Below, in pieces: positions 1 to 64,000 of a stretch of 64,000 nucleotides of DNA. The position numbers were made by a program, and so were the translations under genes. Below the pieces are notes generated by a model. That model saw only the letters and a list, made by a program, of their open reading frames with translations. It was not told the origin of the DNA and searched no databases. The DNA lies in assembly GCA_018920315.1 (NCBI GenBank), contig JAHLMP010000001.1, forward strand, positions 4,206-68,205, in the 5' to 3' direction. Within the stretch, counting starts at the first letter, position 1, and the number at the start of each line of letters is the position of its first letter. Origin of the DNA: Candidatus Aenigmatarchaeota archaeon (GTDB lineage Archaea; Aenigmatarchaeota; Aenigmatarchaeia; GW2011-AR5; JAHLMP01).

Positions 1-854
1 ATTCTGAAAAATATCCAAATGAGATAAAGAGTATATCTGAAATGATAAAAGAAGAGTGCTTGAAAGAAGCAAGAGAAGTTACAAATGCTGGTTTAGAACT
101 TTTCTACGATACTTCATTCGACAAGCAAAATATATTTAATGGAGAACTTGAGAATAGCGATTATGTAGATGAAAACGATGATAGCACAAGATTTGAAACA
201 ATTTACATGAGAAAGAAATTTTTTGATAAAATACAGGAATTTAAGGAAATGCTTGAAAACCTGAAAGATATAAAAGAAATCGCAGAAGGTTGGAAAGTCT
301 TCGTAAAAAGAATTAGAGAAGATGTTATTTTTAGAGTTGCTAGCAGCATGTCATTAGCTTGTATTACAGATTTGAAAAGGCATAGAACTATGAAGCAAAA
401 ATTTGAAAATATATACGATGCGATAGATAGAGCTCTTTTGGGTTCAAGAGATAATTTCTTCTTTCCTCCAGTAGAAAAAGAACTTCTTGATGAGATAGAA
501 GAAAAATATAATAAATCTCTTGATCTTTATCAAAAGATGATTAATAATGGAATTAGTAAGGCTGAGGCTATTTATATTATACCATTAGGGCTAAAGTTAA
601 GATTTGAGATTTTCTTAGATGGTTATCATATATTTGATCCATTTGGATTTATAGGCGTAAGATCTTGCACTACTGCTAGTAATGAGCTCGATACTTTTGT
701 TAATTTGATAATTAATGAGCTTTGCGATGAAGGAATTCCTTATGAGCTTCTTGGTCCTAAATGCAAGCTTCGCTTATGCCCAGAGAAAAAGTTTTGTAGC
801 ATTATTAAAAGATTTAATGCAAACTATAACGAAGAATTGCACAACAAATTTTAG
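1..854 (+). CDS. ThyX-family-like protein, divergent (5' end lies upstream of the window)
   Basis: The frame of ORF 42..854 stays open back to the window start. It has an RHR motif (DLKRHRTMKQKF) and a C-terminal block (IIPLGLKLRFEIFLDGYHIFDPFGFIGVRSCTTASNELDTF) reminiscent of flavin-dependent thymidylate synthase. The Ser-rich RHRxxSxxxxSxRY signature is not intact. Confidence 0.4.
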   Translation, partial: SEKYPNEIKSISEMIKEECLKEAREVTNAGLELFYDTSFDKQNIFNGELENSDYVDENDDSTRFETIYMRKKFFDKIQEFKEMLENLKDIKEIAEGWKVFVKRIREDVIFRVASSMSLACITDLKRHRTMKQKFENIYDAIDRALLGSRDNFFFPPVEKELLDEIEEKYNKSLDLYQKMINNGISKAEAIYIIPLGLKLRFEIFLDGYHIFDPFGFIGVRSCTTASNELDTFVNLIINELCDEGIPYELLGPKCKLRLCPEKKFCSIIKRFNANYNEELHNKF

Positions 855-902
855 GGCTTATTTTTCAAAACATTTAATTACTCTTAATAAGATTTACTAA
901 TT

Positions 903-2021
903 ATGAAAAAAACTATTCTAGAAATTTCTTTTATAATTTTTATTGCAGTAATTGGAAACGCATATAAAATAGAATCTTCTGGAATATGCACTTGCGATAG
1001 TTGCTTAGATTGCAACGAAGCTATAACTAGTAGAGAATGTGTTAATATAAAATTAGAAAAAGATCTTTTGAGTTTTGATGAAACATGCATAAAAAATCCG
1101 GAAAACTTTAATAATAAAATCTTTGATTGCCAAGGAAATAAAATCGAAGGAAATAATTCAATAGAAACATATGGAATTTACCTTGAAAACAAAAATAATA
1201 ACACTATAAAAGATTGCATAATATCAAAATTTTATGATGGAGTTTACATAGCGCAATCTTTTGGAAATAAAATAATTAACAATACCATAATTGAGAATAA
1301 AAGAAATGGAATATATCTTTCTAACTCTTCTAGCAACATAATAATAAGCAATCTAATAAAAGGAAATAGCGTAGGAATTAATTTGGGTTATGCAATAAAT
1401 AATAGTTTAGCTAGTAATATTCTTGAGGATAATTCATTAGATGGAATCGCAATCTCTTTCTCTTCAAACAATTTTTTGAAAGAAAATAGAATCGGAAAAA
1501 GTAATATAGGAATTTTTATGGATTCCTCTTCTCATAATGTTTTTGAAAATAATGAAATCTTCTTAGGTGGTTATGCGGGAATTTATATTTTTCATAACTC
1601 TGACTTTAACAAAATTATGAAAAATAAAATATATAACAATAGTAATATTGGTTTAGGGATAAGCAATTGCTACTATGCTGGAAGCTTTTGTTTAGAAGGT
1701 TGTGAAAATAATACGATTGAAGAGAATGAAATTTTTAACAATAAAATTGGAGTTTATTCGAATGTATCATCTTCTATATTTAAATCTAACAAGGTTTGCA
1801 ATAATTTTGAGTTAGATTTTAGCTCATTAGATTGGCTTAATAGTCTTGGCGATGAAAATTTTTGCAATATTTCTGAAAATTGGAATGACGAAGGAAAAAT
1901 AGGATGTTCTAAAAAATGCGAAGAAGTGAGTGAAGAAGATAAAAAATCTGAGGAAAACATCTTTCCTTTTTTTATTGCTTTTATTCTATTATCAATTTTG
2001 TTGATTTTACTCCTTAAATAA
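903..2021 (+). CDS. secreted, C-terminally anchored parallel beta-helix repeat protein (NosD/PbH1-like)
   Basis: N-terminal hydrophobic signal, Cys-rich CTCDSCLDCNEAI motif, and many ~22-aa repeats of the N-x-I-x-x-N-x-I type (GIYL, GINL, GIAI, GIFM, GIYI). Acidic linker and C-terminal TM helix FPFFIAFILLSILLILLL. Confidence 0.6.
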   Translation: MKKTILEISFIIFIAVIGNAYKIESSGICTCDSCLDCNEAITSRECVNIKLEKDLLSFDETCIKNPENFNNKIFDCQGNKIEGNNSIETYGIYLENKNNNTIKDCIISKFYDGVYIAQSFGNKIINNTIIENKRNGIYLSNSSSNIIISNLIKGNSVGINLGYAINNSLASNILEDNSLDGIAISFSSNNFLKENRIGKSNIGIFMDSSSHNVFENNEIFLGGYAGIYIFHNSDFNKIMKNKIYNNSNIGLGISNCYYAGSFCLEGCENNTIEENEIFNNKIGVYSNVSSSIFKSNKVCNNFELDFSSLDWLNSLGDENFCNISENWNDEGKIGCSKKCEEVSEEDKKSEENIFPFFIAFILLSILLILLLK

Positions 2022-2052
2022 TTAAAGGTAATGAAGTATATTAAAAATAGAT

Positions 2053-2316
2053 GTGAATTTTATGGAAATAGGAAAGATAAATTTTATTGTCGATGCCTTG
2101 CTCATTATAACTCTTATATTTGTAGCTATCTCAGGTGCTATTCTATTTTTTAGAGATGCTGGTATTATAGAAAATTTATATGGAATTAAAATGCATGAAA
2201 TAAAGTATATTCATAATTATTTTGGGATTTATTTTATAATTCTTTCAATAATTCATCTTGCTTTGCATGTCAAATGGATTTTATACATGAGCAAAAAGCT
2301 ATTGCAAATAAGATAA
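2053..2316 (+). CDS. small integral membrane protein (2 TM helices), unknown function
   Basis: 87-aa ORF with two long hydrophobic segments. GTG start in the track; alternative ATG at 2062. Confidence 0.5.
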   Translation: MNFMEIGKINFIVDALLIITLIFVAISGAILFFRDAGIIENLYGIKMHEIKYIHNYFGIYFIILSIIHLALHVKWILYMSKKLLQIR

Positions 2317-2420
2317 GTAATAGATATAAAACATTAATTTAAGCGTGTGATAAAATAAACTAAATAAAAATAATCGTCTTTTACAAAATTTATAAATCAA
2401 AGAATGATAATAATAATGCC

Positions 2421-4793
2421 ATGACTAGAATAAATCGTTTAACTTTACAGGCATTTAAGTCCTTTGCTGATAAGGTTACCATACCATTTCCTACAGGATT
2501 TACTGTAATATGTGGCCCAAATGGAAGTGGAAAATCTAATATCTGCGATGCCATAATGTTCGCTTTAGGTATTTCTTCTGCGAGAGTAATAAGAGCAGAA
2601 AAGCTTTCTGACCTTATATTTCATGGAAGTAAAAAAAGAAGTCCTGCAAAATCTTGCGTGGTTTCAATATATATAGATAATAAAGATAAGAAAGTACCTA
2701 TAGAAGAGGATGAAATAAAAATAACAAGAAAGGTTAATGAAAAGGGTTTGAGCATAATTAGAGTAAATGGAAAGGTTGTAACGAGAAGTAAGATGCTTGA
2801 TTTACTTGCAAACTTTAGCATATCTCCTTATGGTCATAATATTATAATGCAAGGTGATATCAACAAGATTATTGAAATGTCCCCAAAAGAAAGAAGGGAA
2901 ATAATAGATCAGATCTCTGGCATAGCAGAATTCGACGAAAAAAAGAGTAAATCTGAAGCTGAGTTGGAAAAGGTAGAAAAACATATTAGAGAGATGAGCA
3001 TAATTTTAAGTGAGAAGGAAAAGCTTCTTGAAAAATTAAAATTCGAAAAGGAAGCTGCGGAGAAAAGTATATTCTTGAATAGAGAAATAACAAAGATAAG
3101 ATATTCGTTAGCGTTGCAAAGTATAAATAAATTGACAAGTGAGTTAGAAAAGATAGAAGAAAAGATAAATAGCTTATCAAAAGAATTTGAAGGTAATGAA
3201 AATGAACTAAGAGAAAGGGAAAATGAATTTAAGAAATATGAGCACGCAGCAAAAGAGATAAGCGATTTAATAATTCAGAAAGCAAGAAACATAGAATTAA
3301 TAAAAAAGATAGACGAAATAAATACTGAGATAATAAGAAGAAGAGATAGGATAGAGCTTAATGAAAGAATTCTCTCAAGAGGAGAAAGCGAAACGATTCT
3401 TGAAAAGCTACCAAAAATAGAGGGTATAATAGGTACAGTATCTCAACTTATGAAAATACCTTCTCAATACTCTGTAGCGATAAAGGCAGCATTGGGAATG
3501 CATATGAATGATATAGTTGTTGCTAATGAAGATGTTGCAATAAAATGCATTAAATTCCTAAAAGAAAATAAGATAGGTGTTGCAAGATTCTTACCACTTG
3601 ACAAAATAAGGGTTAAAGATCATAATGAAAAAATAGAAGGTGAGATAATAGGAAAAGCAATAGAGCTAATAGAATTTGATTCTAAGTATAAAAATATCTT
3701 TGATTATTTGCTTGGAGACACTGTAATAATAGAAAATATAGAGAAAAAAGTAAGAGGAGGGAGAGCAGTAACTCTTGACGGTGATATAATTGAATCTTAT
3801 GGTCCAATGATAGGGGGTTATAACAAAAGAGTAGAATTCGAGCTAAGATTAAAAAAAGAAAATGAAAAGATGATGAAAGAGATTGAAAACCTTGAAAAAG
3901 AGCTTGAAATTTTAAGAGAGAGACAAAAAGAGGAGGAGGAAAGTATAAAGAAAATGGATAAGGAAAGATCGGAAATACATTCTAAAATAGATAGAATGAA
4001 AAAAGAGATATTAAATTTGCAGGAAAAGAAAAATTCTATTATTCATAAAATTAATAAACTAAATGTTGAAAAAGCAAAGAAAGAGGCCGAGCTTGAAAAT
4101 TACAAGAAAGAGATAGAGAATTATGCTTCTGATTCATTTTATGATTACACTCAAGAAAAATTGAGAGAGATGCTTTCAAATTATCTGAGAGAACTTTCTC
4201 AGCTTGGAGCAATAAATATGAAGGCAGCAGAGGAATTTGAGATATTGAGCGTTGAGTATAATGAGCTAAAGAATAGATTGAATAAACTTATTGAAGAAAG
4301 AGATGCCATAATTAGAGCGATTCAAGAAATTGAAAGCAAGAAGTATGAAAAGTTTATGGAAACTCTAAATGCTATATCAGAAAACTTTTCAGTAATCTAT
4401 CGTGACCTTATGAATGGTGAAGGTAAGTTAAGATTAGAGGAAGAAGGAAATATATACTCTGGACTTATAATAGAGGCAAGCACAGAAAGCAAAAAAATAT
4501 TAAATATAGATGCAATGTCAGGAGGAGAAAAGACGCTTACTGCCTTGGCATTTCTTTTTGCAATTCAACAATATCACGCTTCGCCATTTTATATTCTCGA
4601 TGAAATCGATGCAGCCTTGGATAAACTAAATACTAAGAAGGTTGTTGAATTTTTGAAGAAATATTCTGAAAAAACACAGTTTATTGTAATTACTCATAAT
4701 GACTTAACTATACAAGCGGCAGACCATGTTTTTGGGGTTTCTATGGAGGATGGGGTCTCGAAAATATTCTCAATAAAGATGCCAGCTCAATAA
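2421..4793 (+). CDS. smc: SMC chromosome segregation ATPase, unusually short (790 aa)
   Basis: Walker A GPNGSGKSN, hinge-like block (IIGTVSQLMKIPSQYSVAIKAALGMHMNDIVV ... ARFLPLDKI), signature MSGGEKTLTALAFLFAI, Walker B FYILDEIDAALD. Heptad-rich coiled-coil segments lie between them. Confidence 0.9.
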   Translation: MTRINRLTLQAFKSFADKVTIPFPTGFTVICGPNGSGKSNICDAIMFALGISSARVIRAEKLSDLIFHGSKKRSPAKSCVVSIYIDNKDKKVPIEEDEIKITRKVNEKGLSIIRVNGKVVTRSKMLDLLANFSISPYGHNIIMQGDINKIIEMSPKERREIIDQISGIAEFDEKKSKSEAELEKVEKHIREMSIILSEKEKLLEKLKFEKEAAEKSIFLNREITKIRYSLALQSINKLTSELEKIEEKINSLSKEFEGNENELRERENEFKKYEHAAKEISDLIIQKARNIELIKKIDEINTEIIRRRDRIELNERILSRGESETILEKLPKIEGIIGTVSQLMKIPSQYSVAIKAALGMHMNDIVVANEDVAIKCIKFLKENKIGVARFLPLDKIRVKDHNEKIEGEIIGKAIELIEFDSKYKNIFDYLLGDTVIIENIEKKVRGGRAVTLDGDIIESYGPMIGGYNKRVEFELRLKKENEKMMKEIENLEKELEILRERQKEEEESIKKMDKERSEIHSKIDRMKKEILNLQEKKNSIIHKINKLNVEKAKKEAELENYKKEIENYASDSFYDYTQEKLREMLSNYLRELSQLGAINMKAAEEFEILSVEYNELKNRLNKLIEERDAIIRAIQEIESKKYEKFMETLNAISENFSVIYRDLMNGEGKLRLEEEGNIYSGLIIEASTESKKILNIDAMSGGEKTLTALAFLFAIQQYHASPFYILDEIDAALDKLNTKKVVEFLKKYSEKTQFIVITHNDLTIQAADHVFGVSMEDGVSKIFSIKMPAQ

Positions 4794-4797
4794 AGGA

Positions 4798-5628
4798 ATG
4801 AAAATTATGAAAAAAACAAAAGAAGACAATGAAATAGAAAAGATGAAAAAAGAAGAAATCGAAAAAAACAAAAAAGAAAGTAATGAGAAGAAAAAAATAG
4901 AAGAAAGTCATCTAATAAAAACAATAATAGTTGGCGCAGATTGGGAAGAAGTTTTAACAATGATAATAGAGGAAGAAGAGATAGATCCAATGGACATAGA
5001 TATAGTAAAGCTTGTAGATGCATTTCTAAATTATCTGAAAACTCTGAAAAAGTTTGACTTTAGAATACCTGCAAGGTTTATTCTTATTGCTGCGATTTTA
5101 CTAAGAATGAAATGCGAAGTACTAAAAATAAAGGATATTGAAGAAAAACGAGAAGAAAGACCAACGATAGATATAAATGTTCCATTAATAGAATTGCCCG
5201 TAATTAGAAGGCCCACAAGACCAATAGCTTTGACTGAACTTATAGATGCGTTGAACAAAGTAATTCAATTTGAGGAAAGGAAAAAATTAAGAGCTTTGCG
5301 TTTGAGAAAAGCCGTAGAAGCTTTGATAGAAGAGGAGGAAGATATAGAAGTTAGAATAAACAAAATATACGAAGAGATAAGAACAAAAAGAATAAATAAA
5401 TTTTCCGAGCTAGTTGGAGAATGGAAAAGAGAAAAGATTGTATATAAATTTATACCATTGCTTCATTTAGATCAATCTGGAAAGATTAGTTGTGAGCAAT
5501 TAGAAGAGTTTGGAGAGATATTCATAAATTTAAAAGAAGATGGAGAAAGCGAAAGTAACTTGAATAAAAATATTTTAAATGAAAAGGAGAATTTAAATGA
5601 AAATAATGCTGAAAATAAAAATTTTTAA
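4798..5628 (+). CDS. scpA: segregation and condensation protein A (kleisin ScpA)
   Basis: Lies 4 nt downstream of smc. Block DIVKLVDAFLNYLKTLKKFDFRIPARFILIAAILLRMK is typical of ScpA. Lys/Glu-rich N-terminal and Asn-rich C-terminal tails. Confidence 0.75.
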   Translation: MKIMKKTKEDNEIEKMKKEEIEKNKKESNEKKKIEESHLIKTIIVGADWEEVLTMIIEEEEIDPMDIDIVKLVDAFLNYLKTLKKFDFRIPARFILIAAILLRMKCEVLKIKDIEEKREERPTIDINVPLIELPVIRRPTRPIALTELIDALNKVIQFEERKKLRALRLRKAVEALIEEEEDIEVRINKIYEEIRTKRINKFSELVGEWKREKIVYKFIPLLHLDQSGKISCEQLEEFGEIFINLKEDGESESNLNKNILNEKENLNENNAENKNF

Positions 5629-5722
5629 ATAAAATTACTGTTTATAAAATAAATCAAATACTCTTTTGAAATTTTTAATAACAAAATTTAAGAACAAAAT
5701 TTTAAGCTATAAAGATTAGCCC

Positions 5723-6160
5723 TTACTCCTTTTTCTTTTTTTCTTCTCCTTTCGTATCTTCTTTTTTAACATCTTTTCTGCTCTTACCCTTTTCTACAAG
5801 AATTATCTCAACATTCGTTGATTTCATTAATCTTCCGTGCTCATACTTTCTTCTCCTTCTTGCGAGAGTAGGTCCTTTGTGAGACGATGCATAAACAAAT
5901 AATTTATCAGAATCCAATCCTAGAGCTTTTGCATTCTTTTCGCAACTCTCAAGTAATTTTTTTATTTCAGTTACAGCCTTAGTATAATACTTTCCTTTCA
6001 GACTTCTTCTTTTAGCTATTAAATCTTCGAGAAGCCTTTTCACTACCTTAAGCTTCTTTTTTCTTATAACTCTGCAAATAACCTTAGCATCTTTCTGCGA
6101 AATGTTTAGCCAAGAGTAAACTTTTGCATGCTTTTCCTTTGGCTTAAAAGTATAGGGCAT
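5723..6160 (-). CDS. rpl22: 50S ribosomal protein uL22
   Basis: MPYTFKPKEKHAKVYSWLNISQKDAKVICRVIRKKKL ... GPTLARRRRKYEHGRLMKSTNVEIIL matches the archaeal L22/L17e pattern. It stands alone, outside any ribosomal operon. Confidence 0.85.
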   Translation of the reverse strand: MPYTFKPKEKHAKVYSWLNISQKDAKVICRVIRKKKLKVVKRLLEDLIAKRRSLKGKYYTKAVTEIKKLLESCEKNAKALGLDSDKLFVYASSHKGPTLARRRRKYEHGRLMKSTNVEIILVEKGKSRKDVKKEDTKGEEKKKKE

Positions 6161-6286
6161 TCTTTGCTCACCTTCATTATTTGTGTTAATTTTATTATTT
6201 TTCAGATTTAAAAACTTAGCGAATTTTAAAAATTTATTTTTTATTTTGAAGATTTTTATTTTGAATATGAGTAATACATAAGTTTT

Positions 6287-6937
6287 CTAAAGATTAAACA
6301 AATACATAATAATCAAAGGAAGTAAAATCATAAGAATTATCATGAATAAAATTATCTTCAAGCCTTTCTTCCAATTTTTGTGACGATAGGCAAAAGCAAC
6401 GCCTGTAAACAATCCACCAAAATGAGCGATATAAGATATATTTCCCACATTGAAAATAAATCCGATTGTATTATAAATCGCATATAATATTCCAAGAAGG
6501 CCTAAAGGAATTATATAAAATGGTGGATAGAAGCTTAGATCAAGAGGCCTTATTATCATGCCAAAGCCAACCAAAGCAAAGATACCTGCAGATGCTCCTA
6601 TAGAAACGACTTCTGGAGGGTAAAATAAAATTGATAGCAAATCTCCTGCAATTGCACCGGAAAAAAATATTATTAGCATTTTCTTTGCGCCGATCTCGTC
6701 TTCTACTGCTACTCCAAAAAATAAGAGAACTAGCAAATTTGAAATCAAATGCTCTATACTCCCATGAATAAAAATAGAAGTAAAGAGAACATATGGTCTT
6801 TCTTTAAGATTATTAAGAGAAAATCCATAAAATTTTACGATCTCTTCAACTACTTCAATAGAATAAAAAAAGTTTATTAAACCTATAAAAATGTAAGTAA
6901 ACAAGCAAAGTAAACACAAGATTAGAGTAGCCTTCAT
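6287..6937 (-). CDS. rhomboid-family intramembrane serine protease
   Basis: 6-7 TM helices, HGSIEHLISNL, catalytic GASAGIFALVG (GxSxG) and downstream AHFGGLFTG histidine motif. Confidence 0.85.
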   Translation of the reverse strand: MKATLILCLLCLFTYIFIGLINFFYSIEVVEEIVKFYGFSLNNLKERPYVLFTSIFIHGSIEHLISNLLVLLFFGVAVEDEIGAKKMLIIFFSGAIAGDLLSILFYPPEVVSIGASAGIFALVGFGMIIRPLDLSFYPPFYIIPLGLLGILYAIYNTIGFIFNVGNISYIAHFGGLFTGVAFAYRHKNWKKGLKIILFMIILMILLPLIIMYLFNL

Positions 6938-7046
6938 ACTTATAGAGTTTAAGCCTAACTATTAAATTTTTTTATTTATATAGATTTGCTTTTTTCTATC
7001 TAAAAGATTGTGAAAAATAATTAGAAACTTTAAAGAAATAATCTAA

Positions 7047-7394
7047 TTGATGATAATCATAGATACAAATGCCATCATAACAATAAGAAATCTAAGGAAA
7101 AAACTTGAGGAGTTTACAAATTTTGGAGAGCCAGTAATTTTGGATAATACGATAAAAGAGCTTAAAAGCATGAAAAATAAAAATTCAAAACTTGCACTTA
7201 GCCTTTTGAAGCATTATAATTTTAAGATTATTAAAACAAGATTACAATGCCCTGCTGACGAAGCTATATTAAATATTGCAACCCCTAGCGATGCTGTAGT
7301 AACAAATGATAAGAAATTAATAAAAAGATTAAAAGCAAAAGGAGTAAATATTATAAGATTGCGACAAAAAAAGTATTTAGTACTAGAAAGATAG
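7047..7394 (+). CDS. PIN-domain protein (Fcf1/COG1412-like)
   Basis: IIIDTNAII N-terminal acidic PIN motif and VVTNDKKLIKRLKAKGV C-terminal motif. Sits immediately upstream of rpoE', the conserved archaeal arrangement. Confidence 0.7.
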   Translation: MMIIIDTNAIITIRNLRKKLEEFTNFGEPVILDNTIKELKSMKNKNSKLALSLLKHYNFKIIKTRLQCPADEAILNIATPSDAVVTNDKKLIKRLKAKGVNIIRLRQKKYLVLER

Positions 7395-7972
7395 TGGTGC
7401 TGAAAATGTTTAGGATTGCAACATTAAAAGAAACTGTAAGGGTAGACCCAAAGTTTCTTGACTTAGACATAGAAGAAGCTGTAAAAATGGGATTAAAAAA
7501 TCAAATAGAAGGAAAAACTTATGAAAATATTGGAACTATACTTGCGATTATAAAAATAGTTGAGTTTGGCGAAGGAAAAATTATACCAGAAGATCCATGT
7601 ATTCATTTTCCTGTTGTTTTCGATGCTTTAGTATTCTCTTTAGAAGAGCAAGAGGTTGTTTATGGCGTTGTAGTAGATATAACAGAAATAGGAGCATTTG
7701 TTAGAATAGCTTCTATCGATGCTTTTGCGCACATATCTCAAATTATGAATGATAAAATAATTTATGACCAAAAGAATTCTATACTCATTGGGAAGAAGAC
7801 AAAGAGAAAATTGCAAGAAGGAGATATAGTTAGAGCAAGAGTTGTAAGCATTTCTTCTCTGAAAGAAAAGGCAAGAATAGCACTTACGATGCGCCAACCA
7901 ATGCTTGGCGCTTTAAAATGGATTGAAGCAGAAAAGAAAGAGATAAAGAAGAAAGAAAAAGTCAAGAAATAA
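7394..7972 (+). CDS. rpoE: DNA-directed RNA polymerase subunit E' (Rpo7) with S1 domain
   Basis: MFRIATLKETVRVDPKFL ..., then S1-like block GVVVDITEIGAFVRIASIDAFAHISQI ... GDIVRARVVSIS. The track start is a GTG overlapping the previous stop; an ATG at 7406 is more likely. Confidence 0.85.
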   Translation: MVLKMFRIATLKETVRVDPKFLDLDIEEAVKMGLKNQIEGKTYENIGTILAIIKIVEFGEGKIIPEDPCIHFPVVFDALVFSLEEQEVVYGVVVDITEIGAFVRIASIDAFAHISQIMNDKIIYDQKNSILIGKKTKRKLQEGDIVRARVVSISSLKEKARIALTMRQPMLGALKWIEAEKKEIKKKEKVKK

Positions 7973-8197
7973 AATTAGTAAAGCATTGAAAATAAAAATG
8001 AAGAAAAATTAAACTTAAATAAGAAAATAATCGAAGTTTATAACTCTCAATAAGAAATCTAAATACTTTTTTAATCAGAATAACAATTACGATTAACTTA
8101 AACTAATGATTTTCTTCACAATAGTTTGAGTAAGACCTTTATTCTTTTATGGTTTTCCATAAAACATAATTTTGGATTTATTAGTAAAATTTAGTGT

Positions 8198-8722
8198 TCA
8201 TTTTTCATAAAATTCTTCTCTTAAAAATCTTGCTAAAGCAAATAAAATACTTTTTTCAAAAGCTTTTTGACGATTTATAAGATTTTTTGTGAAAAACCCG
8301 ACTGCTCCCCATTTTTGTTTCGTATTTTCAATTCTTTGAATCTCATCCATTATTTTTCCCAATTCCTTTCCTTTTTCTAATTCTTTAACGATTTTCTCGG
8401 GTAATAAAATAGACTGCTCTCTACTAATTCCAACTCTTCCTTTCTTATCTATAATTGCTACCGCACCACATAGAAAATCTCCAAACTCTGTTTTTTCCCA
8501 ACCTCCTTCCAATCCAACTCCAATATCAGCATTTGCGATTTTTAGAGCATTTTTTGCCCTATTTATTGCTCCTTTGGTTACTTCCTTTAGCGAAGCAGGA
8601 GTATGAGAGACTTCTGAGTTTACTTCGCAACTCACGATTTCAACATCTTTAAAAACTTTTTTAAAGACATTTTCTACTGCTTTAATTTTTATTGGATTTT
8701 TTGATCCGACTGCAACCTTCAT
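8198..8722 (-). CDS. non-canonical purine NTP phosphatase (YjjX/COG1986 family)
   Basis: MKVAVGSKNPIKIKAVENVF ... GVGLEGG ... resembles the inosine/xanthosine triphosphatase family. Confidence 0.7.
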   Translation of the reverse strand: MKVAVGSKNPIKIKAVENVFKKVFKDVEIVSCEVNSEVSHTPASLKEVTKGAINRAKNALKIANADIGVGLEGGWEKTEFGDFLCGAVAIIDKKGRVGISREQSILLPEKIVKELEKGKELGKIMDEIQRIENTKQKWGAVGFFTKNLINRQKAFEKSILFALARFLREEFYEK

Positions 8723-9065
8723 ATTAGCTCACTAAAATTTATTCACAAAAACTTTTAATTTTCTTTATTATCTATAAAGAAGATATTTTCAGTAATTTTC
8801 TGATCTAATAAACAAATCTTAAACTAAGCGTTGCGAAATTAACAATTATAACGTCTACTATTCGTTTTACTTAAAACTTTCCAAATTAGTTCACTAAAAT
8901 TATTTAGTTTTCATATTAATGGAGAATTCGCTTCAAATAGCTTATCTATAGTTGCAAATGATCTTCCAATAATTCTTTTTATTGGATTAGAAAAAATAAT
9001 GGAAATTCTTCTGTAGTTTGCAACTCATGGACAATTTTTTGTATAATTTTGATAGATTATCCAAA

Positions 9066-9899
9066 TTAAATTTTATTGAAAAATTTCATTGCAGCTAAAA
9101 CCTCTTTTATTATTTCGCTTGCAAGCATCGCTGTTTTTGAAGGAATTTCGTTATCTGAGATTTCAACAATATCAAAAGCTATTAGCGTTTGAGATTTTAT
9201 TATATTCTCTATGATGTTAAAAAATTCCTTTGGTGAAATTCCTTTACCGCTCTCTCCAAATGTAGGAAGTCCTGTCTCAACATAGCTTGGATCGAAAACA
9301 TCTACATCAATTGTTATGTAAACAGGGTTTTCTATGCTCTCTTCCCTTAATGCTTTAAAATCAAAATTGTCTTTTTCTTCTTCAGAGAAGCTTCTTACAC
9401 CATAATAATATATCTTTGCTTTCTTAGCTGCATGGAAAGCCCAAGTTGCGTGAGTAAACTCTTCTCCAAGATATTCTTTTCTTGCATCGCAGTGAGCATC
9501 AAAACTTATAATGCTTTTTGGATTTAGCGTTTCGATAATTGGAAGTGTAATTAGATGCTCTCCTCCAATAAATATTAAAAAAGCTTTAGGATTTCTTTCT
9601 TTTATTTCTTTGATAGTCTCGATTAATCTTTCCGCTGTTCTGAAATAATTTCCTTGAACAACTTCCAAATCGCCCAAATCACAAAACTTAATACTCTTGA
9701 ATATATTCAAATTAAATTTTTTGGAATAGCCTTCTATTAATTTCATGCTCTCTCTAACTATTGTTGGCGCATATCTGCTACTCTCGCTTATAGATGTTGA
9801 AGAGAAGGGTATTCCTAGAAATATAACATCTGCCTCTTCCAAAGGATAGTTATATGCAAAGCTTGTTGTAACATAGAGAAGATCTTCAACTTTTTTCAT
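9066..9899 (-). CDS. speB: agmatinase/arginase-family ureohydrolase
   Basis: Metal-binding motifs GGEHLITLP, SFDAHCDARKEY, ITIDVDVFDPS. The track ORF extends to 10037, but the first 46 codons are low quality and overlap the divergent gene. ATG at 9899 (MKKVEDLLYV) gives a normal-length protein. Confidence 0.8.
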   Translation of the reverse strand: MKKVEDLLYVTTSFAYNYPLEEADVIFLGIPFSSTSISESSRYAPTIVRESMKLIEGYSKKFNLNIFKSIKFCDLGDLEVVQGNYFRTAERLIETIKEIKERNPKAFLIFIGGEHLITLPIIETLNPKSIISFDAHCDARKEYLGEEFTHATWAFHAAKKAKIYYYGVRSFSEEEKDNFDFKALREESIENPVYITIDVDVFDPSYVETGLPTFGESGKGISPKEFFNIIENIIKSQTLIAFDIVEISDNEIPSKTAMLASEIIKEVLAAMKFFNKI

Positions 9900-9991
9900 G
9901 ATTCTACTCTTGATGCAAATATTTAAAAAGTTTATTTTAGTTATAACTTTATAGTGATTATTTATAGAATGAAAATTTATATAGAGCAAGG

Positions 9992-10486
9992 TTGAAAAGA
10001 GTTGAAATTGCCATGAAAATTTATGAAAAGATTGCATTTTTGCTCAATCTTTGTTTACTAGTTTTAATAATAGTGAGATTTCTCAATCTTTGGAGTATTG
10101 CTTCATCTTTCCTCATAATAATGATTATAGTACTTCTATACAAAGTTGATTTTGATTTGAAAATAGAAACAATAGAAAAAAAGCTCGTGCAACTTTTTAA
10201 GATATCAGAACAACTTGAAAGGATTGCAAACAGGATTTTAGACATTAGGGAAGAAATAAGAATAGGACTTTATAGAATAGAAGAGGATTTCAATTCGAAG
10301 TTGGAGGAAAGAGAAAAAATTTTTATTGAAAAAATAAAAGCAAATGAAGAAAAGTTAGATAGCAATTATAGAGATATTGCAAAAAAGATAATAGACATAG
10401 AAAATAGAATGCATGATATAAAGAGCTCTTTGGCAAGCTATGTATCTTATGTAGAAGATTTGATAAAACATGAAAAGAAAGAGTGA
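9992..10486 (+). CDS. membrane-anchored coiled-coil protein, unknown function
   Basis: Two N-terminal hydrophobic helices followed by a heptad-rich charged region. The start is uncertain (ATG at 10013 possible). Confidence 0.5.
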   Translation: MKRVEIAMKIYEKIAFLLNLCLLVLIIVRFLNLWSIASSFLIIMIIVLLYKVDFDLKIETIEKKLVQLFKISEQLERIANRILDIREEIRIGLYRIEEDFNSKLEEREKIFIEKIKANEEKLDSNYRDIAKKIIDIENRMHDIKSSLASYVSYVEDLIKHEKKE

Positions 10487-10608
10487 ATGAAATGTTAATC
10501 AAGAGTTTATGAAAAAAGTTTATGAAAAATAGAGCATTTTTAATTTTTCAAATCTTTTTAAATTTTAATTTCGAGTTTTATTTATCGAATTTTAAAACCC
10601 CGATTGCA

Positions 10609-10628
10609 CTACCTAAAAGGTAGGAGGG
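10609..10628 (+). promoter_or_regulatory. leader hairpin overlapping the Shine-Dalgarno of rpl1
   Basis: ctacc-taaaa-ggtag hairpin (10609-10623) whose 3' arm runs into GGAGGG (10623-10628), 7 nt before ATG 10635. Confidence 0.3.
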
Positions 10629-10634
10629 AGTAAA

Positions 10635-11246
10635 ATGAAAATAGATGAAGCATTGAAAGAATTGGAAAGTAAAAAAAGAAATTTTGAACAAACTTATGAT
10701 TTGATAATAAACTTGAAAAACATAGACCTTTCTAAGCCAGAGAATAAGATAAAGAAAGAAATAGTACTTCCATATGGAAAGGGAAAGTCAGCAGCTGTTT
10801 GTGTGATTTCTGAGAAGAGAGGATTTACAAAAGAAAAGATTGAAGCGATTGGAAATAATAAGAAAGAAGCTAAAAAATTTGCAAAGAGTTATGACTTCTT
10901 TTTGGCAACTCCAACATTAATGCCAATCATAGGTAAAGCTTTAGGAAAATATCTTGCTCCAAAAAACAAAATGCCACAACCAATTCCGCCAAATGCTTCT
11001 GACGAAGAGATTGAAAAGATAGTAAAGATGAAAGAAAGAAGCGTAAGATTTGCATTAAGATCTGAGCTCAATATTCAAATACCTGTTGGAAAAGAAGGTA
11101 TGGAATTAGAGCATATAAAAAGTAATATAATATCTGCAGTAAAAGATGTTATAGCATCTCTTCCCAAAGGAAGAGCACAAATAAAAAATGTAATGATTAA
11201 AAAAACTATGACAAAACCAATAAAGATAGATTTGGATTTTATTTAG
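10635..11246 (+). CDS. rpl1: 50S ribosomal protein uL1
   Basis: Typical L1 pattern: FEQTYDLIINLKNIDLSKPENKIKKEIVLPYGKGK ... FLATPTLMPIIGKALGKYLAPKNKMP. Confidence 0.9.
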   Translation: MKIDEALKELESKKRNFEQTYDLIINLKNIDLSKPENKIKKEIVLPYGKGKSAAVCVISEKRGFTKEKIEAIGNNKKEAKKFAKSYDFFLATPTLMPIIGKALGKYLAPKNKMPQPIPPNASDEEIEKIVKMKERSVRFALRSELNIQIPVGKEGMELEHIKSNIISAVKDVIASLPKGRAQIKNVMIKKTMTKPIKIDLDFI

Positions 11247-11271
11247 TTTAGATTTTATTTAGTGATAAAAT

Positions 11272-12102
11272 ATGAAAAAAGCAGAAAAGATAAAGTTAGT
11301 AAACGAAATTAAGGGGATTGCAAAAAATTACAAAGTTGTCGGAATAACAAATCTTTATAAGCTTCCTACAAGCTCTTTTCAACAAATAAGAAAAATTTTA
11401 AAAGGAAATGCTATAATAAAAGTTGCTCCTAAAGCAGTAATAGAAAAGGTATTAGAAAGCAAAGAAGATTGGAAAGATATGAAAGAAAAGATAGAAGGTT
11501 ATCCTGCACTTATATTCTCAAATATGGACCCCTTCAAACTTTATAAGCTAATAGAAAAGAATAAAACACCTGCTCCTGCTAAAGCTGGTGACATAGCACC
11601 AAAGGATATTGAAGTAAAAGCTGGAAAAACAGATCTTGCACCAGGACCTGCTATTACTGCCCTCCAAAAATTGAAAATAAAAACTAAGGTAGAGGGAGGC
11701 AAGATTTCCATACTCTCAGATCAAATTATATGCAAAAAGGGTGATGTGATTACAGAAGATATCGCTTCTGTTCTAAATATGTTAAAAATAATGCCAATGG
11801 AGGTTGGTCTTAATGTTGTAGCTATTTGCGAAAACGGAATTGTTTATGATAAAGAAATTTTGCATATAGATGAAGAGGAAACAATAAAAAGAATTAGAAA
11901 TGCTGTTAAGGAGATGATAAACATTTCAATAAATACTTGGTATCCAACAAAAGAAACAATAGAGTTCTTGCTCATAAAGGCTTATACAGAGATGAAATCT
12001 CTAAGTATAAATGCAAAGATAATAACAAAAGAAACTATAGCAGAGTTATTGGCTTTGGGAGAAGCAGAAGCTACGGCTTTAAAATCTAAAATAAATATTT
12101 GA
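11272..12102 (+). CDS. rpl10: 50S ribosomal protein uL10 (acidic ribosomal protein P0)
   Basis: Follows rpl1, with P0-like length and pattern (KIKLVNEIKGIAKNYKVVGITNLYKLPTSSFQQIRKIL). No L12/P1 gene follows. Confidence 0.85.
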   Translation: MKKAEKIKLVNEIKGIAKNYKVVGITNLYKLPTSSFQQIRKILKGNAIIKVAPKAVIEKVLESKEDWKDMKEKIEGYPALIFSNMDPFKLYKLIEKNKTPAPAKAGDIAPKDIEVKAGKTDLAPGPAITALQKLKIKTKVEGGKISILSDQIICKKGDVITEDIASVLNMLKIMPMEVGLNVVAICENGIVYDKEILHIDEEETIKRIRNAVKEMINISINTWYPTKETIEFLLIKAYTEMKSLSINAKIITKETIAELLALGEAEATALKSKINI

Positions 12103-12171
12103 CCTTTTGAATGAGATAATTTCATATTTCTGACGTCTTTTGAGAATTGCTCGTACTCTTTTTAATCTAAC

Positions 12172-13992
12172 TCAATACTCTTCTATCGTAGATATATCCC
12201 CAACATCTAAGCCAAGTTCTCTTGCCTTGAGAACTCTTCTCGCTATTTTACCGCTTCTTGTTTTCGGTAATGAATTTACAAACTCTATCTCCCTTGGGTA
12301 AGCATGACCAGCAAGCTTATTTTTTACAAATTGCTTTATATCTTCCTCAAGCTCTTTGCTTGGATTATAGCCCTTTTTCAAAATTAAAAATGCTTTTATT
12401 ATCTCGCCTCTCAAAGGATCTGGCTTTCCTATTACAGCGGCCTCTGCAACTGCTTCATGAGCAACTAATGCTGACTCTACCTCAAAAGGTCCTACCCTCT
12501 CTCCACTTGTTTTTATTACATCATCAGCTCTTCCTACAAACCAAAAATATCCATCTTTATCTTTGTATGCCAAGTCACCTGTTATATACCAGCCTTTAAC
12601 AAAATAACTCTTATATTTTTCTTCATTCTTCCATATCTCCCTCATCATAGAAGGCCATGAAGGCTTTATTGCAAGGTTTCCGAGCTGATACTCTTTCAAA
12701 ACATTTCCTTTATCATCTACTATATCAGCTTTAATTCCAGGAATTGGCTTACCCATACTTCCGAGCTTTATTGGCATGCAAGGATAGTTAGCAATTAATA
12801 TTCCTCCTGTTTCTGTTTGCCACCAAGTATCATGGAAAGGTAAGCCAAATGCTTTTAGTCCCCATTTTATTGGTTCAGGATTTAATGGCTCTCCTACGCT
12901 ACAGAGATGACGAAGAGATGATAAGTCATATTTTTTATAGATTTCTTCTTCCTTTTCTAACATTCTTATTGCAGTAGGAGCTGTGTACCAAACGCTTACT
13001 CGATGCTTCTCTATTATAGAATACCATTTTTCAGCATTGAACCTTCCATTGTAAATGATTGATGTTGCCCCCAATGCAAAGTTTGCAAGAATTCCATACA
13101 TCGTGCCTGTAACCCATCCGTGATCTGCTGTACACCAATAAATATCTTCATCCTTTAGGTCAAGAACCCAATCTGCTGTTAACATGCCTACCAATAGAGC
13201 TTCGTGTGCATGTACAACGCCTTTCGGTTTTCCTGTGGTTCCAGAGGTATAAAGCATAAAGCAATAATCTTCTAAGCTTGTTTTAGGAATTTCGAAATAA
13301 GAAGATTTTGTCTTCATCTCCTCTTTATAATTTATTTCATGATACTTGCTTTCTTTATTAACATCACCATCTATATCTATTATATATTCTATATTTTTAG
13401 GCTCTGCTTCATAAATCCTTTTCTTAAGCTCACCATTTGTTACAATAAATCTAGCTTCGCTATCATCTAATCTATCCTTAAGCCCTTGCGAGCCAAAGGC
13501 AGCAAAAATGTTGCCTGCAATTCCTAGATTCTTTATTATTCCATAAAATGCAATATAAACCTCAGGAACTCTTGGCAAGAATATGAAGCATCTATCTTTC
13601 CTTTTTATTCCAAGATCTTTTAGCAAGTTTGCAAACCTATTGCTTAGCCTATATAAATCAAGAAATGATAGCTTTTCTATTTTTTCATTCTCATCTTCTA
13701 CTATTAAAGCTATTTTATTTTTTCTCCATGTTTTTATATGTTTATCTAATGCGATATATGCAGCATTCAAATTTTCGTGCTTAGAAAATTCTTTTATTGT
13801 TTTTTTCCAAGAGAATATTTTTCTTGTTTTTTCATAATCCTTAAGATTTGGCTCGAAAAATAATTTTTTCTTAAGAATTTCTTCTTCCATTCCCAATTTT
13901 TTTAGAGCAGATTTTTTCGTTTTTGATTTTTCAATTTTTATTTCCATTGATTTTTCTTCCTTTTTCATCATTTTCTTAGGCATTTTTATCAC
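12172..13992 (-). CDS. acs: AMP-forming acetyl-CoA/acyl-CoA synthetase
   Basis: AMP-binding signature MLYTSGTTGKPKGVVH, WWQTETGG, YITGDLAYKDKDGYFWFVGRADDVIKTSGERVGPFEVE, PKTRSGKIARR. The N-terminal ~40 codons may be an extension (internal Met candidates exist). Confidence 0.85.
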   Translation of the reverse strand: MIKMPKKMMKKEEKSMEIKIEKSKTKKSALKKLGMEEEILKKKLFFEPNLKDYEKTRKIFSWKKTIKEFSKHENLNAAYIALDKHIKTWRKNKIALIVEDENEKIEKLSFLDLYRLSNRFANLLKDLGIKRKDRCFIFLPRVPEVYIAFYGIIKNLGIAGNIFAAFGSQGLKDRLDDSEARFIVTNGELKKRIYEAEPKNIEYIIDIDGDVNKESKYHEINYKEEMKTKSSYFEIPKTSLEDYCFMLYTSGTTGKPKGVVHAHEALLVGMLTADWVLDLKDEDIYWCTADHGWVTGTMYGILANFALGATSIIYNGRFNAEKWYSIIEKHRVSVWYTAPTAIRMLEKEEEIYKKYDLSSLRHLCSVGEPLNPEPIKWGLKAFGLPFHDTWWQTETGGILIANYPCMPIKLGSMGKPIPGIKADIVDDKGNVLKEYQLGNLAIKPSWPSMMREIWKNEEKYKSYFVKGWYITGDLAYKDKDGYFWFVGRADDVIKTSGERVGPFEVESALVAHEAVAEAAVIGKPDPLRGEIIKAFLILKKGYNPSKELEEDIKQFVKNKLAGHAYPREIEFVNSLPKTRSGKIARRVLKARELGLDVGDISTIEEY

Positions 13993-13997
13993 GATGT

Positions 13998-14450
13998 TTA
14001 TTCTTTTGCGAGATTTATCTTTCTAAAAATTTCTTCTGTCAATTTATCTTTTAGCTCTTCTCTTTTATTTATTATATCTTTTACTCTATTTAACAATTCT
14101 TCCTCCTGACCTTCTAAATAATACCATATAGAATAGCCCTTTAAAATTCTTGGTAATTTGTATCTATTTATTTTAAATCCTCTCTCCTTCGCTACTAAAT
14201 ATATATCTGAATGCTTTGCGAATTCTTTATTTATCTCTATAATAGGAGATGGACCATTTGACTTTAAAAATTCATAGAATTTTGTTGCTATATCTTTTTT
14301 TGGCGTTCTCTTTTTAAAAATCCAAGTGTAGCAAGCTGAATAGCTTATTCCTAAAATACTTGCAATATCTTTTATGTTATAGCCTTTATTATAAAGCTCT
14401 ATCGCTTTTTTATAATTCTCTACATAGAAATTTTTTCCTTTTCTAAGCAT
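13998..14450 (-). CDS. helix-turn-helix DNA-binding protein, unknown function
   Basis: N-terminal HTH (YNIKDIASILGISYSACYTWIFKKR). I could not see a catalytic transposase region or flanking inverted repeats. Confidence 0.5.
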   Translation of the reverse strand: MLRKGKNFYVENYKKAIELYNKGYNIKDIASILGISYSACYTWIFKKRTPKKDIATKFYEFLKSNGPSPIIEINKEFAKHSDIYLVAKERGFKINRYKLPRILKGYSIWYYLEGQEEELLNRVKDIINKREELKDKLTEEIFRKINLAKE

Positions 14451-14549
14451 CTTGAAACACTTATTTATATTTTCATTTCATTATTATTTTCGATTTTCTT
14501 TATTTTAATTTTTCAAAAACTATAAGTTATTAAGTAATTCAGTTTTTAA

Positions 14550-14993
14550 GTGATCTCTATGTTGAACTTTCATAGCTTAGCAAATTACGCATTGTTGGAG
14601 AATATAGTTCTAATTATAATCGCCCTTTTACTAAGTAGCATAATAGGTTGGGAAAGAGAGAAAAGACATAAGCCAGCTGGGTTAAGAACTCATGTATTAG
14701 TTTGCATCTCTACATGTGCCTTAGTAATAATAACTAAAAATCATATTCCATATGACTATGCAAGAATAATTCAAGGAATAATTACTGGGATAGGTTTCAT
14801 TGGAGCAGGAAGTATAATAGCTCAGCGAAAGCAAGTAGTTGGTATAACAACTGCTGCAAGCATTTTATTTGTTGCTGTCTTAGGAATAATAATTGGGCTA
14901 GGAGAAGTTTTACTTGCAATTTTTATAACAATTCTCTCATTTTTAATATTGAAATACTTTCGATTATTAGAAAAAAGAATTGAAGAAGAATAA
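14550..14993 (+). CDS. MgtC/SapB-family membrane protein
   Basis: GWEREKRHKPAGLRTHVLVCISTCALVII and GIGFIGAGSII are typical of the MgtC family. 4-5 TM helices. Confidence 0.75.
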   Translation: MISMLNFHSLANYALLENIVLIIIALLLSSIIGWEREKRHKPAGLRTHVLVCISTCALVIITKNHIPYDYARIIQGIITGIGFIGAGSIIAQRKQVVGITTAASILFVAVLGIIIGLGEVLLAIFITILSFLILKYFRLLEKRIEEE

Positions 14994-15062
14994 AGAATTA
15001 AACGAATATTTAATGAAGATAGAATTAAATGATTGGAATGAATTTAAATTAAGTGAATTTAT

Positions 15063-16157
15063 ATGAAGCTTGCGAATATGCACTTTGATGCAGATGAGAT
15101 TGGCCCAGAGCTTGTTGTTGAAGTTTATAATAAAAAAATTGGTCTGAAAGGAATATTGATAATAGATAATACGAAAAGGGGCGTGGCAAAAGGAGGAATA
15201 AGAATGACTTCAAGCGCTACTGTCGAAGAGATTTTCAGATTGGCAAGGGCGATGACATTTAAAAATGCTTTGGCAGATCTTCCTTTCGGGGGAGGAAAAT
15301 CCGGCATAGTTTCTGATACAAAGAATAAAGAAGAGAAAAGATTGTTAATTCAAGGTTTTGCAAGAGCAATAAAAGAACTTTGCCCTTCTCGATATATAGC
15401 TGGTCCAGATGTTAACACTGGAGAAGAAGAGATGAGATGGTTTGCAGAAGCAAATGGATGTTTAGACTCTTGCACAGGAAAGCCTAAGGAGCTTGGAGGC
15501 TTGCCACATGAACTTGGTTCTACTGGCTTTGGAGTTGCGCAAGCTACACTAATTGCTCTTGATTTCATAAAATTAGATGTAAATAATACTAAAGTTGCTA
15601 TCGATGGCTTTGGTAATGTCGGTAGCTTTACTGCAAAATTTCTCTACGAGGAAGGAGCAAAGATTATAGCGGTTAGCGATAGCAAGGGATGTATTTATAA
15701 TCCTAAAGGATTAGATGTGGAAAAACTTTTAGATGTTAAAAGCAAGACAGGAAGTGTAATAAATTATCGTGAGGGAAAGGCTATATCCCGTGAGAATATA
15801 TTTGAAATTTATTGTGACGTGTTAATTCCTGCGTCTCTTTCAGATGTGATTAATGAAAGCAATTATGAAAACATAAAAGCAAAAATAATAGTTGAAGCTG
15901 CAAACATACCTATGAGAGAGCACATAGAGAAAAGATTGTTTGAAAGGGGTATAGTAATAATTCCTGACATTATTGCAAATGCTGGAGGAGTTATCTCTTC
16001 TTATGCCGAGTATAAAAAAATGGATGAGCAAGAGATGTTCAATTTAGTAAAGGAAAAAATTGTTAAAAATACAAAGCTTATACTTGAAAGAAGCTTTGAG
16101 AAACAAATGAATACAAGAGACGTTGCGATGGAAATAGCAAAAGAGAGAATATTATGA
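15063..16157 (+). CDS. Glu/Leu/Phe/Val dehydrogenase family protein (short-form glutamate dehydrogenase-like)
   Basis: KGGIRM, catalytic-Lys motif LPFGGGKSGI, Rossmann motif DGFGNVGS. Confidence 0.8.
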   Translation: MKLANMHFDADEIGPELVVEVYNKKIGLKGILIIDNTKRGVAKGGIRMTSSATVEEIFRLARAMTFKNALADLPFGGGKSGIVSDTKNKEEKRLLIQGFARAIKELCPSRYIAGPDVNTGEEEMRWFAEANGCLDSCTGKPKELGGLPHELGSTGFGVAQATLIALDFIKLDVNNTKVAIDGFGNVGSFTAKFLYEEGAKIIAVSDSKGCIYNPKGLDVEKLLDVKSKTGSVINYREGKAISRENIFEIYCDVLIPASLSDVINESNYENIKAKIIVEAANIPMREHIEKRLFERGIVIIPDIIANAGGVISSYAEYKKMDEQEMFNLVKEKIVKNTKLILERSFEKQMNTRDVAMEIAKERIL

Positions 16158-16213
16158 TGGTTGAATACTCTATTCTTTCAATTGTTTAAAACATTCTTGT
16201 TAATTTTAAATTT

Positions 16214-17146
16214 ATGCATAAAATAAATCTTCCTCGATTTTTTATATATAGATATAGGAAAATTTTGGGAAAAGAGGTAAAAAAGCTTGTAGAATATTCA
16301 TTAAAACCATTGAGAAAAAGTATAAGGATTAACACTCTAAAAATCTCTAGAGAGAATTGCTTAAAATTACTTTCTGCTCGCTCTTGGGAGCTTCAACAGA
16401 TTCCTTGGTATGAAAATGGTTTTTGGGTTTTGAATAGAAATGAAGAGCAGGTTGGAAATACCCTTGAACATTTTATGGGCTATTTTTATGTGCAAGAAGC
16501 GTCTTCCATGATTCCTCCTATTGTTTTAGAACCAAAAGAGGACGATTTTATTCTTGATGTTGCAGCATCTCCTGGCTCTAAAACTACGCAGATTGCAGAA
16601 ATGATGAAGAACAAGGGTTGTATAATAGCTAACGATGTTAGCCTTGATAGAATAAAGATTTTGAGATTTAATTTAGAAAAATGTGGTGTTATGAATACTA
16701 TTGTTACAAAAATGGATGGTAGATTATTCAAAAAATTCAAAGAAAGATTTGACAAAATTTTGTTAGATGCTCCTTGCTCTTCAGAAGGAGTGATAAGAAA
16801 AGATTGGAAGGTTATCTCAAGATGGAGCTTAAATATAATTCAGCGCATGTCCTTGCTTCAAAAAGAATTAATTTCTTCAGCAATAATAGCTTTAAAAAAA
16901 GGGGGTGTTTTAGTTTATTCTACTTGCACGATGGCTCCAGAAGAAAATGAAGAGGTTATTGATTATGCTATAAAAAATTTCGATGTCGAAATAGAAAAAC
17001 CAAAAATTCAAGGACTTAAATATAGAGAGGGTATTACAGAGTGGGAAGAAAAGAAGTTTGATCCGAGAGTTAAAAATTCTATTAGAATATGGCCACAAGA
17101 CAACGATACAGAAGGATTTTTTATAGCAAAATTAGTGAAAAGGTGA
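16214..17146 (+). CDS. NOL1/NOP2/Sun-family RNA m5C methyltransferase (RsmF/Trm4-like catalytic domain)
   Basis: FYVQEASSMIPP, LDVAASPGSKTTQIA, ILLDAPCSSEGVIRKD, LVYSTCTMAPEENE (both catalytic Cys motifs). Confidence 0.85.
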   Translation: MHKINLPRFFIYRYRKILGKEVKKLVEYSLKPLRKSIRINTLKISRENCLKLLSARSWELQQIPWYENGFWVLNRNEEQVGNTLEHFMGYFYVQEASSMIPPIVLEPKEDDFILDVAASPGSKTTQIAEMMKNKGCIIANDVSLDRIKILRFNLEKCGVMNTIVTKMDGRLFKKFKERFDKILLDAPCSSEGVIRKDWKVISRWSLNIIQRMSLLQKELISSAIIALKKGGVLVYSTCTMAPEENEEVIDYAIKNFDVEIEKPKIQGLKYREGITEWEEKKFDPRVKNSIRIWPQDNDTEGFFIAKLVKR

Positions 17147-17153
17147 TTCATCA

Positions 17154-17615
17154 ATGAATATTAGAAAAATGAACGAAGAGGAGGTTAACAACTTGTTGAA
17201 ATATTTTGAAGAGCGATTTGGAATAAAAAAGGAGGTTTTTGATGAATATAATTTTTATAAAACTAGTAAAAAGGTTTGGATTGCAAACAAAAGTTTAGAG
17301 AGCGTGAAGTTGGAGAAAATATATTTAGAGTCCTTAGGAATGCATTTTGCAACTATTAACAAAAAAAGAAAAATTTTTAAAATTTCTACAGACGCTTCAC
17401 AAATATTTGGAAAGCAAGCAACAAAGAATATAGTAGAGATTACTGATGAAAAGCTAATCGATGTTCTTCGTGGCTTTGATTTAATAAATTTTGAAAGCGA
17501 AGCAGAAGATGGCTATGTTTTACTAAAATATAAAGAGCATATTCTTGGAGTTGGCCTTAAAAATAAAAATTTCATAAAGAACATGATACCAAAAGAAAGA
17601 AGATTAAAGACATAA
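17154..17615 (+). CDS. stand-alone PUA-like RNA-binding domain of the RsmF C-terminal type
   Basis: Lies 8 nt downstream of the methyltransferase. GYVLLKYKEHILGVGLKNKNFIKNMIPKERR resembles the C-terminal signature (G-x-lKN-x-yPK-x-lR) of RsmF-type enzymes, where it is normally fused. Confidence 0.55.
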   Translation: MNIRKMNEEEVNNLLKYFEERFGIKKEVFDEYNFYKTSKKVWIANKSLESVKLEKIYLESLGMHFATINKKRKIFKISTDASQIFGKQATKNIVEITDEKLIDVLRGFDLINFESEAEDGYVLLKYKEHILGVGLKNKNFIKNMIPKERRLKT

Positions 17616-17970
17616 TGAATTTTAGCTATATCTTCGATAAAAATCTTTTTTAATACTTTACTCAATGGAAAATTATAACCCGCGTATTGAAGAATCTTCG
17701 ATATATTTCATTGTTGTTATTGGTTGTATTACAGAAGATTCTATAAGAAGAAGTTATGAGTTGTTAAGAGAGAAATGAGTAAGCGATGAAGAGATCTCAT
17801 CACATCCATATTTGCTTGAAATGCTTCCTTAAGCCATTGAAGAAAGATGGAAATTTTTGAAAAGGATTGTATTTTACAATGAGAATATACAAAAGCATCC
17901 ATAGAGAATATAGCAAAGCACCTTTTGCTTTAAAGAGCTTTTAAAATCTTATGATAAACTCGAGTTTGTA

Positions 17971-18534
17971 TTACCTTTTCTTTTTAATATCATTTTTTAT
18001 TCTTTCTATTTCACTTCTTACTTTTTTCTTGAATTCCTTTATTTCAGGAGGTATCTTCGAGGAAGTTAGTCTTGGAATTCTATTAATATAGTTTTCAATT
18101 CTTGAGAAAACGGCTCTTGCAGCAGAGTAATCTCCTCTTTTTAAAACTTCGTAAACGGTTTTGAGCTCATGCTCTGCACACATCATATAAGCACGTGATC
18201 TTAACTCATCTATTTTAGATGAATATATTTTGACATCTCTGTTTCCAAGCTCTTTTAATTTATTTAAATACATATCAGCATTATCTAATAATGAGACAGC
18301 GCTATATCCCATCTTCGCTAGCACACATTCTTCTACATCTCTAATTGTAGATTCTAATGCAAGTGAATATACCTTTAATTCAAGATCAAGAATCTTTTCA
18401 TAATAGAGCTGTTCGATGATAGAATCTTTCAAAAAACTTAAGTTGAGTAGCGCTCTTCGATAATCTCCTTTTTTGATTGCATCTTCTATTCTTGTTATCG
18501 CATCTTCTTCTTTTATACCTTCTTCATATTTCAT
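17971..18534 (-). CDS. hypothetical all-helical protein
   Basis: 187-aa ORF with coding-like composition and no recognisable motif. Confidence 0.5.
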   Translation of the reverse strand: MKYEEGIKEEDAITRIEDAIKKGDYRRALLNLSFLKDSIIEQLYYEKILDLELKVYSLALESTIRDVEECVLAKMGYSAVSLLDNADMYLNKLKELGNRDVKIYSSKIDELRSRAYMMCAEHELKTVYEVLKRGDYSAARAVFSRIENYINRIPRLTSSKIPPEIKEFKKKVRSEIERIKNDIKKKR

Positions 18535-18662
18535 AATTATTTTTAAAATAAATAACGAATTAAAATTCTATTTGTTTGTTAAACTCTATTTTTGGGTCTT
18601 CTCAATCGCTTCATTCCAAAATCTTTGCTAATCTTTAAAGCATAAAATTTATTATTATTTTT

Positions 18663-19376
18663 ATGGGCTATTATGACATGCACATAGAGATAAAGGAAAA
18701 TTTAGAGGAAGTTGTAAAATTTGCAAAGATGTTAGAGTATGCAGGAATTCTTATTGCATTAAATGAGCATGAGATTAACAATGAATATGAAATTAAAAAA
18801 ATTGAGAATCTGAAAAAATTAGCTATAGAAAATGGAATAGATATAATAATTGGATTATTAATAAAACCAAAAAATAAAGAGGAATTAAAAAGAGTTCTCG
18901 ACGAATTTAGAAAAAAGGTAGAGATTATTACTGTTGCTGGAGGAATTTATGAGATTAATCGTGCTGCCTGCGAAGATTCTCGTGTAGATATTTTGTATCA
19001 TCCAGAGCTTGGAAGAAATGACTCTGGCTTAGATCATATTTGTATTAAAGCTGCAAGCGAAAATAATGTTGCCATAGAAATAAATTTTAATGAAATATTG
19101 CAAGCAAAAAATAGACCAAAGATCTTGACTTTTATGAGAAGAAATGTAAAGCTTTGTAAAAAATATGGAGCAAATGTAATAATAACAAGTGGTGCTAAAA
19201 ATAAATGGGAGATGAGAGCTCCAAGAGAGCTTGCATCAATAGGCTATGTACTTGGCTTGGATTTGAAAACTGCTATAGATTCTGTTTCGATTATTCCTGA
19301 AAATATAATAAAAACTAATAGAGAAAAACTAAATGGAAGATTAATAAAAAATGTAAGAATAGTTGATGAATTTTAA
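18663..19376 (+). CDS. rnp3: RNase P protein component 3 (Rpp30/PHP-fold)
   Basis: Length and pattern (DILYHPE ..., IEINFNEIL ..., VIITSGA) fit Rpp30. Adjacent to Pop5. Confidence 0.7.
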   Translation: MGYYDMHIEIKENLEEVVKFAKMLEYAGILIALNEHEINNEYEIKKIENLKKLAIENGIDIIIGLLIKPKNKEELKRVLDEFRKKVEIITVAGGIYEINRAACEDSRVDILYHPELGRNDSGLDHICIKAASENNVAIEINFNEILQAKNRPKILTFMRRNVKLCKKYGANVIITSGAKNKWEMRAPRELASIGYVLGLDLKTAIDSVSIIPENIIKTNREKLNGRLIKNVRIVDEF

Positions 19377-19412
19377 ATTAGAAAAATTTAATCTTATAAT
19401 AAAGGTGAAGAG

Positions 19413-19811
19413 ATGGAAAAACCTAAAACTTTGCCTCCAGTGTTAAGAGAAAATGAGAGGTATATAGTGTTTGAGATAATAACAGAGGAAGATATAGAAT
19501 ATGAAGAGTTTACAAAAGCGTTGTGGCTTGCGTGCTTATCTTTTTTAGGAGAGCTTTACACATCTGAAGCAGAGATAAAAATAATAAAAAATCTTTACAA
19601 TCCAAGAACAAAACAAGGTGTAATAAAGTGTCGTTATGATATGACAGAATTTGTTAGAGCATCTCTTGCATTAATAAATAAAATTGGAAATAAAGATGCA
19701 ATTGTAAAAGTTTTGGGAATTACAGGAACCATAAGCTCTGCAAAAAGAAAATATTTAGGATTTACTGAGTTAGAATCTTTTTGGAAGGAAGAAGGTAAAA
19801 GTGTTGCATAA
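19413..19811 (+). CDS. rnp2: RNase P protein component 2 (Pop5)
   Basis: LPPVLRENERYIVFEII ... VLGITGTISSAKRKYL fits the archaeal Pop5 pattern and pairs with Rpp30. Confidence 0.7.
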   Translation: MEKPKTLPPVLRENERYIVFEIITEEDIEYEEFTKALWLACLSFLGELYTSEAEIKIIKNLYNPRTKQGVIKCRYDMTEFVRASLALINKIGNKDAIVKVLGITGTISSAKRKYLGFTELESFWKEEGKSVA

Positions 19812-19843
19812 TTTAAAATACATACTTTGTGAGAAAATGATCG

Positions 19844-20263
19844 ATGATAAAAATGACAGTAAAATATGAAGAAATGCTTAAAAAGGCTATAGAAAAGCTA
19901 CCTTCTGTAGTTGAAAATAGCGATAGATTTAAGATTCCTGAATCAGAAGTTACTTATAGCGGAAAGCTTACAATAATAAAAAATTTTAATCAGATTGTAA
20001 ATATTTTGAGAAGAGATCCTAATCATTTAGCAAAGTTTCTATTTAAAGAACTTGCTATTCCAGGAAAGATTGAAGAAAATAAGCTTATATTGCAAAAAAT
20101 TTTTACAAAAGAGAAGATAGATGAAAAAATAAGAGAATATTGTAAAATTTACATATTTTGTAATGAATGTGGCAAGCCAGATACGAAGCTTTTTAAAAAA
20201 GGTAATATATATTTCATAAAATGCGAAGCTTGCGGAGCAGAAAGAAGCGTGCCAAGAGTATGA
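19844..20263 (+). CDS. eif2b: translation initiation factor aIF-2 beta subunit
   Basis: YEEMLKKAIEKLP ... RFKIPE ... ILRRDPNHLAKFLFKELA ... zinc ribbon CNECGKPDT ... CEACGA. Confidence 0.9.
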   Translation: MIKMTVKYEEMLKKAIEKLPSVVENSDRFKIPESEVTYSGKLTIIKNFNQIVNILRRDPNHLAKFLFKELAIPGKIEENKLILQKIFTKEKIDEKIREYCKIYIFCNECGKPDTKLFKKGNIYFIKCEACGAERSVPRV

Positions 20264-20303
20264 AGTTTGTTGTGATCAAAAATTTTCAAATATAGTTAAA
20301 GAG

Positions 20304-20681
20304 TTGAGAAGAAAAATGAGAGGACAGTGGTATATAATTTCTGCGATAATAGTTGCAGGAGCTTTAGTAGCAATCTCGATTATTTTTCGAAGTTATGTTT
20401 ATGATTATTCTTACATAATAAGAATGCAAGAAGATTTTTTGTTTAGAAATGTTGAGCAAGAACTGGAAAAAACTATTTTATACTCAAGAAGCTATGAAGA
20501 ACTTGAATACAATATAAAGCATTTCATAATGTTTTCACAAAGAAGATTTTCTGAGCTCGGCTACTCTCTAAGAATTGTTAATGAAACTTCATTAGCTCTT
20601 CCACCAGCAAAAATAAGATTTAGAATAGATCTTATTTCTGAGAGAGTTAACATAACAAAGGTTGTTGATCTTCCAAGATAG
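20304..20681 (+). CDS. putative archaeal type IV pilin-like protein (class III signal peptide)
   Basis: The N-terminus (MRRK)MRGQ-WYIISAIIVAGALVAISIIF has a basic prepeptide, G-Q and a hydrophobic helix. TTG start in the track; ATG at 20316. Confidence 0.45.
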   Translation: MRRKMRGQWYIISAIIVAGALVAISIIFRSYVYDYSYIIRMQEDFLFRNVEQELEKTILYSRSYEELEYNIKHFIMFSQRRFSELGYSLRIVNETSLALPPAKIRFRIDLISERVNITKVVDLPR

Positions 20682-20692
20682 TATTAATAATA

Positions 20693-21859
20693 TTAACTCT
20701 TAAATTCCTTTATCGCTTCTATCTCTTCTTTTGTAAACATATTTGCTATATTTTCATTCTTTTTTATTAATCCTTTGAAAATAGGTAAATAGCTTAAAGC
20801 ATCTCTACTAGAGCAATGTGTAAGTCTTCCTATTTTCTTGCAGGCTTCCATTAACTCTTCTGGAATTTTCTTTTCATATAAAAATTTTGGAGAGGTATAA
20901 GGAACAAACTTTCTGTAAGTTTCTTTTTTTGCAATGCTAACAAATGATAGGAAATCTATGAAATACTTTTCCAACGCCCAATTTTGTCTTTTTATTATCA
21001 TAGAATAGAAGAAATCTGCCTTTGCTAGATATTCGAAAGCTTTTGCTAGGTCTTCCTCTTTACTATATTCCTTTGGTAAGTTTTCTTCTATCCAAAGAAA
21101 TATTTCTTCCGGCTCCTTCTCTGATTGAGTTATACCAAGCTTAGCTGTTTCTATATTCTTTGTTTTGAATATTATTTTTAGAGTATCAAAAATAGTTTGC
21201 TCCAACTCTCTCGTTGATATTGTTTTTACAGACTCTTCTGTAACTTCATTTAATGTGCTTAAATCTATTATTGCAGCTCTTATGTCCCCATTAGCAAGCC
21301 TAGCTAGTTGCTCTAATGCTCTTTCCTCATATTTTATCTTTTCTTTTTTAGCTATCTTCTCGAGAAATCTTTTTATCTCCTCGCTTTTTATTTTCTCAAA
21401 TTTTATTAGCTTTGATGCTTGCCTTATTGGAAGAAGTGATTTTTCCCAAGGGTTATTTGAAGTTAATATAACAGGATATTCAGAACTTCTTATTAGCTCT
21501 AATATTGCTTTTATCATTCCTTTATCTTTTATTTCTATTTCATCAATCAAAATTAACTTGCCCTTACCAAATATACTTCTTTGCTTTCCAGCTTCGAATA
21601 TATCTCTCTTTATACTCTCATAATCTCTGAAATCTGAAGATGAAAGCTCTATTAGCTCATAGTTAAGCTCTTTTGCTATCAATTCTGCGCAAAGTGTTTT
21701 TCCTACTCCAGAAGGACCGTAAAGAAGAAGTGCCTGCCCTTTTTTGTATTCTTTAATGAACTTTAATGCTTCTTCCATCTGTTTTCTATTTCCGACTACT
21801 TCACTTATACTTTTCGGCTTATATTTCAGAAGAAAGTCTACCATAAAAATATCTTCCAA
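20693..21859 (-). CDS. rfcL: replication factor C large subunit
   Basis: KYKPKSISEVVGN, Walker A GPSGVGKT, Walker B LILIDEIE, and a C-terminal helical domain. Confidence 0.85.
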   Translation of the reverse strand: MEDIFMVDFLLKYKPKSISEVVGNRKQMEEALKFIKEYKKGQALLLYGPSGVGKTLCAELIAKELNYELIELSSSDFRDYESIKRDIFEAGKQRSIFGKGKLILIDEIEIKDKGMIKAILELIRSSEYPVILTSNNPWEKSLLPIRQASKLIKFEKIKSEEIKRFLEKIAKKEKIKYEERALEQLARLANGDIRAAIIDLSTLNEVTEESVKTISTRELEQTIFDTLKIIFKTKNIETAKLGITQSEKEPEEIFLWIEENLPKEYSKEEDLAKAFEYLAKADFFYSMIIKRQNWALEKYFIDFLSFVSIAKKETYRKFVPYTSPKFLYEKKIPEELMEACKKIGRLTHCSSRDALSYLPIFKGLIKKNENIANMFTKEEIEAIKEFKS

Positions 21860-21914
21860 AGAAAATTATAAAATAGTAATATGTTTATAATTATCAGATA
21901 ATCTCTTCCATTAT

Positions 21915-22086
21915 GCCGGAGTGGCGGAACCAGGTAACGCGCGTGGCTCGAGACCACGTGTCCCTTGTGGACTTGCAGGTTCGAAGCGATTTTCACATTT
22001 TATGAAATTATCAAAAATGAAAAATTATAAACGAATTTAATAAAATAGAATCTTGTGTGAAAATCGCAAAAATCCTGCCTCCGGCG
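21915..22086 (+). tRNA. tRNA-Ser(CGA), class II, interrupted by an 87-nt intron in the T-loop
   Basis: Exon 1 is 21915-21985 and exon 2 is 22073-22086. Acceptor gccggag/ctccggc, D stem gcg/cgc, anticodon stem cgtgg/ccacg with loop ctCGAga, variable arm gtcc/ggac, T stem gcagg/cctgc, T-loop ttcgaa|t, discriminator G. The mature product is 85 nt. Confidence 0.85.
21986..22072 (+). other. tRNA intron at a non-canonical (T-loop) position
   Basis: Its ends form a perfect 12-bp helix, gcgattttcaca (21986-21997) with tgtgaaaatcgc (22056-22067). The exact junction is ambiguous by a few nt because of flanking A runs. Confidence 0.75.
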
Positions 22087-22187
22087 TTTTTATTTCTACG
22101 AAGATTTTGCAATTTTATTTAATGAAAATTAGTGCCAAGAAAGAATTGATATACTATATATAAAAATCCACTATAAAACTATCTAAC

Positions 22188-22436
22188 TCAAATCCTTAGA
22201 AAAAGAAAAGCTAAAAATAATGCAAGCATTATCAAGCTCACTATTACTGCAAATCTTACCATTTTTGGATCATTTCCAAATCCAAAAACAAGAGGACCTA
22301 TAAAGCCACCAATACTAAACTTTGTTCTTCCTGTTGTTTCTCCTATGATTAAAGAGAATAAAATCAACAAAATACCTATAAATATTAATACTACCCCAGC
22401 TATCATAATGCTATTGCTTGCTATAAGTTTTAACAT
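22188..22436 (-). CDS. small integral membrane protein (3 TM)
   Basis: 82-aa, strongly hydrophobic ORF. Confidence 0.5.
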   Translation of the reverse strand: MLKLIASNSIMIAGVVLIFIGILLILFSLIIGETTGRTKFSIGGFIGPLVFGFGNDPKMVRFAVIVSLIMLALFLAFLFLRI

Positions 22437-22550
22437 AACATAATATTAGTTCATAAATAATTAATTTTTTGATTTTTGAGGTATAGAATTTTAATTATGC
22501 GAAATGTTGGTTAAATACATAAAGATATTTTATAGATTAGTGTAATTTGT

Positions 22551-24197
22551 ATGGAAGATAAAGAATTAAAAAAAGAAAATATGGAAATGGATAGAAAGGA
22601 AATAATCGAAAATGATGAAAATAAAGAAAATCAAAAGGTTGAGTATGTAAATAATAGATGGATAATAGAAAATTCGATAGAAAAAAGAGAGTACCAAGAA
22701 AGGATTGCAGAAATAGCATCAAGAAAAAATACTCTTTGTGTACTTCCTACTGCAATGGGAAAAACAATAATTGCATTGCTAACGGCAACTAAAATTCTTG
22801 ATAGGCGAGCAAATAAAAAAATTCTTTTTCTAGCACCAACTCGTCCATTAGTTGAGCAGCACAAAAAAACATTTGAAAGATTTTTAAAGCTTGGATTAGA
22901 GCTTGTTTCTATTACAGGAAAAATAAGAAGTGAAAAAAGAGTAGATTTTTATGAAAAGGCTGATATAATCTTTTCTACCCCCCAATGCATTAAAAACGAC
23001 TTGAAGCGCGGCTTACTTTCGCTAAAAGACTTTTCTTTATTAATAGTTGATGAAGCTCAGCACTCTATTGGAAATTATGCTTATACATATATCGCTTCTG
23101 AATTCATGAAACAAACTAACGAGTTGGGCATAATCCTTGCATTAACAGCATCTCCTTCTGCGAATTATTCTAAAATAAGGGAGATAAAGAAAAATCTTTT
23201 TATAGAGCACGTAGAAATAAGAACAGAAAGAGATGAGGATGTAAAGAAGTATTTAAAGCCAGTAGAAATAGAGTGGATAGAGGTCGAGCTTCCTCCAGAA
23301 ATAGAAGAACTGAGAAAATTTCTTCAAGATTTGAAAGAAGAGAATATTAAAAAGCTTGTGAACTTTGGCTTTAATTTAAATAAAAGTAGTCCAAGAAAAG
23401 ATTTGATCTCTATTCAAAACAAAATAATAAAAAAATATGAGGAAACAAAGGATAAAGTATTTTTGGGCTTGCTTTCATTTGTTTCAGAAATAATGAAGAT
23501 TGATTATATGATAGAATTACTAGAAACTCAAGCGACTGAGGCTTTTAAGGAATTTGTTAAAAAGATTATGGATAATGCAAAGCTAAAGAAGGGTGGAGCT
23601 GATGCAAGACTTGCAAAAAAGATAATAGGAGTTATAGATAAAATAAACGTAATAAAAACGCACCCTAAGATGGAAAAATTGAAAGAAATTCTAAGAGAAG
23701 AGCTTCAGAATAAAGATTCGAGAATAATAATATTTGCGCAATTTAGAGCTACTGTAAAGACGATTAAAGAGGAAATAGAAAAGATGGAGGGATGCAGACC
23801 TATTATATTAATAGGACAAAGAGGAAAGGATGGAATTAAACAAAAGGAGCAAGTGGAGCTTGTAAAACTTTATGATAGCGGAGCTTACAATACCTTAATA
23901 ACAACCTCTATTGGAGAAGAAGGTATTCATCTTGGCTCTGCTACAGTTGCTATATTCTTTGAACCAGTTCCTAGTGAGATAAGAATGATACAAAGAAGGG
24001 GAAGAGTTGGAAGAGAAAGAGCTGGAAAAATATATATATTAATAACAAAAGGGACAAGAGACCAAGCATATTATTGGGCATCTCATCATAGAGAAAAAAG
24101 AATGAGAAGGATCTTGGAAAGAATGAAAATGAAAAACAAGTTAAAGGAGCAAAAGGATTTGTTTTTATATTTAGGTGAGAGCTCTGAAAGAAAATGA
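22551..24197 (+). CDS. hef: Hef-type (ERCC4-like) helicase domain protein
   Basis: REYQERIAEIASRKNTLCVLPTAMGKT (motif I), DEAH-type VDEAQH, ALTASP, and C-terminal helicase motifs LITTSIGEEGIH and IQRRGRVGR. Confidence 0.85.
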   Translation: MEDKELKKENMEMDRKEIIENDENKENQKVEYVNNRWIIENSIEKREYQERIAEIASRKNTLCVLPTAMGKTIIALLTATKILDRRANKKILFLAPTRPLVEQHKKTFERFLKLGLELVSITGKIRSEKRVDFYEKADIIFSTPQCIKNDLKRGLLSLKDFSLLIVDEAQHSIGNYAYTYIASEFMKQTNELGIILALTASPSANYSKIREIKKNLFIEHVEIRTERDEDVKKYLKPVEIEWIEVELPPEIEELRKFLQDLKEENIKKLVNFGFNLNKSSPRKDLISIQNKIIKKYEETKDKVFLGLLSFVSEIMKIDYMIELLETQATEAFKEFVKKIMDNAKLKKGGADARLAKKIIGVIDKINVIKTHPKMEKLKEILREELQNKDSRIIIFAQFRATVKTIKEEIEKMEGCRPIILIGQRGKDGIKQKEQVELVKLYDSGAYNTLITTSIGEEGIHLGSATVAIFFEPVPSEIRMIQRRGRVGRERAGKIYILITKGTRDQAYYWASHHREKRMRRILERMKMKNKLKEQKDLFLYLGESSERK

Positions 24198-25020
24198 AAT
24201 TATAGAAGAGAAGGAGGAAGTAGAAATAATAGAAAAATTTGGTAAAGATTCTGAAAAAAGATTAGAAGAATATGACTATTGCGATAAAAATCTAGAATGC
24301 GAAGATCTAGAGTTCGAGAATAACAAAGAAAAAGACAAAAAAATAAAAATCATTGTTGATTCAAGAGAAGCAAATTCTTTGGTTGTAGAATTTTTATTAG
24401 AAAAATGCGAGATTGAGAAAAGGGTTTTAGATATTGGTGATTATCTCATATCCTCTGAAACTTGTTGTGAAAGAAAAACTACAAGCGATTTTGTAAAAAG
24501 CATAATAGATGGTAGATTGTTTACTCAATTAATCGAGATGAAAAATTCTTATTCAAATGCTATCCTAATAATAGAAGGTAATTCTCTTTACGAAAATGAA
24601 AATGTAAGTCCAGAAGCAATAAGAGGGGCTTTAGCTGCTATAGCAACAGAAATAAAAATTCCTATACTTTGGAGTAGAAGTGCCAAAGAGACTGCAGAAC
24701 TTTTGATTGCGATAGCAAAAAGAGAGCAGATAGCAAAAAAGAGAGGGATAAAAATAAGATTTGAGAAAAAGCCAGAAGATATTAGAAGGTTGCAAGAGTA
24801 TCTTGTTGCCGGATTACCTAACGTAGATAGAGAAAGGGCTAGACAATTGCTTAAACATTTTAAGTGCCCAGAGTTTGTTTTTACTGCAACTGAAAGAGAG
24901 CTAATGAAAGTTGAAGGAATAGGTAAGAAATTAGCTCAGAAGATAAGAAAGGTTTTGAGCGAAGATTATGAAGAGCATGAAAATGAAAAACAAAAGAAGT
25001 TGAGAGAGTTTAATCCATAG
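24175..25020 (+). CDS. Hef/XPF-type ERCC4 nuclease domain with (HhH)2
   Basis: IIVDSRE, GDYLISSETCCERKTTSDF (GDx(n)ERKxxxD nuclease motif), and C-terminal helix-hairpin-helix LVAGLPNVDRERARQLL ... LMKVEGIGKKLAQKI. GTG start overlaps the helicase ORF by 23 nt in the +1 frame. Confidence 0.8.
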   Translation: MRALKENEIIEEKEEVEIIEKFGKDSEKRLEEYDYCDKNLECEDLEFENNKEKDKKIKIIVDSREANSLVVEFLLEKCEIEKRVLDIGDYLISSETCCERKTTSDFVKSIIDGRLFTQLIEMKNSYSNAILIIEGNSLYENENVSPEAIRGALAAIATEIKIPILWSRSAKETAELLIAIAKREQIAKKRGIKIRFEKKPEDIRRLQEYLVAGLPNVDRERARQLLKHFKCPEFVFTATERELMKVEGIGKKLAQKIRKVLSEDYEEHENEKQKKLREFNP

Positions 25021-25140
25021 CTTTAGCTTTTTATAGAAAAATTTTTCAACTTTTTAATAGTTTTAGATAAAATAAAAAGTATTTAAATTTTAAACATTAA
25101 CTCAATACTAACGTATAAAACAACTTAAAAATACTTTTAG

Positions 25141-26418
<1,278 letters not shown>

Positions 26419-26455
26419 ATTATTTTTCTTTTTTATTTTTTGAAGAATTTTGTAT

Positions 26456-28282
26456 TTATCTCACTATAGCATACTCTTCATGTGGCTTCTTTAGCAATTT
26501 ATACTTAAAGAAGTTTATTATGTGAAATACACAAATCTTTAAAGCACCTACCTTTCTAATTCTTCTTGGTGATGAGTATGCAATAGCATCTCTTAAGAAT
26601 ATGCACTTCCCAATCTTAGCAAGTTTTCTTGTTAGATCTAAATCTTCGCATGTAGCTAATGCCTCGTTAAAACCATGAACTTGAATAAATGCACTTTTCT
26701 TGCATGAAAGACAATTACCATAAAAGTGAGGATAGTCAATAAAGCTAAGAAAGTTTGCAATCTCTGAGGTAGCTCTATATATAAATCTTTCTAAAAAGCT
26801 TCCTTTTGCCTTTATATATCCAGAAGCGCAAACTACATTCTTTTCTTTAATTCTTTTTACAAGAATTTCTAAAAAGTCTTTTTCAATCTCTGTATCTGCA
26901 TCTAAGAAAAGTAGAATCTCACCTTTCGCAAGATTTGCACCAATATTTCTCGCTAGACCTATGCCACGACGCTTTTCTACTATTACTTTGCACCCATATC
27001 TTCTAGCGATCTCTCTTGTTCTATCTTTTGAATTGCCGTCAACTAAAATAACTTCGCAATTTTTATATGTTTGATTTTTTATTGAAGCTAAAGTTCTTCC
27101 TATATATTTTTCTTCATTGAGAGAAGGTATAACTATAGAAACTAATGGTTTTTTAGAAATTTCTTTATAAATAGAAAGTAAATTTTCCGCTTGCTTCTCT
27201 TTTGATAGCTCTAATGCGGATTTTCTTGCATTCTTTGCTAGTTTATCTCTTAATGACTTGTTTTCAATAATTAAAGTTATCTTTTTTGCAAGATCTTTTG
27301 CATTTTTTGGCTTAAATAATAGACCATTAAATCCATGTTTTACAAAGTCCTTAAAAGCAAGAGAGTTTGCAACAATAACTGGGCAGGAAGAGCTCATAGC
27401 TTCTAGAACGCTTAAGCCTTGAGTTTCAGTTGTAGATGGTGAAACAAAAACATAAGCTTCTCGGTAAGAATTTTTCAATTCTTCCTCGTTCACATATCCA
27501 AAAAACTCGACACTTATTTTAAGATTCTTTGCTATATTTTCCAATCTTTCTCTATCAGGTCCGTCTCCTATTAAAATAAGTCTCGCATTTGGAAATTTTT
27601 TGTAAACTATTTTGAATGCTCTTAACAAAACATCTAAGCTTTTCTCTTTTCCCAACCTTCCAACCCAAAGGATATTTATCTCTTTTTCACTTTTCTTTAT
27701 TCTTGAAGGAGAAAATCTTCTTGTATCTACCCCATTTGGAATAACATGTATCGGAACTTTTACCTCTGCTTCTAAAAGAATTTTTTTGATTGCAAGAGAA
27801 GGTACTATAACTAAATCAAACTTATTGTAAAAAATCTTCGTAAATTTTTTTACAAGCTTAGAAATTAACAAGTCCGTAATAATAATCTTTTTTATATTCC
27901 TAGAAATGAAATAAATCTTAAAATACTCGTCAATAAGTGTATGATAAGTTGCAACGACTGGAATAGAAAGCATTTTTGCTATAGCTAGGCCAAAAACTCC
28001 AATTGTTGCTGGTGTATGCACATGAATTACATCTGGCTCTATCTCTTTTATCCATTTTATTAATTTTCTAGATGGAATTGCAGCTTTATATTCTGGATAA
28101 GGTTTAAAATCATAAGCTCTGCAAGTAAAAACATTCTTAGGAAATTTATAACCTTTTACCTTTGGGCAAACTATAAAAACCTCATGTCCGAATTTTTTTA
28201 AAATAGCCTCAGTATCGGTTACTGCTCTTACAACACCATTTATTTGCGGTTTGTAGGTATCTGTGAAGAAGACTATTCTCAT
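26456..28282 (-). CDS. bifunctional glycosyltransferase (N-terminal GT4-like domain fused to C-terminal GT2-like domain)
   Basis: N-terminal half: MRIVFFTDTYKPQINGV ... GRLGKEKSLDVLL ... PSTTETQGLSVLEAM (GT-B/GT4 E-x7-E region). C-terminal half: VSIVIPSLNEEKYI ... EVILVDGNSKDRT ... LFLDADT (GT-A/GT2 DxD). Confidence 0.8.
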   Translation of the reverse strand: MRIVFFTDTYKPQINGVVRAVTDTEAILKKFGHEVFIVCPKVKGYKFPKNVFTCRAYDFKPYPEYKAAIPSRKLIKWIKEIEPDVIHVHTPATIGVFGLAIAKMLSIPVVATYHTLIDEYFKIYFISRNIKKIIITDLLISKLVKKFTKIFYNKFDLVIVPSLAIKKILLEAEVKVPIHVIPNGVDTRRFSPSRIKKSEKEINILWVGRLGKEKSLDVLLRAFKIVYKKFPNARLILIGDGPDRERLENIAKNLKISVEFFGYVNEEELKNSYREAYVFVSPSTTETQGLSVLEAMSSSCPVIVANSLAFKDFVKHGFNGLLFKPKNAKDLAKKITLIIENKSLRDKLAKNARKSALELSKEKQAENLLSIYKEISKKPLVSIVIPSLNEEKYIGRTLASIKNQTYKNCEVILVDGNSKDRTREIARRYGCKVIVEKRRGIGLARNIGANLAKGEILLFLDADTEIEKDFLEILVKRIKEKNVVCASGYIKAKGSFLERFIYRATSEIANFLSFIDYPHFYGNCLSCKKSAFIQVHGFNEALATCEDLDLTRKLAKIGKCIFLRDAIAYSSPRRIRKVGALKICVFHIINFFKYKLLKKPHEEYAIVR

Positions 28283-28394
28283 AAATCATAATAATTTCCA
28301 AGAAATAATAAAAGCTATATAGAATTAAGATGCAAACAAAATTAATGTAAAAATTTAAAAAATAAAAATGAGTAACTCATCATCTCTTTGCAAT

Positions 28395-28700
28395 TTATCT
28401 CTTTGCGATCTTGTTGAGCTCGCTTTGAACTATGGCAGGCATTACTATACCAACTAAGAGGAAAACTATGAACCATATCAAATGGCTTTCTTTTTTTGTT
28501 ACCTTTGCAAAACCTTCTGAATACTTGTAGAGCCAATATATATTTGCAAAAGGAATTATTATAAGCCATGCTGTTGGAATCTCTGCTCCCAATTCATTAA
28601 GCTCGTTTTTCGTTTTCCATAGCCAATATATGAAATAAATCCCTAGTGTCACTATTCCAAGAAGATATATCAAAACTATGTTTCTCTTTTCTATTGGCAT
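28395..28700 (-). CDS. small membrane protein (DUF4234-like)
   Basis: The motif [15 protein letters not shown] and 3 TM helices resemble the DUF4234 pattern. Confidence 0.5.
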
Positions 28701-28779
28701 AAAATTATTTCTTTTTGCGATATTTAAAGATTAGAATGATCGTTGATTCTAATTTTATTCTATCTTAAATCCTCCTAGA

Positions 28780-28877
28780 CGCTGGGGGTGGGATTCGAAC
28801 CCACGCACCCAAAAGGGAACAGGCTTAGCAGGCCTGCGCTTGTTACTCAAAGGTCTTAACCACTTGGCTACCCCAGC
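28780..28877 (-). tRNA. tRNA-Ser(GCU), class II, with a putative 15-nt intron in the D-arm
   Basis: Acceptor gctgggg/ccccagc, anticodon stem caggc/gcctg with loop ctGCTaa, long variable arm, T arm gtggg-ttcgaat-cccac, discriminator G. The gene is 98 nt. Removing 28840-28854 restores a perfect D stem gcc/ggc and an 83-nt tRNA. Confidence 0.8.
28840..28854 (-). other. putative 15-nt tRNA intron in the D-arm 3' strand
   Basis: Minus-strand sequence acctttgagtaacaa. Without excision the D loop would be ~25 nt and the D stem mispaired (gcc vs agc). Confidence 0.55.
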
Positions 28878-29019
28878 TTTATCAAATAATAAGATCAATA
28901 ACCAAATAAAAATCTCTTTTAATAAAATTAATTATTGAAGAAAAATTAAAATAAAACTTTTAAGCGTATTTATCATAATTATTTTTAGTGTTGTTTGATG
29001 TGAAGATTAGTGATTTGAT

Positions 29020-30219
29020 GTGAAAGGCATTGATGACTTTCTAATGTGGCTTGGTATAGGTCTTGCCTTAATGGCAATTCTTATAGTATTATTTGGCAGA
29101 GGTCCTTTAGAATTTTCTCAAACCCAACAACCAACTTCATTACAACCAAGGGCTATAACTACGATTACTACAACTACAATAGAAAATCTTTCAACAACCT
29201 CGCCAAGTGGAGCTATCTTGGTTGGAAGAATAGAAAGAGAGAGCTGGAGGATAATAAGATTTGATAACATAAATGCAAGTTATCATGCTGGCGAATTACT
29301 GAAAAGCCTAAGCGATAGAAGAATATACAATGGACTTTTGTTTGGTTCTAATAAAGTTGAGATGACTGTAAGTATAGATACTAGTAAAACCATAGGAGCT
29401 TATCTGAGCTTTTTTGTTAATAATACAAATGGCTATGGAGCTTTGATTATAAAAGTAAATGATATAATAATCAATGATAAAAAATTGCCTATAGGCGAAC
29501 ATATATTTTTCCTTAACAATTCTATTTTGAGAGAGAAAAATACAATTGAAATATTTGCTACTAGCTCATCTTGGAAACTTTGGGCACCTACAGTTTATGA
29601 ATTGAGGGATGTAAAATTCGTTTCTCAAGAGCTTTTTGCCAAGAGAAGTAATTACATCTTCAATGTCTATGAAGATGAATTCAAAAATCTTAGAAAAGAT
29701 AAAAAAGCTGAACTCACTCTTGATCTTCGAGAAAGGAGAGGAAAGTTAAAGATAGATGTAAACTCAAATGAAATTTTTAATAGTGAAGTAGAGAAATCTA
29801 GAAAAACTATATATTTCGATCAATCTTTGCTAAAAAAAGAGGTAAATGAAATAGAATTCGTTGCTCTTGATGGAGCTTTTGAAGGCTTTGCAGAGCTTAA
29901 ATTTTATTTCAATGTTTTTGATGAACTAAAAGCAGAGAAATATTTTGAAATATCTCAATATGATTATTCTCAACTTTATAGAAATCCTGGAAGAATAGTA
30001 TTTACCATAGAAGATGTATTATCTCAGGGTGGTCTTTCGGTAATTGTTAGAGACGCTTATGGAAAAGAAACTACGATAGCTTATGATATTGCAAGAAAAG
30101 GTTTTTATAACTATACTTTGCATGCTACTGAATGTTCATATGGAATTAATCGAGTGATAATAAAATCAGTAGATAATGCAAAATTCTATGTTAAAGATAT
30201 AAATATACTTTTAGGATAG
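29020..30219 (+). CDS. hypothetical secreted/membrane-anchored protein
   Basis: N-terminal TM (WLGIGLALMAILIVLF), Thr-rich linker (ITTITTTTIENLSTTS), then a ~330-aa beta-rich region. GTG start in the track. Confidence 0.55.
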   Translation: MKGIDDFLMWLGIGLALMAILIVLFGRGPLEFSQTQQPTSLQPRAITTITTTTIENLSTTSPSGAILVGRIERESWRIIRFDNINASYHAGELLKSLSDRRIYNGLLFGSNKVEMTVSIDTSKTIGAYLSFFVNNTNGYGALIIKVNDIIINDKKLPIGEHIFFLNNSILREKNTIEIFATSSSWKLWAPTVYELRDVKFVSQELFAKRSNYIFNVYEDEFKNLRKDKKAELTLDLRERRGKLKIDVNSNEIFNSEVEKSRKTIYFDQSLLKKEVNEIEFVALDGAFEGFAELKFYFNVFDELKAEKYFEISQYDYSQLYRNPGRIVFTIEDVLSQGGLSVIVRDAYGKETTIAYDIARKGFYNYTLHATECSYGINRVIIKSVDNAKFYVKDINILLG

Positions 30220-30288
30220 TTCAAGAATACAAAGATTATACTTAATTATATTTTTCTTCCTAGATCCCTAAAATCCAAATATCTAATC

Positions 30289-30378
30289 TCAATCCTCAAA
30301 AGGCTCGCAAACAAGACAAACCCAAGAATCGCCTATCTTATACATCTTGGTTCCACAAAGTGGGCAAATGGGCTTCAT
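30289..30378 (-). CDS. 29-aa zinc-ribbon micro-protein (putative)
   Basis: MKPICPLCGTKMYKIGDSWVCLVCEPFED has two CxxC pairs. It lies in an otherwise empty 270-nt spacer upstream of ftsY and is below the ORF-track length cut-off. Confidence 0.4.
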   Translation of the reverse strand: MKPICPLCGTKMYKIGDSWVCLVCEPFED

Positions 30379-30490
30379 ACAATTTAATTTATAGAATAAC
30401 TTATATTTATTCTTTTTTTGTATTTCAAATGTAATATATTTATTGAGTATCCGAATGGCGTTAAGTTATTAGATGATTAAAAATTAAGTA

Positions 30491-31852
30491 CTAAACTTGC
30501 TCGATATCCTTGAAAAGATTGTCCAAAACCTCTTCTGGATTAAAAACTTTGAGGTCTTCATAACCTTGGCCAACGCCTAAAAATAATATTGGCTTTTTTA
30601 GTGTATAAGCAGCAGAAAGAATAGCTCCTCCTTTATCGTAAACATCGACCTTAGTTAATATCATTCCATCTACTCCAACGGCATTATTAAAACTCTCGCA
30701 TTGATTTACAATATCATTACCAGTTAATGCATCTAAAACAAGAATTTTGAGATCTGGCTTATTAACTCTACAGATCTTTTTCAACTCTTCCATTAAATTC
30801 GTATTTGCATGACTTCTTCCTGCTGTATCAGCAAGTATAACATCAATGCTATTTGCTTTTGCATGCTCTATAGCATCGTAAACAACTGCAGCTGCATCTG
30901 CGCCATAGCGATGTTTTATCATTCTAATATTTAGCTTTTTGGCATGCTCTTCTAATTGCTCTATGGATGCTGCTCTAAAAGTATCTGCAGCAGCTATAAC
31001 TACAGAGAAACCTTTCTTCTTCAAAAGATATGCAAGTTTAGCTAATGTTGTTGTTTTTCCACTTCCATTAAAGCCTAAAAATAATATTACTGTTGGCTTT
31101 CCTAATTTTTTATTTTCCTCTATTAATTTTTCTAAATTTATACTTTCTTGATTCAAAATTTCAAAAATTATTCTTCTTAAAGAATTTAACACAACTTTTT
31201 CTATTTCATTTATCTTTATAACTTTACCCACAAGCTCTCTTTTTAGTTCATCGTAAATCTTATTAACAACATCTAGGGCAACGTCTGATTGAAGTAAAGA
31301 GATTTTGATATCGTTTTCTAACTTATTTATATCACTCTCTTTTATCTCCTTTTCTAATTTTAGAATTTTAAATCTTGTTTTCTTTTCCATCTTTTTTTCT
31401 TCTTCGCTTATTAACTTTTTGCTTTCTTTCTCAAGTTTTTCATATTCTTTTTCTTCGATTTTCTTTTCAAATTCTTCTTTGCTTTTCTCTTCTTCCTCTT
31501 TTTTACGCTCTTTTCCAACTTCTTCCTTGATTTCTAATTCTTTTGCTTCCAATTCTTTTTCTTTAGATTCTATTAAACTAGCTTTTTCCTTCTTAATTGT
31601 TTTTTGCTCTTTTTCTATAGCTTCTATTCTTTCTTCTCTTATTTTTTCTATTTCTAACTCTTTTTCATTACTCTCTTCTTCTATTTTTATTTCCTTCTGT
31701 AATAATTCATTTAACGTCTTTTTATTTTCTATCTCTTTTTCTTTTACTTCTTCTAATATTTTTTCTTGTTCTTCTTCCTTCTCTTCTTTGCCTACTTTTT
31801 CTGATATTTTACTTGTTATCTCCTTTATTTTCTTTTTTAAAAATCCAAACAT
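30491..31852 (-). CDS. ftsY: signal recognition particle receptor FtsY with long Glu/Lys-rich N-terminal domain
   Basis: [40 protein letters not shown]. The first ~170 aa are low-complexity E/K repeats. Confidence 0.92.
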
Positions 31853-31985
31853 AACAATCAGGCAATCAATCGAGTTTATGATCTCGAAATATTATTTCGA
31901 GCTTAGAGATAAAATTTAAATGCTAACTCTATAAACTTTAAATACCTAAAGAAATATTTTATTTTCAATTTTATAGAGATGATGG

Positions 31986-32663
31986 GTGTCAAAAGCTATG
32001 GTAGATGAAGAAACACAAGGATTAGAGTCTATAGAATCTTGGATTCCTAGAACAAAGATAGGAAAAGATGTTTTAGAAGGTAAGATCACATCTATTGATG
32101 AAATATTTGAAAGAGGAGAAAAGATAAAAGAGCCAGAAATAGTTGATAAACTACTAAAATTAAAGACTGAAATAATATGGATAGGAGGCTCTCCTGGAAA
32201 AGGAGGAGGAATAAAGAGAACTCCAACAAGAAGAACAGCAAGAATGCACCGCTCAGGAAGAAGATATAAAATTTCTTCTTTAGTTGTTGTTGGCAACGAG
32301 GATGGATATGTTGGTGTTGGCAGGAGTGTAGGAACAACTCATCAAATAGCAATAGAAAAGGCTATAAAAAAGGCGAAACTTAATATAATTCCGGTACTTC
32401 GTGGTTGCGGCTCATGGAGATGTAGATGTAATGAGTTGCATTCAATAAAAAGAAAAACAGAAGGAAAAGCTGGTTCAGTAAGGATAGTTTTAATGCCTGC
32501 TCCCAGAGGCTCAGGATTGGTTTGCTCAGAGGAGCTAAAAAAGCTTTTTATGCTTGCTGGAATAAAAGACATATTGACAAAATCTTTCGGAAAAACAAAG
32601 ACGAGATTTAATCATGTTTTGGCCGCTTTTGATGCTCTAAAAAAATTAAATGCAAGTAGATGA
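31986..32663 (+). CDS. rps5: 30S ribosomal protein uS5
   Basis: WIPRTKIGKDV ..., VVVGNEDGYVGVGRSVG ..., RGCGSWRCRCNELHS ..., GSVRIVLMPAPRGSGLV fit archaeal S5. GTG start, or ATG at 31998. Confidence 0.88.
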   Translation: MSKAMVDEETQGLESIESWIPRTKIGKDVLEGKITSIDEIFERGEKIKEPEIVDKLLKLKTEIIWIGGSPGKGGGIKRTPTRRTARMHRSGRRYKISSLVVVGNEDGYVGVGRSVGTTHQIAIEKAIKKAKLNIIPVLRGCGSWRCRCNELHSIKRKTEGKAGSVRIVLMPAPRGSGLVCSEELKKLFMLAGIKDILTKSFGKTKTRFNHVLAAFDALKKLNASR

Positions 32664-32666
32664 TCT

Positions 32667-32861
32667 ATGATAATTCCTATAAGATGTTTTACATGCGGAA
32701 AGGTTATAGGACATCTTTGGGAAAAATACAAAAAAGAGATTGAAAATGGTAGAGCTCCAAAAGATGTCTTAGATGAGCTTGGTGTTACTAGATATTGCTG
32801 TAGAATGATTTTTCTAACCCATGTCGATAATTTGAAAGAAGTTGCGTCATTCAGAGTTTAA
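32667..32861 (+). CDS. rpoN: DNA-directed RNA polymerase subunit N (Rpo10)
   Basis: MIIPIRCFTCGKVIG ... RYCCRMIFLTHVD, the classic RpoN zinc motif. Confidence 0.92.
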   Translation: MIIPIRCFTCGKVIGHLWEKYKKEIENGRAPKDVLDELGVTRYCCRMIFLTHVDNLKEVASFRV

Positions 32862-33179
32862 TTGCCTTATCTTTAGTTAATATATAAATTTTTGACTTTT
32901 CTTATTTTATGAATTTTACTTATCTAAAGAGATTGATTTTATGTTAATTTTGATCTCAACAAATTATAGAGTTCTTAACCTATCAAGTAAAAAACTAAAA
33001 TTTATTTCGAATGATTCATCGTTTTATCTATTACTCTATGCTAAGTTATGCTCTTATGATAGCAAAAGAGAAATTTAATCTAAATGTCTTAAACAACTCT
33101 TGCTTGGTTTCATTATTCTGGAATTAATCTTAATATTTTTATTATATATTTCTTATTTTTTCGACCAATAAAGACTTTT

Positions 33180-35090
33180 ATGCTCAGAAAGCAAATAAAA
33201 ATTATGAATAAAATAAAAATAATTCTTATCTTCGTAATGATTTCTTTAACTATAGCCTCAATTTATATTCTTAAAGCTATAAAACAAGAAAAACAAGGCA
33301 TTGTAGCTTTTTCTTCTAAGGAGGATTTCAAACTCTACTTAGAGGAAGCTTCTACAAGAACCTATCGCCAAATATTTCTTGGCATGGGCGCTATTAGAGA
33401 GGAATTGGCTGAGATTACTATAGAAAGATTACCTGAGACTACTACATCAGCCATAGGAGAAGAAGCATCTTCTCTTAGAGTTTCGACTACAAATGTTCAG
33501 GTAACTGGGATAGATGAACCTGATATAGTAAAAACTGATGGAAATAACATATATCTTTCTTCTCAAATTTATAGAACTTTTTGGTATGGGCAAAGCATCT
33601 TGCCAAGATATCCTATAGGAGAAACTAAGGTGATAAAATCTTTTCCTCCAGAAGAGCTTGAGCTTAGATCAAAAATAAATGAGAGTGGTTATTTATTGCT
33701 ATATCATAAAAACCTAATTATTTTATCTTATGACGATATAGTAAGTTACGATATTTCAAATCCAGAATCTCCTTCGCAACATTGGAAAATAAAGCTAAAC
33801 AGCAGCTTAGTTTCAGCAAGACTTTATGGCGATAAAATTTACTTAGTAACGAGAAAAGAAATAGATTATTATCATCCTTGTCCAGTAGTACCGCTTTCAA
33901 TAAATGAAAAACCATTATTAATATCTTGCTCTAATATCTATCATCCAACAAGCTACATACCAGCGGATACGACTTATAATATTATTATTTTAAATCCAGA
34001 CGCTGGAGAGATTGAAAAATCTGTATCTTTTATCGGAACTTATGGCGAGTCTATTGTTTACATGTCAGAAAATGCTATATATGTTACTTATACTCAACAA
34101 ACCGACGAGTTTACACTTTACTTAAATTTCTTAAAAGAAAAATGCTCCGATATTCTTCCTTCTTACATCATAAACCAAATAGAAAAAATAGACTCTTATG
34201 ATATAAGTAAAGAAGCAAAAGCTGTGGAGCTCGAAATCATAATCTCAAAATACTTAAACTCTTTGGAAAAAGATGAAAGGAGAAAATTTGAAAATGAGCT
34301 TTCTAATAGAATGTATGATTATGAAAAAGAGCATATGCGAGAGATAACCAAAACAGGAATAGTTAAAATAGATTTGGACATGAATATCAAAGCCTTTGGA
34401 AGCGTGCCAGGCAAGCCTTTAAATCAATTCTCTCTTGATGAATATCAAGGATATTTGAGAGTTGCGACAACAGTTGGCAGCGGAAGCGAAAGTGCAAATG
34501 ATGTTTACATCTTGGATGAAGATCTGAACTTAATTGGCTCTATACTAGATTTGGGTTTGGGTGAAAGAATATATTCGGTTAGATTTATCCAAGATAAGGG
34601 TTATGTTGTAACCTTCAAACAAATAGATCCTTTCTACATTTTAGATTTATCAGACCCTTCACAACCAAAGATGAAAGGAGAGCTTAAAATCCCTGGCTAT
34701 TCCTCTTATCTTCATCCCATAGCTGAGAATAGAATTTTGGGCATAGGTAAAGAGGATTGGAATGTGAAAATCTCGCTATTTGATGTTTCCTCTGCCGAAA
34801 ATCCAAAAGAAGTTAGCAAGTATATATTGGATGAGACCTGGTCAGATATACTAAATACGCATCATGCTTTCTTGCTTGATGAAAAACATAAGATATTCTT
34901 TTTGCCTGGAGGTCGAGGTGGTTATGTGTTTTCTTATGATAATGATAAGCTTGAGTTAAAAAAGGCTATAAGTGAAATTATAGCAAGAAGAGCTGTATAT
35001 ATAGAAGATTATCTTTATGTAATTGGCGATAACAAAATTGTTGTTATTGATGAAATAAGTTGGGAAAAGATAAATGAACTTGAATTTTAA
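33180..35090 (+). CDS. secreted beta-propeller domain protein (COG4880-like)
   Basis: N-terminal signal/anchor. TNVQVTGIDEPDIVKTDGNNIYL and C-terminal blocks (DPFYILDLSDPSQPKMKGELKIPGYSSYLHP, ISLFDVS) resemble the archaeal/bacterial beta-propeller family. Confidence 0.6.
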   Translation: MLRKQIKIMNKIKIILIFVMISLTIASIYILKAIKQEKQGIVAFSSKEDFKLYLEEASTRTYRQIFLGMGAIREELAEITIERLPETTTSAIGEEASSLRVSTTNVQVTGIDEPDIVKTDGNNIYLSSQIYRTFWYGQSILPRYPIGETKVIKSFPPEELELRSKINESGYLLLYHKNLIILSYDDIVSYDISNPESPSQHWKIKLNSSLVSARLYGDKIYLVTRKEIDYYHPCPVVPLSINEKPLLISCSNIYHPTSYIPADTTYNIIILNPDAGEIEKSVSFIGTYGESIVYMSENAIYVTYTQQTDEFTLYLNFLKEKCSDILPSYIINQIEKIDSYDISKEAKAVELEIIISKYLNSLEKDERRKFENELSNRMYDYEKEHMREITKTGIVKIDLDMNIKAFGSVPGKPLNQFSLDEYQGYLRVATTVGSGSESANDVYILDEDLNLIGSILDLGLGERIYSVRFIQDKGYVVTFKQIDPFYILDLSDPSQPKMKGELKIPGYSSYLHPIAENRILGIGKEDWNVKISLFDVSSAENPKEVSKYILDETWSDILNTHHAFLLDEKHKIFFLPGGRGGYVFSYDNDKLELKKAISEIIARRAVYIEDYLYVIGDNKIVVIDEISWEKINELEF

Positions 35091-35244
35091 AAATTTCTTC
35101 GTAAAATTAAGCCTTTCTTCATTCATTACTTCCTTTAGAAATCTCAACAAATTTCGATTATTTAACATTTATCAAATGGAAAAATTTAGCAAAAGATGAT
35201 AGCGATAAAATATCATTTTAAATTTAAATAGATAAATTTAGATT

Positions 35245-36183
35245 ATGATGCTTTTAAGAAAAGAGATTTTAATAAATATCTTAGTTATCTTATTTGTCGC
35301 CTCTGTTGGTAATTGCTCTAAAATAGATAATATTCGAATAAATATCGATCTTACAGAAGATAATCTCGCGATTTTTAATGTTACTATAAACTATCTAGAA
35401 GATGTAGAGATGTCCGATTTCTATACTCTTGCAAAAATAGAGAATATTCATGTTTTTAAGGGTAATGAAGAAATTAACTGCTCTCTTGAAGAGCTGCCTC
35501 TTGGAACATCAATAGTTTGCAAAAATATATTTGCTAAAAATATAACATATACATTTTCTGCTACAAACCTAATAGAAAGTGGTAAAAGGCTTCATATATT
35601 TTCTTATCAATTTCCAATCACAACATTAATGAATAGATTAGAAATATTAATAAAAATACCTCTTGGTGCAGTAATAGCAGATGAAGCCTCTCTTGAATAT
35701 ACTGGATTAAAACCTTTCTACCCCGAAAATGGAGTAAAAGGAAGTGATGGAAGAAGAATTTTTGTAGAATGGAATTTCGAAAATCCGAGGCTTGGAGAAG
35801 CGATAAGAGTTTCAGCAATTTACGAAAAGATTTTGAAAGAAGAAGATAATATATCTTTAATATACTTAACTACTATTATTATTGTTGTTTTTTCATTTGC
35901 TATCATATTCTTAATTATTAGTAGAAAAAGAAAAGATATTTCAAAGGTTTTGCCAATACTTAATGATGCTGAGCGCGTTATAATGGAGGTAATATTAGAA
36001 TCTCCAGAAGTTTTAGATCAAAGAAAGATTGTAAGAGCTACTGGATTTTCAAAAGCTAAGGTTTCTCGGGTGCTTAAAGATTTGGAAGAGCGTGGACTAA
36101 TAAAAAGAGAAAAGGTTGGAAGGGCAACAAAAGTAAAATTGACTTTTGGAAAAGAAGAAAAAGATGAAGAAAAAGTTATTTAG
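35245..36183 (+). CDS. membrane-spanning protein with extracellular N-domain and cytoplasmic winged-helix (MarR/TrmB-like) domain
   Basis: Signal peptide, ~190-aa ectodomain, TM (LIYLTTIIIVVFSFAIIFLII), then LNDAERVIMEVILESPEVLDQRKIVRATGFSKAKVSRVLKDLEERGLIKREKVGR. Confidence 0.6.
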   Translation: MMLLRKEILINILVILFVASVGNCSKIDNIRINIDLTEDNLAIFNVTINYLEDVEMSDFYTLAKIENIHVFKGNEEINCSLEELPLGTSIVCKNIFAKNITYTFSATNLIESGKRLHIFSYQFPITTLMNRLEILIKIPLGAVIADEASLEYTGLKPFYPENGVKGSDGRRIFVEWNFENPRLGEAIRVSAIYEKILKEEDNISLIYLTTIIIVVFSFAIIFLIISRKRKDISKVLPILNDAERVIMEVILESPEVLDQRKIVRATGFSKAKVSRVLKDLEERGLIKREKVGRATKVKLTFGKEEKDEEKVI

Positions 36184-36191
36184 ATAAAAGT

Positions 36192-37049
36192 TTATATAAA
36201 TTTTCTCAGCCCGAGATTATCATTCTTTTGTAAAATTTCTAGGGTATCTAAATCTATTTGCATAAAATCTTTTGCAGCAATAGTTTTTATTCCAGTATTT
36301 TCTTCTACTATTTTTGCTTGCTTATAAACATTATTTTTTAACATACTGAAAGAAAAGTGTTGAAGAATAGCAACTCTTGGTTTTGTATCATTTTTCATTG
36401 AATTTAAAAAGTTTATAACATCGCTCACGCTCATATGCTTTTTTTCACTATCGTTTCTATAACCTCCATAAGGAACTAAAACATTGAAGATTATAAGATC
36501 ACAATTTTCAAAACTTTTCTCTTGATTTTCATAATAAATACCGTCGCTAGTATACCCTATTATTTTGCTTCCTACTATCTTAAATCCAACGCAAGGGGCA
36601 TGATGCTCAGATTTTGCAACAAATATTTTTATATCTTCTTTCTGTAAATTCATTTCTTTGCTACTTATTACTTCGTCTCCTTCTACGCTTCTTATGAAGC
36701 TCGCTATACTTTGATGATATTTGCTTACACATGGATAATATTTTTCACTCAATTCTAGACAATGTTTCTCAGCGATTATTCTTGGATTTTTCATTCCATC
36801 TAAAATAACATTTACATCATTTGCATGATCTATATGAAGATGAGAAAGAAGTAAAAGCTCTGGCTCTTTTAACTTCATTTTCCTAAGCCAAACCAAACTG
36901 CCTGGACCAGGGTCTATTAAAATTGGCAAATTATCTAATAATAAGTGTAAACCACCAGTAGCTCTGACTTGAGAATAAGTTATATTGCTTCCTCCTCCAG
37001 TTCCTAAAAATGTTAAGATATTTTTATTTTCTCTTTTCATTTTTCTCAA
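36192..37049 (-). CDS. metallo-beta-lactamase-fold hydrolase
   Basis: The SHLHIDHANDV (HxHxDH) motif and downstream His/Asp ligand positions. Confidence 0.7.
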   Translation of the reverse strand: MRKMKRENKNILTFLGTGGGSNITYSQVRATGGLHLLLDNLPILIDPGPGSLVWLRKMKLKEPELLLLSHLHIDHANDVNVILDGMKNPRIIAEKHCLELSEKYYPCVSKYHQSIASFIRSVEGDEVISSKEMNLQKEDIKIFVAKSEHHAPCVGFKIVGSKIIGYTSDGIYYENQEKSFENCDLIIFNVLVPYGGYRNDSEKKHMSVSDVINFLNSMKNDTKPRVAILQHFSFSMLKNNVYKQAKIVEENTGIKTIAAKDFMQIDLDTLEILQKNDNLGLRKFI

Positions 37050-37159
37050 CTTAAACCTTATTTAATGCGATTTGCTTATTAAATTCCTTTTTACTGAAAT
37101 AATCTATTGAAAATATTAAGAAAGTATTTAAGAATAAAAATTAAAATCTCAAAATATTT

Positions 37160-37816
37160 TTGAAAGATATGAAACTTTTTCCATCAAAATTCTTTTATAA
37201 GCTTAATAGTAATGTTCTTGAATTTATTGTAGAAAACGATGTATATTATCCAGAAGAAGATTCGATATTCTTTGCAGATACTATTATTGAGTATCTTTCG
37301 AATTATTTTTCGAAATCAAAAGAAGATAAAAGAAAGATAAAAAAGATTTTAGAAGTTGGTTGTGGTTGTGGATTTTTATCTATAATTATTTACAAGTTTT
37401 TTGAAAAAAATCTCGGAAAAGATGTTAAAAGAATGAAATTTGTTGCGATTGATATAAATAGAAAGGCTGTAGAAAATACAAGAATTAATGCAAAGAAACA
37501 CAAAGCAAAAATATTAGTTAAGTTTTCTGATCTTTTTGAGAATATTAAAGAAAAGTTTGATCTAATAATTTTCAACACTCCTTATTTACCAGTAGAAGAG
37601 GATTATAGCTATAGCATCTTCCAAAAAGGAGAAAATACAATTGATAAGTTCTTGAAAAATGTAAAAAATTTCATGAATTATAATGCAGTAATACTTTTTC
37701 TTGTTTCATCTATCACTCCTATAAAAATTCCAAATTCATATATTGCAAGAATAATAAAAAGGAAAAGAATTGATTGGGAAGAGCTAAGAGTTTATGAGAT
37801 AAAGTTAAGATTTTAA
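37160..37816 (+). CDS. SAM-dependent methyltransferase of the HemK/Mtq2 (N5-glutamine) type
   Basis: SAM motif ILEVGCGCGFLS and the N-P-P-Y-like IIFNTPYLP motif. Confidence 0.65.
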   Translation: MKDMKLFPSKFFYKLNSNVLEFIVENDVYYPEEDSIFFADTIIEYLSNYFSKSKEDKRKIKKILEVGCGCGFLSIIIYKFFEKNLGKDVKRMKFVAIDINRKAVENTRINAKKHKAKILVKFSDLFENIKEKFDLIIFNTPYLPVEEDYSYSIFQKGENTIDKFLKNVKNFMNYNAVILFLVSSITPIKIPNSYIARIIKRKRIDWEELRVYEIKLRF

Positions 37817-37867
37817 AAGAGATTTTAGAATTAAAGGTTTATAAAAATCCTATTATACTTTGCCAAA

Positions 37868-39328
37868 TTATCCTTTCACAACTCCAATAGGTACTAATCT
37901 CGCAACAATCTTGCTTATACCTGCCTCTTGGGTAGTTTTGACAACTTCATCAACATCTTTATAAGCTTCTGGTGCTTCTTCAGCAAGGACCTTCCAGCTA
38001 GCAGCTTTAGATATTATGCCTTTCTTCTCAAGTGCTCTTGCAACGTCTTCTCCACGAATACTTTTAACCATGCTAACGCGAGAAGAAACTCTACCAGCTC
38101 CATGAGCAGTAGAATAGAAAGTATCTTTGGCTGTCTCAGCACCTATTAATATATAACTTGCAGTTCCCATGCTTCCTGGAATTAGAACTGGCTGTCCTAT
38201 ATCTTTGTAATCTTTTGGCAAATCTTCGCTTCCAGGAGGAAATGCTCTTGTAGCACCTTTTCTATGAACATAAAATTTTTTGCTATCATGAACCTCTATT
38301 TTTGCTATATTATGCGCGACATCGTATATTAATTCCAAACCAATATCTTTTTCTTTCATCTTCAAAACTTCAATAAAACTTTCTCTTGTCCAATGAGTGA
38401 TCAATTGCCTATTAGCCCATGCATAGTTTGCACTTGCACACATTGCTTGAAAATAATCCTCACATTCTTGTGTGCCTGAAGGAGCATATATTAGCTCGCG
38501 ATCCGGAAGTTTTTTAATTTCGTTGTGAAATCTTCTTTCAAGAATCTGAAGATAGTCTGTACAAACCTGATGCCCTAGGCCGCGAGAGCCAGTATGAATC
38601 ATAACGCAAACCTGGTTTTCTTTTTCTATTCCAAATCTTTTTGCAATATCTGGAATATAAATCTTATCTACCCTTTGAATTTCTAGAAAATGGTTGCCAG
38701 CTCCTAGGCTACCAAGTTGAGGCAATCCCCTTTCCTTTGCTTTTTCTGAAACCTTTTCATGCTTAGCAAACTTTATACAACCCCCTTCTTCAGCATGCTC
38801 CAAATCTTTTCCATTTCCATAATTATTCTTTACTGCCCATTTTGCACCTTCTTCTAGAATATCATCAAGTTGTGCTTTTGTCAATTTTAGTTTTCCTCCA
38901 CGGCCAACACCAGAAGGAATGTTCTTAAAGATCTTTTCTAAAAGCTCTCTTAATTTTGGCTTTATATCGTCTACACTAAGATTTGTTCTTAAAACACGAA
39001 CTCCGCAGTTTATATCAAAACCTATTCCTCCTGGACTTAGTCCTCCTTCTTTTAAGTCAAGAGCAGCAACTCCTCCGATAGGAAAACCATAACCAAAGTG
39101 CATGTCAGGCATCGCTAATGAGTATTTATAAATTCCTGGAAGATGTGCCACATTTATAGCTTGTTTTATTGCCCCATCCTCTACTTCATTAAGAAGCTTC
39201 TCAGAAAGAAACAATCTTGCTGGAACTTTCATCTCACCTTCTTTTTCATACTCCCATATACAATTTCCTATCTTTTTCAGTTTTTTCTTTATTTCATTTG
39301 CCATTTCAATCACTTCAAAAAATTTCAA
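37868..39328 (-). CDS. rtcB: RNA-splicing ligase RtcB
   Basis: MPDMHFGYGFPIGG, GGIGFDINCGVR, GSLGAGNHFLEI, MIHTGSRGLGHQV, TAHGAGR. The likely start is 39304 (MANEIKKK). Confidence 0.95.
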   Translation of the reverse strand: MKFFEVIEMANEIKKKLKKIGNCIWEYEKEGEMKVPARLFLSEKLLNEVEDGAIKQAINVAHLPGIYKYSLAMPDMHFGYGFPIGGVAALDLKEGGLSPGGIGFDINCGVRVLRTNLSVDDIKPKLRELLEKIFKNIPSGVGRGGKLKLTKAQLDDILEEGAKWAVKNNYGNGKDLEHAEEGGCIKFAKHEKVSEKAKERGLPQLGSLGAGNHFLEIQRVDKIYIPDIAKRFGIEKENQVCVMIHTGSRGLGHQVCTDYLQILERRFHNEIKKLPDRELIYAPSGTQECEDYFQAMCASANYAWANRQLITHWTRESFIEVLKMKEKDIGLELIYDVAHNIAKIEVHDSKKFYVHRKGATRAFPPGSEDLPKDYKDIGQPVLIPGSMGTASYILIGAETAKDTFYSTAHGAGRVSSRVSMVKSIRGEDVARALEKKGIISKAASWKVLAEEAPEAYKDVDEVVKTTQEAGISKIVARLVPIGVVKG

Positions 39329-39493
39329 AAGTAAAAGCCGTATAAGATATAATGTTGAATTATTAATAAAAATTTATTACATTTAATTTCAAGGATTTAA
39401 AGCTAATTATAGTGAATCAAAATTTGCTTATTTTATTCTTACATATTTTGTCGTTCAAGATTTAAAATAGAATACTTAAAATTTTATTACTTT

Positions 39494-40315
39494 TTATTTC
39501 AGAATCTTTACAAGGGATTTTCCAATCTCTAGTCCAATATCTATTGCTTGTACAATCTCATCATAAGTAAATCCTTTGTTACCTGCTTTTTGAAGCGCAC
39601 ACAAAAATAGTTTTGAGTTCTCCTCAAAGCCACCTACAGTTAAGATAGCTTCTGCAGCCTCTTCTTCTATTAGATTCGGATCTATCATAAGTTTTCCTGT
39701 TATCTTTGCTATAGTAACTCCAAAAGGAATTCTTTGAATTGGTAACCTCTCTTCTGTTTTTGTTGCGTAATCTACTTTTATTTCCTCTTCGCTTTCTATT
39801 TTATAGCTTGGAAATCTGGCATCGAGCAAAGCGGCTATTGACGCTAAGATTGCAGCATCCTTCATGTTTCCATCATTATCTAAAACTATTACATCGATCG
39901 CAACCTTCCAAACTTTTTTTGTATTTGGAATTTGAAGCTTCTCAAGCTCGATAGATTTGCTTTCCCTTATTATTCTATCTATAACTCTTGCTAGCTCAAT
40001 TGCATTCTCATCAGGAGGCCCTGGCAAAACCTCTGGAAAAGAAAAAGGCACAAACTCTGCATTAACAACTAAAACGCCTTCATTTGGCATATCTGGAAAA
40101 GGATCTCCTGGTTCTAGCTTTACGCCAGCGATAACTTTTGTTCCACCTATCTCTACGAGTGAAGAGCCCTCCGCGTTTTTCACAATTCCTTTTTCTATTT
40201 TTATTTCTCTATAATCTTTAAAGCCTCTATCGTCTATTCTTCTTCCTTCTTTTATTATTACCTCCTTAACCATATCTTCTTCAATTATCATCATTTTTTT
40301 CGCCTCACAATTCAT
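39494..40315 (-). CDS. rrp42: exosome complex component Rrp42
   Basis: RNase PH-like fold pattern (GRRIDDRGFKDYREIKI ... GSSLVEIGGTKVIAGV). Position is downstream of rrp41. Confidence 0.85.
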   Translation of the reverse strand: MNCEAKKMMIIEEDMVKEVIIKEGRRIDDRGFKDYREIKIEKGIVKNAEGSSLVEIGGTKVIAGVKLEPGDPFPDMPNEGVLVVNAEFVPFSFPEVLPGPPDENAIELARVIDRIIRESKSIELEKLQIPNTKKVWKVAIDVIVLDNDGNMKDAAILASIAALLDARFPSYKIESEEEIKVDYATKTEERLPIQRIPFGVTIAKITGKLMIDPNLIEEEAAEAILTVGGFEENSKLFLCALQKAGNKGFTYDEIVQAIDIGLEIGKSLVKILK

Positions 40316-40531
40316 TTATCCCCTATCCCATGAAGGAAATAGCGTTGAGTTTATGTACTCGAATATATATTCTTCTTCCTTTCTTTTTTTCATTTTTTCT
40401 TTAAGCTCATTTAAACTTTTTGCTACTTCTATTATATTTTTATCTTTTATTGCAACCCATTTTTTATCATATTTTTTCACAAGTTCTATATTATTCTCTC
40501 TAACCCACTTCAAGTCCTCTAATGTTGACAT
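40316..40531 (-). CDS. 71-aa protein inserted between rrp41 and rrp42 (DUF5678-like?)
   Basis: The stop abuts the rrp42 start codon (40315/40316). The KKWVAIKDKNIIEVAKSLNELKEKM core resembles small W-V-A-I type domains. Assignment is tentative. Confidence 0.5.
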   Translation of the reverse strand: MSTLEDLKWVRENNIELVKKYDKKWVAIKDKNIIEVAKSLNELKEKMKKRKEEEYIFEYINSTLFPSWDRG

Positions 40532-40552
40532 CTTATATCACATTTTAAAATT

Positions 40553-41299
40553 CTAATTAATTTGATTATCTATCTCTTGAACTAATGAGTCGAGCTCTAT
40601 CTCCTCGTATTTCTTTCTTAGAGCTTCTGTTTGTGCCTTATAAACAATTTCACAACCTTTTAATGCAAGCTTTAAAGCTTGTTGAAATTCTTCTTTTGTC
40701 ATTATTCCATCCATCTGAAGAAGAGTAATTTCTTTTCTTCTAGGAAAATAAACTACTGGCATATCCGCCTCGCCTTCCTCATCTTCTTTTCCAGCTATAT
40801 CTAATGCTATTTTTCCATCTATCTTTCCTACGCTTACGCTCGAAACTAAATCTCTCATTGGTATTCCTGCATCCGCTAATGCTATAGCTGCCGCATTAAT
40901 TGCAGCACATCTTGTTGAGGCATCGGCTTGTATTATTTCTATATAAACATCTATCGTTGTTCTTGGAAACTCTTCTAAAAATATTATAGATTCTAATGCT
41001 CTTTTTATTACCAATGAGATCTCTCTACTTCTTCTTGTTGGTCCTGGCGGAGCTCTTTCTTTAGTTGAAAATGGGGCCATATAATAAATTACATTTAATA
41101 CACTTCTTTCTTCCTCTTCAAGAAACTTTGGAATTGGTCTTGGTCCATAAACGCCTGCAATCGCTTTTGTATTTCCAAATTCAAAATAGCCTGAACCATC
41201 TGCTCTTTTTAATACTCCTGCTCTTGCTACTATCTTTCTCATTTCATCTAATCTTCTTCCATCCAACCTTATCCCTTTCTCATTTACAAGATTTGTCAT
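40553..41299 (-). CDS. rrp41: exosome complex exonuclease Rrp41 (RNase PH-like)
   Basis: RLDGRRLDEMRKI ..., GSGYFEFGNTKAIAGVYGP ..., TRRSREISL ..., IQADASTRCAAINAAAIALADAGIPM. Confidence 0.9.
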   Translation of the reverse strand: MTNLVNEKGIRLDGRRLDEMRKIVARAGVLKRADGSGYFEFGNTKAIAGVYGPRPIPKFLEEEERSVLNVIYYMAPFSTKERAPPGPTRRSREISLVIKRALESIIFLEEFPRTTIDVYIEIIQADASTRCAAINAAAIALADAGIPMRDLVSSVSVGKIDGKIALDIAGKEDEEGEADMPVVYFPRRKEITLLQMDGIMTKEEFQQALKLALKGCEIVYKAQTEALRKKYEEIELDSLVQEIDNQIN

Positions 41300-41336
41300 A
41301 CCATCGCCTCATAAGCCATATTCTAGCCTAATAAAG

Positions 41337-42152
41337 TTAAATTTGCTTTTCTTCTTCCATCTCTATTGTTATATCTATATCTAAACCTTGCTCCTCTTCT
41401 TTTAATCTTTCTTCTTTTCTTTTTTCTGCTTTAGCTAGCATTGCATCCAAAAATTCTTTTATTTTATCAGTAAGCCCAACTTTATGAGCATAATTCTCTA
41501 TTTTCAGAATTGCCTCTGTAGCTAACCTTTTATTTTCACCTTTTATCCAAATAAGTCCATTTTGTCCAACAACGATCTGGCAACCTGTCTTCTCTTTTAT
41601 AAGCTCTACCATGGAGCCTTTTCTTCCAATTATTCTTGGCACTTTGCTTGGGGTTACTTTTATTATAGTGCCACCATAAAGCTTTCTACATCGTTTCTCT
41701 TTCATTGTTAATGTTACAAGCTTATTTCTACTTACATTCAATACTTTTGTAAATATTACATCATTAATATCATAATATTTTGTTAAATCCTCTTTTGTTA
41801 AATCAATAAACTCGTTCAAAGCATCGCTAAGAGAAAGAGTAGCAAGATAAGGAGAATTTATATCTACAAGCCATTTCGATGATACAATATCTTTAATTAT
41901 ACCTATTACGCCGTCACCTCTCTTTGGATTATAAACACCTGAAAGAGGGATAACAAATTTTGTGCCATTTCTTTCGTCTGCCAATCCCAAAATCTTAGAA
42001 ACAACAATGCCTTTTTCGATATAAGTACCGCTACCCGCTATTCCATAGCCAAGCTCCTCGCCGGGCAAAACTAACCTTCTAGCTTTAGCACGCTCTAAAG
42101 CTTTTTCATAATCGTTCTCTACTTCCTTTTTCGAATTTTCATTTTTTTCCAT
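41337..42152 (-). CDS. rrp4: exosome complex RNA-binding protein Rrp4 (S1 + KH)
   Basis: LVLPGEELG ..., S1-like GDGVIGIIKDIVSSKWLVDINSP, KH-like VPRIIGRKGSMVELIKEKTGCQIVVGQNGLIWI. Confidence 0.88.
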   Translation of the reverse strand: MEKNENSKKEVENDYEKALERAKARRLVLPGEELGYGIAGSGTYIEKGIVVSKILGLADERNGTKFVIPLSGVYNPKRGDGVIGIIKDIVSSKWLVDINSPYLATLSLSDALNEFIDLTKEDLTKYYDINDVIFTKVLNVSRNKLVTLTMKEKRCRKLYGGTIIKVTPSKVPRIIGRKGSMVELIKEKTGCQIVVGQNGLIWIKGENKRLATEAILKIENYAHKVGLTDKIKEFLDAMLAKAEKRKEERLKEEEQGLDIDITIEMEEEKQI

Positions 42153-42185
42153 TTAATATCGCCTAAATTTAATCTTCATAAAAAA

Positions 42186-42881
42186 TTAATCTTTTACAAT
42201 TATTTCGTTCTCTCCTTGAGTTAAGCTATTTATCTTTTGAAAAATTTCTGTTTTTAATCCTGCTGGAATCTCAATAATTGCACGCAAAGAACCATCGTTT
42301 AGCCATTCTGGATTCGTGTTAAAAGATTTCAGATAACCAAAACATCTTGCTGCATGTTTTGCTGGAATTTTTATATCAAGTTTTATTCTTTCAAATGATA
42401 TTGGGATAATGCTACTTATAGCCTTTACTACATCACCTATCTGCTCTTCAGATTTTTTAAATATATCTATATGAACCTTTGCCTCTTCCATCGCATTTAG
42501 TATGCGTTGAACGCTATGCGGAATCTTTGTTCTTGGGTCTATTGAATTTTTTGCTATGAATTCTGCTATCTCCATTTTCTTTGCTTCTAGCTTCTTTCTT
42601 CGCATCTCAGTAGTTAGTTGAATTTCTCCTTTTTCTATTATCTCCTTTACAATCTTTTCTATGTCATCTGTACCAAAGAAATTTATTAAGTCTTGCTTGC
42701 TTGCCGGCATTCCTTTTTTACTATCTTTAAACACGTTATCTACTGCAAGTATTTTTCTTATATCTATATTTTGAATCTTCTTCTCTCTATATTCGTAAGC
42801 AAGCTCGGGGTCTACAAGAATTTCAAATCTCTTATCCCCTTTTTCTATTTTTGCAACAATAGCTTTATCCAAAGTAACCAT
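42186..42881 (-). CDS. sdo1: SBDS-family ribosome maturation protein
   Basis: KRFEILVDPELAYEYRE ... FKDSKKGMPASKQDLINFFGT. Conserved position upstream of the exosome genes. Confidence 0.85.
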   Translation of the reverse strand: MVTLDKAIVAKIEKGDKRFEILVDPELAYEYREKKIQNIDIRKILAVDNVFKDSKKGMPASKQDLINFFGTDDIEKIVKEIIEKGEIQLTTEMRRKKLEAKKMEIAEFIAKNSIDPRTKIPHSVQRILNAMEEAKVHIDIFKKSEEQIGDVVKAISSIIPISFERIKLDIKIPAKHAARCFGYLKSFNTNPEWLNDGSLRAIIEIPAGLKTEIFQKINSLTQGENEIIVKD

Positions 42882-43019
42882 CTTTACTACCTTTTAAGTA
42901 ACTTGATTAATTCCGTAACACTAAAATTCATTAAGAGTATTTATTTCTAAATTTTAAAAGTTTATAATCATTCTAAATGAAAATAGATTATAACGAATTT
43001 GAAAATAGATAAAACGAAT

Positions 43020-43673
43020 TTAATGAGCTTTATAGTAATAATTTTTAATTCTTCTAAATGGATTTTCTTTGCTTTTCCATCTTTCTTCAAACCATTTTAC
43101 GAGAGATTCAAAATCATCCTTTGAGACATATCTTACGAGTATGCTTCCTTTCTCGTTTCTTCCATGAACAAATGCAAACTCAGATTTTTTATTTTCTAAT
43201 TGAAAGGATCCTTGATCTATTGACAAAGAAAAATAATATTTATCTATCTCATCTTTGACTTCCCCTCCATAAGAAAGTATTAGATTTTCCTTTAGGTAAC
43301 AAGGCCTTACAGAGCAATATTCGACATGATGCAAAATATCAAATAATACACGTTCTGGCAGCTTATCTCTCATTCTTGCTTTTGCAAAAAGATAATTCCT
43401 CATGTTGTGAGATTTATCATCTATACCTTCAAAATAGCTTTGAATTGTTCTCTCTTTAAAAAATCCTTCTGTTATTAATCTTGCTAAGTGTGGAAAAGCT
43501 AATGCAATATTATTTACATCTATCTCTATTGTCTCATTTTTTATAGCATACTCTCTGAATGTTTCTCTTGCTATTAAAGCCTCTTCATAATATGGTCTAT
43601 CTTTCAAAGGATAGCATGTTGCAATATACCTTTGCTCTATAGGATTTAGAGTGACTTTTATTTTATTTTTCAT
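43020..43673 (-). CDS. hypothetical protein (217 aa)
   Basis: Coding-like ORF with no motif I recognise. Sits between sdo1 and endA. Confidence 0.5.
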   Translation of the reverse strand: MKNKIKVTLNPIEQRYIATCYPLKDRPYYEEALIARETFREYAIKNETIEIDVNNIALAFPHLARLITEGFFKERTIQSYFEGIDDKSHNMRNYLFAKARMRDKLPERVLFDILHHVEYCSVRPCYLKENLILSYGGEVKDEIDKYYFSLSIDQGSFQLENKKSEFAFVHGRNEKGSILVRYVSKDDFESLVKWFEERWKSKENPFRRIKNYYYKAH

Positions 43674-43783
43674 AAAAAGAAAATTTGACTGAAAATATTT
43701 TTAAGTGAGTTTAAATAAAGAAATAAAATTTGAATAAAGAAATAAAATAATTGAAAAATCTTAAACCTAAATTTTATTACTTC

Positions 43784-45016
43784 TCAAGGCTGTTCCCATT
43801 CTATCTCGTAATAAGTATTTTTAGAGCCTGGTAAGTTAATTCTCTTTGCAACATAATAAGTTACAGATGTCTCTCTATCTGAGATGGCAATTATCAATCT
43901 TAATCCCAATTCATCTGCTCTTCTCAATGCACAAGCAAGCTCTTTTCCTCCAAGCTTTTCATCTTCTGTAAATGCTATAATTGCAAACTTTGGAAAATCT
44001 TCGCTTGGCCTTTCTATTCCTATCCTTTTCCTGTGATAGCCTATGAAATCTATCTCTCCTTTTTCATATTCCTCTTCTTTCATTCCTGGAATTGCCATAA
44101 TGAATGTTTTTCTAACAGAATGGGCTACCCTAACAGCACGAGCCCATTCGCTCATAATCATCTTCGCTTCCTTAGGAAATACATGCACGACGTGCTTTGA
44201 ATGTATCCATTGACTTTTTTCTTTTATTGGCGAAGCTCCGGGAAAATAAAGCCTAAAATGCGTGCCAAATTTAAAGCCAGTCTTAATTATATATCCACGA
44301 AGCCTCCAATCTTCATAAACATCGAGAAGAGCTTCTGCATTCTTTTGTTGCTTCTTTATCTTTCTTAATAACTCTTCGAAACTTAACTCTTTTCCTGTTT
44401 TTATGCTTCTTACTCTGTATCCATGCTTCGCAAGAAATAAAGTTTCTATAAAGTCTAACTTTAGGAATTTATCTCTAGTATGTTGCTTATAAACGCCAAG
44501 CTGCCCGAACCAAAAATCTTCAAATAATTTTTCAACATTTTCATCTGCTTTAATTAAAGAAATCATATCTTCTTCGATATAAACTAGCTCTTTATCCAAT
44601 TTTGGTAACTCGAAATGCTTAGAAGGATAGCTTATACTTGGACTTCTATCAAAATTTTTCTCTTCTATTCTATCTATAAAACTTGCTATTATGCCACGGT
44701 CTCGCCAATCACGATAAACATTATATCTTGCAAATATTCTTCTCTCATTTGAAAAAATTTTGATAAGATCCAAAAACTCTAGTTGCTTGCTATCTTTAGA
44801 ACAACTTGCCTTTCTTATATTTACAAGATATAAAGCCTCTATTGGATTTAGCTCTAGCTTATTTTCTCTTTCTTCACCGAAAAAGCTATCTTTTAGAATT
44901 TTTTTGCTGTTATCATCAAGAGCAAAGACTCTATTATTTTCACTCAACAACAATCTTGGCTTCTCGCTATAATAAAACTTTCTTTCATTTCTATCTCTTT
45001 CATGTGTCATAGGCAT
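43784..45016 (-). CDS. endA: tRNA-splicing endonuclease, enlarged multi-unit form (410 aa)
   Basis: Two EndA-like Y-x-V-Y-x-D-W-R-x-R-G blocks (ARYNVYRDWRDRGII; LLDVYEDWRLRGYIIKTGFKFGTHFRLYFPG). Catalytic-unit features after the second block: Y in RLYFPG, SKHVVHV His, AHSVRKTF Lys. An extra C-terminal structural-unit-like segment follows. Confidence 0.8.
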   Translation of the reverse strand: MPMTHERDRNERKFYYSEKPRLLLSENNRVFALDDNSKKILKDSFFGEERENKLELNPIEALYLVNIRKASCSKDSKQLEFLDLIKIFSNERRIFARYNVYRDWRDRGIIASFIDRIEEKNFDRSPSISYPSKHFELPKLDKELVYIEEDMISLIKADENVEKLFEDFWFGQLGVYKQHTRDKFLKLDFIETLFLAKHGYRVRSIKTGKELSFEELLRKIKKQQKNAEALLDVYEDWRLRGYIIKTGFKFGTHFRLYFPGASPIKEKSQWIHSKHVVHVFPKEAKMIMSEWARAVRVAHSVRKTFIMAIPGMKEEEYEKGEIDFIGYHRKRIGIERPSEDFPKFAIIAFTEDEKLGGKELACALRRADELGLRLIIAISDRETSVTYYVAKRINLPGSKNTYYEIEWEQP

Positions 45017-45064
45017 CTAACAATTATTTTCAATTTTGAAATGAAAAATCGAAATAATATTTAA

Positions 45065-45748
45065 TTATTTCTCTATCAGTCTTGCCTTTTTTATAATTAA
45101 CTCTCCACTTCTTGTTTTATTATCCCAAAACTTTTCGAAACTTTCTATTTTTATTGACTTATTAAATAATGGGCAATCCAAAACTAATGTTTCAAACTCG
45201 CCGCCCTCGCCACAAATATTGATTTTATATTTTTCGTGAAGCTTTTCTAATTCTATTATACAATCTTCATCTATTTTTCTTCCTAGCCAAGAAGCATCTA
45301 AACCATGAGCTGCGACAAGCGTTATTATTACTTCGAATCCATCCTTTATTATATTTTTTAATATCTCAACAGCATCTCTTTTCCATAATGGAGCTATATG
45401 CATCAATCCTAAAGAATCACAAATCCTATTTACTCTCGAATATTGATAATTACTTTCAATTACACCACTTACTATAGCTTCGACGCCCTTTTGCTTTACT
45501 ATTTCTAAAATTTTTTCTAAATCTATTAATTCTTCTTTCTCTTCTCCGCTTGATTTTGCATAAATTATTGGAATATTCATAGCCTTTGCAAGAAGCTTTG
45601 TAATTTTTATGTTTGTTGTATGAAATATATAGCTTTCTTTATTCTTACTTTCAATTGTAATTAGATATTTTAATTCATTCTCCTTAGAGCATAGATAGGT
45701 TGCATAAGTAGAATCCTTCCCGCCAGAGAATAATGAAGCTATTTTCAT
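45065..45748 (-). CDS. diphthine-ammonia ligase-like ATP pyrophosphatase (MJ0570/Dph6 family)
   Basis: PP-loop MKIASLFSGGKDS and CGEGGEFETLVLDCPLF. Confidence 0.75.
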   Translation of the reverse strand: MKIASLFSGGKDSTYATYLCSKENELKYLITIESKNKESYIFHTTNIKITKLLAKAMNIPIIYAKSSGEEKEELIDLEKILEIVKQKGVEAIVSGVIESNYQYSRVNRICDSLGLMHIAPLWKRDAVEILKNIIKDGFEVIITLVAAHGLDASWLGRKIDEDCIIELEKLHEKYKINICGEGGEFETLVLDCPLFNKSIKIESFEKFWDNKTRSGELIIKKARLIEK

Positions 45749-45825
45749 ATTGTCACCACTAATTATAATTCCAACTAAAAATTTGAAAAATAAAGAAATT
45801 AAAAGGAAAAATTAGCTTTATATTT

Positions 45826-46461
45826 TTACTTTCTGTTCTCCTTCACATATTTCTTTGCTATCTCTGTAATCACATCCTTTAGTCCCAAGCCGATTGCTAT
45901 CGCTAATCCTAAGCCGATGGAGCCGATGATGATTAATAATATATTTTCTACTAGCGTAGTTGAAATTCCTAGAATAGGTAGTGCTATTGCAATAGCAACA
46001 TACATTATGAAAAAGAAAATTACTTTACCAACCAAGCTTCCATATTGTGTTTCTGATTTTTTTAGTTCATTTCCTATAAATTCGCCAAGCAAATAACCAA
46101 CTATTATTATAATTGCTGCTCCTATAATGTTTGGAATAAAATTCATTATAGATGCTACCCAGTTAGCAATTACAGGCACACCTAAGACCTGCTCTGAAAG
46201 CGCTGCTGAAATAAACGCCAAGTAAATCCACCAACGAGATATTATAGAAAATATTTCGCTTGCGCTTGTTACTTTCTTTTTTCTTAATGGAAGATATTCA
46301 TCGATTTTCAGTCTTACTAAAACCTCTTTTACTACAATTCCAACTACTTTGCCAACAAGCAAACCTATTACTAGCAACACTATTGCGGCTACTAAATTTG
46401 GTAAATAGTTTATTGTCATTATTGCAAATCTTTCTAGAATTGATGTTATTGGTACGCTCAT
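45826..46461 (-). CDS. integral membrane protein with repeated conserved-TM-helix segments
   Basis: 211 aa, 5 hydrophobic helices, internally repetitive (LVGKVVGIVVKEVL / LLGEFIGNELKK). Confidence 0.55.
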   Translation of the reverse strand: MSVPITSILERFAIMTINYLPNLVAAIVLLVIGLLVGKVVGIVVKEVLVRLKIDEYLPLRKKKVTSASEIFSIISRWWIYLAFISAALSEQVLGVPVIANWVASIMNFIPNIIGAAIIIIVGYLLGEFIGNELKKSETQYGSLVGKVIFFFIMYVAIAIALPILGISTTLVENILLIIIGSIGLGLAIAIGLGLKDVITEIAKKYVKENRK

Positions 46462-46550
46462 TTTTATTCACCCTACTATTTATTTTCTTTTTTTATTTAT
46501 AAAGTTTAATAGAATGCTAGAGAAATTTATCTTAGTTGAATGACTTTCAG

Positions 46551-47495
46551 CTAAAGTATCAAAAGATCTTCTAATTCTTCTTCAAGCTCATTCTTAAGAT
46601 CATAATAAAGAAGATTAAATTTGAGATTATTAAATCTATCTCTCACTTCTCTCGCTATCTTTCTTATTTTCTTAGGAAGAAAGGATTTTAGAAATGCTTC
46701 TAGATTTTTACTTTCTTGTATTTTATGCTTTTCAAAAATTCTACTTATTTCTTCTTTACAATTATTGGGCATGTAGTCATTTGTTATAGATTTAGAATGT
46801 TTTACATAATACAATGAAACATTTGGAATGTAGTTTATTTCAAAACCTCCGTAGCGAGCTGCCTCTACGGCAGAAAGATGTGCATCCAAATCTTCACCAA
46901 AAGCATAAGGTGCAAAAATTCCATCTTGCTCATATTTCTCTCCTACATAATCTTTCAAGTAGCGTAAAAAATCAATATCGAAAAATAATGTTAGATGATT
47001 TCTTGGAAATCCGTTCTTGCTTGCTTTTATTACATTAAGCACTTTTCCTTTTCTATTGCAGATAGCGATATCAGAGCGAGTAAACCCTTTTTTCAAATCC
47101 TTTGCTCTTGTATTTATACCTTCTTTAGGAAGCAAATCATCTGAATCAAGGAATGTAATTCCGTAAATATTGTTCTCTTCTTCTCTTGTTAATATTTCTC
47201 CTCTTAGAATAAGCTCTATTCCAAGGTTTCTTGCATAAGATGGCGTGCAAATCTCTTCTGGCTTTCTATCCCTTTTGACATATCTTATTTTAGTTTTCTT
47301 TTGCTCTACTGATCTTGCAAAATCTCTTATAAAACCTTCAACATCAGAGCTAGATCCATCATCAACTACAAGATATATTATTTTAAAGTCAGAATCTTGA
47401 TTAACAACACTATTTATCGTGTATCTAAATAGCTCTAATCTTTCATTTTCTGGTGTTGCATAGATTGGAGTAATTATCGCTACGTGGTGTTTCAT
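46551..47495 (-). CDS. family 2 glycosyltransferase
   Basis: VAIITPIYATPENERLELFRYTINSVVNQD, YLVVDDGSSSD, FLDSDDLL (DxD). Confidence 0.75.
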   Translation of the reverse strand: MKHHVAIITPIYATPENERLELFRYTINSVVNQDSDFKIIYLVVDDGSSSDVEGFIRDFARSVEQKKTKIRYVKRDRKPEEICTPSYARNLGIELILRGEILTREEENNIYGITFLDSDDLLPKEGINTRAKDLKKGFTRSDIAICNRKGKVLNVIKASKNGFPRNHLTLFFDIDFLRYLKDYVGEKYEQDGIFAPYAFGEDLDAHLSAVEAARYGGFEINYIPNVSLYYVKHSKSITNDYMPNNCKEEISRIFEKHKIQESKNLEAFLKSFLPKKIRKIAREVRDRFNNLKFNLLYYDLKNELEEELEDLLIL

Positions 47496-47629
47496 ATTTT
47501 TTATAATGTTTTTGTAACTATTTAAAGGTTATTACACTTTTACTATAGGAAAATATTTTATGATTTAGCTTCTCATAAGAAACTCGTTATAAAATTGTAA
47601 GAAATTGAAAAGAAGCGCTGGGAGCAGGA

Positions 47630-47988
47630 TTTTTGCGATTTTCACATCGAATTTTTCATTCAATTATCGTGAATTTTCTTATAATTTTTTATTAGTTATT
47701 TGAAATTTTGAGCCTTGGGTTGAATTTTGAATTGTGATCTTTCACATTTTTAATTACGATTTTCATTTAATTTCTTTAATTTTTCGTTTTGACCTTTCTC
47801 GTGAATTTTTTCTTATTGTTTTTTCCTTTACTTTTTCATTCGACTATTACAAATCTTGTCTTTTCTGAATTGAGTTTTCAATTTACTTCATTTTTATTCA
47901 TTTTTCATTAAAATTTTTTCTATTTTCTGCCTTTTCTTCATTCTCGGTAATTCTAATTCTCACAAAGCTTGCAAGATGTGAAAACCGC
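47630..47988 (-). other. 359-nt insertion/intron in the T-loop of tRNA-Ser(GGA)
   Basis: Its ends form a 13-bp helix, gcggttttcacat (47988-47976) with atgtgaaaatcgc (47647-47635), including one G-U. The last 17 nt (tgtgaaaatcgcaaaaa) are identical to the Ser(CGA) intron 3' end. Confidence 0.7.
47880..47942. repeat. direct repeat copy A (inside the tRNA-Ser(GGA) T-loop insertion)
   Basis: aatttacttcatttttattcatttttcattaaaattttttctattttctgccttttcttcatt aligns at ~90% identity (3 gap positions) with 48134-48193. Confidence 0.8.
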
Positions 47989-48021
47989 TTCGAACCTGCG
48001 CGAGCTTAATGCTCACCAGCT

Positions 48022-48054
48022 TTTTGTTTTTTCATTACTAGACTTAAAGCTTAA
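48022..48054 (-). other. tRNA intron at the canonical 37/38 position (33 nt)
   Basis: Lies between ttggag and a-gctgg. The boundary is ambiguous by 1-4 nt in an A run. Confidence 0.6.
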
Positions 48055-48133
48055 CTCCAAGCTGGCGCTTTGGACCACTCAGCCATCCCAGCACAAAATT
48101 CTATATAAAAGAAGTGGTATCCAAAAATTAAAT

Positions 48134-48193
48134 AATTTACTTCGTTTTTATTCGGTTTTATTAATTTTTTCTATTTTCTGCCTTCTCTTCATT
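48134..48193. repeat. direct repeat copy B (42-101 nt upstream of the tRNA-Ser(GGA) 5' end)
   Basis: aatttacttcgtttttattcggttttattaattttttctattttctgccttctcttcatt. Same orientation as copy A; starts are 254 nt apart. Confidence 0.8.
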
Positions 48194-48205
48194 ATCGCTA
48201 AATCT

Positions 48206-49438
48206 TTAACATCTCCTCTCCCTTAAATTGTTTCCATATTTTTTTCTATATTTATTTAAACATCCTCTAACTCCTTCTTCTGAAGGTAAAATATGAACTA
48301 CATGAGACGAAGATTCGTAAATCTCATCAACTTCTATATTTTCTCTTACAAATGCATAAGGATCTAAAACTTCTTCATCATGATCTAATAGATCATACTT
48401 TTCTATTAGCTCTACTACTCTCTTTATTTTTTCTTCCATTCTTTTTTCAGTATCTTTTTCTGGATTTTTCCTCACTAATAATTCTATTCCATCGTAGAGT
48501 GCTCCAATATATTGTTCGAAAACATTACGATGAATATCTAATCTTTCTTTCATCTCTTGAGATATTTTTCTTTTAGAATTATCATAAGTGAGATGATGCC
48601 ATGTTACTGCTCCACATGGCCTTATGTCTAGCGTTTCTTGTGCTTCCAATGCAAGATTAGGATATACGCATGCTATAACACCAAGCAATGCTGCACCTCT
48701 ATCCTCTGAGATAATTCTATCTACTTTAACAAGCTCCATTTTTCCGCGACTAGAGGAATTTAAAATATTTAGATATTCTTGCTTTAATTTTGCTCCATTT
48801 AAATCTACTATTCCTATAGCTCCGTATTTTATTTCATGTTTATTTAGATTTTTTACTATTGTAGAGAGAGACCTTCCTGAAATTACAGTATCAAGAAGTA
48901 GAAGATGATGGACTGGTTCGATATTTCTATAAAAGTTTGCCTCGTCTTGCCTTCCTTCAATCTCCTCAAAAAGAAAAGTGAGGAAGTTAAACTTCTCGTT
49001 TTTAGCTCTTTCTTTTGGATCTTGTAAAAATGTTGTGATTACATCTGCTCCGTAATTTCTTATAGAATCTGTTACATAATCTTCAGTTATTCCATATCTT
49101 CTTTTTGTTCTTTCTCGAAGACTTACATCTGCTGTTAGCGGATAAAGAATTACACTAATTCTTCTCGAGTTTCCGTTTTCTTTGTTTCTATTTTTATCAT
49201 TCATAAAATATGGTAATTGAATTGCATTGTATAATTTTTTATATTCTTTTTCCTCCCTTGCATACTCTTCTATTGCTTTTAATACACAACGAAATACGGG
49301 GCAACCACCTCTACTAGGAACTACTATACAATCTACTCCATCGTCATATGCCTCCTTTGTAGCTTCTGCTGTTTCTGCAGAAGCTAATGCAAGCGATAAG
49401 ATTTTTTCTTTCGTAAACTCGTCTCTTAACTTTGGCAT
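48206..49438 (-). CDS. orphan phosphoribosyltransferase-fold protein with long C-terminal extension (410 aa)
   Basis: N-terminal DCIVVPSRGGCPVF and a PRPP-loop-like HLLLLDTVISGRSLSTIV. A ~100-aa insertion separates them, and a ~170-aa C-terminal region is unassigned. Confidence 0.5.
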   Translation of the reverse strand: MPKLRDEFTKEKILSLALASAETAEATKEAYDDGVDCIVVPSRGGCPVFRCVLKAIEEYAREEKEYKKLYNAIQLPYFMNDKNRNKENGNSRRISVILYPLTADVSLRERTKRRYGITEDYVTDSIRNYGADVITTFLQDPKERAKNEKFNFLTFLFEEIEGRQDEANFYRNIEPVHHLLLLDTVISGRSLSTIVKNLNKHEIKYGAIGIVDLNGAKLKQEYLNILNSSSRGKMELVKVDRIISEDRGAALLGVIACVYPNLALEAQETLDIRPCGAVTWHHLTYDNSKRKISQEMKERLDIHRNVFEQYIGALYDGIELLVRKNPEKDTEKRMEEKIKRVVELIEKYDLLDHDEEVLDPYAFVRENIEVDEIYESSSHVVHILPSEEGVRGCLNKYRKKYGNNLRERRC

Positions 49439-49540
49439 ACTTTATTTTTTGTTTTTAAAGTTTAAATATTTTTATATCACTTTAAAGTAGCTACATAATT
49501 CTTATTCTCATGAAACCTCACAAATGATGTGAGAGTTACT

Positions 49541-49696
49541 TTAAAATATATTTTTTATAAAATATATTTTTTGTATAATATAAGATGAAATATATTTTAA
49601 AAAATATCTTTTATAAAAAATTTTATAACAAAAATTTATTATAGAAAATATATCATATTATATTTTTTATAAAAAATATTCCAAAATATATAATTT
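49541..49696. repeat. near-pure A/T block with repeated palindromic AAATATATTT motifs (left block)
   Basis: At least three copies of (a)aaatatatttt(tt) plus ttttataaaa variants. Segment 49559-49607 is similar to 51021-51054. Confidence 0.7.
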
Positions 49697-50167
49697 TTAT
49701 TCTCCTCCCTTTTCCTTTCTAACAAACTCTAACATAAAAATATCATCAAAATCCTTTGCGATTCTTCTTGTAGAGCGGAGAAAAGAGAGAAGAGAAGATT
49801 CTACTCTATCTATTAGTCTATTAACAGTAGGAGCTGGTAGCAAATAACCTTTCATAAAGTTATTTCCCTTTTGCACCTTTACGAATTCAAGCAACCCAAG
49901 TGTTCGCCATTTTCTTATTTCCTCGTAGGCTTGAGAAACTGAAACACCTAAAATTTTAGATATTTCTTCTATTTGAATTGGAATTTCCTCCTTCTTAAAT
50001 TTAAGAAGCTCTATCAAAAGTTTTGCATGATCTGCTCTACTTGCCTTTCTTTTTAATCCTAATCTTGTAACTATTATTTCTGCGTACTCTTCTGGAGAAA
50101 TATCTTTTTTATAATCGGGTGGATTTATTGGTCTCAATAATATGTCAGAATACATCTTCTTGGCCAT
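49697..50167 (-). CDS. small winged-helix DNA-binding protein
   Basis: IQIEEISKILGVSVSQAYEEIRKWRTLGLLEFVKVQKG is an HTH plus wing. The track start at 50200 is TTG; ATG at 50167 (MAKKMYSD) is preferred. Confidence 0.6.
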   Translation of the reverse strand: MAKKMYSDILLRPINPPDYKKDISPEEYAEIIVTRLGLKRKASRADHAKLLIELLKFKKEEIPIQIEEISKILGVSVSQAYEEIRKWRTLGLLEFVKVQKGNNFMKGYLLPAPTVNRLIDRVESSLLSFLRSTRRIAKDFDDIFMLEFVRKEKGGE

Positions 50168-50583
50168 AATATCACGATTTTTTATACTAATTTTAACCAA
50201 ATTAGCTAGGTTTTTATTTTCATTTTTTTATTGGAGTGAGAGCTAAAAATTGGTATTTTTAATATCTTTAGCACGAAACCAAGATTTCTCAATAACTTAT
50301 TTTGTGCTTGAAATTTTTAAAATTTACGGGCAATACCAATAATTATGTATTTTAGTTGGAGTGTACGAATTTCTGAAAGTTTTTGTTTTTTTAATCAAAA
50401 AATTTTTAAGAATTTTATTGGAGTAGATGATTTTCAATTATTTTGCTTTTAGTTTTCGAAAAATTATCTCACTTGCTTGAATGCAGAGTTTTTTATTTAA
50501 TACGAAATTAGAGAATTTTCTAAAATTTAATTTTAGAAACAAAATAATTTGAAATTGCTCAAATTAAATAATTGAGTTCAAAT

Positions 50584-50640
50584 CCGTTTTCCTACAGTTT
50601 TATTTTCTATAACCGTCTTTCCTACAGTTATTTTCTATAA
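50584..50640. repeat. tandem direct repeat, 2 x ~29 nt
   Basis: ccgttttcctacagttttattttctataa (50584-50612) and ccgtctttcctacagttattttctataa (50613-50640). Confidence 0.85.
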
Positions 50641-50880
50641 ATTTCTACCTTTTCGATCTGCTTGTCAACTTATTCTCATGGATATATTCATATGTTTTAT
50701 TTTTCATGTGAAGGTTTAATTCAAATTTATTTTTCTAGTAGAATATGAGTAGTCGAGTAAATTCCGAGTAATGACAAAAATTCTTAAAAATATATCCAAA
50801 ACTCAAAAATGTTTATAATCCTTCTATTTTATGTGAGGGTTTAATTATACTACATGCTTCTTAAAATATTCACAAGCATT

Positions 50881-51180
50881 AGTTAAAAGAAATAAAAAGA
50901 ATAGTAAAAAATATAAAATAAAAATTATATATTTAAATAGATTTTTCTTACAAAATGTTTTATAAAGTATTTATTGTAAAAGATTTTATAAGAAATATTT
51001 TATGCAAATAATTTTTTACTAAATATATTTTGTATATAATATTTTAAAAAATATATTATGTAAAATATAATTGCTTTTAAATGTTTGTGAGACTTTAATT
51101 TAAATAGATATAAAAATATATATTTTATTAAATATATTTTTAAGTAGACAACAAAGAAATAAAATTAATAATAAAATTAA
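50881..51180. repeat. near-pure A/T block with repeated palindromic AAATATATTT motifs (right block)
   Basis: Copies near 51021, 51050, 51113 and 51132. Contains TGTGAG-motif copy 4. Confidence 0.7.
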
Positions 51181-51266
51181 AATGTGAGCAAAATCTTAGA
51201 AAATAATGAAAGCAAAATTCTAAAAGTGATTCATCTGTTAATAAGCTAGAGTACGCTTTTGTTTAT

Positions 51267-51290
51267 TGTGAGAGTTGAATTGAGAATTGG
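51267..51290 (+). promoter_or_regulatory. putative promoter (TGTGAGAG element plus TATA-like ttgaattgagaatt) for a leaderless small ORF
   Basis: The A/T-rich element starts ~25 nt upstream of ATG 51301. The same element recurs 5 more times in the region. Confidence 0.35.
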
Positions 51291-51300
51291 ATAAGAGAGA

Positions 51301-51498
51301 ATGGAAGTAAAAAAGAAAATGGAAAAAATGAAAGGTTAGAAAAGAGCTCTTTTAATCTTTTTGCTTCTAGTAGGCGTGGCATTAGTTGGATGTTTTGCGT
51401 TTTTTGAAATGCCAACCAGTGAAAATTACATCCTTGCTCCACACGCACCAAAACCTGGTGAATGTACAACGTTACCAGTTATTGTGCATGAGAGCTAA
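51301..51498 (+). pseudogene. 65-codon signal-anchor micro-protein ORF interrupted by an in-frame TAG at 51337-51339
   Basis: MEVKKKMEKMKG-TAG-KRALLIFLLLVGVALVGCFAFFEMPTSENYILAPHAPKPGECTTLPVIVHES-TAA. A basic n-region and a hydrophobic h-region lie in one frame across the stop. This is the most GC-rich patch of the region. Confidence 0.45.
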
Positions 51499-51723
51499 TT
51501 ATGAAACTAATACAGAAAGGTTACTGAATAAAAAAATTAAACGTCAAACAAAAAATTAAAATGAATATTAATTGAAGATTTGATTTTTATAATGTAGATA
51601 TTTTTGTGAGAGTTGATAAAATTTTAGATTATTCTTGAATTATATTGAATTCGCTATAAATAAGTTTAGAATTTAATAAGTGTGGATTTAGCTTTTTCAT
51701 TATGATGAGTATAGTTATGGATA

Positions 51724-52515
51724 ATGAAAAGAAAGAGAAAAGTGAAGAAGGAAAAACATTTTATTATTATAAAACTACATAATAAAATAATGAAAACTTT
51801 GGTGCCAATCTATTTTTTAGTATTTACAATCATACTTGCCACAATTTCTAAAGCCTTTCTTGTACATAGTGAGCAAAGTTATGTAAAAATTATTATTCCA
51901 GAAAATTCTAGTACAAAATACTTACTTTTTATAATAAATGATGAAATAGATGCGAAAGTAATAAATCTTAGTTGTCGTGGTGATTGTGAGATATTAACGC
52001 TTGGCTGGAATATAAAAGAAATTCCTCCATATTATTATTCTATTTTGCCCATAAATATTACTGTACCTTCTGGAATCGCTACATATTATTTCGAGATATG
52101 GGGTAATGAAAAGCCTTTATCAAAGATAATAGTAGAAACAACGCTTCCTCAAGCAACGATCTTAGATCTTATCTCAACTACACAAAAAATCAAAGAATTA
52201 GAAAAATTGGAAAATAGAATATATGAAATAGTTAATGAAAGCACCAAAGATATTATTGAAAGGATAAACGAAAGCTCAACAAAAACAAAAAAAGATATTG
52301 AAGAAGAGTTAAAAACAAAACTTGAGGAGATGAAAGAGAAGATAAAAAGCGAGATAGGCACTGGTTATGCAATAGCAAATACATCTGAAAAATCGATTCT
52401 CTTTATTTTTGGTTTAATTTGCGGGGCCTTGATAATTTATTTGATAGAATTGAAAAGAAATAGAAGCATGAAATCAATTAAACAAGCCCGTGAAGGGATT
52501 GCACTTGCAAAGTAA
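51724..52515 (+). CDS. hypothetical secreted protein with C-terminal membrane anchor
   Basis: The likely start is the internal Met at 51790 (MKTLVPIYFLVFTIILATISKAF signal). Coiled-coil E/K region and C-terminal TM SILFIFGLICGALIIYLI. Confidence 0.55.
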   Translation: MKRKRKVKKEKHFIIIKLHNKIMKTLVPIYFLVFTIILATISKAFLVHSEQSYVKIIIPENSSTKYLLFIINDEIDAKVINLSCRGDCEILTLGWNIKEIPPYYYSILPINITVPSGIATYYFEIWGNEKPLSKIIVETTLPQATILDLISTTQKIKELEKLENRIYEIVNESTKDIIERINESSTKTKKDIEEELKTKLEEMKEKIKSEIGTGYAIANTSEKSILFIFGLICGALIIYLIELKRNRSMKSIKQAREGIALAK

Positions 52516-52661
52516 TATTTGATGTTGCAAAGTAGATTTTATCATTTTATAAGCCTCTTCTTCAATAACATTACAATCTTCTTCTTTGGTTTTTGCAATC
52601 TTAAAATTTCAAAAATTGTTAATATGCTAACTATAAAAATCTTTGCTAAGAATAAAATGAT

Positions 52662-53945
52662 ATGCTTAGAACACATTACAGCAAAGATATTCCAAAAGTT
52701 GAAGGAAGTAAAGTAAAAGTAGCTGGATTTGTTGAAACTGTAAGAGAGGTTGGAAAGATCTGCTTCTTAATTTTGAGAGATAGATATGGAACTATACAAA
52801 TTACAACAAAGGAAAAGAATTTTATAAAAATGTTTAAAGATATTCCAAGAGAGTCTTTTATCGCTATAGAAGGAAATGTAACTCTTAATCAAGAAGCTAG
52901 AAACGGGTTTGAGATAATACCAACTAATGTAGAGATAATAACTAAAGCTGAAAAACCATTGCCAATTGATTTCTCAGGAAAGATTAAAACAACACTTGAG
53001 AAAAGAATTGATTGGAGATTCTTAGATATGAGAAACCCAAAGAACATGGCAATATTTCTTCTTCAAAGCGAGATCGTTGCTCTGCTTACAGAGTTTATGC
53101 ATAGGAACAATTTTGTTAGAATTTTCACTTCTCGTTTGACTGATGCTGCAACAGAAGGTGGAGCAGAATATTTTAAAGTATTATACTTTGATAAAACAGC
53201 TTACTTGGCGCAATCTCCGCAGCTATATAAAGAGGCTATTTTAGCAAGTGGTATTGATAGAGTTTATGATATAGGATTTGTTTATAGAGCAGAGCCTCAT
53301 CATACTCCAAGACATTTGTGCGAATACGCTTCCTTCGATATTGAAATGGTTTGCAAGAGCTTGGATGAAATATTAGATATGGAAGAGAATCTAATAAAGT
53401 TTATATTTTCTGAGCTAAACAAAAGATGTGAAGAGATATTAAAAATGTATAAAACTAAACTTGAAACTCCTGAAAAAATACCAAGAATAGAGTTTAAGAG
53501 AGCAAATAAAATATTAAAATCGTTAGGTATTGAGAGAGATCCTTATGATCTAACTTCAGAAGGTGAAAAAGCCCTTTGCAATTATTGTAAAGAAAAATAT
53601 GGCACAAGTCTTGCATTTGTTACAGAATTTCCTTTTAAGAAAAAGCCATTCTATTTGATGAAAAAGGATAATGAACTTTGCTATTCATTTGATCTATTAT
53701 TTAATGGTATGGAGATTACATCAGGCGGAGTAAGAGAACATAGATATGAAGAAAGAGTTAAAAATATAATTGAAAAAGGCCTTTCTCCTGAGCATTATGA
53801 TCACCTAAGATTTTGGAAGTATGGAATGCCTCCACACGGAGGATTTGCGATAGGTATAGAGAGATTAACACTACAGATATTAGGATTGGAAAATATAAGA
53901 GAAGTTACATTGCTTCCAAGAGATCCTGAAAGGTTGAAACCATAA
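52662..53945 (+). CDS. aspS: aspartyl-tRNA synthetase, archaeal type
   Basis: OB-fold N-domain (VKVAGFVETVREVGKICFLILRDRYGTIQI) and class II motifs FRAEPHHTPRHLCEYASFDIE, GGVREHR and PPHGGFAIGIERL. Confidence 0.92.
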   Translation: MLRTHYSKDIPKVEGSKVKVAGFVETVREVGKICFLILRDRYGTIQITTKEKNFIKMFKDIPRESFIAIEGNVTLNQEARNGFEIIPTNVEIITKAEKPLPIDFSGKIKTTLEKRIDWRFLDMRNPKNMAIFLLQSEIVALLTEFMHRNNFVRIFTSRLTDAATEGGAEYFKVLYFDKTAYLAQSPQLYKEAILASGIDRVYDIGFVYRAEPHHTPRHLCEYASFDIEMVCKSLDEILDMEENLIKFIFSELNKRCEEILKMYKTKLETPEKIPRIEFKRANKILKSLGIERDPYDLTSEGEKALCNYCKEKYGTSLAFVTEFPFKKKPFYLMKKDNELCYSFDLLFNGMEITSGGVREHRYEERVKNIIEKGLSPEHYDHLRFWKYGMPPHGGFAIGIERLTLQILGLENIREVTLLPRDPERLKP

Positions 53946-54228
53946 AATCATATCTCTACGAAATTCTGGCCAGATAGAGATTTGGGCGGGTAATTTAATA
54001 AGTCAGGCTTGTACTTTATGGAAGATCATTTCAATTAATAGCTTTCTAAGGGTTTTGAATTATTATTACGATTTCCTAAGAATTACTATTTCCTAAGATA
54101 ATGCAATAAAACTGAAAAATGTAAAAGGATAAAAATTTTAAGCTTTTCCTTAACTTAAATCCTTATTCGGACAGTAACTTTCATGAAAGGAAAAGAGTTA
54201 AAATAACTGTATTACAAATTTTATTTAT

Positions 54229-55104
54229 ATGCATAGAATAAGCAAAATAGAAGCAACACTTGGCGATATTGGAGTAAAATATCTTCCAAACTATTTCAAG
54301 CCCCTAGAAGAAATAATTAGGATTGCGAACATAGGAATATTATTTGAAAGATATGTAGGAAGAATGATCTTTATCTCTATTATAGCTTTTTTAACATCTT
54401 TTTTCACTATATCTTTAGGATTATTTTTTATACTTAAACTTCAAGCATTATATTCAATTATAGGAGGTTTTCTTATAGGTATTAGTTTAGCATCTCTTAT
54501 TATTACAATTTTTCATTCTTATCCATATCAAATACTTACACAAAAAAGAAATTCTATAGAGGCTAATCTACCTTTTGCCTTAATGCACATGTCGGCAATA
54601 GCTGCTAGCGGAGTTCCACCAACAACAATGTTTAAGCTTATCTCAGAAACAGAAGAGTATGGAAAGGTTTCTGAAGAAGCAAAAATGATAATGAGAAATA
54701 TAGAAACATTTGGAATGGATCCTAAAACAGCAATAAAACAAGTTGCAGATAGAACACCATCAGATAGCTTTCGCCATTTTTTATACTCTTTTATCTCGAC
54801 AATAGAGACTGGTGGTGATATGAGAAAATTCTTGGAAAATATTGCAAAAGAAGCAATAAATGATTATAGATTAAAAAGAGAAAAGTATCTGCAAGCTTTA
54901 GCTACGTATGCTGACATTTATACTGGAATACTTATAGCTGCTCCTTTATTTTTCATTTCAATATTATCTATTATAGGTATGCTTGGTGGCACAATCGCTG
55001 GACTAACAATTAGTGATGCGATGCGTTTAGGTATTTATGCGTTTGTTCCTTTATTAAATATAGTTTTCATATTATTCCTTCACCTAACACAACCTCAAGT
55101 ATAA
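54229..55104 (+). CDS. type IV pilus/archaellum assembly membrane protein, single T2SS-F domain (FlaJ/TadB-like, first half)
   Basis: TM pair, cytoplasmic helical domain (LPFALMHMSAIAASGVPPTTMFKLISE ... TIETGGDMRKFLENIAKE), then a C-terminal TM pair. Confidence 0.65.
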   Translation: MHRISKIEATLGDIGVKYLPNYFKPLEEIIRIANIGILFERYVGRMIFISIIAFLTSFFTISLGLFFILKLQALYSIIGGFLIGISLASLIITIFHSYPYQILTQKRNSIEANLPFALMHMSAIAASGVPPTTMFKLISETEEYGKVSEEAKMIMRNIETFGMDPKTAIKQVADRTPSDSFRHFLYSFISTIETGGDMRKFLENIAKEAINDYRLKREKYLQALATYADIYTGILIAAPLFFISILSIIGMLGGTIAGLTISDAMRLGIYAFVPLLNIVFILFLHLTQPQV

Positions 55105-55122
55105 AATAAAAAAGCGAGAGCC

Positions 55123-55935
55123 ATGAAGATAACAAAATTTTTGCAAGATCCAAGAGTAGTACTAACAATAGCTAGCATTATATTCGCTTTTATAATCTTT
55201 TACATAAACGTTACATATTTCTCGCATATCTATCAAGTTTTTGGAATGCTAAATTTTATTGCTATATTCTTAGCTTTGGGTATACCTTTTTACATAAAAT
55301 ACAGCACAACCAGAAAAATAAGAGAAATAGAAGAGATGTTTCCAAACTTTCTTAGGGATGTAACCGCAAATATAGGAACTGGAATGACTCTTCCACAAGC
55401 GATAAGGGCTACTAAGGATAATGATTATAAATCTCTTTCAAAGTATGTTAAGGAAATATCTGCAAAGCTTGATTGGGGGATTGATTTTGAAAAGGTTTTA
55501 AATGATTTTGCAGAAAAGAGCAATTCAAGCATAATAAAAAGGTCTGTAAAAACCATAATAGAGACCCATCGCTCTGGAGGCAAAGTAAGTAGTGTATTAG
55601 ATGCTATTTCAGAATCTCAACAAATGATAGAAAGAATAAGAAAGGAGAGACAAGCTTCGGTTTATTCTCAAATACTCAATGGATATATAATATATTTTGT
55701 TTTCATAGGAGTTATGATCGCATTATCTAGATTTTTGATACCTGCACTTGGTGGTGCAGAAGCCACAGGAGAGTTCGGAAAGATTTTTAAGGAAATGTTC
55801 AGAAACTTATTAATAATTCAAGGTATTTTTTCTGGGCTAGCAATAGGAAAAATGGCTGAGGGTAGTGTATTTGCAGGATTTAAGCATTCATTAGTTCTTG
55901 TTACGGTAGCCTATACTGCTTTGCTATTATTCTAA
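55123..55935 (+). CDS. type IV pilus/archaellum assembly membrane protein, single T2SS-F domain (FlaJ/TadC-like, second half)
   Basis: Same architecture (FPNFLRDVTANIGTGMTLPQAIRATKD ... IIETHRSGGKVSSVLDAISE). Lies 18 nt after the previous gene. Confidence 0.65.
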   Translation: MKITKFLQDPRVVLTIASIIFAFIIFYINVTYFSHIYQVFGMLNFIAIFLALGIPFYIKYSTTRKIREIEEMFPNFLRDVTANIGTGMTLPQAIRATKDNDYKSLSKYVKEISAKLDWGIDFEKVLNDFAEKSNSSIIKRSVKTIIETHRSGGKVSSVLDAISESQQMIERIRKERQASVYSQILNGYIIYFVFIGVMIALSRFLIPALGGAEATGEFGKIFKEMFRNLLIIQGIFSGLAIGKMAEGSVFAGFKHSLVLVTVAYTALLLF

Positions 55936-56061
55936 ATAAAACCTTGTTATTATTCTAATTAACTTGATCTATTAAATTTATTTCCTCTCATTTTTACAAT
56001 TTAAATTTAAAAATATTATGAAATATATTTGTAAGAAAATTGTAATAAAGGGTGCAAGAAA

Positions 56062-56538
56062 ATGCCAACAAAACTTAGAAAAACAAGAAAGATGAGAGGA
56101 AGTAAAACTCATGGCTATGGATCAAAAAAGAAACATAGAGGAAAAGGAAGCAAGGGAGGAAAGGGTTATGCTGGCTCTCACAAGCATAAGTGGATTAAAA
56201 TAATAAAGGAAGAGCCTGAGCACTTTGGAAAGCATGGATTTACTTCAATAAGAGGAAAAGAAAGTAAAACGATCAATATAAAAGATTTAGAAAGATTGAT
56301 AAAGGATTTCCGAGAAGGAAAAATAGATATTAAGAATGATGAAATAAAAGAAGATGATGAAAAAATAGAAATAAATCTTACAAAGCTTGGATATGATAAA
56401 CTTTTGGGAAAGGGTAAGCTAAACTTTGAAAAGCCTATTATAATAATTGTAAAAAGCTTTTCTCAACAAGCTAAGCAAAAGATAGAAAGTGCTAATGGAA
56501 AAATAATTACAGAAGAAGTGAGTAAAAGTAGTGTTTGA
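56062..56538 (+). CDS. rpl15: 50S ribosomal protein uL15
   Basis: MPTKLRKTRKMRGSKTHGYGSKKKHRGKGSKGGKGYAGSHKHKW is the uL15 N-terminal signature. It stands alone. Confidence 0.88.
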   Translation: MPTKLRKTRKMRGSKTHGYGSKKKHRGKGSKGGKGYAGSHKHKWIKIIKEEPEHFGKHGFTSIRGKESKTINIKDLERLIKDFREGKIDIKNDEIKEDDEKIEINLTKLGYDKLLGKGKLNFEKPIIIIVKSFSQQAKQKIESANGKIITEEVSKSSV

Positions 56539-56637
56539 AAAAGATTCGACTTTAATATAAAAACCAAAAGTAGATAGAAAAGAATGAAAATAGAAAAATG
56601 ACTAGATTAAAAATAGAAAAAATAAAATATGAAAATT

Positions 56638-56934
56638 CTATTTTAATTTTTCTAAAAGCTCTCTATCTATGCTTGGAATTCTGAGAGAATTAATTATTGT
56701 TTCTAATCTATTTACCTTTTCCTCTAGATTTTTCAATCGCTCTATAATTAATATATCAATTGGTTGTGCTTTTGTTGAGCTTGTAGAGTAAATAGCTTCA
56801 ATCTTTTTTGATATCGCTTCTATTCTTTCTTTTAGGTCGGTTATAGCATTGTCATGTTTTTTCATTTTTTCTGAAATTAATATAATAGCCTCTTTTGTAA
56901 ATGTGTCAAGAAGCATCTCTTTATCATCTTTCAT
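56638..56934 (-). CDS. hypothetical coiled-coil protein (98 aa)
   Basis: Heptad-rich and charged. The only minus-strand ORF in the 51.3-62.9 kb plus-strand run. Confidence 0.45.
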   Translation of the reverse strand: MKDDKEMLLDTFTKEAIILISEKMKKHDNAITDLKERIEAISKKIEAIYSTSSTKAQPIDILIIERLKNLEEKVNRLETIINSLRIPSIDRELLEKLK

Positions 56935-57238
56935 ATTCTCACCACTTTATAATTAATATTAAATCTTCAACTATTTATCTCTTTGTCTTGAAGTTTTGAG
57001 CAATAGAAAAGTATTTAAATTTTAATTTACAAAAATATGGAGGGTTTAGTGCTAGAAAAATTTGAAAGAAAGCGATGGTTAAATAGTTCAAACATAACTT
57101 CTATTACATTTTACTATTTTCTTTCTCAGTCTTTTGTTTTTTATAAAAGATTTTGGAGTTTTATTGATAAAAATCGCAATTGGATAAGAGATCTTTCTTC
57201 TAAATTTCTAAATCTAATCTCTAAATCTATAGTCTATT

Positions 57239-58204
57239 TTGCTATTTTTTCAAGCAATCTTAAAACTAGCTGGGGGTGTTTTTATTAGCAGAGATATAAT
57301 TTCGATAAGAGATATGAATAAAGAAGAGATAGAAAAGATATTTGAGTTAGCAGAAAAAATAGAAAAGATGATTGAAAGAGTAAAAATCTTAGAGATAATG
57401 AAAGGAAAGGTGCTTTCCTTACTATTCTTTGAGCCAAGCACAAGAACAAAACTATCTTTTGAGACAGCTATGAAAAAGCTTGGCGGAGAGACAATAGGAT
57501 TTGAAAGTATAGAGTCAAGTTCTATAGCAAAAGGTGAGAGTTTAAAAGACATGATAAAGGTTGTTGAAAAATATTGCGATATAATTGTAATAAGACATTT
57601 TGCAGAAGGTGCAGCAAGATTCGCAGCCGAAGTTAGTGAAAAACCTTTAATAAATGCGGGCGATGGTGGTAATCAACATCCCACGCAAACACTATTAGAT
57701 TTGTACACTATGAAGAAGTTGAAAGGTGATATTTCCAATCTAAATGTTACTTTGTTTGGAGATTTAAAACATGGAAGAGTAATGCGGTCATTAGTATATG
57801 GGTTAGCAATGTTTAATGCTAAAATTACACTTGTCTCTCCACCGGGCTTAGAAATGGATAAAGGAATTATTGAAGAAGTTAAAGAAAAATTTGATGTTGA
57901 GATATATTCGAGTAACGATGTGAAAGAAGGGATAAAAAATGCTGATGTAATTTATATCTGCAGATTACAGAAAGAGCGCTTTTCCGATGCTTTTGAGGCA
58001 GAAAAGATGGCAAAGACGTATAAAGTTACGCCTGAGCTTCTTGAGTATGCAAAAAGTGATGTGATTTTATTGCATCCGCTTCCAAAGACAAATGAAATAG
58101 ACTTGATGATCGATTTCTTACCTATTGCAAAATATTATCAACAGGTTGCATATGGAGTTCCAATAAGAATGGCTTGTATTTGTTATGTGATGGAAAATGA
58201 ATAA
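57239..58204 (+). CDS. pyrB: aspartate carbamoyltransferase catalytic subunit
   Basis: FFEPSTRTKLSFETA, IRH, GNQHPTQTLLD, HPLP. The true start is probably downstream of 57239, because the first ~15 codons are not ATCase-like. Confidence 0.9.
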   Translation: MLFFQAILKLAGGVFISRDIISIRDMNKEEIEKIFELAEKIEKMIERVKILEIMKGKVLSLLFFEPSTRTKLSFETAMKKLGGETIGFESIESSSIAKGESLKDMIKVVEKYCDIIVIRHFAEGAARFAAEVSEKPLINAGDGGNQHPTQTLLDLYTMKKLKGDISNLNVTLFGDLKHGRVMRSLVYGLAMFNAKITLVSPPGLEMDKGIIEEVKEKFDVEIYSSNDVKEGIKNADVIYICRLQKERFSDAFEAEKMAKTYKVTPELLEYAKSDVILLHPLPKTNEIDLMIDFLPIAKYYQQVAYGVPIRMACICYVMENE

Positions 58205-58661
58205 AGAAAATGAAAATCTATTGGTAAGAAAGATAGAAGATGGAACTGTAATCGATCATATAGAAAGAGGAAAAGGTATGAAGATTTACAAGCTATTAAA
58301 CCTAAAAGAAGAGACTTGCATACTGCTTACAAATGTAGAAAGTAAGAAGTTAGGAAGAAAGGATATATTGAAGATTGCAAATAAAGAGCTATTACAAAAA
58401 GATATAGATAAGATTGCGTTGATTGCTCCGAATGCAACAATAAATATAATAAAGGATTGGAAAGTTGTAGAAAAGAGGAAGGCAACTCTTCCAAACATTC
58501 TTGTAAATATTGTTAGCTGTCCTAATCGTAATTGTGTAACTAGAATGGAAAAAGATGTCTCGACAAAATTTATTGTGGAAAAAAGAGAGCCTGTAAAGCT
58601 TAGATGCTTTTATTGTGAGAGAGTTTTTGAAAAAGAAGACTTTGAAGAATTATTCACTTGA
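58197..58661 (+). CDS. pyrI: aspartate carbamoyltransferase regulatory subunit
   Basis: LLVRKIEDGTVIDHI, zinc domain CPNRNCVT ... CFYCE. Overlaps the pyrB stop by 8 nt. Confidence 0.9.
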   Translation: MNKENENLLVRKIEDGTVIDHIERGKGMKIYKLLNLKEETCILLTNVESKKLGRKDILKIANKELLQKDIDKIALIAPNATINIIKDWKVVEKRKATLPNILVNIVSCPNRNCVTRMEKDVSTKFIVEKREPVKLRCFYCERVFEKEDFEELFT

Positions 58662-58710
58662 AATTATGAGCTTTGAGTAAAATGTATAGAAATTTAAAAG
58701 AGGTGATGAA

Positions 58711-60192
58711 ATGGATAAAATAACGAAAGAAAATTTTATAGACTTTTTAATTTCTCATGGAGCTATATCTTTTGCAAAAGATGGAGAACATTATAACCTA
58801 AAAAGTGGGAGACTCTCTCCTTATTTTATTAATATCGGAGAAATTAATTGCGGAGAAGAATTATTACGGCTTGCAGAATTCTATTCACAATTATTGGACG
58901 AGACTCTTCAAAATTTTGATCTAAACGATGAAAAAATTATATTTTACGGAATTCCTGAAAAAGCTATTCCTATTGCAATAGCACTTGCTATACATAAAGG
59001 AAATCCATTTTTTTATACTCGAAAAAAACCAAAAGAATATGGAGAAGCAACAAGTAGAAAAGAGGAAAAAATAAAAGAGATAATAGGAAAGGTTCCAAAT
59101 GATGATGAAATTATTATTGTTGTTGATGATGTTATAACAAGTGGAGATACAAAATATGAAACTTATGAGTTTCTAAAATCGATAGGAAATTTAGAACTAC
59201 CAATATTGCTAATCGCTTTTAATAGGGAAGAAGTTGGCTTAGATGGTCTAGACGCTAAAAAAGCTTATGAAGAAAAAACAAAAAGTAAAGTAGTCGCAGG
59301 AGTAAATACAACGGATTTATATGATTATCTCATGTCCCAAGGAAAATACGAAGAAGCCAAAAGAATAGCAAGCTATCTAAGAGCTTATGGGACAAAAGAA
59401 GCAAAAGAAAAGATACTAAGAATAACGAAAAATGATGATAGAGATGTTTCCAAAAGAAAAATAATAAATAAGAGAAGAAGTATAATTCCTGCATGTGACT
59501 TCGAAGAAATAGAAGATTTAGAAAATCTAGTTAAGGAAATAGATTCTTTAGATATCATAGGCGGATATAAGATAGGATCTCCACTTGCTGTAAGATATGG
59601 ATTAGAGAGAATTGTAGATAAAATGAAAAGTAGAAGCGAAAAACCTATAATCTATGATCACCAAAAAGCTGGTAGTGACATTCCAGAAATGAGTAAAAAG
59701 CTTGTAAGAGTTTGTAAAAAAGCTGGTGTAGACGCTTTAATAGTATTTCCATTAAGCGGAAGTGAAACAGCGAGAGCATTCATATATCATTCACTTGAGA
59801 ATGAATTGCCATTGATAATAGGAGGAAAAATGACTCACCGAGGTTTTACTTTGAATGATTATGGATATATAGATGATAATAAACTTTTGGAAGTATATAG
59901 AATAGCTGCCGAAGCAGGAATATATAACTTCGTGATTCCAGGCAATCGGCCAGAATTTGTAGAAAAACTTACAAGAGAATTGTTAGGAGAAGATGTCTCA
60001 TTAACTTATTATGCTACTGGGATAGGAGCTCAAGGAGGTAGTATTAAAGCACTAAATGATGTGCTACGAAATAAATATGCTAACTTAGATTGTGCAATAG
60101 ATCTACATATTATCGTTGGAAGAAGCATATATGACAGCAAAAGAAAGATAGAAGAGATAAAAAGATTAGAAGAAGAGCTATTAAGCTATTGA
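58711..60192 (+). CDS. pyrEF: fused orotate phosphoribosyltransferase / OMP decarboxylase (UMP-synthase-like)
   Basis: N-terminal half: SGRLSPYFINIG and PRPP loop IIIVVDDVITSGDT. C-terminal half: IIPACDFE ..., YKIGSPL, IIYDHQKAGSDIPE, GVDALIVFPLSG, FVIPGNRPE, ATGIGAQGG (archaeal ODCase pattern). Confidence 0.85.
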   Translation: MDKITKENFIDFLISHGAISFAKDGEHYNLKSGRLSPYFINIGEINCGEELLRLAEFYSQLLDETLQNFDLNDEKIIFYGIPEKAIPIAIALAIHKGNPFFYTRKKPKEYGEATSRKEEKIKEIIGKVPNDDEIIIVVDDVITSGDTKYETYEFLKSIGNLELPILLIAFNREEVGLDGLDAKKAYEEKTKSKVVAGVNTTDLYDYLMSQGKYEEAKRIASYLRAYGTKEAKEKILRITKNDDRDVSKRKIINKRRSIIPACDFEEIEDLENLVKEIDSLDIIGGYKIGSPLAVRYGLERIVDKMKSRSEKPIIYDHQKAGSDIPEMSKKLVRVCKKAGVDALIVFPLSGSETARAFIYHSLENELPLIIGGKMTHRGFTLNDYGYIDDNKLLEVYRIAAEAGIYNFVIPGNRPEFVEKLTRELLGEDVSLTYYATGIGAQGGSIKALNDVLRNKYANLDCAIDLHIIVGRSIYDSKRKIEEIKRLEEELLSY

Positions 60193-60222
60193 AAATTTCT
60201 TCAAAATCAGATGGATGATTAG

Positions 60223-61923
60223 ATGAAGGTTAGAAGAAAAAATATAGGAGATAAACAAGTAATGCCATTTACCATTCCATCAGGAATAATTACTACCCAG
60301 GTTTCAACAATTAAGAGATTTTTAAAGATAATTCCAGAATTGGGGATTATAACAACAAAAACAATAACACTTGAAAAATGTGAAGGAAATAGAGAACCCA
60401 TACTTGCGAAGATTTACCTAAATTACGATACCCCTAACTTACCTTTGGGTTTCATTAATGCAGTTGGATTGGAAAATCCTGGAGTGGATAAATTTATTGA
60501 AATGATAAAAAACGTTAGTATTCCAAACGATAAGTTTTTGCTTGTCTCTATAGCAGGAAGAAATAAGGAAGAATTCGTAGAAATTGCTAAAAGCTTAGAA
60601 GAATATGTAGATGGTATTGAACTTAATCTTTCCTGTCCAACTAAAAAAGGATTTGGAAAAGAATTGATAAAAAATGATTTGGAAGGAAAAAATTTTATCG
60701 TGTATGAAATAACAAAACATGTAGCAAAGAACTTTAGAAAACCTATTTTCGTAAAGCTTGGCAACGAAAGAATAGAATATTTTGCAGAACAAGCAATAAG
60801 AGCTGGTGCTTATGGTATTTCTGCTATAAATACAATAGGCAATTATATAGAAGAACTGGATGGTCATCATATATTATCTAATAAGTATGGAGGAATTTCT
60901 GGAAATATTATAAAACATCTTGCATTAGAAGCCATATACAAAATTAGAATGAAGCTTGGAAATAATTTCAAAATTATTGGAATGGGAGGAATAAGAAACG
61001 CTTCTGATATTATAAGCTTTGAAAGAGCTGGTGCAGATTTTTTTGGAATAGGTAGTGCTTTGGAAGGATTGAAAGAATCTGAAATTAGAAAATATTTTTC
61101 ATTATTAGTTTTTGATTTAGAGAATGGAAAAAATTATGCTGAGTCTTTGCTAAAAAATGTAGATATGAGATATAGAAAAGCAAAGATCGTGGAAAAGATA
61201 AAAGCTTCGAAAGATCTTGTGGTGTTAAGTTTTGATATATCTATTCATGCTAAACCAGGCCAATTTGTCTTTCTATGTATTCCAGATGTTGGTGAAAAAC
61301 CTTTTTCAGTGGTAGATAATGAACCTTTAAAATTAGCGATACTAAAAAGAGGTTTTGTCACAACTAAGATTGTAGAAGATCTTGAAGTTGGAGATGAAGT
61401 ATATATAAGAGGACCTTATGGAAGCTATATAGATTTAAAAGAGATTGATATATCTAAGGAAGCTACTATAGTTGCAGGCGGTGTTGGCATAGCTGGTATA
61501 TATTTGCTTGCTAAGGAGCTAAGCAAAAATTCCATTGATGTTACTCTATTACTTGGAGCTAGAGATAAGGATCATTTGATTCTTTTGGAAAAATTAAAAG
61601 AATTTGGCGATGTTTTTGTTGCAACTGAGGATGGGAGTATTGGTTATAAAGGCTTGATTACTCAGTTATTCGATGAAATAAAGTCTTGCATAAGAAAAGG
61701 TTGCTACTTCTTTAATTGTGGAAAAAAAGAGATGATCGAAGCACTTTTACCAAAGGAGCTTGAAATCTCTCCAAAAGAAAGAATATACCTTTCTTTTGAC
61801 CATATTACAAGATGCGGTATTGGCATTTGTGGAAGATGTGCTAATGAAAAAGGATTAAGAACCTGTGTTGAGGGTCCTTTCATGAAAATGATAGATGAAT
61901 ATGAAAATGATAGAATAACTTGA
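60223..61923 (+). CDS. pyrDK: fused dihydroorotate dehydrogenase catalytic subunit (PyrD, class 1B-like) and electron-transfer subunit (PyrK)
   Basis: N-terminal: NAVGLENPG, IELNLSCPT, GGISG, IGMGGI. C-terminal from ~aa 310: PGQFVFL, GEKPFSV, RGPYG, VAGGVGIAG, and Fe-S Cys cluster RCGIGICGRC ... TCVEGP. Confidence 0.85.
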   Translation: MKVRRKNIGDKQVMPFTIPSGIITTQVSTIKRFLKIIPELGIITTKTITLEKCEGNREPILAKIYLNYDTPNLPLGFINAVGLENPGVDKFIEMIKNVSIPNDKFLLVSIAGRNKEEFVEIAKSLEEYVDGIELNLSCPTKKGFGKELIKNDLEGKNFIVYEITKHVAKNFRKPIFVKLGNERIEYFAEQAIRAGAYGISAINTIGNYIEELDGHHILSNKYGGISGNIIKHLALEAIYKIRMKLGNNFKIIGMGGIRNASDIISFERAGADFFGIGSALEGLKESEIRKYFSLLVFDLENGKNYAESLLKNVDMRYRKAKIVEKIKASKDLVVLSFDISIHAKPGQFVFLCIPDVGEKPFSVVDNEPLKLAILKRGFVTTKIVEDLEVGDEVYIRGPYGSYIDLKEIDISKEATIVAGGVGIAGIYLLAKELSKNSIDVTLLLGARDKDHLILLEKLKEFGDVFVATEDGSIGYKGLITQLFDEIKSCIRKGCYFFNCGKKEMIEALLPKELEISPKERIYLSFDHITRCGIGICGRCANEKGLRTCVEGPFMKMIDEYENDRIT

Positions 61924-61957
61924 TATTGAGAAGTATAGATATTAAGAGGTGTAGATT

Positions 61958-62932
61958 ATGATAGATCCTCACGTGCATTGCAGGGATTGGGAAGAAAGTT
62001 ATAAAGAAACGATAAAACATGTTTTTGAGGTTGCAAAAAAACAGGGGATAGAAAAGATATTTGATATGCCCAATACAAAACCCCCTATTCTAGGTAAAAA
62101 AGAATTGTTGAATAGATTAAAACTTGCCCCGAAAGAAAGAAGAAAAGATTACTTTGTTTATATTGCTGCAACGCCAAATGAAAAGCAATTAAAAGAAGCG
62201 ATAAAATGTTATAAAGATTTTAGAAATGTTGTTGGATTAAAACTTTATGCGACGATAGATTCTAGCTCTTCGAAAAAAGTAGAGAAAAGTATCTACGTAC
62301 CTCAAGAGAAAGATCAAGAATTTATATATAAGATATTATCTGAGAATGAATATCGTGGTGTGCTTGCTTTGCATTGTGAAAAAGCTGTTTTTATCAAAAA
62401 AGATTTATGGAAACCAGAAACCCCTATATCTCATGCTATTGCTAGACCAAAAATTTCAGAAATTGAGGCGATTAAAGATCAAATAAGATTTGCAAAAAAA
62501 TATAATTTTAAAGGAATTCTTCATATATGTCATATATCTACTAAGGAAGGGGTAGAGTTAGTTAAAAAGGAGAGAAAATCGATTAGAATTACATGTGGAG
62601 TTACTCCTCATCATATTTTATGGAGTGAGAAAAAGTTAAAAGAGGATAACGGTCTGCTATATAAAACAAATCCACCATTAAGAGGCATTAAAGATGTTCT
62701 CGCTCTTAGGAGATGTCTTAAAAATGGTTTGATAGATTGGATAGAAAGTGACCATGCTCCACATGCGTTAATAGAAAAACTATTTTATCCCCACCTTTCA
62801 GGATATCCTTCTTTAATACTCTACTCTACCATTGTTAATGATCTACTTCCGAGCATAGGGATGAATGAAAAAATGATAAGAAAAGTTACATTCGAAAATA
62901 TCTATAAAATATTCAGAGATAAGTTGGAATAG
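61958..62932 (+). CDS. pyrC: dihydroorotase (short form, 324 aa)
   Basis: IDPHVHCRDW, LKLYA (carboxylated-Lys region), LHCE, HICHIST, ESDHAPH. Confidence 0.8.
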   Translation: MIDPHVHCRDWEESYKETIKHVFEVAKKQGIEKIFDMPNTKPPILGKKELLNRLKLAPKERRKDYFVYIAATPNEKQLKEAIKCYKDFRNVVGLKLYATIDSSSSKKVEKSIYVPQEKDQEFIYKILSENEYRGVLALHCEKAVFIKKDLWKPETPISHAIARPKISEIEAIKDQIRFAKKYNFKGILHICHISTKEGVELVKKERKSIRITCGVTPHHILWSEKKLKEDNGLLYKTNPPLRGIKDVLALRRCLKNGLIDWIESDHAPHALIEKLFYPHLSGYPSLILYSTIVNDLLPSIGMNEKMIRKVTFENIYKIFRDKLE

Positions 62933-63017
62933 AAAATATACAAACATAAAATAAAACTTGTAGAGGGTAGAAGTATAAAAATAATAAAATATTGATGCTA
63001 ACCTCTTTCAAATTCGT

Positions 63018-64000
63018 TTATTTTTCTTTCAACTTTTTGATTTTTTCTAAATCAAGCAAAAGCCTTACACTACCTGTACCTACTGGCACTATCTTTCCGA
63101 TCATTACATTCTCTACGATCCCTTTCAATTCATCCCTTACTCCATAGAAAGCTCCCATGGATAGATGTTTCTTTGTTTCCTCGAAATTTGCCCTTGCCAA
63201 AACGCTTGGTTTTGCTCCTGCAACCCCATATCTTCCAATTGGTTTTGGCTTTCCATCAAAGCACATTATATCAGCTGCTAAGAGTATATGTCTTATGTCT
63301 ACTTCTAAACCCTGCTCATCTAGAGTCTTCTTAACTTCTCTTGCAATAGCATTTCTCGCTGCTTCTATCCCGAAAATTTCATAAATTTCCATTATATCAT
63401 CTGTTGTTGTTCTTTTCGTGTCTATGTATTTGTTATACTTTTCAAGAATTTCTCTAAGGTTAGAGCCTTCTGTTCTGATTATCCATTCATCTACTACTTT
63501 AGTTACGACTGCTCTTTTTATTCCTTCCACGCCTCCTATTTTTATTTTTAATATCTTCTCTTTTATCTTTCTAAGATTTCTTATATCTTTTGCATTAATT
63601 TTTATTGTAATTGTATTTTCCCTTCTATAGACCTCAAAATACTTTTCTAAAAGCTCTTTCATCTTTTCCGCTTGCGCTACGCTTTCAAATTCCATGCCTA
63701 TTTGCATATTAAATAAATCTATCCATGTAGTTTTAACGATATCTCCTATTGTTCTTTCTTCAATCTCTTTTGCGAGCTTATTTGCAAATTCTTTACTATT
63801 TTCTTTTAGATATATTGTCATAGATTTTTCAAATGCTTTTCTCAAATCAAAAATCTCTATTAATTTTGGAAGACCTTGTACTACTTTTACTAATCTTCCT
63901 ACTAAAGAAGCTAATGTATAGCTTCTCATTGTCATTTGTGTTGCTGGTTCAGAAATGCTTTGTGCGGCAACTATCCCAATAGCTTCTCCTGGTTCGTATC
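63018..64000 (-). CDS. rpoA2: DNA-directed RNA polymerase subunit A'' (Rpo1C), 5' end beyond the window
   Basis: The frame is open to the window end. EPGEAIGIVAAQSISEPATQMTMRSYT reads across 63936-64000, then GLPKLIEIFD ... and the C-terminal VMIGKIVPVGTG. Confidence 0.9.
   Translation of the reverse strand, partial: YEPGEAIGIVAAQSISEPATQMTMRSYTLASLVGRLVKVVQGLPKLIEIFDLRKAFEKSMTIYLKENSKEFANKLAKEIEERTIGDIVKTTWIDLFNMQIGMEFESVAQAEKMKELLEKYFEVYRRENTITIKINAKDIRNLRKIKEKILKIKIGGVEGIKRAVVTKVVDEWIIRTEGSNLREILEKYNKYIDTKRTTTDDIMEIYEIFGIEAARNAIAREVKKTLDEQGLEVDIRHILLAADIMCFDGKPKPIGRYGVAGAKPSVLARANFEETKKHLSMGAFYGVRDELKGIVENVMIGKIVPVGTGSVRLLLDLEKIKKLKEK

Follow-up and report, generated by a model that had tools for sequence, protein, structure and literature searches.

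In the described archaeal replication origins, such as oriC1 and oriC2 of Sulfolobus, the Pyrococcus oriC and the mini-ORB clusters of Methanothermobacter, ORB or mini-ORB repeats flank an AT-rich unwinding element (DUE) located beside orc1/cdc6. Repeats next to genes for DNA-binding proteins are also found in iteron replicons and plasmid centromeres, including RepA and its iterons with AT-rich 13-mers, ParR/parC, TubR/tubC and AspA of pNOB8, and around the genes of autoregulated winged-helix or chromatin-like helix-turn-helix proteins (Lrs14/AbfR, MarR-type, TrmB/TrmBL2), of which the TrmBL2 type coats DNA cooperatively. DPANN archaea have not been cultivated or are difficult to grow in culture, and our literature search yielded no description of cis-acting elements of Aenigmatarchaeota chromosomes; a full-text search for Aenigmatarchaeota origins, or for the motifs reported below, gave nothing either.

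Here, we analyzed a 64-kb stretch of DNA (hereafter, the window) from a metagenome-assembled genome of Aenigmatarchaeota (DPANN), focusing on the region 49439-51723. As in archaeal origins, the region contains a long AT-rich intergenic sequence and repeated boxes of ~20 nt, with RadA, RPA and an Orc-like gene near in most relatives. Unlike in those origins, however, no initiator gene adjoins it, the boxes point one way and resemble no ORB known to us, and the ORB-like GTGAACWT repeats of the lineage are found at another locus, beside an Orc1/Cdc6-like gene. With iteron and centromere systems, the region shares direct boxes and short A/T-rich units in tandem, both adjoining a winged-helix gene, and the 14-bp period of these units, being off the helical repeat, implies a helical protein coat. 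Yet the locus is chromosomal, is kept across much of the phylum and has no mobile-element context; its boxes are spaced irregularly, by ~90-340 nt. The encoded protein has a single MarR/Rrf2-like winged helix rather than the WH1-WH2 fold of Rep proteins; tandem short repeats, as in plasmid centromeres, are present, and the gene for a partner NTPase is absent. The autoregulated and chromatin-like proteins offer a matching fold and, likewise, palindromic A/T-rich sites around their own gene and neighboring promoters, whereas the arrays considered here far exceed usual operators in size, with 10-20 tandem 14-bp units to each side of the gene, one of them lies 3' of the gene, often between convergent genes, and the conservation of the protein is unusually high.

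Organization of the locus

The features of the region are listed in Table 1. As noted previously from the sequence alone, the only solid gene within 49439-51723 encodes a 156-aa winged-helix protein, and the 1,556-nt gap at 50168-51723 has no credible ORF, the sole one of at least 60 aa being an unsupported 68-aa antisense ORF. Searches of this gap for pseudogene remnants of the Orc-like, dCMP deaminase and 98-aa winged-helix genes revealed no trace of any. The strand switch also held, with 12 ORFs of at least 90 aa and a 71-aa DUF5678 gene on the minus side, and with 10 of the 12 ORFs of this size class between 51724 and the window end on the plus strand; so did the two nearly pure A/T blocks and the clustering of short repeat families in the region (TGTGAGRSTT, TTGGAGT and a 30-nt tandem repeat). 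Two statements of the sequence-only reading did not survive: other spacers are not all shorter than ~350 nt, as the window has gaps of 710, 691, 597, 516 and 399 nt, and the tRNA-Ser called at 47986-48092 on the minus strand scores only 17.6 bits against an Rfam cut-off of 29, with ARAGORN reporting zero tRNAs in the window. At least 2 of the other large gaps contain intron-containing tRNA-like genes.

Table 1. Coordinates of features in and around the region (window numbering)
Feature	Position	Strand	Description
Terminal "class-2" element (array 3' of the winged-helix gene)	49480..49537	-	dyad AAACCTCACA-aatga-TGTGAGAGTT at 49513-49537
AT array 1	49541..49696	.	~11 tandem 14-bp units, consensus ~TTATAAAATATATT, 6% GC
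156-aa winged-helix protein gene	49697..50167	-	~60% identity across Aenigmatarchaeota
Conserved block divergent from the winged-helix gene	50220..50424	+	first 146 nt (50220-50365) gapless across 9 lineages
Three T-rich+TTGGAGT boxes	50228-50237, 50353-50363, 50415-50424	+	in conserved block
Candidate micro-ORF	50250-50342	+	TTG start, C-terminus ...FKIYGQYQ followed by stop
14-bp palindrome	50275-50288		in conserved block
Invariant ATTTTTAAAATTTACGG	50313-50329		in conserved block
Lineage-specific tandem repeat	50584..50640	+	two copies of ~29-30 nt (CCGTYTTTCCTACAGTT...TTCTATAA), variable middle part; repeat families D14, D17
Two TGTGAGRG-TTTAA boxes, proximal edge of AT array 2	50707..50841	+	50707-50716 (variant TGTGAAGGTT), 50832-50841; same position in L064, L059
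AT array 2	50881..51180	.	10% GC, 14-bp units (AAATATATTTTGTA), clearest run 50993-51076, internal box 51086-51095
Boxes beyond array 2	51183..51276	+	51183-51189 (variant TGTGAGC), 51267-51276 (TGTGAGAGTT)
Small lipoprotein-like ORF	51302..51498	+	in-frame TAG at codon 13 (MEVKKKMEKMKG, stop, KRALLIFLLLVGVALVGC...); alternative, 45-aa ORF from TTG 51361
Distal TGTGAGAGTT box	51605..51614	+	~45 nt 5' of canonical TATA (GCTATAAATAAG, ~51652-51664) ahead of 263-aa gene (ATG 51724)

Rfam searches of the region, run with the gathering cut-off and with E-values as high as 10, returned zero families at threshold and zero meaningful weak matches. The region reads as a special, selected non-coding element with a real architecture. 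The earlier interpretation was twofold: the part describing a non-coding hub is supported, since the architecture is kept in relatives and widely across the phylum, whereas the part proposing a replication origin is not. The region as a whole represents a lineage-specific expanded form of a non-coding architecture found in many Aenigmatarchaeota and bracketing the 156-aa winged-helix gene.

Arrays of 14-bp palindromic units

The two A/T blocks are more than plain AT-rich sequence, being tandem arrays of 14-bp palindromic units, ~AAAATATATTTTAT. In array 1, autocorrelation at lag 14 (z = 4.8) is accompanied by harmonics at 28 and 42 and by a repeat family, D1, with 14-nt spacing; in array 2, z equals 4.4 at lag 14 and 4.8 at lag 28. 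In the window, 13 control intergenic regions lack the period (z = 1.0). The only 100-nt segments of the 64 kb with a GC content at or below 8% (49532-49704 and 50958-51082) lie within or overlap the blocks, which also hold 5 of the 9 window copies of AAATATATTT, with 1.28 copies expected for the whole window. The units of array 2 are inverted with respect to those of array 1, and inverted-repeat pairs I5 and I9-I12 join the two.

When 22 arrays, from 19 species loci and the window's own two blocks, were pooled, the combined z reached 14.8, 10.3 and 8.6 at lags 14, 28 and 42, respectively. The arrays stay at 15-25% GC within genomes of 49-51% GC. A second array, located between RPA and the 98-aa winged-helix gene, also displays the 14-bp period (z = 8.5), which is absent from AT-rich segments outside the locus (z = 1.2).

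The winged-helix protein

The 156-aa protein has 270 homologues, with ~60% identity, throughout the Aenigmatarchaeota, and profile searches against Pfam and NCBIfam returned zero models at cut-off. The AlphaFold2 (AF2) model (pLDDT 75) is a winged helix comprising helices at residues 47-59, 66-73 and 77-89, a beta wing at 94-109 and a long C-terminal helix at 130-153. Foldseek matched it exclusively to winged helices of the MarR/Rrf2(IscR)/Lrs14/TFE-alpha type, with E-values of 1.8e-3 or weaker; the best structural matches were IscR, MarR, Lrs14/AbfR2 and the winged helix of TFE-alpha, with dimeric MarR/Rrf2/Lrs14-type regulators at the top. By the same two methods, the fold is neither WhiP/Cdt1-like nor Rep-like, plasmid initiator chains appearing only at ranks 37 and 42 with a TM-score of ~0.25 normalized to the query. 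The protein is thus predicted to adopt a generic MarR/Rrf2/Lrs14-like fold with a single winged helix and, in the model, combines a DNA-binding fold with a dimerization helix, as expected of a regulator.

Oriented boxes and the terminal dyad element

The arrays are marked off by oriented TGTGAGRG-TTWAA boxes (box form TGTGAGRGTTTAAA). Each is ~20 nt long and consists of TTTCTTATGTGAGRG followed by an A/T hexamer, e.g., TTTAAA or ATAAA. TGTGAGRSTT occurs 5 times in the window, always on the plus strand and always within the region (0.37 copies expected), with variants at 50707 and 51183 and an inverted copy at 49513-49522. A genome-wide motif was rejected for this genome because 4 of the 5 copies of TGTGAGDGW in the 64 kb are located here. 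In relatives, boxes are only ~3-fold enriched near the locus compared with other intergenic DNA, and these loci are not independent of each other in phylogenetic terms. We also rejected the boxes as ordinary promoters, given their variable distance to start codons. Ordinary promoters of this genome read ~AACTTTAAATA; in the boxes, the A/T hexamer directly follows TGTGAGRG, a promoter-like geometry. Class-1 boxes are often found 0-50 nt past a stop codon, a position that would also suit transcript 3' ends.

The terminal class-2 element reads, on the minus strand, TGTGAGGTTT, 12 nt and then GAATTATGTA, and its dyad box lies ~75 nt 5' of the ATG (49438) of a 410-aa gene, with a TATA between them. 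The orthologous element, TTTGTGAGGGTTAAAG-N8-CTATATTATA, is a single-copy feature of the locus in 20 species; its internal spacing is fixed, and it lies 130-300 nt past the stop codon of the winged-helix gene. Viral contigs scanned for it gave 0 matches. A dif/XerA site was considered for the CTATATTATA palindrome and rejected, because a single 28-bp site leaves the arrays unexplained and because the element lies ~8 kb from the origin candidate in most species.

Conservation across relatives

Seven loci (L001-L007) are 99.9-100% identical to the window and of no use for comparison. At 82% identity, L064 retains the whole expanded layout, with a gap of 1,415 nt. Beyond it, many members of the phylum, even at 50% GC, carry the same array and box design on the flanks of the orthologous winged-helix gene, and many of the 51 species loci retain chromosomal synteny. 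The arrays are located, in most relatives, within ~8 kb of RadA, RPA and an Orc1/Cdc6-like gene, forming a "replication island"; in this lineage, they no longer adjoin the origin candidate, and the genes for dCMP deaminase and the 98-aa winged-helix protein, which most relatives carry upstream of the winged-helix gene, are missing. Some lineages have the winged-helix gene and lack the downstream array, and in many species this array is positioned between convergent genes, leaving no promoter there to regulate.

A comparison with relatives had been suggested as a way of telling a conserved element from a variable island, and it favors the former, with arrays, boxes and block kept across lineages, GC-rich genomes included. 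It is therefore very improbable that the region is non-functional DNA, that is, slippage-prone AT-rich filler following a rearrangement, or a scar left where an element integrated beside a tRNA. Such a history would account for the middle part (~50440-50700), where lineage-specific tandem repeats differ between the window and L064 (the latter has other tandem repeats at the place matching 50584-50640), for the absence of the two genes present in most relatives and for the breaks of other assemblies in this region. However, the layout is retained in L064, and there are zero integrase genes, pseudogene remnants or viral matches. The conserved synteny contradicts the integration scar, one of the other ALTERNATIVES of the sequence-only reading, and the non-functional explanation is already largely refuted for the arrays and boxes.

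Origin candidate elsewhere in the genome

The proposal that the region is a replication origin is unsupported, given the lack of a local orc1/cdc6, a local skew minimum that follows the coding strand and a better candidate elsewhere; the region is probably not the chromosomal origin. The reported absence of orc1/cdc6 from the window was borne out by tblastn with a probe validated as S. solfataricus Cdc6-1 (identical to PDB 2qby_A), which detected no canonical orc1/cdc6 in the window, in 67 loci, or, for the 51 species loci, up to ~10 kb from the orthologous winged-helix gene. The Orc1/Cdc6-like family, too, has zero matches in the window. Cumulative GC skew reaches a V-shaped minimum at ~50 kb on the window scale, which is gone after coding-strand correction (residual b = -0.010 ± 0.032), so that the local minimum is explained by gene orientation. 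A pooled regression of GC3 skew over 38 loci gave b = -0.023 ± 0.006, with the sign opposite to that of an origin, a value that we distrust because orthologous genes are pseudo-replicated.

Elsewhere, the same species encodes a divergent Orc1/Cdc6-like AAA+/winged-helix protein, identified as such by structure search alone (Foldseek top hits 1w5t, 2qby, 2v1u and 1fnn), profile searches against Pfam, NCBIfam and PDB having given no Orc1/Cdc6 identity. The 1.1-kb gap ahead of its gene contains 14 GTGAACWT repeats with 11-bp phasing, direct and in some cases inverted, and a GTGAACWT cluster precedes the Orc-like gene in 25 of the 27 relatives checked. The motif is missing from 49439-51723 and has one copy in the 64-kb window, inside a coding sequence. 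Judging from these repeats, the gap is the best candidate for the origin of this species.

The region might still act as a secondary or initiator-distal origin, in which the A/T arrays would be unwinding elements and the TGTGAG boxes ORB- or iteron-like initiator sites. This is improbable in our estimation. Consistent with such a role are the long AT-rich intergenic region with oriented repeats, which is unique; two A/T blocks (156 and 300 nt) with a GC content of 6-10%, as appropriate for an unwinding element, with AT-richness held even in 50% GC genomes; the proximity of the arrays to RadA, RPA and the Orc1/Cdc6-like gene in most relatives; and single TGTGAG boxes within the Orc-gene origin candidate itself (L068 position 9412, L013 position 2389). 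By contrast, neither orc1/cdc6 nor the Orc-like gene is in the window, the candidate ORB of the phylum is missing from the region, no replication-type skew switch remains in the window once the coding-strand effect is removed, and the winged-helix protein resembles neither Rep nor WhiP. Apart from one dyad, all TGTGAG boxes are on the plus strand and are not inverted about an A/T block as ORBs are around a DUE. The much better candidate in the same species also speaks against it, and a probably small genome, whose largest contig is 577 kb, would make a second origin less likely.

Possible operator, architectural array or centromere

Our preferred reading, which we hold tentatively, is that the neighboring winged-helix protein uses the arrays as operator or architectural sites to which it would bind cooperatively, with specialized promoter-like boxes alongside. 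As putative platforms, the arrays would let dimers of a winged-helix protein bind cooperatively; most economically, this would be the protein encoded between them, with one dimer per 14-bp palindrome. The palindromic sites near its gene are the 14-bp units and the palindrome at 50275-50288. At 14 bp per unit, three units equal four helical turns, so that bound dimers would form a helical filament on the DNA. In the observed layout, the arrays are mutually inverted with boxes at their edges, a dyad box lies beyond array 1 beside the promoter of the next gene, and the conserved block separates the winged-helix gene from array 2. The boxes, laid out like an archaeal BRE+TATA pair, would serve as specialized promoter or boundary elements at the array edges, and the assembly would set the expression of the winged-helix gene and of promoters leaving the region to either side, those of the 410-aa and 263-aa genes and of the small ORFs. 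In favor of this reading are the restriction of the boxes and of segments at or below 8% GC to this region of the 64 kb, the 14-bp period and its conservation across species, the predicted fold of the protein and the promoter-like geometry of the boxes, among them the box at 51267 and the dyad box, each shortly ahead of an ATG. Counting against it are the phylum-wide identity of ~60%, which is unusually high for an ordinary regulator, the downstream array between convergent genes, the absence of that array from some lineages, the variable distance between box and start codon and the enrichment of only ~3-fold.

By analogy with plasmid systems, the arrays could instead be a centromere-like partition or architectural site, its short tandem repeats coated by a winged-helix centromere-binding protein. 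Long, window-unique arrays of tandem 14-bp units that are kept in many phylum members and adjoin a highly conserved winged-helix gene would suit such a site, as would their location, in most species, within ~8 kb of the origin candidate, reminiscent of bacterial parS. We nonetheless consider this quite improbable: neither Pfam scans and gene calls in the window nor ORF translations of L020 and L028 read by eye disclosed a nearby gene for a ParA/SegA/ParM/TubZ-type NTPase, and in this lineage the arrays are no longer beside the origin candidate. The broader proposition that arrays and TGTGAG boxes form a chromosomal centromere or second-origin-type nucleoprotein site, with the 156-aa protein as the putative coating binder, is rather unlikely. 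If true, archaea would possess a so far undescribed kind of cis-acting element for chromosome maintenance, with an ancestral link to an origin at which a highly divergent Orc1/Cdc6 acts; either a centromere or a second origin of this type would be new for archaea. If the arrays are the binding platforms of the preferred reading, they define a motif-protein pair and a marker for an uncharacterized regulatory or architectural system.

The analysis keeps apart two things that a reading of the sequence alone would merge, namely, the origin candidate, textbook-like in appearance, with an Orc1/Cdc6-like gene and 11-bp phased GTGAAC repeats kept in most lineages checked, and the distinct, equally conserved system of winged-helix gene and arrays.

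Conserved block and small ORFs

The gapless alignment of the conserved block (50220-50365) includes genomes of 43% GC. In its 14-bp palindrome, pairing is kept in 81.5% of cells, with compensatory changes in 4 of the 6 pairs; RNAalifold yielded no consensus structure for the block. The candidate micro-ORF displays peptide-like conservation, without indels in 9-10 lineages.

These features raise another possibility, that the region is a cluster of promoters for unannotated small RNAs or micro-ORFs, each TGTGAGRG-TTWAA box being a BRE/TATA-type element and the block encoding a 23-30-aa peptide (...FKIYG before the stop). The BRE+TATA-like geometry and strict orientation of the boxes are in line with this, as are an SD-like GGAGTGA 8 nt 5' of the TTG start of the micro-ORF, the indel-free peptide, the box at 51267-51276, which sits 35 nt before the ATG of the small ORF at 51302, and the third TTGGAGT box, which in L060 is the SD of a called 129-aa gene. 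Against it, nothing is conserved at a fixed distance 3' of the class-1 boxes and no consistent ORFs lie behind them, there are no Rfam matches or RNAalifold structure, the micro-ORF has a weak third-position bias and, in L059, no start codon, and the 14-bp arrays are left unexplained. We regard a promoter cluster as unlikely.

The 129-aa gene of L060 has homologues in L062 and L063, each called with a length of 68 aa, that could be followed only within that clade. The small lipoprotein-like ORF at 51302-51498 has zero homologues in related loci and is identical in the near-identical assemblies.

Gene content and composition of the region

The region at window positions 49439 to 51723 contains a single solid gene, which encodes a 156-aa winged-helix protein, and an adjoining 1,556-nt gap without credible ORFs. 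It lies at a strand switch, preceded by 13 minus-strand genes and followed by genes that are nearly all on the plus strand. In these points, and in the two almost pure A/T blocks, the sequence-only reading proved accurate, and across the 64 kb every 100-nt stretch of 8% GC or less overlaps or falls inside one of these 2 blocks. Its statement that other spacers are under ~350 nt was incorrect, since gaps of 710, 691, 597, 516, and 399 nt are present in the window. The motif TGTGAGRSTT occurs 5 times (0.37 expected), always on the plus strand and inside the region.

A small lipoprotein-like ORF with a lipobox-like signal, KRALLIFLLLVGVALVGC, carries an in-frame TAG at codon 13; its sequence is the same in all near-identical assemblies, and it may be a pseudogene, be translated by read-through, or start further downstream at a TTG. 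Of the 7 contigs carrying the winged-helix gene in the same population, 3 break off within the region or at its border (L003, L007, and L002/L005), presumably because the extreme A/T arrays are repetitive or poorly covered.

Features of the region, the window and related loci
Feature	Position	Strand	Description
Winged-helix gene	49697-50167	-	156 aa
AT array 1	49541-49696		6% GC; lag-14 z = 4.8
AT array 2	50881-51180		10% GC; lag-14 z = 4.4
Class 1 box			ttTTCTTATGTGAGaGATAaA
Class 2 box			TTTGTGAGgGTTtAA; where the array downstream of the winged-helix gene ends, followed by CTATATTATA at fixed spacing
Class 2 end element in the window	49513-49537		dyad, ~75 nt upstream of the 410-aa gene start
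Conserved block, first 146 nt	50220-50365		gapless alignment
Candidate micro-ORF	50250-50342	+	23-30 aa
Lipoprotein-like ORF	51302-51498	+	in-frame TAG
tRNA-Ser call	47986-48092	-	sub-threshold Rfam match
tRNA-like gene	21914-22096	+	GC-rich, apparently Ser-CGA
tRNA (Rfam)	28780-28877	-	98 nt
Origin candidate	L068:8890-11188 (GCA_044343345.1, JAVZLL010000001.1); also L069		gap and P0257 gene
RadA, called as 2 pieces	L068:15542-16779		277 + 101 aa, in one assembly of the species
RadA, called as 1 gene	L069:15542-16552		336 aa, in another assembly of the species
Stretch of 10% GC or less	L068:16350-16489		

Tandem arrays and boxes across Aenigmatarchaeota

In each A/T block, 14-bp units with a AAAATATATTTT core are repeated in tandem, and the period has harmonics at 28 and 42; AT array 2 runs inverted with respect to AT array 1. 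No 14-bp period was found in 13 other intergenic regions of the window (combined z = 1.0). Oriented boxes mark the limits of the arrays and form 2 classes across relatives.

Homologues of the winged-helix protein (270 sequences, ~60% identity) are nearly all from Aenigmatarchaeota. In most of the 51 species loci compared, the gene order is an AAA+/winged-helix ATPase, a small PRC-like gene, RadA, RPA, an AT-rich gap, a 98-aa winged-helix gene, dCMP deaminase, the winged-helix gene, and a second AT-rich gap. This downstream gap spans 250 to 500 nt, often between convergent genes, and has the same design in many species: 2 to 4 boxes in the orientation of the winged-helix gene, separated by roughly 100 nt of 14-bp-periodic A/T DNA, with the class 2 element terminal. 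The design is kept in genomes of ~50% GC, where the arrays have 15% to 22% GC, and the downstream array is missing in some lineages that have the winged-helix gene. The gap between RPA and the 98-aa winged-helix gene shows the same period (z = 8.5), which is absent from AT-rich segments beyond the locus (z = 1.2).

The long upstream gap is specific to the clade of the window. Comparison with relatives, suggested as a check by the earlier reading, showed that the whole expanded layout is present in an 82% relative (L064; gap of 1,415 nt), and an 88% relative (L059) aligns at 78% over 49440-50424 and has the same boxes. Between the winged-helix gene and AT array 2 sits a conserved block, the first part of which aligns in 9 lineages of very different GC content. 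It contains 3 T-rich+TTGGAGT boxes, an invariant ATTTTTAAAATTTACGG, and a 14-bp palindrome with compensatory changes in 4 of 6 pairs, and lineage-specific tandem repeats occupy the middle of the gap. Most likely, this is a locus type found nowhere else in the window that selection maintains in much of the phylum; that it is non-functional filler is highly improbable.

The block also holds a candidate micro-ORF ending in (V/I)FKIYG and a stop, with an SD-like GGAGTGA upstream. It is free of indels in 9 to 10 lineages (the window and loci L008, L009, L019, L059, L060, L062, L064, and L065), its start codon is missing in L059, and its third-position bias is weak; its conservation may reflect a peptide or DNA-level constraint. 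A cluster of promoters for small RNAs or peptides is an unlikely reading of the region.

Possible mechanism

The region most likely consists of tandem palindromic units adjoining a dimer-type winged-helix gene, the product of which is predicted to be a generic MarR/Rrf2/Lrs14/TFE-type winged helix. We tentatively suggest, at somewhat under an even chance, that the arrays would be coated cooperatively by a winged-helix protein, for which the product of the local gene is the simplest candidate, that the boxes would act as specialised elements of promoter or boundary type, and that this assembly would control the winged-helix gene together with the promoters directed out of the region. The A/T hexamer of the box is placed exactly as a TATA box after a BRE, and ordinary promoters of the genome resemble AACTTTAAATA. 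Simple promoter regulation does not explain well the arrays between convergent genes, nor the class 1 boxes located right after stop codons. Among known protein-binding repeat arrays, those of the region would be a new variant; a centromere-like site is improbable. Literature searches found no description of the arrays, the boxes or the Orc-like/GTGAAC origin candidate.

Candidate location of the replication origin

The proposal that the region is a replication origin is probably wrong. As had been noted for the window, tblastn with a verified probe, S. solfataricus Cdc6-1, found no canonical orc1/cdc6 there, nor in any of 67 loci. The cumulative skew has its minimum at ~50 kb of the window; GC skew of coding strands is ~+0.25 whatever the side or direction, and the residual term divergent from the region is -0.010 +/- 0.032. 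This local minimum is accounted for by gene orientation. In a pooled GC3-skew regression over 38 species loci, with the gap downstream of the winged-helix gene as pivot, the term was small, nominally significant and opposite in sign to the origin expectation (b = -0.023 +/- 0.006), its significance being unreliable because of orthologue pseudo-replication; genes tend to converge on this gap in most species.

By sequence, the AAA+/winged-helix ATPase that opens the conserved gene order resembles nothing in particular, but its AF2 model (pLDDT 82.5) has full-length Orc1/Cdc6 architecture, with top PDB matches to A. pernix ORC2 (E 2.9e-13), S. solfataricus Cdc6-1 and Cdc6-3, A. pernix ORC1, P. 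aerophilum Cdc6, and metazoan ORC1 and Cdc6. The species of the window encodes such an Orc-like protein, P0257 (395 aa), outside the window. The 1,111-nt gap directly upstream of its gene holds 14 of the 15 GTGAACWT repeats of the locus (0.87 expected), with 11-bp phasing, direct and inverted clusters, and GTTCACGTGAAC palindromes among them; RPA and RadA lie 3 to 5 kb downstream. GTGAAC clusters, of up to 25 copies, precede the orthologous gene in 25 of 27 other loci checked. An Orc-like gene with an upstream repeat cluster of this kind is the classical archaeal oriC signature, and in this species the gap is the strongest candidate for the origin. The cluster is not in the region, and the window has one GTGAACWT copy in 64 kb, within a gene. 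With no canonical orc1/cdc6 in the window and this cluster elsewhere, a secondary origin in the region is rather improbable. The region is not ordinary, though its interpretation as an origin is unsupported.

tRNA-like genes in the window

The tRNA-Ser call matches Rfam, but below threshold (17.6 bits) and with a 36-nt insertion. ARAGORN reported no tRNAs in the 64-kb window, and Rfam one further tRNA. The GC-rich tRNA-like gene, with CTCGAGA in the anticodon region, was missed by ARAGORN and by Rfam at E <=1; its T-arm appears to be interrupted by an AT-rich insert of ~100 nt, closed by the stem GCGATTTTCACA/TGTGAAAATCGC. This organism's tRNA genes seem to contain introns that cause standard finders to miss them.
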